Assembly: GCF_036321535.1 (NCBI RefSeq)
Contig: NC_087436.1
Coordinates: forward strand, 75,394,001 to 75,458,000
DNA from: Camelus dromedarius
Lineage: Eukaryota
DNA length: 64,000 nucleotides
Direction: 5' to 3'
Shown here: piece by piece, positions 1 through 64,000 of the stretch
How the letters are laid out: every line of letters starts with the position of its first letter
Position numbering within the stretch: position 1 is the first letter of the stretch
Notes under the pieces: model-generated
Databases searched by the model: none
What the model was told of the DNA's origin: nothing
What the model saw: the letters and a program-made list of their open reading frames with translations, nothing else
Position numbers and translations under genes: made by a program

Positions 1-333
1 TTACCTAGCAGCTGGGCATAGGGGTTGGCTCTTCTGGAGTGGCCTCTCCCATGGCTGGCTCTTAACTGGGCAACAAGACGAGAATGTCATATACATCTCA
101 TCATCCAGCAGGCTAGTCTGGGCTTATTTTCTCAGCCAAAGGATGTGTCTCAAGACTGTGAACCTTGGGACATATGAGGTCTCTTTAAGCCTGTTAATTC
201 TACCACTTTCTGTTGGCTGAAGCAAAATCTCAAGGCCAGCCCAGATTCAAGAGATGGGGAAACAGACTCCAAAGTCTTATTGAAAAGGAATGGAAACAGA
301 GGGGAGTGAAAAATTACAGCCTGTTTTGCTATA
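1..333 (-). mobile_element. MaLR LTR fragment (MLT1F/G/H-like), cut by window start
   Basis: MLT1 blocks catccagcaggctagtctgggctt and aaggccagcccagattcaagagatggggaaacagactcc. Confidence 0.8.
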
Positions 334-1003
334 ATTAATTGACTTACTGGCCTCTTTAAACTCTAACTTTTTGTTAAACCAATAAGTGATCTAATTTGTT
401 ATTTAAATACCTACCACAGTGCTTAGGTATTAAAAGAAATATAAAAGAAAGAATAGCACTTGACTATATGGAAGGAGCTTTGCAGTTTACAGAATCATTT
501 TCACTTTCCGGAGAAACATAAAATAAAAGATACTCTTGAGGATCTGGCAAGGTGGTTAAGCAATTAAGGCTCATATATTAAAACAGAAAACATTTCAAGA
601 CCATCAATTTTTTTCTTTGGGATGGAGACTTGTGAGAACTACAGGACACGGAAAAGCAGGAGTCAAATGTAGGCTGAAATTGTCTACTAAGCCTTGAAGG
701 GTGAGGTAGCAGTGGTTAGATCCAGACTAATCTGATTTTTTTCCTTTTGATCACCGCTTATATTTATACACACAAAGAGAGCAAAAGGTATTTTAATTAA
801 GCAAGAGAAACAAAGAGTTTATGGTTGAATAATTAATCTCAAAACTTCTTTCCTGCTAGTTTAGAGGAGAAATTATATCTCGACTACAGAATTTTAGTAA
901 ATTAAAACTATTTTCTAAAGAATATTTAATTTTCTCAATAGTCACCAAATAGGTTTTAAGTAGTGGTTCCTTTTAATAAAGGGAGAGGGATTAATTTCAA
1001 CCT

Positions 1004-1418
1004 CTGGCAGAGGTTGCTAGCTATTCACTAAAATCTATTTCCCTTTCCTACATCTCGCAGCCTATCTTGCAGTTAGATGTATCTTTTGATTGAATTCTGT
1101 CTCATGGAATGTGAGTAGAAAAATATGTGCCACTTCCTGGCTTAATCCACAAAACCTCCAACAGGTTTGCTTTTCCGTACCTCCTCTTTTGGAGATTGGG
1201 TTGGCCACACCAGGGTGGCTTTGAAAGCCATAGATTGATGTTGTAAGAGCTGCTGTCAACCTGTATTCCTAAATGATTGCCTAGAGCAGAGCCCCTCTTT
1301 CAAACAAGAATGTCTCCCCTGAATTATTAATGGAACATGACATGAAATTCTGTTGTGCTTAACACAATACATAGTGGATCTCTTGGTTTTATCAGTATAG
1401 TCTACTACACCTAATACA
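1004..1418 (+). mobile_element. MaLR LTR (MLT1I/J-like)
   Basis: cagcctatcttgcagttagatgt...ggaatgtgagtagaa...tgccacttcctgg; ends ...ctaataca like MLT1 3' ends. Confidence 0.75.
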
Positions 1419-1889
1419 ACAAATAATACATTTACTTGTAAAGTCAAGGTAGCTCAAGCATAATTGAAGAGTTTTCTAGGCCATCTTCTCTGTCCACAGA
1501 TACTTGTTTTGGTACAAAGTTGAGATCATCAAACACATATTGACTTTCTGTCATCTACAAAACACTGAGCTCATTGCTGAAAGCAGAACTGATTAAGACT
1601 GTTCCTCTTCAGGGAGCACACAGTCTCATAGGATAAACACATATGTAAAAGGATGATTATTATGCAATGTAATAAACCTATTTGGTGGTACAAGCTAAAT
1701 TAATGTATTATAGAGACCCTACTATTTAGTGACTCAAGCAAGAAGAAAGTTTTTTTTTGTAATAGTTCAGAGTAAGGTGGGCAATCCAGGGTGTGTGGGC
1801 AGCTCTATTCTAGAGAGTTTTAATATCAATACTGATAAGAATGATTACCACTGATCATTATTAATGATGATCAGTTATAATCACAGGTA

Positions 1890-2100
1890 GCATTAGCTGG
1901 CACTTATTGTGCGTGAAGCTCTCTTCCAAGTCCTTAGGTGTAATCACTTAATAGTTACAAAGCCCATTAAGCGTTAGGTACTATTTATTTTCCCATTTTC
2001 CAGATAAGAAGACTTAGGTACAAGTTGCTTAAGTAATTTACCCAAGTTCACATAAGTTCATGTGACTTATGTTCACTGGGCTTTGACCTAGGCAATCTCT
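1890..2100 (-). mobile_element. MIR SINE
   Basis: Reverse MIR core cccattttccagataagaagacttagg...aagtaatttacccaagttcaca. Confidence 0.8.
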
Positions 2101-3614
2101 CCTTAGATAAGCAAGTTGATGCAGAGAGTAGTGATTGTAGTGTGGGCACACCCACTGATCTTGGTGACATTGGACTGATACCTCTAAAATACTTCCTTTT
2201 CGCACTCATAAACTCAGGTTGTAGTGCTGTACCTGATGCTTGTGGTTATGCTGCATTACATGTTTCTTACGTGATTTATGGTCTAGACGAATTAGGATTC
2301 TTTGAGACAATTCTAATTTTTGTGGGTTTCCATTTTCTTATGTCGCCAATTTAAGTTGTAATAGTTCAAAAAAGCTCAATGATGACTATTTCCAAGCTGA
2401 TTTTTTATGGGTCTCCAACCTATTTAGAATGGGTATTACCGACCTTCCTCCACACTCAGTGCTTGGTAATTGGCCTCTGGCTGCGTGAATGTAGAATAAT
2501 ACACTATGTAGCGTTCATCTGGTGAACTTGCATCAGAAGCACTCTGCACAGGTCGTCTCCTTGCCCTCTGCATTTGCCCTGCAGCGCTCACTCAGACAGA
2601 AGACAGTGTCTGAACGTTCCTCTCCCTCAGCCACTCCTTAAAGAATGCTGGGTTTACCAAAAAGAGTGAAAATTGTTTTTACATAGAATTTTTACTTTTT
2701 TCTCCTGTGATGGTTTGGCAAATATAAACCTAATCTGAAACCTCAAGTTCTCTTTTCTTTGGGTAGGCACAGTCACAATGTGCAAAGTGCCCTTTTTATT
2801 ACGGTCCACTACATTTTTTCATGTTATCAGGGTATTGAAGTTTTTGTCTGAGACTTACACCATATTGGTTTTCTAGTGGGGATAATTTTAGTGTTCCTGA
2901 AAATACTGTGACTGCTGCCCTACTTTTTTGTTCGCCTGTGATTATTTTCTCTTGTAAAGATAGGAGTGGGTAGAAGTGGATGCTGAACATCCCATTTGTT
3001 ACATGTTGAATTCCTCTGGTGACTGAGCCAGCTCTTGATAAAGAGGCAAGGCAGGTGCTAAGAGATTCTTGGAGATGCTTTCTCCCGGAGGCCACTGCGT
3101 CTGCTTCGGGCTGAACCTTGCTGGATTTTGTGAGGGTGCTTTGTGTGCAAGATGTCTGGCAAGACAGAATAAAAGAAGGACCCAGGCAGTGTCAGTTTAC
3201 TAACGTTGGCAGCTCTTCAGTGGGAACTTTAGATATAAATTATGATCTAGGCTGGGACTGCTGTGTGTACTACAAGAAGGGTTTTGAAAATCCAACAGGC
3301 CTAACAAGGGACTTGCAAACTGCAGGCTGCCCTTTTATTCCTTGAGTACGATTGACTTAGCCATGCAGGAGTGAATTAAGTAATTTTTTTCTCACTTATC
3401 ACACATTCATCATCTTTGCCCAAACAGAGTTACTGAAGTCGGGAAGTGAATGGGGAGTCGGGAATTACAGTTTCCCCGACGGGGCTGCTTTTCACGAGGC
3501 ATGTTACCTTGGGCAAATTGTTTTACCTCCGTTCTTTCTCCCTACAGCAAAGCTAATTTTGGCTCATGGAATTCATGGGCTAGTGCAGGGAATGGCATTG
3601 TGAGTGTACCATAT

Positions 3615-3815
3615 TGGAGTTTGGATCTCTGCTGCGCTGCTTACCCAGTGTAACTTTGGTCAAAGTGCTTAATCTCTCAACTTCAGATGCCATCTCTCAA
3701 GTGGGGAGAGTCATGTCCACTTCACGGAACTGTTACCAGGATTAAATAAGGCTATGCCCAGACATCACCAAGCAGTGTCTAGCACATAGTAGGTGCATGT
3801 TAAATTCTAGTTATT
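3615..3815 (+). mobile_element. MIR SINE
   Basis: tgtaactttggtcaaagtgcttaatctctc...aggattaaataag...agtgtctagcacatagtagg. Confidence 0.75.
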
Positions 3816-4052
3816 CTATTCATTATTATGATTATTAGCTGTTATCAAGTTCTCAAACTGGATAAGATGCTGGCAAAATAGCAACACAGGTGCTCAGAAA
3901 ATTCTTTTATGAAAAGATCGTGCCAGCTGCTATGTAAAGGAACTATTTTCCAGTGCAACAATAAATTATGCTAATACTGGGAAGTTTTTCTTCAGAGACT
4001 TATTTTCACAAACAAAAGAGTGTAACTTCAGACGTCTTCTGAGGTGAGAGTC

Positions 4053-4245
4053 AGTGTGTCATAGTGAAAAAAGCGCACGGTTCAGGAGTTGCACAGATCT
4101 TGCCTTGAATTCTGGCACTAACATTCACTAGCTGTGACCTTGGAAAAGTTGGTTAACTCCTCTAAGCCTCTGTTTACTTGTTCATAAAATGAAGATGAGA
4201 TGATAATGCTGATCTAAACAAGACTCATTTTGAGGATTAGAGCTA
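4053..4245 (+). mobile_element. MIR SINE
   Basis: ttcactagctgtgaccttggaaaagttggttaactcctctaagcctctgttt...tgaggattaga. Confidence 0.8.
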
Positions 4246-4349
4246 AGAAAGAGAGTTGGTTAAGCCTTACACATACTGTGTGATTAATTAATAGAACACA
4301 ACAAAACATTGCCATGTGCTTCCTTCAGGTACTTTTAATGCCATCTTGA

Positions 4350-4835
4350 GCTTCCAAGATCCCTCAGTTGTGTTGTCTGTTCTTCTGTTCCTAAAGCATC
4401 CCATTCTTTTCCTTCATAGCAGTTAATCCCAATGTGCCTCTCTCTATTTGTGCATTTGTTTATTATCCATCTTTTAGCTCTAAGCTAAGGACTAGATCTG
4501 TATTTGTCTGTTCACCAGTATACAGCTAGCACAGTGCCAGGCATGTAGTTAGTGCTCAATAAATCTTTGGTAGATGCCTGGGTGAAAGGATAGCCAACAA
4601 CCAACAGTGATATTTCTCCTTCATAAGCACATATCATTTGTTTGTCACTTCATTTCATATTGCCTTGTAACATCACTTGTTGTCTTATTAATTAGCCCTT
4701 GTAAAATTGCTAATTATTTTCTTATCCTCCTTGATAGGTTGTAAACCCCTTAGTGCTGGAGCCATAGATTAGATCTGCATCCCTTGCAGACAGTACAGGG
4801 TTTTGCACAATAATTATTTGCTGAATAAATGAACT
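4350..4835 (+). mobile_element. L2 3'-end fragments (two)
   Basis: ctagcacagtgccaggcatgtagttagtgctcaataaat; second end atttgctgaataaatgaa. Confidence 0.7.
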
Positions 4836-5529
4836 AGAAGAGAAGAAAAAACTCATTCTGGAGATGCCACCTGAAATTAAACTTTGGGAAGATGTCTTGC
4901 AGTCAGTTTGCATTCCACCTCTTTCTGTGTTGTTCGTATCTGTTGTATTGTAATGGTGATCACTGATGTCTAGAGAGATGAGAACTAAAGGCACAATGAT
5001 CAACTCTCTGACACTGTCCTAACCCCGCTTGTATGCTCATCTTAGTGACCAATGTCTTCACTGCCCTGGTGGCCCCACTCCATGGCCACACTGTGTCATC
5101 AGTTGAAACTGCTTTGCTTTTGAATTCCTCTCCCAGGTCGCCTTCCTCCCTCTCAGTTGAACTCCTCGTTGTCTTTTTTCTTTGCGTGCAGCATCCCAGC
5201 CCACTCTCTGTCAGTTCTCTTTTTCATTTCTAAACTCTGTCTTTACCTTCCTTTCTACCAGGCTTAGTCACGTTCCAGTTCGAAGTAAGCCAGCTGCCAC
5301 TTTAGGGCTCAGGACTCCTCCTGCCAGCCTTTACTTGCCTACCATCAGCTTGAACTTACTTGGCCCTCCTTCTGCTCTGATTTGGTACCTTGAAAACAAT
5401 GAAATCTAACCTCAGCTAAACGCTCACTACTGGCAAACAATATTTTCTTAATAAAAAAAAAAAATCCCTGGATGACTGCCGTCCCACATCTCCGCTTTCC
5501 TTAGGCTCTCCTGCCTCACCCTCCCAGGG

Positions 5530-5615
5530 AGGTGAAGTGGTTGGCCCCAGGCCACAGAGCCAGTAATTACCAGAACTGGGATTTGAACCCATGCACTCTG
5601 GCTCCAGAGTCACTA
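5530..5615 (-). mobile_element. MIR fragment
   Basis: ctgggatttgaacccatgcactctggctccagagtc is the reverse of the MIR tRNA-like head. Confidence 0.75.
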
Positions 5616-5999
5616 ACTCATTGTTCCCTACCGTCTCTTTATGTGTTCTCTATGCATCCATACAAACCGTGCGAAATATATGGCATGATGCTTAATGATT
5701 TTCCTTTAGGTAAATATAGTATACTATGCTTAGAAATGGGCAACTTGCTCTTTTTCACACAACAAAACATTTTGGAGTTGAAGTTATTCTTAACTCTCCC
5801 ACCTTTATGCCACATTTTTGTCAGATTCCACAGGGCTCCCTCTATAGTTTCTCTACCACCCTATCCACGCGTAGGATCGCCACTGGACTCACACCATTTT
5901 GCCTAGCACATTGTTGTCACTCTCTGACTAGAGGGAAAAAAAAAAAAGCATACAGCTGTGAAACTGTCCCCTCCTGTCTGCTCCTGGTGTCTCTTTCCA

Positions 6000-6540
6000 G
6001 CACATCACCATAGCCTTTTTAGTCTTCTCAAGGTCTAACTTTGATCTTGCTCATTCCCTTCTCACATCCTTTTGTACCTGTTTACTACCAAATTAAGTCC
6101 AGGCTCTTGGCCCTTAAAGACCTCTGTAATGCAGCCCTACCCTATCTTTCTAGTTGTGTCTGTACTTAGCTGCAGAATTCTCTGTGCTTTCCGATGGCCG
6201 TTCCTTTTTCATGTGATTTCCTTAGTCAGGGGTAGCCTCCTTCCATCTTTACCTATTGAAACCTTACTCAGCTCACTCACCTTAAATGTTGGAAGAGCAG
6301 CATTTAAGCTGTGCCCTGACTCAGGGATGCCTCATTTAGGTGCTCTCATGTTCCCTCCCTCCTCCCTGCTCCGCTCTCCTCCGCCTCATCCTCCCCTGGG
6401 GTTTCATGCCTTACTGTTTCCCTTATGGTATCTTCACCAGACTGCACATTCCCTGCCCTTTTGTTTACAGTTCTCATCTCTCAGCTCAGTGCATTGATAG
6501 TAAAAAGTCCTGCATGTGGTTATTTGTTTTAATTGAATGG
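6000..6540 (+). mobile_element. L2 3' region
   Basis: Pyrimidine-rich L2-like sequence (aagtccaggctcttggcccttaaagacctct) ending in an aattgaatgg-type tail. Confidence 0.6.
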
Positions 6541-9359
6541 ATCATACAAGGAAAGTTAAGTTCTATTTGATATCACCATTTGAAAAAATTTCCTGTTTCC
6601 ATTAATTTTATTAGCCTAAAAAACATTAGTCCATTGAGATGCTTTTGTGAAGTTCTTGATTGAAAAGCTCTTTGGGGCCCCTTTATATTTGAAAACTATC
6701 CTTTTCCTCAGAGGATCATAATTTTGGATTGAATTTAGAGGTGACCATATGATAAAAAATAAGGCCTTTGTGGCCTCTGTGTTGGCGGCAGTATTTTATT
6801 CACAACATCCAACCAACAGAAGTGAGTTGTGAAATGTTAATTTAGAAGATGGGTGCAAATATTGGTCCAAACTGAAGAGTGCTAGAAATACTGACTTTCT
6901 ATTCTGTATTGTAGTCAATTTGTGATGTTGAGACTCCATGCTGTCAGAGGGACAGAACGGCTGTACCCTAAGTCCTTCTGATGTGTTCTTTCGTCTTCCT
7001 GGAATTTTGTCACCACCTTCCAGTTCTTCTCAGGTTTTCCAAGGAGTTGGTTTGTCTCTGTCTTGAGTCAAAAACCAGTTGCCAAGAGATATCTCTCACC
7101 CTCTCCTCACTGCTCCTCAAGGCTCCTTGGGTTTAGGAGTCCTCAGCAGCTCCTGCTCTCTCCTTAAATCATGGGCATCTATCCTGGGACTGTCTGTGGC
7201 CCCCTCTGCCTAGGACACCGTGAACACAAAGCCACTCCTCTCTAGAAGAGTCTTGTTCTCTCCAGAGGTGCTGTGGGGAAGTGGAGTCCAGTCTCTATTC
7301 CCAGGACCCCTCCCTTTATAACCTGTCGTCCTTTATAACCACTGGGAAGCTCCCACAATCCCATCCCCATGAGCGATCGTGTCTCGGAACACAGGAAGCA
7401 ACTAGAATTGAAACTGAAAACTAGCACAGCTTTTGCAATTATACGTTTAGTGGGAATGTTTTGACTCTAGTCACATACTTCATTACTACTCATTCTTAAC
7501 CCACACCTTGTAAAGTGCAGAAAGTCGGGACTGGGTTTACTGATTACTGATGAGCACCAACAGATCCTGATGGAGGAAACAATTTGATTTTTCAGGACCA
7601 TTTGCATTTCTTATTGGGAAGCTATGGAAAAGTGCTCCTCCTTTAAAACATTGCTTTGGAGAGTCATCATGGATTAAAAAGACCGGCCGGTTGAAGTAAT
7701 AAAAAACATTTCTATTTGCATTACACTGTTATTGTCAACGTACTTAATAATTGTACTACCGCTGATGATCAGTTACTGTGTACATTCAGCTTCATTGTGC
7801 AGATGGCATAACTGGACGCTACGTGACTATCTCTTGATTACCACGTCCCTAGGTGTCTGCTGTGCCTCCCGTGTTTCAGCTGAACACACAGCTGCATCTG
7901 TGAGATCGGAATAGCTAGTTCTTTTATTTTTAGGACCAGTCTCTGATGCTTAGTCTCTGAATGAGCCTCGTGTGTCCCAGGAGCTCTCTGTGAATTGAAT
8001 CTTGCTGCGTTCACCGCTTCCACTTGGAAATGTGTTGGCTCATGTTCTCCACGACAAGAAATTATGGTCCATTTAGGTCACATAAACTACCTTATTGGTA
8101 ATTTAGGGCCTGGCAAGCATGCCTATGTTAATGCATCTCTTCCATATTTGGTATGTTTATGAGACCTGCTGAACAAAGACGTGAATATCATTTGAATGTA
8201 CAAGAGGATTATGTGTCTGAAGAGAAGATAATGAGGAGACAGCTTGATGGACAGTCACACTTTCTGCGGATGGTGGCAGCAAAAACACAGTCTGTGCACA
8301 CCTTACCCCCACCCCCATAACTCCTTCCACTGCCAGACCCGTTGTTCTCCTGTAACCGGGAGTAGTTGTCTATCTTGGGTGTAACCCATACGGAAGGGAA
8401 GGAAAAGATGGAGGAGGTGTGTCCATTCACCTGTCTCAAAAATGCTGAGCATACCAGTTGTCTAACGATTAAGATAAGCAAGTATTTGGCTGACTAGTAT
8501 TGGTCCTCTTCAGGCATTAAAGTAGCCTGGAATATGATTTGTCTTGGGGATAAAATGACAGGATTATAAATCTTTAACCTCTCTTCAGTCCAGTAAGATG
8601 GAAAGCTGAATTGGGTCAGAAGTCTCGGGCAAGAGAACACAGTCTAAAGCTTGAGCCACTTGCTTGAAGTGGGAATACCCGTGTAGGAACTGTTGGGATG
8701 GATGTTTTCATCCGGAAACAAAATATGAACCCTAAATGTAAATCACTGAATTTTCTCCTAGCTACGTACAAATACTGCATTACACTCATGCCCAGGCTGC
8801 AGTGTTACTGAGACAGAAAGGCATTACTGTATTCGGCAATGTGCTGTGAAGATTTTCATTACTGGATCTCAGCAGGCTTGGTTCTAGGCAGAAAGATGAA
8901 CTTGGTGAAATCAGCCTTTGCCGCTTCCTGCAAATGCAGGCTGACTTCTCTCCACCGGCCCCAACCTGACACTGCCCAGTAGGCTTCTGGCCCCCTGTCC
9001 CATTGCCTGCAGGCTGTTTTTGGTGGAGGGGTGGTCCTCCCTTTTGTCTCTTTTAGAACTAGTACTCTTGGCTTCATTAATTAAACTCCTACTGTGTTGC
9101 CTGCCACTGGGTAAGGGGCTCTACACACCTTCTGCGCCCGGGTGGTGAGCGTGTTCCTTTATGTTGTTCTGCCCTTGGAGTCTGCCTTCCCCTGTTCTGC
9201 CCTCCTGAGTATCACACTATTTCCTCCTCTCTCCTTTGACATCCCTCATATGGACAAATTTATTACTTAGCACATGGCAGGTAGCACATGTCCACAAATG
9301 GAGGCTCTTAGAACCTTCAAGGAGAAACCTAAGCCGATAACATTTGTCTGTGATAATAC

Positions 9360-9540
9360 TTAACATTCACTAAACGCTAACTGTGTGTGATGCTAAACAT
9401 TCTCTCATTTAATCTCTCCATACCCTCTCAAGGTAGGAACAATCATCTCTGTTTTACAGCTGGAGAAACTGAGGATGGAGAGGCTACGCAGTGCCTCCAA
9501 GGCCATTCGCTAGTAAGTGCTAGCACCCGGATTTGAACAG
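9360..9540 (-). mobile_element. MIR SINE
   Basis: ctcatttaatct...aggtagg...tgttttacagctggagaaactgagg...ggatttgaac. Confidence 0.85.
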
Positions 9541-9607
9541 CTAGCTAGCTCTGCTGTCCTAACAAAGAGTTAATGAGAGAAAAAAAGAGCGAGAGAAAGC
9601 AAGTGAG

Positions 9608-9678
9608 CGTGTGTGTGTGAGTGTGTGTGTGTGTGAGTGTGTATGTGTGAAAGAGAGAGACAGACAGACAGACAGAGA
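9608..9678. repeat. Compound microsatellite (GT)n(GA)n(GACA)n
   Basis: Seen directly. Confidence 0.9.
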
Positions 9679-9923
9679 TTTGTTCTCCTCTATATCCTTT
9701 CCCCAAACACATATCCTTTTCCTCCTTTGGTACCTTTCAGCATTGTCATATTGTAGTACTGTCTTTCTTGAGGCCACACCAGTCTTATGTGCCCATCACA
9801 AAAGAATTTTAGGCCTAATAGGGACCAAGAAGAAATGGCAGATTGGATATTGGACATATCAGACTAGGAAGGCAGGTCCTTGTGATACAGGAGAAAGGTG
9901 CGGGCAATGAGACAGGATGGCTC

Positions 9924-10495
9924 TGTCACAGGTCCCAGATGATTCTCTGGGACATGCTCCACCAACTGAGGGTCCTTGGCTTCACACAGGAAAGAGTTCA
10001 AGAGTGAGCCATAGTTGAGTAAAAGTAGATTTATTTAGAGAGATGTACATGGGGTTGGCAGTGGGGAAGGTGTGATGGTGGTGATTAAAGTATAAGTAGA
10101 TACACACTATCCATAGACAGAGTGTGGGCTGTCTTGGAAGTCAAGAGAGAGGAGAGCAACCATGAGGTGCGGTGTTGCTAGTTTTTATATGCTAACAAGT
10201 GAGAGGATTATTCCAACTGCTTTGGGGAAGGGGTGGGGATTCCCAGGAATTAAGCCACCACCCTCTCTTTGACCTTTCGTGGTTAGCTTCCGAACTGTCA
10301 TGGCGCCTGTGGGTGTGTCATTCACTGTACTAGTACATTACACTGTGCATAATGAAGCTCAAGGTCCACTGGAGGTCGAATCTCCCATGTCTTGGGCCTC
10401 CAGGTCTATTGGGATTTGAATTCTCCTCCTTCTTGGTGCTAATTGCTGTGTCATTCCTTTAATGGCTGTGTCCTGCCCCCTTCCCTCCTGTCTCA
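9924..10495 (-). mobile_element. ERV1-class solo LTR
   Basis: TG...CA ends (tgtcaca...tgtctca); minus-strand TATAAAAA (~10182-10189) upstream of AATAAA (~10031-10036); ERV1-like blocks aactgtcatggcgcctgtggg and ggtccttggcttcacacaggaaagagttcaagagtgagcc; no clean TSD. Confidence 0.8.
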
Positions 10496-10810
10496 CTTAT
10501 AGCTTAAACCTTAAGTGATCCAGACTTGAAGCTTGGAGATGGAGGCATTTCTGATATCAGTCAGAAAATAACATCATCCTTCTTTTCATGCCATGTGGCT
10601 TCTTGCTCAAATCTGATGAAATAGAATGAAGAGTATTATCCTCTGAACTTGAACAAAAAAACTAACTTTCATCTGCTGAGGGACTGGAGGAGCCTCTTGA
10701 CTAGTGCAGGGGTGGCAGCTCCTCCCGCTTGCGTGCCTTGGTGAGGAGGGACACGCTTGCTCTGCCATGGGGCCCACCCTTCAGTGAGTTGGTCTTGACT
10801 GGTGTCTGAC

Positions 10811-11250
10811 TGTGTCAGTCAGGGCTTTTGCAGGAAACAGACTGCACTTAAATTAGGTATTCTGAGGAGAGATTAAGGGACTCTTTTTCAAAGATGAGAC
10901 TTGAATGTGGTTTAAGGAAACCCCAAGGATGGTGCAGTGCCCCAGAGCTAGTTAGAGCAGAGAGCCAATATTAATCCTCTGAAAGGGCCAGAGGAGGGAG
11001 CCGTGATTAGAACCAGAGGCAGAGCTGGCTGGTGGAGAGGGTTGCCTTAGAGAAACTGTGTTCTTCAAATGAGTGATGTGGACACATATTGATGCTCAGG
11101 GAAGGAGGCAGGGGAATAAATAACCTCATTCTTCACCCTTCTGATCTTCTGCTGGGCCTCACTTTCAGCCAAATCCTACTGGAAGCCCTCTCTCAGACAG
11201 GCCACCCGCTGTGGCTGAGAGAGGGGGTAAATGGAAGTCACCCGGCACAT
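10811..11250 (-). mobile_element. Ancient LTR (LTR67B/LTR78/LTR79-like)
   Basis: tgtgtcagtcagggcttttgcaggaaacagactgcacttaaattagg...gaggagagattaagggact...aaggaaaccccaaggatggtgcagt; family uncertain. Confidence 0.6.
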
Positions 11251-11579
11251 GGCCTCTCAAGCATGCCGCTTAATTACACCCCTGAGAGATGCTAGCTGAC
11301 TGTCTCTTGGTGGGTGTCATTTTGTGAATCAATAAGATCAAGACTTCAGCCACTCAGATATTAGTGAATTGAAAGTCAAATGTTTCATTGGCCACCCAGG
11401 GAATTTTTATGTTGACTCCAACCATGTTAAGGGTAATAACTATAGTTCAGTTTTACCCTAGTTCAGAAACAAAGTAATTTTTCTTCTGCAGGTATCTTCT
11501 TATTGTGAGATTTCATTACTTATTAATCAATGTTTATGAAAATTGGTAATTTAAGAAAAAGGACTGAAAATTAGGAAGC

Positions 11580-12335
11580 CTGGAATATCATAAAATCTTG
11601 GAGTTAGAGGAGTGTACCCAATTTATGTTCTTCTCAGAGCAGGAGTCTTTCTAAAGTGCCCTCTGTAATCATCACTGGGAGGACTTGAAACTTAGCCCAT
11701 TCCCTTTGCCAACAGATGTAATTGTTAGAAAGAGCTTCCTTATACTGGCCAGAAACCAACTCACAGTTTCCTTTCACCAGTTGTTCCAATGTTTCCCCTC
11801 AGAGCTACATAGCTTAAATTGTATCATCCTTCAAATGTGTGAAGACAGCCATCAGTTCTCCTAATACCTTCTCACTTCCAGGCTACACTTTCCAGTTTCT
11901 GCAACCTGTCCTTATATAATGCTATTTAATTCAACAAACATCTGTTGAACCCCCGGCTACATGCAAGGTCCTTGGTCCAGGATCTAAGAGGGTACACCTA
12001 CTAAGCTTACAATGTAGTGGGGAAGAGGAATTTAAACACTTACCAAATACAAGACAGAATGAAATGTGTTGAGTAGAGGTTGAACTGCCATACTTCTAAG
12101 ACTACATCCAAATTGTGGGTTAAAATGTTAAATAGGACAGGAACCAGGGAAGGGCCTTTCAGTATATCAGTAAGAAGCCTTGTCCAGATTGAGACCAATC
12201 AATTAACTCACATCAGTGGTTACCATCATTCAACCTACTCTTAGTTCTGGTCATCTTATCTACCCATCAAAACATCATGGGGGACCTTTGTCATGCTTTG
12301 CTGAAACCAAGGTTCATTATGTCTGTTCCAACAGT
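11580..12335 (-). mobile_element. L3/CR1 LINE fragments, split by an L2 at ~11925-12080
   Basis: aattgttagaaagagcttccttatactg and ccttcaaatgtgtgaagacagc match the CR1 3' region; the reverse of ~12275-12323 reads DIMNLGFSKA, like the CR1 RT motif YLDFSKAFD. Confidence 0.75.
11925..12080 (-). mobile_element. L2 3' end
   Basis: atttaattcaacaaacatctgttgaac...aagcttacaatgtagtgggg. Confidence 0.7.
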
Positions 12336-13120
12336 TGTCAGTCAGGAGGTTACACACCTCCATAGTGGGAGTAGATTAGAACCTCAAAGGGGAGAGAGGG
12401 AGACAAAGAATGATGTTAATATTTTTAATATTCATCAAAATAAGGGACATGGTTTAAAATAAAAATTGAGAGACTGAAATAAATGTGCCCAAATATGAAA
12501 GACTGTTGAAGCTACCCATGTTGGTACGTGGGTATCTGTGTTATTCTGCATACTTTTCAGCATATTTGAAATACTTTAAAGTTTATAAGAGGAAGAAATA
12601 AACATTGTCAATGGCCCATAGTGCAACCTTAAAAGCTGAGTATGGCCATGGCAGAGCATGAGCCACTAGAAATAAGAGCCAACAGGTGGTTGGGGATACC
12701 GGTTGATGCTTAGTATTCTCTTGCTATACCTGTTTAGTTTTAAAGTGTCCTTTTATTAAAGCAAAAACAATCAACTGTCCATAGGTGGGATCACTTGGGA
12801 GCTTCTGGGTCCTGAATCATGACTTCTGGGCTGTGTGCTTCAGGGGCGGCTCTTATGGGAAGAGCATCTTCCAACTACGCTTGAGATCATGTTTCAAGCA
12901 CCTCTCAACTCTTAGTCCATTATCACTAAAGGCTAAGAAATTCAGCCTCCTCTCCATCCCTCACACCTTCTTCCTTTGGGGTGTCCCCCTGACCTTTCCA
13001 CCCTTCCCCCCATGTAGATGGGTATTGGACTGAACCTGGCTTGTTGCTTCCTGTGTAAAAGTTATCCAGTGTCCTTGATCCTCAGTAAAATGACAATGAT
13101 GACGCCTCCTTTTGAGGATT

Positions 13121-13559
13121 TGTGTTAGTTTCCTAGGGCTACCATAAAAAATTTCCACAAATGGGTGGCTTAAAACAGCAGAAATGTATTCTCTCACAGT
13201 GCTGGAGGCCAGAAATCTGAAATTCAGGTATTGGCAGCGCCAGCCTCCCTCTGAAGGCTCTAGAGGGAACCTTTATTGCCTCTTACAGCCTGTGGTGGCT
13301 CCAGACATTCCTTGGCTTGTGGCAGCATCACTTTAATCTCCGCCTCTGTCTTCCCATGGCTGTCTTCTCTCTGTGTGTCTGTGTGTCCTCACCACTTCTT
13401 ATGAGAATGCCAGTCATTGGATTTAGAGTCTACCCTCATTTTACCTCATTTTAATGTAATAAATTATATCTGCCAAGACCCTGTTTCCTAATGAGGCCCC
13501 ATTCTGAGGTTCCAGGTCCACATGAATTTGGAGGAGGGGACACTATTCAGCCCACTACC
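13121..13559 (-). mobile_element. MaLR solo LTR (MLT1B/C-like) inserted in a MIR
   Basis: tgtgttagtttcctagggct...ggggacactattcagcccactac; 5-bp TSD GGATT at 13116-13120 and 13560-13564; MIR sequence on both sides (~13030-13650). Confidence 0.92.
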
Positions 13560-14709
13560 GGATTATTTGGAGGTTTAAAAGGGTACTCTATGTGGAGCAC
13601 CTACACGGGTGTGCTACACAGGAGGCACTCGCTCACAGGTAGTTCCCATCCCCTCCCCACTGCCGCTGCGGAATGTTTGAGGGGGTGGAGCTTGCCGCCT
13701 AGTCTGCACATTTCCCGAGGAATTGCCCAGGATTTGATCCTCAAGACACTTTCCAATACCTCACTTTTCCCATCTACCAAATGGGGCCGATCATTTACTT
13801 GTAAATTGTATAAGAAATGCAGAGAATGGTGCCATGTTCTTTTTTTATTCTTGTTCTGGCTTTCCAGCTGTGACAATAGCAAAAGAAAACTTGAGAATGT
13901 AACTTAGAACGAGGACATGGAGCTGGATTGAGAAAATACCGTTGTTCTCACTGTCTGAAAGTGTATCATCAAGGTGGGTTCCCTTTTGGGTCATTTACAT
14001 TCCTCTCATTCTTTCTGCCTTGGAGCCTTTTTTTGACATCTGGCTCTCTGCAGAGAAAGCACCTGTGGTGGCCTCTTCTTTTTAATATCAAGTGCCAGCA
14101 GGTAGAGAGGCGTGTTATGCCGAGACATTGCTCACAGTCTCCTCAGGCTTCGGATGAAAGAAAGTGGAATTCCCCGAATGAGCGGAAAGTGTTTCATTAA
14201 AAACCTTAGTTGCATAAAACTGTTTATAATGTGCAGCTTTGAAAAGTGATTCTTTCCCTGCTCCAGAAAAAGATTTAAAATGACATCTCTATAAACTTTG
14301 AACATGTTACGTGTACAGAAATCCAGAGAAGGGAAATACAGGAGAGAGTCCAGATATTCATTTAGTCCAAATAACTTCTCTCAGAGAACTAGCTTTTATC
14401 TCTGAAGATAGAATAAATCCTAATACTACTAAGAGACACCTTTTGTATGTCTGTAGGCAGTCAAGGTGCCTAACTGGCAGCCACTTATGAGACGAATGGA
14501 AATAACTGTCATCTCTGATGTCTTGGTAAATAGTGGCTGCCCCAAGGAGGCATGGGGGCTGGGGGCTAGGGGTCTGGGGCAAGGATGCTGTGGCAGTGGG
14601 GACCCATAGATAGATGTGGCTCAAAAGATTTGATTAACAAACAATCTTGTGTCTATGAAGCTTGCTCTTTGACTACTGGTGATACAGCTGTATTTATATT
14701 AACTTATTT

Positions 14710-15750
14710 AACCAACCAACATTAATCAAGTGCTTACTATGTGCTAAGCACTAGAAATATAGAAATAAAAGTCAATTTCTATTCTTAAACGGTTCCTCAT
14801 CTAGTGGAGGAGATACAAGGTACTTGAGCATTTACAGTGTCTCTGGCACTGGGTGTGCTGGTGAGTGTGTGGAACAAGATAGATATTTCCTAATGTTATG
14901 AAATATTTAGCTTGGTGGGGGAAACAGACATTTAATAATAGTACAAACAATCACAGAATTGTATTCATAAGAAGTGCTGTGAAGTAAAAGCTCAGGGCAC
15001 CGTGAGAATACGTAACAGGGGCAACCAAGTTGTTGCTTTTCCAATTCTAGTACTATGTGACAAGTGCCGCCGTGGAGGTCTATGTAGGGAGCACACAGGA
15101 TAGAGGTTTACCCAGAGGGGGCAAATTAAAGAAGGGTTCATAAAAGGCAGCATCTGGATCTTGGAAGATGAGTAAGAGGTAACCAGGCAAAGAAAAAGAG
15201 TGGATTCCCTCCCGGGTCTCCAACTGTTTTTTCCCTGAGTGGTTGGTGATGCTGTTCAGCTAAACAGAAGGCATGAGGAAAGCAGGTTGAGAGAGTGACA
15301 ATAAATTTGATTTGGGTCACTTTGAGCTGAGGGACTTGTGGACATCTAAATTAAGATGCCCAGGAGGCAGAGAACTATGTGGGTCTGGAGCTCAGCAAGG
15401 AGGTGACTTGGGAATCACCAGCAGCAATTAAGACCTTAGGAATGGATGAGAGAGGGAAGGAAAAAACAGGGGCTCAGCCTGGAAGAGGTGCACAGGAGGA
15501 GAGGAGGGGCTGCAAAAGGAGACTTAGAGCCACTGGAGACATAGGAGGGCAACCAGGAGAGAGTAACGGTGCAGATGTCACAGAGGTGAAGACAGGGGTT
15601 GATGATGTCCAGTGTGGCAGAGGGGTCAAACCAGAATCGGACTTACACCGTCACTAGGTTTGGCATAGGGAGGCCATTGACTTCTTCAGTAGGTGCTGTT
15701 CCCTGGGCTGATGAGAGCAGCGGATTGAATGGTGGGTGTGGATGTGGACA
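14710..15750 (-). mobile_element. L2 LINE fragments
   Basis: caagtgcttactatgtgctaagcactag...; purine-rich L2 body tttgggtcactttgagctgagggacttgtggacatcta...gggtctggagctcag. Confidence 0.8.
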
Positions 15751-16487
15751 CAGACCTCACAGTTTCTGAAGGTCACAACTCTCGTTTTCCCCAAGGGTAT
15801 TTTTATTCCCAAGGGAGCAAAGCCTTAAACCATAAGAAGGTAGATGTTATCATAGAATATTAACAGTCACCAGATAAGGGGAGAGAGGGAAGTATTGGTG
15901 TCTGCACAGGAGTTGCTTTGGCTTCCCCTGAAACCAGACCACACTGAGATAGTGGTGGTCCACTTTCCAGCAAGACCAGTGAGGAATGTGCTCACTGAAC
16001 ATTCCCAGAGAGCATATTGCATTGTTTCTCTGTTAGTGTTTGACTACATTCTGTTTTGGACCCTATAAATAGTGGCCATGCCTTGTTCTACTGTTCAAAT
16101 GATCTCTTTAGTTTTGGTGTTAAAGTGTGTCTTCTAGCAATTGGGTTATAACAGTGGAGGCTTCTGTGTGTAGTCTCTAGTTTTGTGCATGAGCTACAGG
16201 AGGGCATTATTTAGTATTTGCTATCTTTTTTGGGGTCTGTTTTTACTCTCCTAATGGCTTTTTATATTATATTTAAAATATATTTATTTATTATGTTTAT
16301 GTTTATATTTATATATTATAACCATTCAGAGCTCTAGAAAGTGGTCAGTGCATTATCTATTTCAAATACATTAATTAATTAAAAAGTAGAAACAAACCAA
16401 CAGAAATATGAAAATTATGAGAGCAAAGAGGTCATGTGGGGAAAGCAAGCTAGCATTTATATAATGCATATTATGTTCTAGGATGGC

Positions 16488-16640
16488 TCTTGCTAGTCAG
16501 ACTGTGTCCATTGACCAGTAGTGTTAGCATCCACTGGGAGCATGTTAGGAATGCAGGCCCTTGGGCCCCACCTCAGACCTGCTGCCTTGAAATCTGAATC
16601 CCAGGTGACTTGTACTCACAGTAGAGTTTAAGAGGCTCTG
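16488..16640. mobile_element. MER5A-type hAT MITE inside a MIR
   Basis: ctgggagcatgttaggaatgcaggcccttgggccccacctcagacctgctg...ccaggtgacttgtactcacagtagagtttaagaggctctg. Confidence 0.85.
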
Positions 16641-16710
16641 CTCTAGGCACTTTTTAAACTATCACATTTAATCCTAATAATAAGCCTGTGGAATTCGTAT
16701 AGTTAACCCC

Positions 16711-17135
16711 CATATCAGTCAGCATTCACTGGAGAAAACACAACCAATAGGAGAATAAAATTAAGAGATTTATTACAGTGAATTGGCCTGCATGAATGTG
16801 GGGGCTGGCTAAGAAAGTCTGTATCCATAAAACAGGCAGCTAGGAAAGGAAGATCAAGGGCAGTCTGGAAACCCTGGGCATAGGCTGAAGCTATTATCTG
16901 CAGGCAGTCAAGAAGAGAAAATTCAGAGAAGGTGAGATCAGTTGTAGACTCAGCTGCTGTTTGGTGTCTCATTGACCAGGAAGAGCCCAGTCCCTTTTAA
17001 AGGCTCACCTGATTAGGCCAGGCCCACTGAAGATGATGTCTCTAGCTCAAAGTCAACTGATTAGGGACTTTAATTACATCTGCAAAATCCCCTCACAGCA
17101 ACACCTAGATTAATGTTTGATCAAGTAACCAGGAC
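16711..17135 (-). mobile_element. ERVL LTR (MLT2-type)
   Basis: gagaaaacacaaccaatagga...aaagtcaactgattagggactttaattacatctgcaaaatcccctcacagcaacacctagatt. Confidence 0.85.
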
Positions 17136-17774
17136 AAAGTCTGTGTGTGCTACAAATGGCTTTGCCTTCCCTTCCATCCTCATAGTTTAGCCTCACTGAG
17201 TTGATATTAAAAATAAACATGACATCTTCATTTTTTAGCAAACACAGGTCAAGTAATTTATCTTGGATCATGCAGTTGGTAAATGGTGCCCTGGTATTCA
17301 ATCCCAGGATTGTCTACCATTTTGCCTCTAGAAGAATGATCATTTTTCAACATGTGACGACCAGGCCAATACTTACAGAGTTAACATAACCCATCAGTTG
17401 ATCAACAATTATTTGCAGAGCTCCTGGTGGATCTTGTGTAGGCTATGTTAGGGGCTGTGTCAGTGAGTGTCATTTAGCAGAGTGCTGGTAAAGTGAAGCA
17501 CGGTCAACCGATTGAAGTGGTTTATAGTATGTAGCTCTTTTATTGGCTTGAGCTTTGTTAAAGTAAACTTGATTTATCAAGATTATTGTCTTACAGAATC
17601 TAGATGGGATGTATTTGTGCCAGCGTTTATAGATTGCAAGTTGGTTGCTAGCCTTTTTGAATAAACTTGCAGGTGGTGCTTGAGTCTCTAGGTTTCTGGG
17701 TTTTTTTTTTTTTCCCACTTCAGAGGTCTTTGTTTTTAACCTCAGGGTATTAGTTTTAGAGGAGGTTTGTATGA

Positions 17775-17794
17775 GTGTGTGTGTGTGTGTGTGT
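17775..17794. repeat. (GT)n microsatellite
   Basis: Seen directly. Confidence 0.85.
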
Positions 17795-19244
17795 TTTAGT
17801 CCAATAAAGTTATTTGCTTTTCTTGATTGTTAGAAAATGTGCCCCAACAAGTTGTGACCAGGTGCCTTGCATTGCTGACTGGTTGATTGTCATACAGTCC
17901 TAATTTTAGAACATGCATAAGTTTAGTTAGCATTTAAATATACCTACATTGAAAGCAGATCAGGACAAGCAAAATCTCTGAAACCTAGGCTAGTAATAAA
18001 TAAGTATAATTTGCCCACTTCTTGAAAACCGTCCACACTTGATTTTAGACTCTTATCTGTTTATTTCCATGTCTTCATTCTCAGATTCCCTTGCTCTGTC
18101 CTGATGACCCACATCTCAAGTCAACTCCTTATTTGGAATTTTCTGTTCAAAATATTTGCATGGTTCCCTTTGAGGCTGTCCCCTTTTCTGACCCTATCCT
18201 ATTAACCTGCTGATCCTAGTTGCTTTCTTGAGCCTCATGACTCCAAAAGGGTCTTAACCCCAAAGTTAAACATTCTACAGCTGTGCATGGGAAAGATGAT
18301 CTGTGTAAGACATATAGCTCTTCAGTAACATTGGAAAGTTGGGGGTTTTAAAAATAAATAGGTCAGGAAATTAGTAACCTCTCATTCAACTTGCACAAGA
18401 TTCAAATACACATTTTATTTTACCTCTCCTAAAAAACAGTTGTGATGAATGGCTGATTTTATAGAGCAGTGAGAAACAGCTGTTTGACAGACTGTTTGGG
18501 AAATTAAGGTCTTGCTCAGTTTTTTTCCACCTTCTATAATCATGAAACCTTGATGTGAGCCTGGGCAGAGAATACTAAATGGTGATCAGTTATCAGGGAT
18601 ATCTATTATAAATGCCATCTGTTCAAGGCTTCACATATATTTAATAGCATTTTTATTGAAGTACTCTATTTATCATAAAACTTGTCACTTGTGAACTATG
18701 TGGAAGTCTATATTAATTTGGAGCCAGTGTACTAAGTCTGAATCCATGAGCCTTATTCGCATATGCTGGGTCAGGACCTACGTGGGCTATTGCCCTGTCT
18801 CTTTATATAGATGTAGTTTTTAAAGACAAACTTAGCATTTTTTTATCATCTCGAGTTTGTCAGCCAGACCAGAGCAGCAATATGCAAAGTGACTCAAATG
18901 ACTATACAAACAGTGTTGCAGTCCTATTCTTTGGTGATTTCCCTATAGACTATCTCAAAATTGTGTTCTGATTAATTACTTTTCTGGTGGCAACTAAATA
19001 TAAAAATAGCAAGGAGATCTTAGTTTGGTGGCTGTCTTCCATGAGTAAAAGCTCGCAGTATATCATGCCATCACTTTTCTGTTTTCTCCTTCTTTTTATC
19101 CTGTCACCCCTCCCCGCTTCTAAATATGTCTAAACTCCTGCAGAATCTTTATTTGTATATTTTATGCTTACTTGTATTACAGTAATATATGTACTTGGCT
19201 TCTCTCCAAATCCTTGAGCCTAATATCTGGTCTGATTTACTTTT

Positions 19245-19412
19245 TTTGTTTATATATTTTTTTATTGAAGCATATAGTCAGTTTACAATGTTGTGTCAGT
19301 TTCTGGTGTACAGCATAATAGTTCAGTCGTACATGAACATACATATTTTTTTTTCATATTCTTTTTCACTGTAAGTTACTACAAGATATTGAATATAGTT
19401 CCCTATGCTATG
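19245..19412 (-). mobile_element. 5'-truncated cetartiodactyl/camelid L1 3' end with TSD
   Basis: tttattgaagcatagtcagtttacaatgttgtgtcagtttctggtgtacagc...gaatatagttccctatgcta; TSD GATTTACTTTT at 19234-19244 and 19413-19423. Confidence 0.9.
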
Positions 19413-20305
19413 GATTTACTTTTGTTTCTTCCAAAGTGCCCAATAAATATTTTGAGCACAAATGAAGATGTTGGTGCATTTAAAGAGAAACTGGTCAATT
19501 ATATATATGAAAGATGAAGAGGAGAGCTGGGAGGCACACATTCTTGAGTCCAGCGTTTTGATGTCGGAGGTCCAAACAGAGCTGCAAGACTACTTATATG
19601 TTCCTCGCTGTGTTCCTCTACTAGAAAAATGAATCCTTTAATCGAGCATAATGTTTAAGAAGGGACATAGGTGGAGTGGTGAGAGGGGAGGGAGCTCCTA
19701 ATCTTGGATCCGGATCACCTGGGCAGCTAGGGGATGATGTTACCTTCACACCTGCCCTTCCCTTGGGAGGGGAGATGATTCATAGAGGTGAGGAGGGGTG
19801 ACAGGCAGAAAACCAAGCTAGCTGATATTTGCTCTTTGGAGAAGGAATTGCTCCACCAAATTTTGTCTCCATAGCAGCCCCAGATATTTGCCCTCTGCCC
19901 AGGCATTTCTGGGAGAAAGCTCAAGGGACTGACTGAACTCATGGAACTAAACTAAGGTTTAAAGGCCACATCAGCATTAGATTTTATTCCTGTTTTTATA
20001 CATTGGATTTAACGGGGATTGGAGAGGGGAGTGCTTTTGGCTGTACAGGTAAACAAGACCGTAAGAAACTGGTACTAAATTTTAGATTTGCCAAGTACAT
20101 GGAGCATATGATGAATGAGAGGTGGGAGTTTTCTGACTAGGGTCTTCATCACCTGTCAATAGCTCTGCTGTTGGTTGCTCTTTGCCTCCTGATGAGAGGG
20201 GAGCAACTTTCCCTACTTCCCTTCTATGGAAACAGATACTCTTCAGCTGCAGTGATGTGCATTTACATCAGCTTGATTTCTTTCTCTGTGCAGAAGAGGC
20301 AGGTA

Positions 20306-20347
20306 TGTAAGTCAGAGTTCCACCAGAAAAACAGAACAAGCAGAACG

Positions 20348-20385
<38 letters not shown>

Positions 20386-20691
20386 TTATTTATCTATTTG
20401 TTTATGCAAGGAATTGGCTTGTACATATTTTGTGATCTAGATAGGCCACTGGACTCTGCAGGCCACCATGGAATTTCTTCCTCAAGGAAACCTCAGCTTT
20501 TCTCTTAAGGCCTTTCAACTGTTCGAATCAGGGGCACGCAGATTATTGAGTGTAATCTCCTTCGCTTCGAGTCAACTGATTGTAGATAATTATCTGTACA
20601 AAATAGCTTCACAGTGACACCTAGATAACTGGTTGACTAAATAACTGGGGACTACAACCTAGCCAAGTTGCCGCATAAAACTGACCATCAC
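20306..20691 (-). mobile_element. ERVL LTR (MLT2D-like) containing (AC)n at ~20349-20383
   Basis: cagaaaaacagaac...ggaaacctcagcttttctcttaaggcctttcaactg...ctagccaagttgccgcataaaactgaccatcaca. Confidence 0.88.
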
Positions 20692-21689
20692 AGAAGGGCT
20701 TTGCACTTTGGACTTCTAGACGGCATGTCAACTCTGATGTGGCATATTCTGCATTATTCCAATGAAGGGTCACTGATGCCATGGTTATGACTTCATCCCT
20801 GTGTGGATGGTTGGCTTGATTCTCCCCCCGCCTCGCCCTCATCTTTAAGTGGCCATAAAAAGGCAGCAGCATGAACGGACAGTCATAAAAGCACCATCAC
20901 AGGTGGAAAACAGCTCCAGGAGCATGCCCTACTGATGTGGTTTTAATTCCGGCTGTTAACTAATTAGTAACGTCCAGGTGAAGAGGCATGTGGCATTACC
21001 ACTGAATAGCAGGTGAGGCCCAAAGAGAGTTAAGGGCTTGCCAAGACAGGAAGTCCTTTGGGCTTGCCTTGGGACATCCATCATCTGCTTCCACTTCTGG
21101 TATATTCACCTGTCAGCTCTTCTGATTTATCTGACCATATGCATGATTATATCATGATTACTTCAAATGCACATTGTGGACAACATTTTCATTTTCATTG
21201 ACTTTAGGTTTGATCTTTCAAAACTGAAGTAACTGGTGAGCAAGTCAGTGCATCCCTCTTGGTTTCCTTCAGTCAGATTGGATGGCCTTAATCGTTTCCT
21301 TTAATATTCCCATGACAGGCTTTCACTCTCTTGATCACTTTTCTTGCACTCCCCCGAATCTTCTCACATTGTTCTTGGAGTTCAGAGGTTGGAAATGTGC
21401 TCTCAGTCGTCCAGGTTCAGAACGTGGTGTGAGGAGCAGGGAAGGATGTGGTTTTTACCACCACAAGGGTGCTTTTGCTGGCTCTTTGTCCTCTGGAAGT
21501 CGGTGTGCCTCGAGTGTAGTCGCAGACCTGCCTCTTCATCGATGGGCTTTGCCTAGGTTCTCATCCAGCCCTGTGGCTTCAGATATGGCATCTCTATACC
21601 GACTCACCAGTGCCTTCCTCCATCCCTGATCCCTCCTGTGCAGACACAGATGGAACATCTCTATGTTACTTCTCCATTTATATGTCTAG

Positions 21690-22535
21690 TGGATCCTCTG
21701 ACTTCACAAGTTCAAAAGAGAACCCTTGATTCCACAACCCCCTGCCAATCTATTTCTTCCAATCCCCCTCCCACTTATATAATTTTTGGCTTAAGACAAA
21801 TACTGCATTTTTCACAATTCTACCCTCCACGTCCAATCCATGATCATGTCTTATGCTTCTACTCCCTAAAATAGACTCTAAGTCCATTATGTCAACCCTC
21901 CTCCAAAAAATCCTCCATCTTCTTTTGCTGGACTGATGCACTAGCCTTCTAAGCTGTTTTCTTCCCTTTCTGCTGTTGCCTGGCTATATCCTTTTCTGGC
22001 CACAGAAAACCCCAACTGACTGCAGTGCAGTCAGATCAGGCCCCCTCCCTGTGTAACACCCTCCAGTGCCTCTTTGTTGTAATTAGTCTAAATGCAGACC
22101 CTTCACCACGATCGACATCTTCCTGCCTCCTTCTCAGACCTCATTTCACACTGTTCACCTTGGGACTTCTGCAGTTCAGCCACTGTGGCTTCTTTCCGCA
22201 CATATGCCAAGCTTATTACTAACTGAAGCTTTTGCGTTGTCCATTCTTTCTCCTTGAAACACTGTCCCCAGAAACCTCACATGACTGAGCCTCACTTCAC
22301 TTGTTCATGCTGTCTAAGTGGGTCACCTCCCCCAACTCCCTTCCCCGTCATCCCCACTGCTGCTGGTTATTCTTTATTTAGTTGTTTGGTTACTTATTGT
22401 TTATCACTATCTAGTAGAATGCACTGCTGTGAAGGCAGGCTGTTTAACCTCTCCTTCTCGCCCTTCCTTCATTCCTATTCACAGCATAAGATAGTATCTG
22501 GCACAGAGTAATTACTTAGTAAGTATTATTTTAAT
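21690..22535 (+). mobile_element. L2 LINE 3' portion
   Basis: ctggactgatgcactagccttctaagctg...tagaatgcactgctgtgaaggcagg...atagtatctggcacagag. Confidence 0.75.
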
Positions 22536-22608
22536 AGTGGAAGAAATACTTGCAATTTTTTTGTGCTTTTGGTCTGTAGCAGTGTCCTAGGTTGACATCT
22601 TTAAGGGG

Positions 22609-23040
22609 TGCTATGGACTGAATTGTCTCCCCAAATTCATATGTTGAAGGCCCAACCCCCAAAGTAACTGTATTTGGAGATAGGGCCTTTACAGAAGTAA
22701 TTAAAGTTAAATGAGGCCACAAGTGTAGCTTTGATCTGATTGGACTGGTGCTCTTAGAAGAAGAGGAAGAGACACCAGAGAATGCTTCTCTTGCTCTCTG
22801 ATCCCTGCCTCCCCCCCCCCCCCCCCCCCCCCGGGGCCGTGCACATGGGAAGAAAGGAAATGTGACCACCTTGTGAGAAGGCAAGCATCTGCAAGACAGA
22901 AAGAGAGCACTTCCCAGAAACTCAGGGGGCAATCTTGATCTTGGACTTGCCAGACTCCAGAACTGTGACAAATAAAGTTCTGTTATTTAAGCCACTCAGT
23001 GTGTGGTATTTTGTTATGGCAGCTCTAGCAGACCAATGCA
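22609..23040 (+). mobile_element. MaLR solo LTR (MLT1A-like)
   Basis: tgctatggactgaattgtctccccaaattcatatgttgaag...aataaa...ggtattttgttatggcagctctagcagaccaatgca; 5-bp TSD AGGGG at 22604-22608 and 23041-23045. Confidence 0.93.
22811..22832. repeat. C22 homopolymer inside the MLT1A LTR
   Basis: Seen directly. Confidence 0.9.
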
Positions 23041-24286
23041 AGGGGTGGTGTACGGCGACTACCTGATTGCTTTTGTAGGTCTAAACGCATATCTTCTTCC
23101 ACATATAATTTAGGTTGAATTTTCTTAAATGCATGAAGTGACAGTCCCTCCCCACCCCATTGTTTCTTATCTATCAATTGTCTGCCTTGTCACCTAGCTT
23201 CTGAGATCTTCTGTTAGGCTGGCGTCTTATTACTCAAGGGTCTGATGAATTAGAAAAATCATAAACATGTTAAAGTATGTTAAAGTAACATTTAAAAATG
23301 TTGAAAGGAGACTGTTCACATTACCAGGTCCTGGGGATCTGTGTGTTATTTTCATCTAGGGGAAGGCTCATTTATTATTATTTTTTTAAATCTCAAGGCC
23401 AGTTCTTTATTTATAACAATCATGTTTTATTGATCATAGTATTTTTAGTTTCTAGGGCAGTAAAGCATCTATTCTAGAACATAGTATCACCTCAAAAACT
23501 TTATGGAATGAATAATGAAAGTTTTCTAGACCCTTGCTAATTTGTTCTTAGTCTTTGATGTAAAACCTTGTTAGAAGTCTTTACATGATTAAATAATTAT
23601 ATACTTGAATAATCAGTACATACTCTTATTATACCTTTTATATTCATCCTTCATCTTGGTGTTCAAAGTTAAAACCCTGAGCTAAATTTAGAGATTTTCT
23701 TTTCTCCTTGAACTGGCTTCTCTAACTTTATCTTAGTGGTGTCTGTGGGCATGTATTTATTCTACAGTATTACTAGTGGTGATTGCATATTGTTTTCACT
23801 CCAAGATTTCATACATTCTCTGTTCCTCAAAAGTGGTAGAGGAGAAGAAAAAGGCATGTGAAGATTTGGGAATAATGATCTCTCTATCATATAAGAGAGT
23901 TGGGAAACTCCAGAATCATTCATTTTCTTTGGATTTGAAGGAGATTTTTTTCCCTGTAGAGTTTAAATGAAAATCATGGAACTCCACAGGTGGTGTTGTT
24001 CATAGGCCTTTTGAAACTGAAGTAAAAAATGAGCAAAAATTGTTGCAATGAAACGGGGTTTGAAAAACAAAGAGTGGGGTGAGGGATGACTGAGACAAAG
24101 CAGAGCAGAAATGTGGGTGAGATTCTGGGGATAGTATGTGCCGGATGCTTTAGATGAAGTTTTGCAAAAGTTCTGCTCATCTTTTTGCTTCTACAAGCAA
24201 CTCATTGTTTTTATCTCAATAACCATGGTTGTTGCTTAACTATGGTTATTTTGTCTCTTCTTCCACCCCACCCTCCCTGCAGTTAG

Positions 24287-24533
24287 TCTGGGCTCTTGAA
24301 GTCAGATTGCCTGGGTTCAAATTCTGGCTCCTCCACTTAATATTTGTGTGATCTTGGGCAAATTCCTGAATTTCTCTGTCTCAAGGAAGTGAAGAAGCAT
24401 CTCTAAAATGGGGCAAGTGGTTTAAAGAATTGCCATGGAGATTAAATGTGCTCATACATGTAAAGGACTGGAACATAATACGATGTCAGTAATTAGTAGT
24501 TGTTGTTTTATCATCATCATCATCATCATCATC
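24287..24533 (+). mobile_element. MIR SINE with (TCA)n tail
   Basis: agtcagattgcctgggttcaaattctggctcctccactta...tgtgtgatcttgggcaaatt. Confidence 0.88.
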
Positions 24534-24809
24534 TTTATTTCTCCCAGGGAGCCTAGCACATCAGTATTTTATTAATTGAACAAATTTTAAAAAATTATAC
24601 ACAGCATCTTGAAAGAATTTTAAAGTGGGAAAGCTCAGAAGTTAGGCAATTTGTTGAATAGAAATGTAGCTTGTTTCAGATACATAGAGGAGGTTGGACA
24701 AGGAAGAAGGACTGAGACAAAGGAAAAAGTTGAGAGTGAAGAGGGGACTGAATATTCAGAGGTGAGCAGAGAACTCACAACACTTTTGGAGCAGGATGGT
24801 GCAGCAGGT

Positions 24810-25295
24810 GCTTTTGACGCTTCACATCTCATCTCCTTCGCCCATGTCTGCTTTTCGCCACTTCTTTTGGGGGTTGGATGTGTGATAGGTCCATGAGAGC
24901 TCAGATTCATGCAAATAGTGCCTTACCTGCCAGGCAGCCTCTTATCTCTATCTCAAGGCCTTCTCAGATCACTGGAGTCAGCTAGGCCAGGCTGCAAGTG
25001 CAGCTTGTCAGTATGATGGAGTTTATGCCCCTGAAAACCTTCAGCCGAAAGCCCCAGCCTCCAGCCCAGCAGATGAACATTCTGGAAGGCATTCTTTTTG
25101 CCTCTTAGAGGTCCCACTGGCACACAGACCCGACTGACCATGATCTTCACAACACACCTTGGCTTCTCCTCTGTCTTTTTGTCACTCTTCCCTCCCACTC
25201 ACTCATACTTTCTGGGACATCTTCCAAATGAATTACCTTTTCCTGAGTCCTTGCCTTGTTTCAGACCCTGCTTTGGGAAGAACCCAAACAAAGAA
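24810..25295 (+). mobile_element. ERVL LTR (LTR16/LTR33-like)
   Basis: 3' end cttccaaatgaattacc...tccttgccttgtttcagaccctgctttgggaagaacccaaac. Confidence 0.6.
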
Positions 25296-26066
25296 GAAAA
25301 TGAAAGAAAGAATACAGGAAAGTGACAGGCCAGCATTCATTTGGGATGCTCTTTGCCATTCTCACTGGTGTATGGCTTGATGCTAAAATACCTTAGACAT
25401 ATTTCAGTATCTTAACTCCTTTCTACTATATTGAATCTTTCTTGAGGACAAGGACAATTTTGTTTAAATGTATTCGATATACCCCACCTTTTGTCACTCA
25501 GTGGTAGGCATATTTGTTGATGGATTGGTTTTCTAGTTGAATCTCACAATTCCTCTTGGGACTGTCATTCAGAGTAATCTAGTTTTACCAGTGGAGAATC
25601 AGTGGTGAATGATAAATGAGTTCTATTAGTTTGGGGACTTTAGGTTTTAAGAGCAGTGGCTTGTGTGATCTTTCTAGCTGAAGAATGACTGTGGCTTCTG
25701 TGAGTAATGATCTCTCCAGAGATGATCACCTCTGTAGGCACCCTTAGTCTGATATCCCTTCATGTAGTGGTGGCATTTCTTGCTTTCTGCTTTCAGTCTG
25801 TTTGTGTGAGAGAGAAATGAACTCTTTGGGGAGGATGCTACTGGAGGGCATTTGCCTCCAGAGCATGAAAGCCGTTTTTATAAATTAATGACTGAGCAAG
25901 TCAGTAAAATGGTCAAAATTAAGTAAAACTAACTAGTATTTTGAAATATTTAGTGCTTGTAATATGCCAATTAATTTTTTTGGTCTTAACTCATATTCCC
26001 CTATGAAGAGATCCATGAAAATGTGTGTGTCAGTGGTGGTGCCACATATAATGGAATATAATGGCA

Positions 26067-26409
26067 TGTCTTAGTCTTTTGGGGCTGCTCTAACAGAATG
26101 CCATAGATTGGGTGGCTTATAAACAACAGACATTTATTTCTCAGAGTTCTGGAGGCTGGGAAGTCCAAGATTAAGGTGCCAGCAAATTCCTTGTCTGGTG
26201 AGAGCCTGCTCCCTGGTTCACAGACGGCTGTCTTCCTGCTGTGTCCTCACATGGCAGAAAGAATGAGGGCGCTCTCCAGGGTCTGTTTTATAAAAGTAAT
26301 GATTCCATTCAACCTCATGACCTAATCATCTCCCAGAAGCCCTCCCCTGCATTTGTGGTTAGTTTTCAATGTATGAATTTTGGGGAGATACAGAATTCAG
26401 CCTGTAGCA
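26067..26409 (-). mobile_element. MaLR solo LTR (MLT1A0-like)
   Basis: tgtcttagtc...gggtggcttataaacaacagacatttatttctcagagttctggaggctgggaagtccaagat...attcagcctgtagca. Confidence 0.92.
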
Positions 26410-27733
26410 CTACAATTGTTAAATATAACTTCTTTAGGGAAATATAAGCAGCAAGAACCTCCCCCCCCAACTGTCTGCCCATCCAACGTGAAGACATTGA
26501 ATGCCGGTCTTCGCTTACGGCCGATGAACATGAATCTGACTTGGGATGATGAAGCAGTTCCGTCGACAGTAGGTTTCTAGCCCTTGTCAGAACCTGATTT
26601 TTACTGTGGTTGTTACTACTCAAAAGAGATGTCAGGTTAGCCAAAAACAAACAGAACTCTTTTCTTGGACACATCATGTGTTCAACCACAAATAATTCAC
26701 TATAAGCTTCTAGGAGACATGAGTCTGTGCCTCATATTTAACACACACACACGACGTGGGGCTACTGACAAGGCCACACCCCTGCCATATGTTATTGCAG
26801 ACATATTTCTCCCAAAGCAGCACTGTTGATTATTATGAAAGCGAGGCAGGTTTGAGCGGAGGAAGAATATGCTGCAGTTGAAAGAAAAGAGAGAGCAGCT
26901 CCTAACACATAGTTGGAGGCTATCTTTCAACTCTTTCCCTGTGTTATTTTGAAGCAAATAAAGGGATTGCTGCGGTACTGATATGATCAATCTATTCAAG
27001 GAAGTAATACGTCTAAGTTTGCTATGGCCCCAGAATTACATTTTTTTTTCCTGCGCAAGTTGCTGCCAAAGAAGTCAGCGAAGCATCAGTTTGATGAAAC
27101 CTCTTCTAGCAAATTGCCATTTCTAATTATCCAGTGTATTTACCTCTATAGTCGTATCTTTCATCACTCAAAGTGGCTGTACTTCAAGGTGAGATGTCTC
27201 CTCTTATGAAAAAGTAATGAGGACGTTGTAACTTGCAGCTTCCAGCATGCCTTGAATTGATCTTTGTCTTGTTTGTCCCCAAGTCTGGAAGGCCAAGTGA
27301 AAATCTTTTTCTTTCTTTCCAACTGTTCTGTTTTTAACCATTTCTTTCTCTCAGACATAATGAGTTCTCCCTTACCACTTGAACTTTTGTTCATCTTTTT
27401 CCAGTCTCAGATTGACTCTTATTGCATTTGCCCAGAGCAGATATTTCATTTTGATTTTTATCTGATTTTTGTTCTGTGTGTTTGCCTCCCCTTCTTGGGG
27501 TCAGCGACCATGTCCATCATTTTTTGGTGTTGGTGGGAAGATTAAGCTTTTCACAGAGTAGACACGAACTGTTACTTTGATTAAACATTTATTGAGTGAA
27601 TGTTAAAATATAGTTATCTTATTAAGTTTTGATACTAGTATACAATTGTTGATGAGTTAGAAGCTAGGTAAAGAAACAAAGTATTAGGAGATGATTGGAA
27701 TTAATAGAATTTTTAAAAGTATATGGAATTTTA

Positions 27734-28340
27734 TCGAAAAGATACATGTACCCCAATGTTCATAGCAACACTATATGCAGTAGCCAAGACATAGAAGCAA
27801 CCTAAATGTCCATTGACAGATGACTGGATAAAGAAATTGTGGTATATTTATACAATGAAATACTACTGAGTGATAAAAAATAATAAAGTAATGCCATTTG
27901 CAGTAACATGAATGAACCTGGAGATCGTCATTCTAAATGTAGTATGCCAGAAAGAGAAAGAAAAATACCATGTGATATCACTCATATGTAGAATCTAAAA
28001 AGGAAAAAAAAGAAAAGAAAAAGAGGACACTAATGAACTCATCTACAAAAGAAACAGACTTGCAGACATAGTAAACAATCTTATGGTTACCAGGGAAGGG
28101 GGGGTGGAAAGGAATAAGTTTGAGAGTTTGAGATTTTCAAATGTTAACCACTGTATGTAAAAATAGATAGAAAACCAAATTTCTCCTGTATTGCACAGGG
28201 AACTATATTCAGTATCTTCTAATAACCTTTAATGAAAAAGAATATGAAAGTGAATATATGTACACATATGCATGACGGGGACATTATGCTGTAGATTAGA
28301 AATCGACACATTGTAACTGACTATACTTCAATAAAAAAAA
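27734..28340 (+). mobile_element. 5'-truncated camelid-type L1 (ORF2 C-terminus, 3'UTR, A tail)
   Basis: Translates KDTCTPMFIA...KQPKCPLTDDWIKKLWYIYTM...KYHVISLICRI* (L1 ORF2 end, with internal stops); TSD TATATGGAATTTTA at 27720-27733 and 28342-28355, at a TTTT/AAAA endonuclease site. Confidence 0.96.
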
Positions 28341-28888
28341 TTATATGGAATTTTAGAGGAACCTGAGACTTGAGTCCAATCTCTTTGTTTCATGGATGGC
28401 GAATCTTGACTTGTTTTGGATGAGAAGTCCATGGGCCATGCACTCCAATCTTTTAGTGCTTTGATTATGAGCTGAGGAACTGGCCTATGAAAGACTTGTT
28501 GTCAAATTAATCCTGAGAGTGATATAAGGGCTCTGAGCCTTCACCCCGCATTCACCCCTGTACATATGATGTGCATGAATTGTAAAGTTAAGACTCAACC
28601 AATTGCTTCTGAAAATTTGCAATATTAAGAACAAAAATCAAGTTAAATTTATAGCCTAATGCCTGCTCAGTTTAACTGACTGCAAAGCCAGGGTTTAAGG
28701 TGCCACTGATGAGAAACAAAGGAGGTGTCAAAAATACAAAAAGCACTGAGGACCTTTGTGGAAATTGTCAGAGCCTCTCTTTTCTGGGTATTCATTGTGG
28801 GTTGAGAAAGAAGAAAGATAAACATTTATCAGTGGCCTACCATGTGTCAGACCCTGTCACATTTAGTAGAGCTGCAAATCCTTTAAAT

Positions 28889-29105
28889 CAGTGGGTCTCA
28901 ACCACTTACTCTGTCCCCTGCTCCCCAGGGGAAATTTGGCAATGTCTGGAAATAGTTATGATTGTTGCTACTGGGGTGTTTCTACTGTCATCTAGTGGGT
29001 AGAGGCTGTGGATGCTATCAAACATCCTACCACATACAGGATGACCCTCACTGAAAACAGTTATCATGCCCCAAGTGTCAGCAGTGTCACAGTGGAGCAA
29101 TCCTG
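28889..29105 (+). mobile_element. MER20 hAT element inserted in a minus-strand MIR (~28820-29225)
   Basis: cagtgggtctcaacc...ggggaaatttggcaatgtctgga...catctagtgggtagaggctgtggatgctatcaaacatcctac. Confidence 0.9.
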
Positions 29106-29248
29106 TAAACTAAGTATTACCCTCATATTTACAGATGAGAGTGGAGACTCCATGTTTCCTGGCTAGTAGATGGATTGGGCCTTTGGACCCAATTCTCAGG
29201 AGGCACCAGAAGCTGTGGCTCCGTACTGCACCCATTCTGTGTCTGGAG

Positions 29249-29418
29249 CAGGGCTCCCAAACATAGGTTTGTGTGAGCGTGCACAGAGAGCTTGTTGAGA
29301 ATTCAGCTCTCTGATCCCTGCTTAGAGATTCTGCAGTATTTGGTCTGGTGTAGAACATGGGATCTGCATATTTTAATAGTTACTTAAGCTCCTCAGGTGC
29401 ACACTTTGAGAAATACTG
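29249..29418. mobile_element. MER5-type hAT MITE
   Basis: cagggctcccaaac...gagattctg...ggatctgcatattttaatag...cacactttgagaaatactg. Confidence 0.75.
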
Positions 29419-30012
29419 CCTCAGGCAAGGGGATCACTGCTTGGGCAATGCTGTTTTCTATCGTCCCTGCGGCTGGGACCCAGTGATTTACTTTGTTACT
29501 TTGCTTTGCTCTGATTTCTCACCTCTTTAACCTGACACCTTCCCCTCCTTTGCCTGCACCTTCTGTAGTGATGGGATTTTCTTAGCTGTGTGCATGAATG
29601 TTCCAGAAGATACTGGGTCAACTGAGGAGCTGGAGGCAGATGTCATTTCATTTCATTGGGAAACATTATTTCTTCATTCTGGGCTACCATTCTTTTAGGT
29701 TAATGATGTTTGGTATTTTGAGTGTTGGAGATAGTATAGAACTGTTTTATAACACTGATCTCAGGGGGGGAATGACTAAAGGTTCCTTTGGGGTCAGGCA
29801 GACTGGTTTGATTAATTTAACAAACATAAATCGAATGCCTCCTCCGTGTCAGCTAGGAATTTTGCTGCGTGGTTGCTGGACACTGATAGGTAGTAAAACA
29901 GGGTCAGCGCTGCCGGACCCGAGGAACCAGGAGAACTCACAGCAGATCAGGGAGTGTCTGAGAGGTGACTAAGGGTTAAAGAGACTGGACATGTTTCTTA
30001 CGAGATATAATA

Positions 30013-30654
30013 CAGTTGAGCCTCGTTATCTGTGGATTCACCTACTCACTAACATTTATTTGTAGCCCCCAAATCAATACTCATGGCACTTTTGTAGTCA
30101 TTGATGGCATGAGCAGAGTGGCAGAAAATTCGAGTTGCTTGACATACATGTTCCTGGAAGAAGTCAGACAAGATGATGATCTGCCTTCTTGTTTCACTTC
30201 TCACACTGTAAACAAGTATCTTTTTCACAGTCTATTTAGTATCATGTTTTTCACATTTTTGTGCTTTTTGGTGGTGATTTCACAGTTTAAAATGGCCTTC
30301 CAGCATAGCGCTGAAGTGCAGTCTAGTTTCCTAAGCAAGAAGCCAGTGATGTGCCTTATGGGGAAAATGTGTGTGTTAGATGAGTTTTGTTCAGGCATTT
30401 ACTATATACGGTACTGTTAGGTGTGAGTTCAATGCTGATGAATCAACGATGTGTGTTAAATAAGCTGTCCTTAAACAGAAACATGTAAAATAAGGTTATG
30501 TATAGATTGATTGACGAAAATGTAAATGTTGTGACCAGAGGCTGCAGGAACCCTACCTCGTACTTCCCCAAAGAGCAATGGTTCAGTATTAACTAATTCA
30601 GTGTTTGTGGAGACTTTATAGAATTTAACTACCACGAATAATGAGAATCCACTG
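30013..30654 (+). mobile_element. MER82 (Tigger/Tc1-mariner non-autonomous DNA transposon), essentially full length
   Basis: TIRs cagttgagcctcgttat / ataatgagaatccactg; TA TSD on both sides; degenerate transposase N-terminus MAFQHSAEVQSS...KKPVMCLMGKMCVLDE. Confidence 0.92.
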
Positions 30655-32012
30655 TATGTGGGTATATGGTGACTGAAACACCTATATGATGGAGTACTAT
30701 GCAGCCATGGTGTAGAACTGTCAGGAAAGGACTTTCATTTTGCCTGAGACAAAATGAATGATGTTTTTGCTAAATGAATATGGCTAATCTCCATTCATAC
30801 AGAAATTGCAGTAGATTAAGATAATTGCTCCCTAAAGGAATAAAGTAAGTTAAAATAAAATGCTCCCCTTTCAAGATGTAATTATCAAGGAGGTTTAAGG
30901 GCCATTTGATTCATTTTCAAGAACCAGTGTGAGTATCTGAACTGATTTCTGGCATCACTGTCACGCAGTTTTATTAATCTTGCCCCGGCTTTTACACTGG
31001 TTTAAAAAAATTGTTTTCAACCACAGTCCACAGAGTGCTCCATGTGGAGAAATAGAGGCCCTTTGAGTTGATTACCCTTCACCTATTCGGATTGCATAAT
31101 CTTTAAAATTCAGAAAGAAGAGTTCTGTTTGATTTAGAGTTTCTAAGTGAAAAGAATAAAAGTCATCTCTACAACGAAAGCAAATTATGGAACACCTCTA
31201 AACATAGTTCGATACATTTTGAGCAGTGTCTTCTTCACCACATTTTTCTTTTCTGTTTTTGAGCATCAGTGACAGATGCCAGTTTTTGGCAAAGCATGCT
31301 TTTTAAGGAGACCCTGCATAGGAGGCCCTCCAGATGCACGGTTTGCAGTTTGCTTTGTCCCGAGGCTCCAGAGGAGTTTTTGGGTGGTGGATCGAGGTAG
31401 GGAATAGGAGTCCCTGAAGATACTCAGATGCACTGTTGACTCTATGAATGGGAAGGAGTTAGGGCCTCTGAAATAAAAAGAGCATTTAAAAGGATGGTCT
31501 TTAAAGTTTCCAGCCAATCAGATTGGAATGGCATAACATCTCCATGAAGATGAAAAGCTCTATGTGAATTCCTTGAATCAGCAACTCTAAACAACATGTC
31601 ACCTAGTTGCTCCCGAACTGTCAGGTTGGGAGTAGAAAACAGAACTTTTAAAACAGTGCAGAGAGCTGGCACAGGTACCATGGAGAACTTCTGACTTAAA
31701 CTTCCTTTCCTCTGGAGAGAAGCAGCAGGAGGAAGGTGGCAGTTCCAAGAGGGGAGGGTACAGGGAACAAAGGTTTGCTTTCGTAACTTTGCTATTGTTC
31801 TAGCCCAGGCTGCTAAGACAGTTACTGAATCCCAACCTCGTCGATTGAACTTGATGGTTCCAGTTTCCCCAGACTGTTCCCTGCCCCTTCCTCTGCTTGA
31901 GAGGAAGCCCAGGAAAGGAGAAGAAGGGCAGGTGGGGCCCTTGGACCTTCAACCCACTGTCTGTAAAATTTCAACTTTATGTTTTAAAAATGATCGTCAC
32001 AAATATGCTGCC

Positions 32013-32498
32013 TGTGAGAGTCTGAGTAATGACCCCTGAGTTGTTCAGATTCTAGTCCCCTACTGTGCTGTATAACCTTAGGTGGCAAAAGGGACTTTGC
32101 AGATGTGATTAAGGATTTTGAGATGGGAGATAGAGTAGCGTGGATTATCCAGATGGACCCAATCATGTAATCACAGGGGTCCGTAGAGGAGGGAGGCAGA
32201 GGGAGAAACCACCCCGGAAGAGGAGATGTAATGGCAGAAGTGGCAGCTGGAGCGGTGTGCCTTGAAGATGGAAGAAGGGACAGTAAGCCAAGGAACACAG
32301 TGGCTGAAAAAGACAGAGGAACAGGTTCTCCCCTCTGAGCCTTAAGAAAGAACCAGACCTGCAGACACCTTGACTTTAGCCCAGAGAAACCCATGCCAGA
32401 CTTCCAGACCTCCAGACCTGCAAAAGAATAAATTTATAGTGTTGTAAGCTGCTAAATTTGTGGTAACTAGTTAACAGCAGCCATAGGAAACTAATATA
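32013..32498 (+). mobile_element. MaLR solo LTR (MLT1D-like)
   Basis: ggcaaaagggactttgcagatgtgattaaggattttgagatgggag...aataaa...cagcagccataggaaactaatata; TSD CTGCC/CTACC. Confidence 0.92.
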
Positions 32499-33504
32499 CT
32501 ACCAGAAAGGCCGTTTTTATGATACAGTTATTGTATTATTTCCTTTCGGAAAAGTAAGTTCACATAACATGGGAATATACCTCTTGTGTAAATGTTCTCT
32601 CACATTTCATCTTTCCTTTGTCAGGGTAATGAAGCAAATTTATCTAAGCATTTTAAGGGAGTGGCTGGGAGGAAGCATAAAATTGTGACATTTAAGGGAG
32701 TCAGGGAAAATTTAGTCTAACTCTTTTACAGATGAGTTAATTGGGACTAAAGTCCAGGCCCCCTGACATCCAGTCTAGTGGGGGGAAAGGATGAAACAGG
32801 CGACCCGCTGTCCCTCCTTCTAGCCTCCTGGAAACTTCCTGTCCCCTGTGTGAAAATGGCTCAACTCTCTCAGTTGCCGCCATACGTGGTAGTGACACTG
32901 CTGAGAATATGAGCCCAGGAGCAGCTCTGACTTTGTTAAGGATAAGAAAGGAATGTGAAGAAACATGCGCCAGTTGGAATAAAGTTATTTTTAAAAATTA
33001 TTCTAAAGGCATAGATACCACTACAGACCTGCAATGTATACTCCAAGGTTTTAAGCTTTCATTAAAAAATGAAAGGAATTTTCTCTGAACTCAACCTTTA
33101 AGCCTTGAAACCCAATCCTTGCTCAACGAATGCAAAATCTGGAAAGGAAATGGAATGCCATAAATCACCTCAATTAAAACTTTTTCTTTTTCTTTTGTTC
33201 TGTTCGTTTGGAGACTAATCCAGGGAGGACAAGAATGCAGCAGAAATCAAACTTGCCAAAATGATTACAATACTCCCAAATCTGAGCCCAATTATAACCT
33301 TTGTTTACCTTTTAGACTGCTGTCTCAGCGAAGTAAAGGTCATGAGGAGTTTAGGGCTATGGGTGTAGGGAAGCTTTTAAAGTGTATTTTTTTTTTTAAT
33401 TTAGGAGGGAGATACATCTACATATATTAAAAAATAATATAGAAATACGAACCTAAATTTCCCTATGTTTTCAAAGGGGAGGAGGGAGCTGTAGTAATGT
33501 TACA

Positions 33505-33715
33505 CACTTGCTTCTGGTAGCTTCTGTAATCCTGGCAACACCCTATGAGGCATATATTGTTATATGATTTTACTTCTCAAGAAGTTGTAATTCAGTGAGC
33601 TAAAAGTGATTAGCAAAGTTACAGTGAGCAATCTGAAAAGAATTCAGGTCTCAAGACTCCAGATTGAGGGACCAGGCAGTTGTAATTCCTTCAAAACCAG
33701 TGCTTTTTCCTCCAC
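33505..33715 (-). mobile_element. MIR SINE (degenerate)
   Basis: taatcctggcaacaccctatgaggcatatattg...aagtgattagcaaagttacag. Confidence 0.6.
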
Positions 33716-36439
33716 AATCAAGGGCCTGTGCAGGACATGGAAGTGCATGGTGCAAACACAGTGTCAAACCTTCCCAGTTTGGGCTTTTAGAGAGAGATGC
33801 CTTCATCGATGAAAGTTTTTATTTGTGTGACTGTCTTTTTAAAAAAAATTCATTGCTGATTTATTTATTTTAAACTTTTCTACATTTATAATTTATTATG
33901 GAAGTAACAATATGCCCATTGTAGGAATTCTTCAAGGTAAACAAGGCTAAAAGCATAGATATTCTTCCATAATTTTCCCCAGGTTCATACCATGTAGAAC
34001 CAGCTTCTTAAGGAAAAGCATTGCCTCACTTAGGTCCTACTGAGCAAAGAAAAATGAGTTGTAGTTTGAATACCTGTACTTCACGTGTACGTCATTGCCC
34101 CTGAAGCACTGCCTAGGCTTTGATCTCTTCAGTAGTTAAAACATTTCCTTGCACTTTTGTTTATCCTCAGCCTAGCCTGGGATACTTCACATTCGAACAT
34201 AATCACTCATGAACAAGACTTTGATGTCTTACAGTTGTCCCCGCTGCACCTCAGGCATACGGAGCTCCACTCACCTCAACATTTACGCCCCCGGGGTGGC
34301 TGAGTATCTAAGTATCCGAGTCCCTAAGGAAGAAGCTTCTTGGGCTCCTAGGAAGACATCTTGTGGTGATGTCAGAACTCCTTCATGGGAGGGAGCTGCT
34401 GTGCTTGTGGCTGTCGGGCCCACAAAAGCCTGTTGAAATAAGCAGTAACCCACTCATTGGAATTTCCCCTGTGCTGTACCCAACTTCCCAGGTAGTTCAT
34501 GGCTTGTGTCTCTGGATTTTGGTTTTCAGGCAATGCTTTGGAATTGCCCTCAGCCTTCTATGAGTTCCTAGTTCGTCCTTGCTGTTCATTCTTCCTCTGG
34601 AACTGCAGGAATGAGTCCATCCTGGCTCCAGCTGGCCTCACCTTGACCCAGCTTGTTTGCCTCATCACATGATCAGTTCTGCAGAAGGCTGGCTGTGGTC
34701 TCCTGATGGTCATGATACATCACCCCTGCCTTATTTCAAGAACAGAGCCACAGAGACCAAACTGCATAGCAGACAAAGTATTTTGGTTGGATATTTTTTG
34801 TTTACCCATCCCACACCTACAGGTCTCTCTGTTCTGCGATCCTGGAGGCTGCATGCAGTGATTGGCTCTTTCTCCTCTGCCTCCCAGTTGGGTATAAGCA
34901 CTGGGAGACCCTGGCAGGAGATGGGAGGGCTGTAGGAGAGTGAGGTAGGGGTACTCACCCCCTCCACTCCACCCCTGCCAGCTCCCCTCCTCCTGCCCCA
35001 TGAGTTGCTTGTGGTTAGTTGAGTTCCTCTGTTTTCAAAGGCCATGGCTCTTCTGGGTTCTCTCCTGTGTCCCTTCAGGCCTAGTGTTGGTCATGGCTCC
35101 CTGGCTCCCTGCTGTTGCCTGGGGTTCCTTATACTTTGCCTACCCCATTGTCAGTGCTCTTTGTCTTACCCTTTCCTTCCTGCCCCTGTTGGACTCAGCC
35201 ACCAGTTTTCTGCCAGGACCAGAGTTTCTGGCCTCCTTTTCCTAAATCTCTCCCATTCTTGCCCACGAGTGGCTCCTCTTTTTCCCCTTATGTGTTAGTC
35301 CTCACATCACCATGCCTCTTTCCCCAGTCCCCATGGTTTGAGCAACTATCTGTCATCAGTAATTTCCACCTTAGTAGGACATTATCTCAGAAAGCAGTGT
35401 CAGAGCCAGAAGCCACTGGAGAAATCATGTAGTCTAATAGGTTTTTTTATTCAAACATGAAGAAAATGGGGCCAGAGAGGATAAGTGTGTTGCCCAAAGT
35501 CCACTAGGTACTACCTAGGGGTGGTCCACTGTTCTTTGCTCTGTACCATATAGAGACTGGGGATAAATGTCCCAAATAGGAGATGTCTTCAGAGATGAAG
35601 GTCAGAAGATGCCACCTTCTGAAATAGCAGCTAGTAAGATCCAACATCAAATAGATGAAATCATCCCTCTGCAGGAAAAAAAAAATGCATTCGAAGAGGA
35701 GGTAGATATGCTTTTGAAAATGTCTTGCAAATAAGTCAAGAATGTTTCACTGTCTTCAGCTAAAAGACTTTGGGAGTTTCCCAAGAAATTAAGATAAGCT
35801 TTAATCTAGTGGATTTTATATGCACAAAGGAATGTATCATCACACAAGGAGGGTTCTTGTCTGGAGAAGAAAGAAACATATAAGGCTTTATCTCTATGTC
35901 TCCCCTACTGATTAATTACTTCAAATATCTTCCCAATTGACTGACTCAAGTGTTCCGATTCAATTCACAGACATATCCCTCTAATGATAGACTCTGTTAA
36001 ATCCAGCAAGCACTGACCATCCACTGTGAGCTTCTCACTGCGCCAGGAACTGGACATATAAAGATGCTCTGGACATAGATCCCACCTTCTAGTGGATGAT
36101 AATGGGGAGAGAGAAAAGAACAGATCCTTTTCACGTAGACTACGTTAGCTCTCCCTGTCATGCTCTCATAGGCTCCTCTTTTTCCTTTTTCAAAATACCT
36201 AGCTGCTAGAAAACTCCTAGAAAACCACCTCTTGGGGTCTTTGTTTTCATTCTCTTTTTATGATACCAGCCACTCTGTGACAAGCCAGACTGGGTTGGGT
36301 TGGGAAGCACCCAATGTCTTGACTGGTTTAAGAGACAGTGTCCAGGGTAAAGTGTGAGATTCAGTTTTGGGGTGAGACTGAGCCATCAGGGAGGAGATAA
36401 ATCACCACCCTGGGCTGACCCGCAGTATGTGCTCAGCAA

Positions 36440-36700
36440 ATTAATTCAGTCAACAGTTATTTAACGAGTGTGTGCTAAGTGCCCAGGACAGACACTGGAG
36501 ACTCTGAGTCCCTATAACCAGGTCCTTACCTTGATGGAGGCTATGTCATAGGAAATGTCTCAAAAGAGTATTTTCTGGAGAGTCTAGTGGTTCTAAGAGG
36601 AGAGAGAGGCAGGTAAACCAAGAGCTCAAACCAGGAGTGGAAGTGAACGCAGTGGGAGTTGAGGATATTTAATGTGGCCTGGGGGTGAAGGGTAGAGTTA
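36440..36700 (-). mobile_element. L2 3' end
   Basis: attcagtcaacagttatttaacgagtgtgtgctaagtgcccagg...ggtccttaccttgatggaggct. Confidence 0.65.
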
Positions 36701-37169
36701 GGGGTGAAGGGTTGGAGAAGACTTGATAGAGGTTCAGTTCCATGGTCAGTTTCTGCGGTACGTTTCCCTGAGGTTTGTGCATTTCTGTGGGTCTGAAGAC
36801 AGCACCTTAAACCGTTAGCATCTCCCTGGATACTTATTTTGTTGCTGCGAGGGTCAGAGCAGCAGGACTCATTGAAATGGACCTTTGAAAATAACTGCCC
36901 TTAATTAAAAGGAGTATTTGGGTAAGTCGTCAAGAAAGCTAATTTCACTTATGTTTTTACTGCTGGCCTGCCTCCCAACCGAGCTGACCAAAGGCCTACG
37001 TTTTCTGGAACAGCTCATGACTCTGCACCCTTTAGCTCCCTGTGCCACAGTTCCTGGTGGTCTCTGACGGTGTCCTTTTTGGGGTTCATGTAACAGAGTC
37101 ACTTACGTTCTTTACGCTCTTGACCTGGCCTCTGCTGAGCTCACCCACCTTGTCTCCTGCCAGTCCTTC

Positions 37170-37575
37170 ATGTGAGGGTAGCGCACACCGCCCCCCTGCC
37201 GCCTCCCGCCTCTCTCTCCGTGCTCCCACACTTCCCTCTTCCTGGAACTGCCTCTCTGCCTCCTTCCTTCCCCCCAGCTCCCTGCCCCTGCCCCCCTGCA
37301 ACTGCCTCTAAGACTCAATCCGGGCATCACCACCTCCCAGAAGCCTTCTCTGCTCCCTCAAGCTGGGCTCAGGGACCTGGTCTTTGGTTCCCACTCTAAG
37401 CCACACATACTTTCGTCATAGCACTTGTCACCTGTTATGTGAATTATCCACTGTAATAAGTTTTGTGTTTAAATTTACTGTTTATTCTCCCGCTGGGCTC
37501 CTGCAGGTCTGGGTCCAGGTCACTTCAGAGCCTCAGCAACAAACGCAGTGCCCGGCACACAGTAAGGAGGTGCTT
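37170..37575 (+). mobile_element. L2 3' end
   Basis: catcaccacctcccagaagccttctctg...catagcacttgtcac...cagtgcccggcacacagtaagg. Confidence 0.8.
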
Positions 37576-38249
37576 GTCTTAGAAGGGATTTCTCCGATTT
37601 GTGATCTTTCGGGGGCTTTCCTGACTCCCATAGAGTTTGTCAGCATTTGGCTTTGCCTTCCTCTGCCCTAGGCTCTGCCTGTCTCAGGGACATTGATGTG
37701 TCCTAGGAAATTGAGTCATAGGTTTGGTTCATGTACTGTTGTCCTGTCCTTACCTATGAGAAGGAGGCTGAAGTTATGAGAAGTAAGTTTGCCTGGTGTG
37801 GCAGCATCTGAGAAAGAGAGGAGGGAAGTGAATTACCTACATCCACATAATCATGGCAGGGCAGGGCCTCTTCGGTGTTGGGACTCTTGGCAGAAATCAG
37901 TGGTGGTTAGGTTACAGAATCACAAGGTCTGTTAGGTGGCAGAGCCTCAGGAAAAGCAATAAACGGCTTTTGTCCTGGGCATGCTGTGTAGGGAGCCTGT
38001 GCTCATCCCATGGCCACACCCTCTGAGGACCGCGGCTTCCAGTGTACACGCTGCACTTTCCCTTCGCTGAGATGGAAGCATCCTCATCCTGACACGTGTA
38101 TGTGGTGGGCATTACAGCCTCTCTGCAGAGCAAGATGGGGCTTGTCGGCAAGGAGGGCAGCTGTGGACAGTTAGGTGCTTGTTGCAGTGAGATGTTTCAT
38201 CTTGAAAGGAATTGACACAACTAATTAATATTTAAAGAAGTTGGAGTAC

Positions 38250-38436
38250 AAGTTATTTCAGGAGGGGGTGGGTTACAGACTGGAAAGCGATGGGAAGGAA
38301 ACTCCTGGGGGTGCTGGAAGATTCTCTCTCTAGACCTGAGTGGTGGTTACCTGGCGGTCTGAGGTGTAGAAGTATCATGGAGCCGAACATTGAAGGTCAG
38401 CACACCTTACTGTATGAGAACCATCCTTCAATAATT
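38250..38436 (+). mobile_element. Old L1 (L1MC/ME-like) 3'UTR fragment
   Basis: gactggaaagcgatgggaaggaaactcctgggggtgctggaagattctctctctagacctgagtggtggttac. Confidence 0.7.
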
Positions 38437-38774
38437 AGAAAAGAGAAAAAGGCACTTGCAAAAGTGTAAATACTATCATTGAAAAACCAGTGAGGCAGGA
38501 GGTGGATTCTGACACTGTGGCCTGTGACTGAAATTCAAACTTACATGCTTGTGAGGGTCACACAGGGGCCGTGGAGAAGGTGCAGGGAAGTCACATGGTG
38601 GTACATATTAGCTGAAGCCCCTTTCCCTTCTAGATGCTTCCTTCCAGGTACCCTTCTCTTAGACACTCAGCACCAGGGTCCAGAGGCTCGCACAGTTGTT
38701 TTGCTCCATCAAATTGTTTCTTGGACTTTGACTGAAGTAAAGCTATGACATTAAGCAGTTTTTTTTTTGAAATT

Positions 38775-39221
38775 ATTTTTTATTGTGGTAAAATAAATAT
38801 CACATGAAATTTGTCAGTTTAACCATTGTAAGTTGTATAATTCAGCAGCATTAATTATATTCACAATATACACCTATGACCATTATTTATTATCAAAACT
38901 TTTCATCACCCCAGACAGAACTTCTGTAAGCATTAAGCATTCACTTCCCACTCTACCCAGTCCATAGTAACCTCTAATCTACTGTCTATATGACTTTGCC
39001 TCTTCTAGATATTTCCAGTAAGTGGAGTCACACAATGTTTATCCTTCTGTGTCTGGCTAATTTGACTAAGCGTAGCATGCATCAGAAATATTCCTTTTTA
39101 TGGCTAAATAGTATTCCATTGTGTGGATATACCACATTTTGTTTATCCATTCATCTACTGATGGACACTTGGACTGTTCCACGTTTTGCCTATTGTAGAT
39201 AATTCTGCAATGAATATTGGC
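38775..39221 (-). mobile_element. L1MB-like 3' end
   Basis: tttattgtggtaaaata...tttatggctaaatagtattccattgtgtggatataccacattttgtttatccattcatc. Confidence 0.9.
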
Positions 39222-39852
39222 TAAGTCATACTTCAAAAAATCATGTAAAGTTTGAAAATTGTCCCTTTCTCTAATTCCTATCCATCCTTCAAGTCTTGAC
39301 TAAAATGTTACCTTCTCTGTGAAAAACATTTCTCTCACAATCAGTGCCTTTGTGCTTATGTCTTCCTTTCCTTTGGGCCTGAGATTGTGCCCTAACATGG
39401 AGCTGTGGGCTCTGCATGTGGGCTCTCTCCCCAAACCAAGAGAGAAGTCAAGTCAAAGGACCTTGAGAAAGGGTGAGACTGGTGAATCAAGGAAGGAAGT
39501 CTGAACAGATCATCTGAAGAAAGGAATTAGAGGTCTGTCCTGAGGAAACTAGGGAAGGAGAGTGCAAGGATGTTGAGATTTGGGAAAAAGCCTGTCTTTT
39601 TTCTTCTTGAAAGTGATGTGGGGTGAGCCTGGTGGTATTTATAAGACCAGGGATAGTCAACTCTCTGTACCCGTATTTATTTATTCCTTATTTGCATGCT
39701 GTTCACAGCACCACATTTTATATGCTCCTGAGCTCAAAGGTGTGATATCTTAACTTAGGATTTTGAGCTCTGAGCTCAACACATCATAGATACTTGCGTG
39801 AGCTGAAATATAGATACTACTTGCACCGACAGAGCAAATGACAGTGGCTTAT

Positions 39853-40291
39853 TGACTAAAGTTGGGTTCCTTGTGAAATAGATTCTGGCATAGAAACTGG
39901 TGTGCAGGTGTTTTGCAGGGGAGTGCTCTTGGGGAAGACACCTGTGTGATGGAAGCAGAATTGAGCAGAGGGAGAAGTTGCACTGTGACACACTCACCAG
40001 CAGGGACCTCTGCTGATCCCATGGGGAGCTCTGGAGCTGGAGTGGCTCTTCAGACTGACTTGGTCATACATCTAGGCAAGGAGGCTGGGGTTGCACCTCC
40101 TTACTTCCTGTGTCTTACTACCAGTCACTGGATACAAGCTAACCTTAAGGTGGGGTGTGATATTAGGGGAGGCAGCTCCGTCCAGCCAAGGGCAGTTTTC
40201 AGCCAACATTTCCAACATCTGGGGCAATGAGGGCCTCCATTCTGAAGGGGGACATCTAAGTGACCTACCAGGACTTGAGTGTGGCTCCACA
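39853..40291 (-). mobile_element. ERVL LTR (LTR16C-like), apparently inserted in an old MLT1 (~39810-40545)
   Basis: gttgggttcc...ggggagtgctcttgggg...gagcagagggagaagttgcactgtga...gatcccatggggagctctggagctgg; MLT1-like flanks acagtggctta and cacacctagctgcaaaacagcctggga. Confidence 0.8.
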
Positions 40292-40557
40292 GTTTTGGGG
40301 ACCCAGCCCCCTTCAAGTGTGTTGATCTATTGTCTCCCAAGTGTTGTATGGTCACAAAGGTTACCTGCACATCTGTATTCCAAGGGAAAGGACAGAATGG
40401 GACATGTTTCTCTCTTCTTTCTGTCTTCTCTCTGAGTGCTTTCCACTTGGGCATGACCTTTATGTTATACATATAATTCCATTGACTTGCCATTGGCTTA
40501 AGCATAGTCAAGTGAACACACCTAGCTGCAAAACAGCCTGGGACCTTCCCCGAACCC

Positions 40558-40692
40558 TTTATCAAGGAGCAATTGACAAATAAAATTGTATGTATTTAAA
40601 GTGTAAAGTGGGATGATTTGATATATGTATATACTATGAAATGGTTACTACAATCAAGTTAATTAAAACATTCATCACTTCACATAGTTACC

Positions 40693-40745
<53 letters not shown>

Positions 40746-40893
40746 TGAGAATGCTTAGTTAGGATCTTCTGTCTTAGCAATTTCCTAGTGTGCAGTACAG
40801 CACTGATAACTGTAGTCACCATGCTGTGCATTAGATCCTGAGAACTTACTCATCTTATAACTGAAAGTTTATATCCTTTGACCAACATCTCCC
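40558..40893 (-). mobile_element. L1MA9/10-like 3' end
   Basis: aattgacaaataaaattgtatgtatttaaagtgt...catcttataactgaaagtttatatcctttgaccaacatctccc. Confidence 0.9.
40695..40744. repeat. (TG)25 microsatellite inside the L1
   Basis: Perfect run, seen directly. Confidence 0.95.
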
Positions 40894-42576
40894 TTTGGAG
40901 CATTATTTCTTTTGTCTGTCTCCTACCAGTAAAGGAAACCAAAATGATGAAAGTGGTTATTCTGTGTCTCTTTTTTTCATGTCTTATTTCCCAAGTTTTC
41001 TGGAGTAAACACATAGACTGGTATAACCAGGATAAATATTATCAAAGTGTGTAACAGATGTAATTCATTGCTGGAAGAACATAAACTTTTAAAGGGTACA
41101 TTTTTAACTGTTTCCTTTAACAAATATGAGAACCATAGAGAGAAGAAGTCAGTAGACAATTGTCCAAAATGGCTTTAAATAATATTTTATATAATTTGTT
41201 AATTCAACAAACACTTACTGAGCATTGTTCTTGGCCAGGGGAAAATTTTCTTCTACTACTTTTGTTCAATTTTCATTATTCATCATCTCTGTGACCTCCC
41301 AAGGTCAAAAGTTAACCAGGGAGTGAGGTACTTTTTCAAGTTAGAAACACTCATGCATGTAATTCTTGGGAACCAGATGTGCACAGACAGCCTTAATAAG
41401 TGTTGGGTTCATTATTTATGGTCGCCACTGGATTTAGAAAGGAGCTGGAACACGAGACACTGAGATCTCTACATCTTCAGGAAAGTAGTTGGCTCTGAGG
41501 ATTTTGGTGGAGGATAGCCGACTTCACTGCCATGGGTCCCCCAGTAGTCTGGGTTAATGTAGCTGAAGAAGGCAGAGGTTAAAAGGACAAAGGCTTCTTT
41601 CTTATTTGTTGTTCCCTTTCCCAATCTGTGCACTGTTCTGTGACTCATATGGGCAAAGGCACCATAACATTCTATCAGTAATAAATTTTCCTGCTTAATT
41701 TTATAGTAGCTCGATGGGTTAGGAATAATGTAAATTCTGTATCTGTCTTGAAGTCATCTATAAGCCTGTCATAAATTGCCCTGCCACATGCACATTTAAG
41801 GAATAAATTTTTATTACAGAAATTTTCAAGTAAACACAAAAATAGAATAATATAACGAACCCCGTGTAACCTTCATCTAGCTTCAAGAATTATTAATATT
41901 TTGCCAGCCTTGTTTAATCTGCTTTCTCCATTGTTTACTTTTTTGCTGGAGAATTTGAAAGCAAATCCTTCATTGTGTCTGAACATCCCACAGACAGCTT
42001 GATAAAAGCAGTACCTTCATGGATACCTCTCAGGCTTCCTTGAGGGCTGCCTGTGGAAAAAAGTGTTTTTGATTTTACAGCAGAAATTTTCCTCAAGCCA
42101 ATAATCTGCTTGTGCCAAGACCAATTAATGTACTCATCCATAACCAAGAGAAACAGTATGTGCTGTGTGCAAGTGGGTTGTGGAGCCCTTACCTGGCTTT
42201 TGCTTGCCATTTGTTTTAATTTGTTTGCCCTCACACAGCATCACTAGCCAATCACATCTTGACAGCCTTGAATGAACTAGCTGAGGGGCCCTGGTCACAG
42301 AATTAGGGCACAAAGAGACAGCCATCTTTGTGCAAGGGCTGTCCTCTCAGCTGTTATGATCTAAGTACAAAGTCTGTGTTCCCTGAGATTAATGACCATG
42401 CCAGAGGTTTCCTGCCCACCCCTCTTTCTCTAAAGCAGTAAGTCACTAGCCAGTTTGTAAACCTGTCTTTCTGAATGTTGGACAACAAAGTAGGTGGAGA
42501 AAGAACTGAAGTTTGGAGCACACCCGATCGCTATCTCGGCCATACTGTTTAATTTCACCCTGGTCTAGAAAATCTG

Positions 42577-43048
42577 TTTTTTTAACTGTGATAAAATACA
42601 CATAGCATTAAATTTACCATCTTAATTATTTTTAAGTGTACCGCTGAGTAGCATTAAATATATTCACCTTGTTGTGCAACCAATTTACAAAACTCTTTGC
42701 AAAACTGACACCCTGTATCAATTAAACAATAGTTCCCCGTTCCTCATCACCCCCCACCCCAGTCCTGGCAACCACCATCCAACTTTCCTCCTCTATGAAT
42801 TTGACGACTCTAGGTACCTCATATAAATGAAATTACAAAATATTTGTCATTTGTGACTGACAGCATAGTGTCTTCAGGTTCATCCATGTTGTAGCATGTG
42901 TCAGAATTGTGTTCCCTTTTTAAGGCTGAATGATATTCCATTGTATGTATACACCACATTTTGTTTATCCATTAATCCACTGTTGGACACTTGGGTTGCT
43001 TCTATGTTGGATCTATTGTGAATAGTGCCACTACAAATATGAGTGTGT
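42577..43048 (-). mobile_element. L1MB-like 3' end
   Basis: aaatttaccatcttaattatttttaagtgtac...cctggcaaccaccatc...ggttcatccatgttgtagcatgtgtcagaatt. Confidence 0.92.
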
Positions 43049-43919
43049 GTAAAGTGTTCTTTTAGATGAAAAATTCTCTTCCAATTATGGAATTTGTTGC
43101 TTCCTTGTATTTTTGGTGTCCCCCATTGGTTGAGTACTGTCCTTCCCTGTGGTTGTTGCAGGACCTATGATCCATATCATCATTTCTTTCAAATCCTGGG
43201 CAGTTTCTCTCTTTGACCTGCTGTGCAATTTGCCATTGGTACATCTACCACTTGGCACAGTGCTTGGGACATAGTGTAGATATTTGTCAAACAAGTGAAT
43301 GCATGAATGAATGAATGCACACAGCAAAATCAAATTGAAGAGAAACAAAAGATTATTTTCCTTATAAAATGATTGGGACCCCAGACCTGTGTGGATACAT
43401 CCCAGAATGCTTCTCTTTCAAACATCTGGCTCATGTTCCTATTTAAATTAACTCAGTATAGATTAATACAGCTATTCTTACCTGTGTTTTTAACACAGTC
43501 AAAACACAACCAATGCCTCCTCCTGCCTTTCTTTCCATGATTTGAACATAGGAGCTCAGTATATATCCACTCTAGAGAGAAAATCCATCAATGAAGGCAT
43601 GTATGAGGGAATGATTTAATGAATGAGCCAACTAAGAATATGTTCCTTGGTGGGTGGTATATTCCTTGGAGAGCTTCCTCATAATGGGAGAGAGGAAGGG
43701 AGGGCAGGAGGAATGGGACATCATTTATTCTCTCACTCCCTGAATATCGGCAGTTCTTGGTCCTGGGAGTTCATCAGTAGACACAGCAGGCATGATCTGG
43801 CTCTCAGGATTGTACCTGCGAGGGAGTGAAACAGACATAAGCAGAATGATTTCTAGCTGCTTTCTGTATCACGTGGGGAGACAGGAAGCCACGGCAGAGA
43901 GTATCAGGGGCCCGTGTGG

Positions 43920-44360
43920 TTGAGGGCAGTCAGGGAGGGCACGGGCGAGGAGGTGAGACGTGGGACACTGTGCAGGGTAAGGAAACGCTGGCCAGAGGAG
44001 AGGGTTTCCAGAGAGCCCACGCCAGGCTGATAGGACAGGGTGGAATGGGGCATGGAGCGGGGTGAGGCCAGAGCAACTGGCAGGCCATGGTAAAGAATTT
44101 GGATTTTTGTTTAAAGCAGTGAGAATCCATTGACATATCTGAACTTGAAAATGGTACGAGCTAATTTGCATTTTTAAAAGCTGGCTCTGGTTGCTGTGGG
44201 GAAAACTGCCAAGCAGCATGTCTAGAAGAAGAATACTCTGCCCTGGGTGCTAGAGACACAGCCCCATGAGAGATGAGGGTGGCTGGGGCCATGGGTGGCA
44301 GATGGAGCCCGGGGACCATAGGCCGACTGCTGGATTCACTCTGGAGATAGGAGAGTGCCT
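43920..44360 (-). mobile_element. L2 fragment
   Basis: aggccatggtaaagaatttggatttttgtttaaagcagtgagaatccattga...atttgcatttttaaaagctggctctggttgctgtgggga. Confidence 0.8.
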
Positions 44361-46713
44361 TCCTCGTCTCCTGAGTTACTCTGCTTGTCCCTATGCTGTT
44401 TTGTCACCTCTGAAGGCAGTTCCTCAAGGTCTAGCTAGTCTACTGCCGCTGTTGTCACTGCTGTCTTTATGAGTAGTTTTGTCTGGTGCTGGGTAAGATT
44501 CTTAGCACGAGCTCCTTGGACAGTAGCTTCTGCAAGCTCCTATGCCCTCTCTCTTATGAACCTAAAAGGTCTCTCTCTCTCTCACTGTCTGACTCTTACA
44601 CACACACATCAACACAAAAAATGGTTTTGTATCTAAATTAATATTTGACTGAATGAAATATGATAATTCTGTCCATCAGGGTCACTTCCATTTGACTCCT
44701 GAGAAACTTTATTTTGGAGCATATACGCAAGGAGAAGGGAGCAGTTTTAGAAAGATCTGTATTTAAAATACAGCATACTATGCTACCCTGAAACCTATTT
44801 TCTGTTCATAGAGGGTGGTGAGTTTTGAGTATATCTGGAAATATGCTTATGTGTGCTATGACTTGTTGAACCTATTCTGAACTGAAGAAGAGTAGATTGT
44901 CATTTTCCCTCATGTAGCACAGTTCATTACCTGCGTATAGCAGCACCAAACCAAGGGTGGGTAGTTTCAGAAGGGACATCAAGGAGATGATGCGGGGACT
45001 GGCTGCTAAGTGCACATTGTTTGCCTTCTGATACCTGGTTGAAACCCAGGTTCTGACTTAACGCTCAGATCTTGTCCAGGGGCAGATCTAAGAGAACTAT
45101 GCTGTAGAATCTTTGGATCCACCATCATTTTGCCCCTGCTCTTGAAATTACAGAAGGTTAGTCTCAGAATCAGTCAAACCAGTCTTCCTAGAGATCTTGA
45201 AACAAATGACGTTCCTGAACCCCTGCAAGCCTAGAGCAACCTACATGCTACCCTCGTCCCGTGGGGAAGAGAGATGGGAAGCCAGTCGGCTGTTGGGATT
45301 GAAGAGAACTAAGAAGCTTACCTCAACATTTCCTGAACTCTGCCTTCTCTCTATGTGGTTTTCTAAATATAAAGTGTGAAATCTCTTAGAAAGTGGTCAT
45401 TAAAATGAGTATCTTTTCGAGTCACAAAATAGAACTTGTAAATTACAAAAGACACATTCCTTTCTATCCTTAAGTAGGAAACGTTGTCTATTTCAGGATT
45501 CATTTTCCCCTGATACGGGATTTCAGCTCCAGATATAATTCAGGAGGTACTTGTCTGGTAATTGCATTCTTTTCCTGATTTTACTCTTTCTCATCTTGAA
45601 GATGATTTTATTTTTTCATGCTATCCACCAAATGCTATCTGTACGTATCTGTGAATTGTGGCCCTATTTATACGTGTTATCAGAGTGAATTACTTGTTTG
45701 TTTACGAATGAAGTTCTACCTCATTTAAGGCCATTTTTATCTATTAGCAAATGAATTCTATTTGAATTTTCATAAGTATGTTTTACTTCACACCAAAGAG
45801 CTGTTGTTTTAGAAAATCAGAAAATTAAACCTTTTTAAAACAAAAAATGTATTATCTGCTTATAAATAGCATAAGTAGAACAACAAATAATACACTTTCT
45901 AATTGCTTTTTCTTTCAGACCTAGCAACAATTGATCAAGGATAATGTTGATATCAACCAGTTTCTAGGATGAATAATATATACTGCTAAACAAAAACGTA
46001 CTTTTAAAAAGCTTTTAAAGGAGCCGCCTGCTAGTTCAAATTGATTAAGCATCTAAATAACTTGTTGAATTTAAAATATATTTGTATGAAATATGTTTCA
46101 TCCTTGAGGAACAATAAGAAACTTTGTTGAGAGGTTGAGCTTTCTCCAGAGTTTACTTGAGATGTCAGGATAAATAATAGCATTGCGGCTACACATTTGG
46201 AACTTAACATTTGGTTGGGCTTATTTTTGCTGCCACTCCACAGATAATAAATTTCATGAAGGGATCTTTCCATTGACAGAAGTTAGTTCCTTTTGTTTTC
46301 TCTGCAGAAAATGAGTTGCTTCGCTTTGTGATAGGCAGGTATCCAGGCACTAATACTTCCCTTTTCAGTCTAGAATCAGGTAATGACGGCCCATCATTTC
46401 TCCCTGACAGCGGGGATGACAGTCTTGCTTGTCCCATATCTTCTAGTACAGCTCAAGGACAGGAACAGTGGCCAGAATTTTATCAGCAGGCCCAAGAGTC
46501 AGGGGAAAGGAGTGATGCAAGTTGGAGTAGATGAATAACTCTTTGAAGATTTTTCTCAACTCCAGATTTGACCAGAAGGTGCTATTTTATTGTAGAACCC
46601 CGAATGCCTTTCCTCACTTATCTCTCCGGAGGGATACAAACACAGCCTATTTCATTGATCTATTCTTTTCTTCTCTCTCTCTGTCTTCTATCTCTTTCTC
46701 TCATGCAATAGAC

Positions 46714-46960
46714 CAGGTGTTGATCGACTACAGTTTGCAAGACAAATCCAATCTATGGCTGGGTTTTACATTTTTAAATTGTTGAAATACCAGAAGAAAA
46801 ATATTTCATGGCAATGATATGCCAGTGACCATAAGTAAAGTTTGATTGGAACATACCCTGCTGATTCACTTATATATTGTCTGTGGCTGTTTCTCTGCTC
46901 TGTTGACAAAGTTGAACTGAGGAGTCAGGACACATACCAAATAGCCCATAAAGTCTAAAT
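46714..46960 (+). mobile_element. MER58B-like hAT-Charlie element (3' incomplete)
   Basis: ggttttacatttttaaattgttgaaa...cataagtaaagtttgattggaacata...tattgtctgtggctg...cccataaagtctaaa. Confidence 0.8.
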
Positions 46961-47315
46961 TGAGGCAAGTCTAGGCCATTCTCAAAAAATGTTATTTACT
47001 ATGTATATAGCTATGATTCTGTTCTTAAGGGTAGTGTTGATTTTTCTGTATTGTGGAAAAGGTATTTTTTTCAAGAGCCAAATGGAGAACATTTTTTAAC
47101 ACATTTATCATGTTTGGTAGAGTCTAATTGTATTAAGAGAAGAGTAAAGCAATAAGGTATCAGAGCCAGTTCAGATAATAAATCATCTAATCTGAAGGTA
47201 TGAGATTAGTGCATCCATGGGTTTTGCCTGCTGCCTCTTTTCCCAGCCATTTTATATAGGAGCCCACCTCAACTTGTCAGGTTTGCAAACTATTCAGAAA
47301 TTTCAAGAATACTAG

Positions 47316-48063
47316 TGTTACCGACCCGAACTTGGGTCTGTTCGCCCACTTTGCAGCAAAGCCAATCAACTGACACCGGATTGTGGTGGAGGAAGGGATA
47401 GCAGGGTGCTAAGCAAGGATAATGGGCAGCTCATGATCAAAAGACCTGAACTGACTGATGGCTTTCAAGGAAGAGTTTTTAAAGGCAACATTTAGGGTGA
47501 AGGTTGCAAGGGGCATGGCTTTCTTCTGACTGGCTGGTGGTGAGGTAACAGGGTGACATTTGGGGAAGCCTAATCATCAGCCTTCTGGTTCCAGCCAGTC
47601 TGGCGTCTTTGTGCTGGTCATCAGCATGTAGTCACCACCCTCCACCTGGGATGCTGGGGGCCAGTCCTAGATCCTGCAGAACAACTCAAAGATGTGTGTC
47701 AGATTGTTATGCATATCCCTTGAGGAGGAATTAGGACTCTGTTTTATTGCTGTACTATTGTTGATTGCTTTTCTTTTGTTTCTGCATTCCCTCACTTTCC
47801 TACTTAGTAACTGTTCGAGTCTGCTCTTTGAAATGCAGGAAAGGACTAGGAGACCAAAGTCTTCTTCTACAAACCAGAAATGGGGGGCAAGGAGGGGCTT
47901 TTGTACCCAGGAGGGTCCTGCTCAGTTTTAATACCCCCTTTTCTTTGATACTCCTCAATCCTGAGGGGCACAGGAGAGGGACAAGAAAGAGAACGAAGTT
48001 TTGGATAGAGATGGTCATCATAAATTCAGCAAGGGAACTCAGTTTTAGAAGGACTTGGTTTCT
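47316..48063 (-). mobile_element. ERV1 solo LTR, cetartiodactyl MER41-like
   Basis: Ends tgttacc...ttggtttct; 4-bp TSD CTAG at 47312-47315 and 48064-48067; blocks gcaaagccaatcaactgacacc and gggcagctcatgatcaaaagacctgaact. Confidence 0.88.
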
Positions 48064-51000
48064 CTAGTAAAATTTTTTTTCTTTTAAAAGAAAATAGCAT
48101 GTTCATTATAAAAAGAGTTATATGTGACCAGCTATCTTTTTTAACTTAAAAAGTGGGAATATAGAATTTATTAGAAAGATTAAAAATATCAAATTTCTTT
48201 AGTGGTCTTTGGCAGCATTTTGAGACTTTTCCCCCTTCTCTGTAACAAATTCTTGTGTGCACACAAAGTTAATGTGCTAGTAAACAACTTCTGGGCTGAT
48301 TAATTCATAGTTTAAGTAAAATTACCTGAGAGTATTTTTGCATATGTGTTAGCAACTTTAAAAAATTTGCCTATGTTCTTTCTGTCTCATGCAGAGCAGC
48401 TCAACAGAATGCTATTTACTGCATTTGTAAGAGCTGTCTGTTAGCTCTCACTAAATGTTCTGATGTGCCTTGGAAAGGACTCTTATTCCCCAAATACTGT
48501 TTCCACAGAGATCCCATCCTTGCCAAGCTGCATTTCATTCTTTGAATTGCATAGCTGACCATCTTCCCACCTTTAGAATGGGGTCCAGGTTGAACCACCC
48601 CAGTGTGTGTTGAAAAGCATGGTTCATGGACATGAGGTTCCACAGTCATGAGGCCCTGAGCCACCAAGGAGGAGGTAGCAGCCCCTGATTTGCAAAATGA
48701 ACACTTCTTCTTTCCTACGTTTGACATTCAGCTTTGGAACTAGATCACAGAACTCTTCCACTATATTAAATGTCAATCATGGTACCAAAAATGGATAAAG
48801 GCTGAAATTGTATATATTGGATAAAGCCCAGGAAACAAGTTATAATGTATGCTCTGTCTTTAATGAAATCATTCCCCCAAAGACGCTGGAAATCTCAGGC
48901 TGGTCCACAGGGCAGCCTGAGAGAAGTCTCCCAGGCTGTCTACAGGGCTGTCATTAGCCTCCTGTAAGCTCTGGAAGAATATAGGGAACAGGGCAGCAGC
49001 ACCGTGGAGCCTTTCCCAGGTTCAATCTGGACAATTACTGAGCCTGAGGCACTGCTTGATTCTGCTCAATTTTGGAAGCGTTCTTGGAGTTATCCAGCCA
49101 GAACCTGTGAGGACTCCAGCGGAATCTATTAGAACCCCTCTGTGGGATTCACCTAGGATTCTGGCACTGGTTCGCAGATTCTAATAGTTCAGTTACTCAA
49201 TGTTACTGCAACCATGGTGGTACTCCTCCCCACTATCCACTGTATGATCTTCTAGTTTCCTGTGTGCATTTCATCTCATTGACAAGACTCTGAGCTCCCC
49301 TGGAAACTCATGGTCTACTTTTTTTAAGGGCTCCTAAGTATTAGTGGAACTTTCTGCTCAGCTCAGTGACTTATCTGTAAATGTTGACTGTGTTGCAGAA
49401 TAGAGGTTAGAAGTTTTCAGGAGAATGTATGCTTTTGCATGTCTATGCTGTGTGATGTTAACAAGTCCCAGCCAGACCTTGCAGCAGCAGCAATTTAATT
49501 CTTGTGCCGTTAGTCTCAAACAAACAGTAGTTGGGATGGGTGTTAAGCTTAAATATCTCCCATGTACCTTTTAAACCATACATCCCACCAGTGGATTGTC
49601 TGCGCCTGCCCTTTTGTTGTGGTGAATCCCCTAATTCTCTTTTCAGTCCCTTTCATCTCATCATTGTCCTCGAAGGCACAGCTCTGTAACTCACATAGGA
49701 ACCTTTCAACTTCCCTTGCATTTTGTTTTGTTCAGCCAATTGACTAGTACTGTCAGCTAATTGGAGTGAAAATGTAAAATGAAAGCTGTATTATTCAGCT
49801 GCCAAGTCTCCTCAGTTGGCAGGGAGTGCATGATGCTGGTAATTGTACCAGAAGTGTAATTGCTATGGGTTCTGCCTCTGGATTTAACAGGGAACCCTGG
49901 GAGGGTCTTCCTCGGAGACACCCGATACCTGCTTCTTGTCAGTGGCTTCCTGGCAAACAGGAGGCTTGAAGCAAATCTAATCAAGCATTCTTGTGTTGTT
50001 AGAGAATACAACCACTGTGTATTTTGCTGACTGTGGGAGTGGATTGCTCCGTCTAAGTACTTAGTCAATATGTCATTCCCATCAGAACTGGCAGTTAATT
50101 TCCTCTTGGTTTGGAGTGGGGGTGGGATCCACGTTCCCAGAGGTGAAGATGCCAACCTCATATATGCCAGTTGTGGCCTGTGCCCAGGTGTTCTTGGGAA
50201 CAGTAGCTGCCGTAGAACAGAAGCCCATTTTGTAAACTAGTTACGAATGAGGAAAGGTTTACATGTTTGGAAACAGTTGAATAGCTGAATGGAAAAATAA
50301 GGAAGGTAAAATGTAGTTGATTAGTTCATCATTAAAGTTGATCACCTCGGTGTTTGGCACAGCCAGTTTTTTTCTTTTTCCCCTTTTCTTTTCTTTTCCA
50401 CTTGAATCCATGAGTCAAGTAACAGTGGTGAGCAATGTTTTAGGGTAGATTTATGTTGGGTCTAGCATCTGGGAACATATGGCCCAGGTAACTTCCACTC
50501 TTCCCTCTAATTTAACCCTGAGCCAATGGCAGACAAGAGTAATCTTTCTCATTTAACCTACCTGGATGAAGCTTCAGAATCCTCAACATTTTACATCGCT
50601 GTTTCCAGAGCTGGTGTAAGTGATAAAACTGGTTTACTGTCTCTGACTTAGAAATTTAGAAAAAACATTTCCTCTATGAACCCAGGAAATGGAAACAGCG
50701 GCAGCTGAGTAATTATTCAACTCTTCTCATTTGCCGAGATTGAGAAAGTTGATCTGAGCAGTATTGTCTGGTATAGTTTTGTTACTGTATCATTATTATT
50801 TTATTATGCCTTGTGGCTTTAGAGAAAGCTTCCTCAAACCTTTCTAGAGGAGAGACTGTTTTTGTTTCCCTTAGAAGCATAAGATCTTTAGTAAGATGTG
50901 GAGAGTAAGATGGTGCCCCTGTTGGTCCCTGATTCCTGCCCTCCCCGAAATCCTCGCCAGCCGCAATGAGATGGGGTGTAGGTGGCAACAGCAGCGAAAG

Positions 51001-51074
51001 TCAGTTAGGTCTGTTGATCAGTTATGCTCAAACCTGTTGAGAGCTGTTCTCTTCAGAACTATCATTTTCAGTTG

Positions 51075-51355
51075 AGAGAGCATGGTTCTTGAAACTAAGA
51101 AGTTTTGGCTTCAAATCCTAGCTTCACCAGTTTTTGATGACTGACCAAATAGTTTCTTTAAGGTTTTTTTTTTTGGTGAAACAGCAATAATAACTACTTT
51201 ACAAGATTTGGGTGGAATTAAATGTCACATATAAAAACACAACATATGTAACTATGTATGTAACATGTATATACATATCCACATACGTGCACCTATATAT
51301 ACACACAAACGTATGTAATACATGTGGGTAATAGTTGCTCAGTAAATAGTAGTTG
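51075..51355 (+). mobile_element. MIR with AT-rich insert
   Basis: ggcttcaaatcctagcttcacca...atagttgctcagtaaatagtagttg. Confidence 0.6.
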
Positions 51356-51684
51356 TGAGTATTGTATGGACATAACTTGTGTACTGGGCATTCGACGATG
51401 GGGTTTGGGAAGTTGTATGTTTTATTTTTTTATTTTAAAGCAATTGTCTCTATGGTATCATATTTTGAAAAGTTAGCTTTCTAACCTCATAATGAGGAGT
51501 GGTTGGTATATCGATGGACGTGGCCATGAGATGCACACATGAGATAAATCTAGCAGCTGATGAACTGCTAAATTCATAAATTCTGCGAAGGGGTATAGTG
51601 ATCCCTCAGAATAACAGAGGTCATGTAGCGATGCGTCTGGCTACAGGAAAGGTCTGAGGCGGGAGAACTGGGAGCCTCTGCTCT

Positions 51685-52035
51685 ACCCTGTAAGTGCTAG
51701 GCACTGTGCCAAGAACTGTGTTACCCAATTTAATCTCCTGGTACTCCTCCAGAGTAAGTTTTGTTATCTTTCTTTTCTTTTTTTCCCCACGTAAAAGGGA
51801 ACAGAGGCTGGGTCAGGATAATTATCTTGCTTAATAAGGTTCTATAATTATTACGGCAGGGATCTAGAGTCCAGCCTGAAGTTGTTTGACTCAAAAATTC
51901 ATCTCTAGATTATGGATGATGTAATCTAATCTCTGAATTTTATGAAGGAGGACTTGGAGACCCATGCAAGTGACTTGTCTAGAGGACCCAGCTTGATAAA
52001 AGCAGGTTCTGACGCTCAGTCCTGTGCTCTTTTTC
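51685..52035 (-). mobile_element. MIR/MIR3 fragments
   Basis: gtgctaggcactgtgccaag...tttaatctc...aagtgacttgtctagaggacccagc. Confidence 0.6.
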
Positions 52036-52389
52036 TACACTAGGTTCTCTCTCCAGTTATTTTCTTTTGCTTTGTTCCCTGAGTGTTCAAAAGTCTTGCT
52101 TCCTTAACTGTATTTCAAGTTCAAGGGCAAATATACGGGGCTGGGCTGTATTCTTCTGTACTGTATCTGGTTTGGGTTATATTTTTCTGCATCTCCCATA
52201 TTGTTTAGCACAATTATAAATCCTCAATAAATTCTTGGTGAATCACATTCTTAAATGATCTAGTCTGTGAAATCCTATTTTGAATAAGGAAGGTGTATAA
52301 ATACATACAGATATACATATGTGCATATTGAGATTTTATCTTTGGGAAATCCAGTTGATATTTTATAATAAAAGCACTCAGTGTTGAAT

Positions 52390-53825
52390 ATACTGCCCCA
52401 TTTTCATCCAGTCTGACAATCTTTATCTTTTCACATTTTCATTCAGTGTAATCACTGATATTTTAAGGTTTATATATGCTATTTTACAGTTGTTTTTTTT
52501 TTTGTCACTTCTGTTTTCTTTTTCTTTTTTTTTTTTTCTCTTTTCATCTTTTGGATCAATCTAATATTTTTATATTTAATTTCCCATTAGCTTGTTAGTT
52601 ATGCATGCTTTTATTATTCCTTTAGTGGTTATCCTAGTGATTAAAATATGTAATATTTCTTCCCACCTACTACTAGAACCTTAACACTTCAGCTTAATTT
52701 ATCCCTCTACTAGCTTAAGTGTCATTGTTATTATGCATTTTATGCTTACATATATTTTAAATCGCCCAAAATGTTATCATTTTTGCTTTTACAGTTATTT
52801 ATTTAGATTTATCCACATGTTTGCCCTTTTGATTACTCTAAACTCCTTCCTACATTACTGTGTTTCCATCTAGAATCATATTCCTTTTGCCCGAAGAACT
52901 AACTTTAGTTTTTTTTTTTAAGTTTGAGTTTGGAGATTACAAATTCTCCCAGGTTTTATTAATTTAAAACATCTGTATTTCACTTTCATTGTTGAAGGAT
53001 ATTTTTGCTTGGTATAGAATTCTAAGATGGTGATGGTTTTTGTTTCTCACTTTAGAGATTTGCCTCCTGACTTTCACTATTTTTTGATGGACAAGTTAGC
53101 TGTCAGTTTTAGCATTTATCTTTGAAGATAATTCCTCTATGGCTTTTAAGATTTTTCTCTGTGGAAACAATCTAAGTGTCTGTTGATGGATGAATGAATA
53201 AAGATAATGTGGTATATAAATGTACAATGGGATATTGTTCACTCTTAAAAAAAAGAAGGAAACCCTGTCATTTGCAACAACATAGATAAACCTGGAGAGC
53301 ATTATGCTAAGTGAAATAACCCAGACAGAAAGACAAATACTGCATGTTATCACTTATATGTGGAATCCAAAAAAAAAAAAAGCCATACTCATAGAAACGG
53401 AGAGTAGAAAAGTAGTTGCCAGGGGCTGGGGGTGGGGAAGGTAGGGACCAGTTGGGGGAGAAAAAGGATTTTTCTCTTTGCTGTTAGTTTTTTGTAGTTT
53501 TACTCTGATGTGCTTAGATATTATTTTCCTTGTATTTATTCTGCTTGATATTCATAGCACTTCTGGAATCTATGGTTTGATTATTTTCTTCTATTTTGGA
53601 AAATTATTGGCTATTATTTCTTGAAAAATTTGTTTCTGCCTATTTTGTATCGTTTCTTTCTCAGGACTCGATTGCTCATATATATTTTAAACCTTGTAAC
53701 ATGTTCCATGTGTCTCCCATGCTCTTTTCCATACTTTCTGTTCTCAGTGCTTCAGTCTGAGTATTTGCTATTACTTACCCTCCTGTTTACTAATTTTTTT
53801 TAGTTATATCCAGTCTTCAGTTAAG
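52390..53825 (-). mobile_element. Old L1 (L1MD/ME-like) internal fragment
   Basis: T-rich antisense L1: atccagtctgacaatctttatcttt...ttgaaggatatttttgcttggtatagaattcta...ttggaaaattattggctattatttctt. Confidence 0.85.
53161..53465 (+). mobile_element. L1MA/MB fragment nested in the older L1, with TSD
   Basis: ORF2-end sequence aaacaatctaagtgtctgttgatggatgaat...cattatgctaagtgaaataacccagacagaaagacaaatactgcatg; TSD GATTTTTCTCT at 53150-53160 and 53467-53477. Confidence 0.9.
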
Positions 53826-53889
53826 TAAAATTAATCTCATCTGTTTGTGTTCTGTTGTGGAGTTTCGAATTAATTGCGTTTATAAATAC

Positions 53890-54328
53890 TGGTAATCCGA
53901 TGAAGTATTTATAGTTTAAAAAAATCTCCGATATATGTTCTATTGTCTTCTGTTATCTTCATAAAGTTCTAAACAGAATAATATACAATGTTTCTTTGAG
54001 TTGCATGGTGGTTAAGTTCCTGGACAACTCAGTGTATATTATTACCACTCAATAAATTCTTTGTGTTTGTGTGTAAAATTGAGTTAGGATATGTAATCAG
54101 ATAACTATAAACAGATTTTTCACTGACATGAATGTTTTGTGGGACATTTGAAAGTCATGTGGTAGTGGAAACAGTTTTTTCTTGGTGCAGGAATGCTCAC
54201 CACACAACATCTAGAATTTATGATCCCTGTCTATTGTCTATTAAATGCCAGTAGCACCCCACCTTCATTCTTCAGAGCAGATTTTTAAATGCCTCTTGGG
54301 GTGGCATAGTCCCTGTTGAGGAGCCTAC
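53890..54328 (-). mobile_element. MER20B-like hAT element
   Basis: cagataactataaacagatttttcactgacatgaatgttttgtgggacatttgaaagtcatgtgg...taaatgccagtagcacccc. Confidence 0.8.
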
Positions 54329-54809
54329 TTTACTTAGTGAGGCTGGGTCATCAGTGATAAAGTCTTTGACTCAGGGTCTTGGCTGAGCCTGACCACAGAC
54401 ATAGTAGGATGTGGCTTTACGTGAGTGTCAGTCCAACTCTCAGCCATTTACTGGGTGGCCAGTTTAACGAGGCCAGCTGCCAAGAGATCTGGCTAGAGGA
54501 AAAAGTTAGGGACCAAGGACATGCCGCACAGCTTCAAGTGCTATGATACAGCTTTGGCGTGCCAGACCACAGTAGCATCAGGTAGATGAGCCTAGCTTTC
54601 TGTCAGAAATAGAGAGGCCCTTTTAGAGCAAAACTCTTGACTGAAACATAGGTCTAGAAGGCAGGATCTCAAACGGCCTATATTGAAAATGGCTCCTGCA
54701 GCCGCAAGGGCAGCATGGAGAAGGAAGTACTGTTGTCTGTGTGTTTGACTTTCGGCAATGATATCACAAAATTGCCAGCAATTATTTAAATTTGGGAACA
54801 TCTATCTAT

Positions 54810-54980
54810 CCACCCATCCATCCATTCATTAACACAGTCAGCAACATCGTAAGTGCCTGCTATGTATCAGTCACTATGGGAATATACAGCTACCTATATA
54901 TAAAGAAATTGTCCTTACTCTTGGGGAGGGAGACAGATGACTAAACAACTGATGACAGAAGGAACGATAATGATGTAGTG
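54810..54980 (-). mobile_element. L2 3' end
   Basis: catccatccattcatt...aagtgcctgctatgtatcagtcactatggg. Confidence 0.65.
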
Positions 54981-55796
54981 GCAGAGGAAGACAAGAAAAT
55001 AAATAATTTTAATATGAGAGATAAGGGTATAGCTATAATTTAATTTCATGTGTAAACATTCTGAATGTTTGATTTTTTTCTCCATTTGCCTTAGGAATAG
55101 GAAATGAAGTCTTTAAGAGCTGAATTGTTAGAGGGAAATAAAGCAATTACAGGCTCTACTAGAGTCTCCCTAGTTCCTGGATTACTTAAAATGGAGATAT
55201 GAGGCAGACTTTTATTCATTATAGAACTTTTAATGTGGTTAACATCTCTAGGAATTTATAAGGTTTATTTTGTCACTGGAGTTCTCTTAGGTTGGGCTTT
55301 CGCTATAACACGATTATGTTAGAACAAATGGAAAGCTGGGTGTAAAAATAGAAGAGCTAAGCCTGTGTTTCCATTGCTTCAGAATTTGGAATGTGAAGCA
55401 CATTCGCTGGGTATTGTATTCTATATTTTGAAGAGTTTATTATTTTTTTTTTTGTATACTATTCTAGAAGTATAGTTTCCACAGCACTGTATAGTGGAAC
55501 ATTTTGTAAACATTTGAGCTGTGGGAAAGTTAATTTCCCCTTATCCTGGAAGCTGGGAGATTTTCTAAAGCTCTAAATGCTACAACTGTTCCCTCTGTAA
55601 CAGAAAATACCGTGACAACCAGTTAAGATTGTGACAAGGGACTGAACTCATAGGTAACATTTATTAAGTGTTTTCTCTGCACCAGTCACTGTGCTAAGTA
55701 AGTACATTAGTTTGTTTCATCTTCACTGTCACCCTATTGGGTCCTATCTTATCCTTAGTTTACATATTAAGAAATGGAGACTCAGAGAGCTAAGAG

Positions 55797-55886
55797 GAGA
55801 AGAGCTGGATATAGCTCAGTGCTAGAACACATGCTTAGCATGCACAAGGTCCTGGGTTCAATCCCTAGTACCGCCATTAATAATAA

Positions 55887-55936
<50 letters not shown>

Positions 55937-55960
55937 ATAATAATAATGTAAAAAATAAAA
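55797..55960 (+). mobile_element. tRNA-Ala(AGC)-derived SINE (camelid Vic-1 type)
   Basis: ggatatagctcagtgctagaacacatgcttagcatgcacaaggtcctgggttcaatccctagtaccgcca has an A box, AGC anticodon loop and B box; simple-repeat tail; TSD AGCTAAGAG at 55788-55796 and 55961-55969. Confidence 0.9.
55878..55946. repeat. (TAA)n(TAG)16(TAA)n microsatellite in the SINE tail
   Basis: Perfect TAG run at 55887-55934. Confidence 0.95.
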
Positions 55961-56104
55961 AGCTAAGAGATTTGTCTAACTTCCCAAAGCTAGGGAGTAA
56001 TTGAATTGGTATTTGAACCCAAGTTTATCCACTCTACCACAATGGCATTGCTACTTGAGTTAGTGTGGTATATAACCTTGTGGTCATAGACCAAGGCTGT
56101 GGGT

Positions 56105-56330
56105 ATAGAGGTGAGTATGATGGGAAAAACATAAGCTTCAGAATCAAATGGACATTGGTTCAAATACAGGTACAATCACTTAGAAGCTTTGGGAATATTT
56201 CCTAACCTCTAGGAACCTTGGTTTCCTTATCTATAAAATAAGAATGATGGTAATATGTATCTCAAAATATTTTAGGAAGAAATATGAAAGATGTGAATGT
56301 GCCAAAAAATCTGGAACCCAAAAGGTACTC
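56105..56330 (+). mobile_element. MIR SINE
   Basis: ttggttcaaatac...cctaacctctaggaaccttggtttccttatctataaaataagaatgatg. Confidence 0.75.
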
Positions 56331-56696
56331 TCTTTCTCCTTTTTCTTTTCTATGCGAGATGGAATTTTGAGGAATAAGACTGGCTTTGCAAAAGCAGGGG
56401 GAGCTTTGGGAACGTGAGACAGGAAAATATTGACTTAGTCAAGGAGTCAGAGAAGACCTCCCTGGAGAAATGCTATTTCATTTGAGACTGAGAAGATGTG
56501 CAGAAGTTAGATTAAGAGAGGTGGGAGTGTGCTGTTAGAGGCATGGGGTGCCTGTTAGGCAGGTAAGTCAATTAACCTCACAGTTCTTTCCTCTGTAAAG
56601 TTGGCAGCACTGCCCTAGCTTGCCTCACCTTGTTGATCTATTAAAGTGAGAACGTGGAAGTAAGAGTGACTTGAAATGGTAGGACAGCTCTATAAT

Positions 56697-56741
56697 ATCT
56701 GTCTGTCTGTCTATACATGTATATGTGTATGTGTGTGTATA

Positions 56742-56786
<45 letters not shown>
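56697..56786. repeat. Compound (TCTG)n/(TG)n/(TA)n microsatellite
   Basis: Seen directly. Confidence 0.9.
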
Positions 56787-56859
56787 TACATATATAAAAT
56801 AAGGCATATTTATAACTAAACATTCATTGTTATTGATGTTATATGATAACAATATAGCA

Positions 56860-57060
56860 TAGAAGAAAAAGGATGGGTTTGAAACCCAGATCTACCCATT
56901 ACTAGATGTACTCTGGACAAATCACTTAGCTTTTTCACCCCTATTCTCTCATTGATAAAATTAGTGTAGTGATGCGTTGCCCACAGGATGCTGGAGGGGC
57001 CCTGAGATGGTGAGCATGTGGAAGTCCTGGAGAAGTACTGGCACTTGGCAGAAGCTTGTT
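56860..57060 (+). mobile_element. MIR SINE
   Basis: tgggtttgaaacccagatctacccattactagatgtactctggacaaatcacttag. Confidence 0.7.
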
Positions 57061-57468
57061 CCCTTTCCTTTCCTTTCCTTTCCCTGCCTCCACTGGTGTT
57101 ACTACACTATTCTAAGAGCACATATGTACAAGAACATGATGTTAACCTGCCATGCTGTTCAGGGTCTCTTGTCAGCCAACTGAACAAAGACATTTTAAGT
57201 TATATATAACAGCTATCTTTTCATCTGTGATTCATGCTGTTGTTTCTGTAGCTAAGCTGGTCCTCTTATGGCTGATGCCTTCAGGTTTATCATTTTAAGA
57301 CAACAGCAGGAAGAGATCAGGTACAAGCTAATCACCCCGGATGCTGAAAAGGGAAACTACTTAGGCCTTTGGTGTGCGAAGCAAGAAACTCCATCAGGGG
57401 GTATTATGTGGAGTAAGCCTTTGAAATAGATCTCAAACAGGAAGTGGTTCACCGATTTTCTCTTTCAG

Positions 57469-57546
57469 TTGGTGTTGGCTTGGATTTATCCCTCCTGAAA
57501 GGGGAGAATTTAATGTAAATACACGGACTCGTATCTTTTCTAAACA
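57469..57546 (+). other. Candidate 78-nt cassette exon (unverified)
   Basis: Acceptor ttttctctttcag and donor CA/gtaagt in non-repeat DNA; one open frame. Confidence 0.25.
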
Positions 57547-58136
57547 GTAAGTGTCCTCAGTTCTGTTTTATTTGAGGCTGGATAAGGAGCTTCATATGAA
57601 CTTTAAAATGAGACCAAATGAAAAAGGTATTGTTTATCTAAGCTGTCTGAGGAAGGGCACTTGGGGAAAGAATTGAACTCTAAAATAACCCTATGAAAGT
57701 TATTGATTCGTTTCTTTATGGTTCCTTGACAAACAAGAACCATTATTTCTGTGCCCGAACTGGAGCTGGGTCAAAAAACCCTTTTATATGGATTGTCTTT
57801 CCTGAAAACCAGACTTGTCAGGAAAATGAACCTCCAGAAATGACAACATGGGGCCCAGTGGAATATTGGTCCTTTCATTGCTTTGAGGGACAAGTAGAGA
57901 ACACAGTTAATTTTTAAAAATCTTACTGAGTGCAAGAAGATTGGGGATAACTCAGGAAGTTTAGATAAACGGCTCATTGTAAGGTGTTTGGTTTTATTTA
58001 ATTCCCCTCCCCATATGCCAGTTCAACTCCAAAGCCCAGATTCTGTCTACCCAAGGTTGGCAGGGAAAAGGACACCATATTTTTTTTGTTCTTCATCCTT
58101 ATATTTTGAAAGTAGCTTTAAAAGATCACATAAGTT

Positions 58137-58333
58137 GATTAGCAGATACAAATTTCTATATATAAAATAGATAAACAACAAGGTCTTACTGTACAGCACA
58201 GGGAACTATATTCAATAGCTTGTAATAAACTACAATGAAAAAGAATATATATACGTATGTATAACTGAATCTATGCTGTACACCAGGAGCTAACACAACA
58301 TTGTAAATCAACTATACTTCAACTTTTAAAAAA
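58137..58333 (+). mobile_element. 5'-truncated cetartiodactyl L1 3' end with TSD
   Basis: gataaacaacaaggtcttactgtacagcacagggaactatattcaa...acattgtaaatcaactatacttcaa; TSD ATCACATAAGTT at 58125-58136 and 58334-58345. Confidence 0.93.
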
Positions 58334-60161
58334 ATCACATAAGTTACATGTTTTGTTACTGAAAAAATAGAAAATATGGATAAGCATAAAGGAAAAAAAC
58401 AAAAAATCACCAAGAATCCCCACCCAGGAGTGACCATCCTTCACTTACTAGTTTGTTTAATTCCATACTTTGTTTCCATGACCAGAAATATATTTTAATT
58501 ATAAAAAAGTATTGTATTCTACATACTAGTTTGTAATTTGAAAGCATAGCTTTGGGGTTGCTTTATTTCTTCTTTCTCATTTTTGGCCTAAGAAGCCCAG
58601 GGGATTTAAAATGAAATGAATTAATCAATAATTAAAGTAGGGTTATTGTACCATACAGATGAAAGAAAATTTAAGTTGACAGTTGATATAGTGCTATTAT
58701 AAAATACTATAATTTCCCCCAAGAAATTTGCGTACTGATGAGGGATGTATTCATTGTTTATTTTTAGCATTAAACAAGTGTTCAATAAATACTTAACCAA
58801 GTGAATTATTTTTTGTTGTAGTTTTTCAAAGCCCCTTGCTCTTACTTTAAGATATTTGAGGATGGAGGCAATATATTATCTGCAAGAACACTTTATTCAC
58901 TTTATTATTGAAAAATTTGAAAGCCGTTTAAAATGATCATATTTTGATTGCTTTTTAGGTTTGTTGTAATCTAATCCTTTAATCTGTAGTCTAGTGAAAA
59001 ACTATTTTAAGACTGTTTCTTTTGCAGAGTGTGTTAGATTGGAAGAGAGGATTATAAAGTGATGGAATTGCTATAGTAACATGGAAAATCTGTACAATTT
59101 ACTTTACAATGTTATTTCTTTGGACTTTATGGCTTTATCCAGAGTTTTAGCTATTGAGGAACTCCAGTATCCCTACCTTCATAAAGCAATTTTATGGCAC
59201 CATAGAAATTGATTTGTAAAGTTTTAAACCTGAAAAATATATGGCCATCTATCTAGGCCTTGGTAGAGGGCTCATTTTATTTAAAATTAACCATAAATTA
59301 TTTACTCTCTAAGGACATTAATATAAGGCAGTTTTTTTGGACAAATCCAATGCCTAGATGAAGAAACATTTTCATTGTAGTTTGATTCCAGTGAAATAAT
59401 AACCTTCAACATTATGGAAATTTTGTAGTGACATCATTTAAGCATTGTTTTCTCAAGACCTCACATCAACTGGGGTATCTTGAGTCATGGGGACAGATAT
59501 TTTCTTGAGGATAAGCAAGTTCTCAGCCAACACCCAGGAATTATGCTAGGGCAAGGGGCTCAACAAGCATAAAACGAGCTCTCCTTCCTGGAAGAGTCAT
59601 AGTCTAGTAGGAAGACAGATATGTGAGCAAACTGAGGAATACTTCCTGGGCCCCAGTAAATTTAGTTTTGAATTAGTAGGAAGAAAAATTATGTTTCTGT
59701 GAATTAAAGTGAGAAATTATTCCACGTTTTTAGAACACCGTGTGTGGAGTTCAATAAGTAGGGTCCAGTGACTGAGAGCTGCTAAAAGGTATACCAGACT
59801 ATTTTGGAGTCTAGGATCACTGAGGAAATAGTTGAGATGAAGGGGAGAATTTGATGCCCAGTGTAAGCATGCCACATCTGGAGAGAGTAGAGATGACAGG
59901 TGCCTTAGAGCCATCATTTGCTGAACTGATGTGGCCATCTGAGGTCTGAGTGAAAAGGAAGAGGCTTTGCCAATGACCTATGTAGTCTTGAAAATGCAAT
60001 CTGTGGTGTCATTCCTTTCTTCTAATGCAACATCCTGAGTCTTCACTGCTAGGGTCCTGACTAACTAGTAATTTCACTCTGTTTTACCTGTGTTGGCCAG
60101 AGTGGGAAGATGGGAAAGTCAAGCTACTTAGGAAATGTTTAGAAGATATTTGTTTGGTTTA

Positions 60162-60224
60162 CTGTACACCTGAAACTAACATTGCAAATCAACTACACTT
60201 CAATAAAAAATAAAATACAAAAAA
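60162..60224 (+). mobile_element. Very short L1 3' terminus with A tail
   Basis: ctgtacacctgaaactaacattgcaaatcaactacacttcaataaaaaataaaa. Confidence 0.8.
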
Positions 60225-60329
60225 GAAGATACTGGCTCAATGCCTGTGACATTATAGAAAGCAGTTGGATTAAAATAATTACATGAGAACGTAAATTAAT
60301 GAGCCTTTCACTGTAAGTTCCAGATCTCT

Positions 60330-60510
60330 TTTAGTACATCATTTCATTTGATCCTTTCAATAACCCTATTTGTTTAGTACGTTATTATCCCTACTTTACA
60401 GATGAAGAACCTGAGACACAGACACCATCACTTGATAACAGACTCACTGTTAATGAATGGTGACACCAAGATTCAAGTCCAGCAGCCTGGCTCCAGAGCC
60501 CAAGTTCTTA
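60330..60510 (-). mobile_element. MIR SINE (followed by a + strand MIR fragment at ~60520-60660)
   Basis: ttattatccctactttacagatgaagaacctgagacacaga...gattcaagtccagcagcctggctccagagccc. Confidence 0.85.
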
Positions 60511-60922
60511 GGTCTTAGAAGTTTGTGAATTTGAGCCAATCACTCAATCTATCGCATCTCGTTTCCTCATCTGTTAAGTGGGAATAGTTATGACCATAAC
60601 AGTGCCAGCTTCATAGGGTCATCATGCCTGTAAGAGCTTTGCGTAGTGCTGATGTGCGGTTACTTCCGTCTCTGCTGGGCCCAGCCCTCCGGGATGAGGG
60701 CAGAGGTCAGGGAGCAAACTAGGTCACTCTCCTGCACTTACCCACAAGTGCCTTCTCCTCTCAGCACTTCCTGTCGGCATAAGTGGTCAATAAACAGTAG
60801 CCGCTGACTTTGTGAAGTTGTCATTTTTGTTTACTCTGTGTCCTGAAGCTGATACTGTTTTCTTAACTCAGCAGGGAAGATATATGACATCGTGCTTGAG
60901 AATGAAATTATTTTTCCCTTAC

Positions 60923-60995
60923 CTACGTATCATTGCCTTTTGGGTTAAGTGTAAACTGTAGTTGGCAGACTACTGCCAATTTTCAGAGGCATGTG
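60923..60995 (-). other. Candidate 73-nt non-coding exon (unverified)
   Basis: Minus-strand acceptor tttctttctctttattgttacag and donor TAG/gtaagg; stops in all frames. Confidence 0.25.
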
Positions 60996-61255
60996 CTGTA
61001 ACAATAAAGAGAAAGAAATTCTGACCTATTCTGAGTCAGGTTCTAGTAGTCATCTGCTTTGACCCAGGTTTTGTATGAATTAGCCACTGGGAATGTAATC
61101 TCACCTCAGATATATTTTATATTTCTTAAATGACTTTGGGTTTGAAGCACATTACCTAAAAGATTATGCATCTAACATTTTTCCTCACAGAAGGGTGACT
61201 TCATTTTTCCTTGGGAATACAGTGCATGTCTGTGTAAATCTGCACCTGTTGTTGG

Positions 61256-61683
61256 CATGTCATTGTCCTTCAGAGAAACAGAACTAATCAGAGACGTGTG
61301 TGTGTGTGTACTTGGAGAGGGAGAGGGAGAGAGGAGGAGAGGAGGGAATTTATTTTAAGGAATTGGCTCATATGATTGTGGGGACTGGCAAGTTTGAAAC
61401 CAGGAGAGCAGGCCAGGCAGGCTGGAAACTCGGGCAGAATTTCTGTGCTACAATCAGAAAGCTGAATTCCTTCCTCTCCAGGAAACCTCAGGTTTTGCTT
61501 TTAAGGCCTTCAGCTGATTGAATGAGGCTCATCCATATTGTTGGGGATAATTTCCTTTACTTTACTAATTATAAATGTTAATCACATCTCTAAAATACTT
61601 TCACAGCAACATCGAGGCCAGTGTTTGACCAAACAGCTGGTTGCCAGAGCCGAGCCAAGTTGGCACAGAAATTAACCATCACA
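61256..61683 (-). mobile_element. ERVL LTR (MLT2C-like)
   Basis: cagagaaacagaactaat...atttattttaaggaattggctcatatgattgtggggactggcaagtttgaaa...gccaagttggcacagaaattaaccatcaca. Confidence 0.92.
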
Positions 61684-61889
61684 TTTGGTTTCTGCCTTTT
61701 TGTGTGACAGCATCCTTTACTAGCATCCACCATTTTCCCAGCTCATCCGCTTTCAGGTCAAAAATATTCTGTGACTCTGTGAAGAGCTTAGAAAATTCCC
61801 TCATTCCTCCCCCAAAGTGTTTGAGTAGCACTTCAAATATTAGAGGACAAAAGGATAAGGAAGTGTAGAAAGGAAGAAAAAGCCTTCAC

Positions 61890-62395
61890 TAAGCAACTTG
61901 TGAGCTGTGAACACTTGTTTGTGCCAGGCCCAGGACAGTGCCTGCTCTGAGGTGCTCACAGTCTGGTCTGGCCATGCTAACATTAGATGTGAGTGCAGTG
62001 AAGCAGGACAGTGTGTGCAGGAAACAGGGGTCACAGAGAAGCTGTGGGGAGCCACACCCCACTGGGGGTGCAGTGTTCAGAATTAAGGGTTAGGAAATGA
62101 TTTGTCCTTGAGGCTGAAGGTTGAAAGAAGTGTGTTGGTTTGCAGACTCTTTGGAGAAGTCAGGGAGAAGTGGGGATCCAGGAGGAGGGTAAGACGTGAG
62201 ACCAGATGAGGGAAGCTGGGGCTTTCTGATGCTTGACCAACTTGAGTGGGTGAAAGTCTCAGGACTGTGAGATTTGCCAAGCCTAGGGAAAGGGGAGCGC
62301 CAGATGATGGGGTCTGCACTTTATCCCATCAGGGGTAAAGATGAGCCATAGGGTAGTTTTAAAGCAGAGAATAATAATGGGTAACACTCTTAAAA
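61890..62395 (-). mobile_element. L2 fragment
   Basis: tgtgccaggcccaggacagtgcctgctctgaggtgctcacagtctgg...gagccatagggtagttttaaagcagag. Confidence 0.7.
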
Positions 62396-62630
62396 GAGGC
62401 TTAGTGTTTAAAACTCAGCCAAATAGTATGGCAGTTTTCAACCCATGAGAAATAGGAATTTGGGTTCGGAAATCTCTGGGAAGATGAATTTCACTATAGT
62501 CTGTGGTATCTTCACCAGTTCAATTCAAAGTCATCCGAGCAGCCTTTGAAAGGACAGAAACAGGTCTCTGTGAGATCTGTGCTATACTTGGGTTCAAAGT
62601 TACTTCAAAATGGGCACATTTGACTTCAAT

Positions 62631-63844
62631 TGTGTCCCATATTTTCACTGCAAACATTTTTGTTGTGAGCAGTTTTACTCCACAACTAGTTGGCATTGGA
62701 CAATTTTGCTGTAAAAGATAAAATAGAAACAAAAGCAAAATAAAAGAAGAACATTAAAAGAACATACTGAAACATGAAAAATTAACAAAATTTTAAAAAG
62801 ATTTTATTGTGTAAAATACAAAAAGCATTTGAACATATTTAAAATGCGTGTAGATTAATGGTTATAGTTGTATCAGGTGTATCTTAGAGAAAGCGGTGAT
62901 ACTTCCTTTCTCAAATCCATCGTTAAGGATTCAGGATCTAACATCCAGCATAAGTTCTTTACGATATTAAAAAAAAGATCTGCTGTTAAGTCTGTTCAGA
63001 TTCCCCTGGAAGTAAAACAAACAGACGAGGGATGCTGTTATTTCCCATCAGTACACACAGTGTGTATAACTGGTGGTGCACATCTGGACTACATTGAAAC
63101 GTTCCAGCACATGCCCAGTCCTTACACTCCACCAAGTCATCTAAGTCAGAGTCTGCACCAAACCCCAAATTCTGTCTACATCATGTCCTCCACTATCAAA
63201 TGGTGAAAAATCTTCACCATTTTCAAGAAACTTATCAGGAGTCGGGTAATGATTTCTTTCTGAGGAGACAGGAGAAGCTTGATTCTTCTTTTGCCTCCAG
63301 TTTCTAATATTATCTGATAAATTTGGTAAAGACGGCGTTAGAGAACATGACATTGAATCTAAATTAGCCAAAGAATTGAACATTGATGCTCTGGAAGACT
63401 GTTGCGAATTAGTAGCCACCTCTTTGATACTCACCGTAGCTTGGTACTTTTGGTTTTGATGGGTGGAACGAATGACTGTGCTCAACAAAGGATTTGCAAA
63501 ATGATATGTTATTTTCTAGTATAGCATGCAGTCTGAGTTTATGCTCTCCTGTTTCACACTTCCAGTAAGTTTTCTCATCATCACATTTCATATCAAGTCA
63601 ATCAATATACATAGCTGTTATCATCTACTATTTTAAGCCCGCCACATCTACTCGTCACTGTGTAGACCATTATGCGGTTTACTAAGATTTCCATAATAAA
63701 AAAATGAGAGTATCTTGTCAACGGAGAAGGGAAACCAAACTGTCAACCAGTTATTTTATCTTTTACAGCTGAATTGTCCTAGGGCCAATTCATTGTGTGG
63801 CAAAAACTGCTTCTGGCAAAGATTCTTATGAAATACCTAGAACA
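62631..63844 (-). mobile_element. Mutator/MULE-MuDR DNA transposon (Ricksha-like), internally deleted
   Basis: Long degenerate TIRs (62698-62725 vs reverse complement of 63752-63779: 26/28 identical, similarity extends outward to ~90 bp) enclosing a fossil MULE transposase. Confidence 0.9.
62860..63670 (-). pseudogene. Fossil MULE transposase (FLYWCH zinc finger + N-terminal part of the DDE domain), frameshifted and truncated
   Basis: Joined frames: MVYTVTSRCGGLKIVDDNSYVY*...EKTYWKCE...EHSH...LPNLSDNIRNWRQKK...NGEDFSPFDSG...KDWACAGTFQCSPDVHHQLYTL...IPRLFVLLPGESEQT*...LDPESLTMD(F)EKGSITAFSK. Confidence 0.9.
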
Positions 63845-64000
63845 AGATTCAGTATGGATTCAGTATGCTGGTAGGTGGGAAATTGGAAAAAAATTTCTGA
63901 GACCTTTCTACACTGAGCCCTGCTTAAAATTCTCTGCTTATGACTATTACTTTCCTTTCCAGTTTGTTGAGAAATATCAGTTTCATCCATTTATGTTTAT

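Follow-up and report, generated by a model that had tools for sequence, protein, structure and literature searches.

We found that positions 62632-63843 of a 64-kb window of the Camelus dromedarius genome (NC_087436.1, 75,394,001-75,458,000; assembly GCF_036321535.1) very probably hold a dead, amplified and internally deleted derivative of a Phantom-type MULE transposon in a mammal. Taken alone, the identity of this element as a MULE is close to certain. No present function is demonstrated for the fossil. All coordinates are those of the whole 64-kb window, and the transposase lies on the minus strand. Homology to proteins that carry both FLYWCH and MULE domains supports the original prediction, namely a dead MULE with an internal deletion and a FLYWCH domain at its N-terminus. 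Self-comparison found no second copy of the element within the 64-kb window, and Rfam gave no match across it.

The family assignment rests on relatives with both domains because a direct Pfam match is absent. A Pfam match to FLYWCH or MULE had been set beforehand as the test of the assignment, and it failed for the separate window frames, as none of the 11 (6 ORF pieces and 5 read-through frames) matched either family. A DUF5133 match in the window frames was below the cut-off and was judged to be chance. A word-indexed protein search with the 64-aa ORF as the query returned 6 candidates, and no E-value was as low as 1. When one frame, its stops written as X, was used in a full HMMER scan, 257 representative proteins matched at E<=0.001, the best at 6e-21. 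Of 17 matched proteins that were scanned, 13 carry FLYWCH, MULE or both above the Pfam cut-off; the remaining 4, all of them short, have no Pfam family. The best match, P0001 (453 aa, Caligus rogercresseyi, Pfam FLYWCH and MULE), is colinear in four pieces on 63670-62974 with an E-value of 1.7e-39, and nothing comparable was found elsewhere in the window. A search with the closest piece reached P0154, a 467-aa FLYWCH and MULE transposase from Macrobrachium rosenbergii. In a frameshift-aware alignment, the minus strand from 63670 to 62860 matched aa 1-264 of P0154 with 130/257 identities (51%), 5 frameshifts and 1 stop, with a score of 559 compared to 31-46 for 5 shuffles. Other relatives carry the match on to aa 271, which adds a sixth frameshift. 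A profile of 9 intact or near-intact relatives matched the window at model positions 1-236 (E 3.8e-35), and the C-terminal part of this profile had no match in six frames of the whole 64-kb window. For the FLYWCH domain, window aa 1-66 align to the FLYWCH regions of the Pfam-positive relatives, and the sister fragment P0015, itself a FLYWCH fossil, passes the Pfam cut-off (24.9 bits vs 23.6). Homology to the MULE DDE domain (PF10551) was found through relatives above the Pfam cut-off together with the relatives' profile.

On the minus strand, the 5′ terminal inverted repeat (TIR; 63752-63843) is followed by a leader of about 82 bp (63671-63751) that runs to the start codon. The ATG at 63670, proposed as the start, aligns with residue 1 of the intact relatives, and the three minus-strand ORFs that had been noticed are present as the stop-to-stop frames 63409-63597, 63141-63515 and 62986-63180. 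The fossil FLYWCH zinc-finger region (aa 1-66, 63470-63670) contains a stop at 63602, with a frameshift near 63598. The fossil linker region (aa ~75-170, 63165-63446) has frameshifts near 63447 and 63163, and the fossil N-terminal half of the MULE DDE domain (aa ~172-271, 62860-63162) has frameshifts near 62990, 62916 and 62878. The minus strand then crosses an internal deletion junction at 62857-62865, where aa ~271 is joined in frame to aa ~462, and continues with the last six transposase codons (xNLHxF) and the native stop (62839-62859), an AT-rich (81%) 3′ region of about 114 bp (62726-62838) with AATAAA at 62808, and the 3′ TIR (62632-62725, plus strand).

As predicted, the first catalytic Asp reads Ala, since the minus-strand codon 63108-63106 encodes Ala where the aligned relatives have Asp. 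The predicted absence of the CxxH motif and the terminal Glu was likewise borne out by the profile, which matches only positions 1-236 in six frames. Past the equivalent of aa 271, the window reads INLHAF-stop. Its C-terminus is PDTTITINLHAF-stop compared to WNLH(T/S)F in the intact relatives, and P0154, P0269, P0161 and P0165 all end in NLH(T/S)F. The pattern NLH-x-F/Y-stop occurs a single time in six frames of the 64-kb window. Because the native NLH-x-F end is kept, aa ~272-461 (190 codons, about 570 bp) were excised in frame, and a simple loss of the C-terminal half is ruled out by the retained end. On P0154 numbering, the deleted interval includes C273-x-x-H276, W366 and E384. Muta1 requires the DDE triad and the matching W for cleavage and joining, as described in PMC5499845. 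Among these features of an autonomous MULE, the second catalytic Asp is present (62917-62915, minus strand), the first reads Ala, and CxxH, W and Glu are deleted. Among five other fossil fragments that cover the first Asp site, four keep Asp and one has Gly. The Asp-to-Ala change is decay private to the Camelus dromedarius copy, and the non-autonomy of the family is due to the deletion rather than to this change. No undeleted mammalian copy was seen among the contigs of four public runs; therefore, we infer an autonomous parent of about 1.8 kb (1.2 kb plus 570 bp).

The element was predicted to lie between TIRs of ~90 bp with a 26/28 core. The core was confirmed, since 26/28 bases (93%) are complementary between the arms 62698-62725 and 63752-63779, and the inverted match extends to 60 bp at 80% likeness (E 2.8e-7 within the window), which gives cores of 62668-62725 and 63752-63811. 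Over arms of ~92-94 bp (62632-62725 vs 63752-63843), 65/96 columns agree. The outer third of the arms alone was no better than shuffles (p=0.14), so this part of the prediction did not stand by itself, and sequence beyond the arms was likewise no better than shuffles (p=0.57). The outer ends are thus approximate, and a TIR length of ~90 bp is plausible, of which ~60 bp is observed. Paralogous contigs match the element at both ends. A search for a target-site duplication, expected to be 8-10 bp in MULEs, found none: of 24 candidate repeat pairs, not one was located at the inferred ends with 1-2 mismatches or fewer, and decay or uncertain ends could hide one. Some Phantom members have TIRs with subterminal tandem repeats. 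In both arms, the TIR self-match was highest at a lag of 15-16 bp (30/79; 29/77 and 29/76), a weak signal that has no shuffle control. The degenerate TIR pattern had no match in the viral and metagenome contig collections.

Whether the 1.2-kb form had amplified was raised in the original prediction, and the answer is that it had: the junction is common to paralogous contigs and to P0012, and there are many copies. Contigs of the four public runs were aligned to 62300-64000 at 80% likeness. In the DNA runs X12 and X7, 53/84 and 58/88 contigs, respectively, were less than 95% alike to the window. The flanks were at single-locus depth, while the 5′ TIR core reached ~50 times the flank level of summed depth in both DNA runs. 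Summed contig depth, which is a rough sign and not a copy number, peaked at 63725-63781 and returned to the single-locus level from 63839. About half of the aligned contigs continue into unlike sequence, as dispersed copies with different flanks, and some contigs hold both element ends (joints 62733>63738 and 62781>63734). As a rough sign, there are dozens of related loci. Among the records listed, at least three paralogous ones extend beyond the junction by more than 31 letters in both directions (X12 records 2 and 3, and X7 record 25), spanning 62759-62935 and 62812-62941 in X12 and 62759-62935 in X7. P0012, a fossil-like ORF from a cluster of 3 members, ends in YPNTTLAMNLHTF with the same deletion junction, and contig variants at 62847, 62857 and 62874 convert window codons to P0012 residues. 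Since at least two paralogous contigs and P0012 have the same junction, the 1.2-kb form itself spread. Nine chosen paralog pieces were 11-20% different from the window, a range biased low by the 80% cut-off. On this basis, each copy would have changed by ~10%, which corresponds to some tens of millions of years at an assumed substitution rate. Several contigs lose their match at 62876, adjoining the junction, and these breaks may represent other forms of the element. Related-locus scans found no confirmed relatives in 22 viral stretches and 105 metagenome contigs. In the RNA-type run X15, the junction-crossing paralog in record 10 (62759-62935) had a depth of 107 vs 22-24 for the locus flanks, and it may sit in a transcript. 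Record 9 of the same run (62364-62734) contains flank and TIR with 6 differing letters in 371 bp; this insertion is common to a related strain or species.

The window also contains other repeats. Two related repeats (61464-61683 and 20471-20692, 69% alike) are presumably MLT2-type LTR ends, of which one is ~950 bp away from the transposon and does not belong to it. Old L1 fragments, 72-81% alike to each other, were found at 19251-19411, 28190-28345 and 58195-58335, and at 27753-28012, 53164-53382, 39072-39220 and 42871-43019, and we take the L1 3′ ends in the window to be of the cetartiodactyl type. Dinucleotide microsatellites are present at 9603-9649, 20349-20385 and 40693-40744. Self-comparison found no abundant young SINE in the 64-kb window. 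At a relaxed threshold, ARAGORN reported a tRNA-Ala at 55804-55875 that is followed by an A-rich stretch and a (TAG)n tail. The camelid SINE vic-1 is derived from tRNA-Ala. The element at 55804-55875 is probably a tRNA-derived SINE of the vic-1 type, a simple SINE known from camels as described in PMC3531059.

We built a tree from 39 longer proteins and window aa 1-271. The results show that the window is sister to the prawn, octopus and sea-louse proteins (support 95.3/96), and that both lie inside a larger clade with crustacean and other proteins (99.7/99). A clade of the window with three salamander MULEs was rejected, being 64 log units worse (p-AU 1e-7; AU test with a fast search and 5000 replicates, flagged as few by the program). 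For the N-terminal part, the window forms a clade with the fossil fragments P0015 and P0044 (UFBoot 95); for the DDE part, it does so with P0012, P0004, P0016, P0017 and P0024, at a weak UFBoot of 76. P0081, P0021, P0052, P0009 and P0003 were considered as sister fossils and were placed outside the window clade. In the DDE-part tree, the sister of the window clade is P0156 and not the prawn group. The fossil clades are star-like, and the short internal branches with long tips fit one burst followed by neutral decay. The majority residues of 9 fossil rows, including the outsider P0081, are 68% identical to Macrobrachium (120/176), 54-57% to sea lice and 30% to newt.

A horizontal origin from an invertebrate is somewhat likely. 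Horizontal entry is the simplest reading of these relationships, which do not formally fix its direction; an identity of 68% marks a deep relationship, and it names a clade and not a donor. Kinship with whipworms found no support, as no whipworm is named among the 120 matches listed out of 123, a further 6 matches or the 30 proteins identified individually. Among P0154, P0269, P0191 and P0251, the Macrobrachium and Palaemon proteins fall in one 90% cluster, and the Octopus sinensis and O. vulgaris pieces match the prawn protein at 71% and 75% identity, respectively. The prawn-octopus similarity suggests that transfer may also have occurred among aquatic invertebrates. In vertebrates, P0159, P0222, P0223, P0244 and P0255 are NCBI-predicted FLYWCH and MULE proteins of 385-579 aa from the newts Lissotriton helveticus and Pleurodeles waltl. 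These are apparently intact vertebrate MULE transposases, contrary to the 2019 survey.

The following history would account for the element. The parent would have been a Phantom-type MULE of about 1.8 kb that encoded a FLYWCH and DDE transposase of ~467 aa. Its horizontal entry into the ancestor of the host, perhaps tens of millions of years ago, would have been from the clade that prawns, octopus and sea lice carry today. During the active life of the parent, an in-frame loss of ~570 bp between aa ~271 and aa ~462 would have arisen in one copy, possibly via a short repeat at two Ile/Leu-Thr/Ala codon pairs. This loss would have removed CxxH, W and the catalytic Glu and retained both TIRs, so that the short form may have been mobilised in trans by intact transposase. 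All copies would then have decayed neutrally, the Camelus dromedarius copy through six frameshifts, one stop and the Asp-to-Ala change.

The FLYWCH and MULE architecture is that of the Phantom subclass (PMC3169594; group 20 in PMC6446971), and on this basis the element is called Phantom-type. Phantom MULEs, including Muta1 from Aedes aegypti, likewise encode an N-terminal FLYWCH and a MULE DDE domain together in a single ORF of ~470 aa, and the TIRs of the Camelus dromedarius element are within the reported Phantom range of 18-613 bp. In the prawn relative, W366 and E384 are spaced 18 residues apart, as are W401 and E419 in Muta1. The Camelus dromedarius element differs from Phantom in that it is in a mammal and in a non-autonomous, in-frame deletion form. 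Its closest named intact relatives are from Macrobrachium rosenbergii (XP_066969100.1), Palaemon carinicauda (XP_068250292.1), Caligus rogercresseyi (QQP42000.1), Lepeophtheirus salmonis and Octopus. The prawn, sea-louse and octopus proteins have the same start and the same NLH(T/S)F end as the fossil; however, they are intact ORFs in aquatic invertebrates. The salamander FLYWCH and MULE proteins (Lissotriton, Pleurodeles) have the same domain order at 27-30% identity.

The family may already be catalogued under a name other than Ricksha, either as the horse Phantom or as a Dfam model from the 248-mammal work, a possibility that we rate a little short of even. A horse Phantom with a FLYWCH alignment is on record (Marquez and Pritham 2010, as cited in PMC6446971), the 248-mammal work contributed 8263 mammalian models to Dfam (bioRxiv 10.1101/2022.12.28.522108), and a family with dozens of copies is often caught by de novo tools. 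In contrast, Dupeyron et al. (2019), in the latest survey of the whole superfamily, could not detect a MULE transposase in the elements reported from horse and eutherians and called for these to be re-evaluated (PMC6446971), whereas the transposase is plain in the Camelus dromedarius element. The main texts of bioRxiv 10.1101/2022.12.28.522108 and of two camel TE papers hold no mention of MULE, MuDR or Mutator, and neither do the main text and supplement of the bat transfer paper. Our literature search, with subscription journals mostly outside it, found no non-Ricksha MULE family in camelids or cetartiodactyls, and no such family appears by term in the available parts of PMC10162687 (text and supplement), PMC5857283, PMC8605555, PMC6675863 and PMC13359780.

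We consider it unlikely that the element belongs to one of the catalogued Ricksha subfamilies (Ricksha_0, Ricksha_a or Ricksha_b), and hence is an ordinary placental repeat annotated by RepeatMasker. The Ricksha families are likewise mammalian MULE fossils with TIRs shorter than 100 bp, and one short Ricksha subfamily is of similar length to the 1.2-kb element. We take the Ricksha termini and transposase motifs to be unlike those of the Camelus dromedarius element, which would set it apart from Ricksha, including Ricksha_0, Ricksha_a and Ricksha_b. According to PMC5753468, the Ricksha families are the only human MuDR entries in Repbase. The Ricksha TIRs of 79 bp (PMC1431705) are near the 60-94 bp seen here. 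Frith (2022) counted 437 human MULE-MuDR protein fossils, of which 374 overlap RepeatMasker annotation (PMC9004415); annotated mammalian MULEs thus carry transposase remnants, and mammalian MULE transposase fossils are not new as such. Against the Ricksha assignment, Ricksha and Ricksha_c are described as having captured an ERVL 3′ end with an MLT2B LTR (PMC3531169 and PMC1431705), and this insert is absent in the Camelus dromedarius element, the interior of which is taken up by the part homologous to the transposase and two untranslated stretches of 82 and 114 bp. As there is no room for an ERVL/MLT2B insert, Ricksha and Ricksha_c as described are excluded. In addition, paralog differences of 11-20%, a range that the 80% cut-off shifts downwards, may indicate too low an age for a family found across placentals. 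The Camelus dromedarius MULE is probably not Ricksha and would probably also differ from Ricksha_0, Ricksha_a and Ricksha_b. It is highly improbable that the element is a domesticated or exapted host sequence transcribed for function, because even though contigs of the locus are present in two RNA-type runs, these are patchy, include the flanks and cannot show transcription or strand, and the copy has six frameshifts, one stop, two lost catalytic residues and a tip length like that of other copies.

With the element read as a dead Phantom-type MULE, a further MULE invasion of mammals is probable. That the family is both uncatalogued and the product of an independent invasion is a tentative proposal, which we hold to be distinctly less than even. 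Equally tentatively, a laurasiatherian or cetartiodactyl ancestor may have been invaded from an aquatic-invertebrate clade by a MULE that spread partly as the 1.2-kb form. If true, such an invasion would contradict the 2019 view that eutherian MULE reports are misidentifications, and that doubt becomes directly testable with a mammalian MULE transposase that can still be read and has named intact relatives at 51-68% identity. The impact is limited, in that the repeat is dead and its transposon class already known, with 437 MULE-MuDR protein fossils counted in human. If the family is separate from Ricksha, it would represent an independent horizontal invasion of mammals with a link to aquatic invertebrates, and its insertions would be usable as presence/absence markers.
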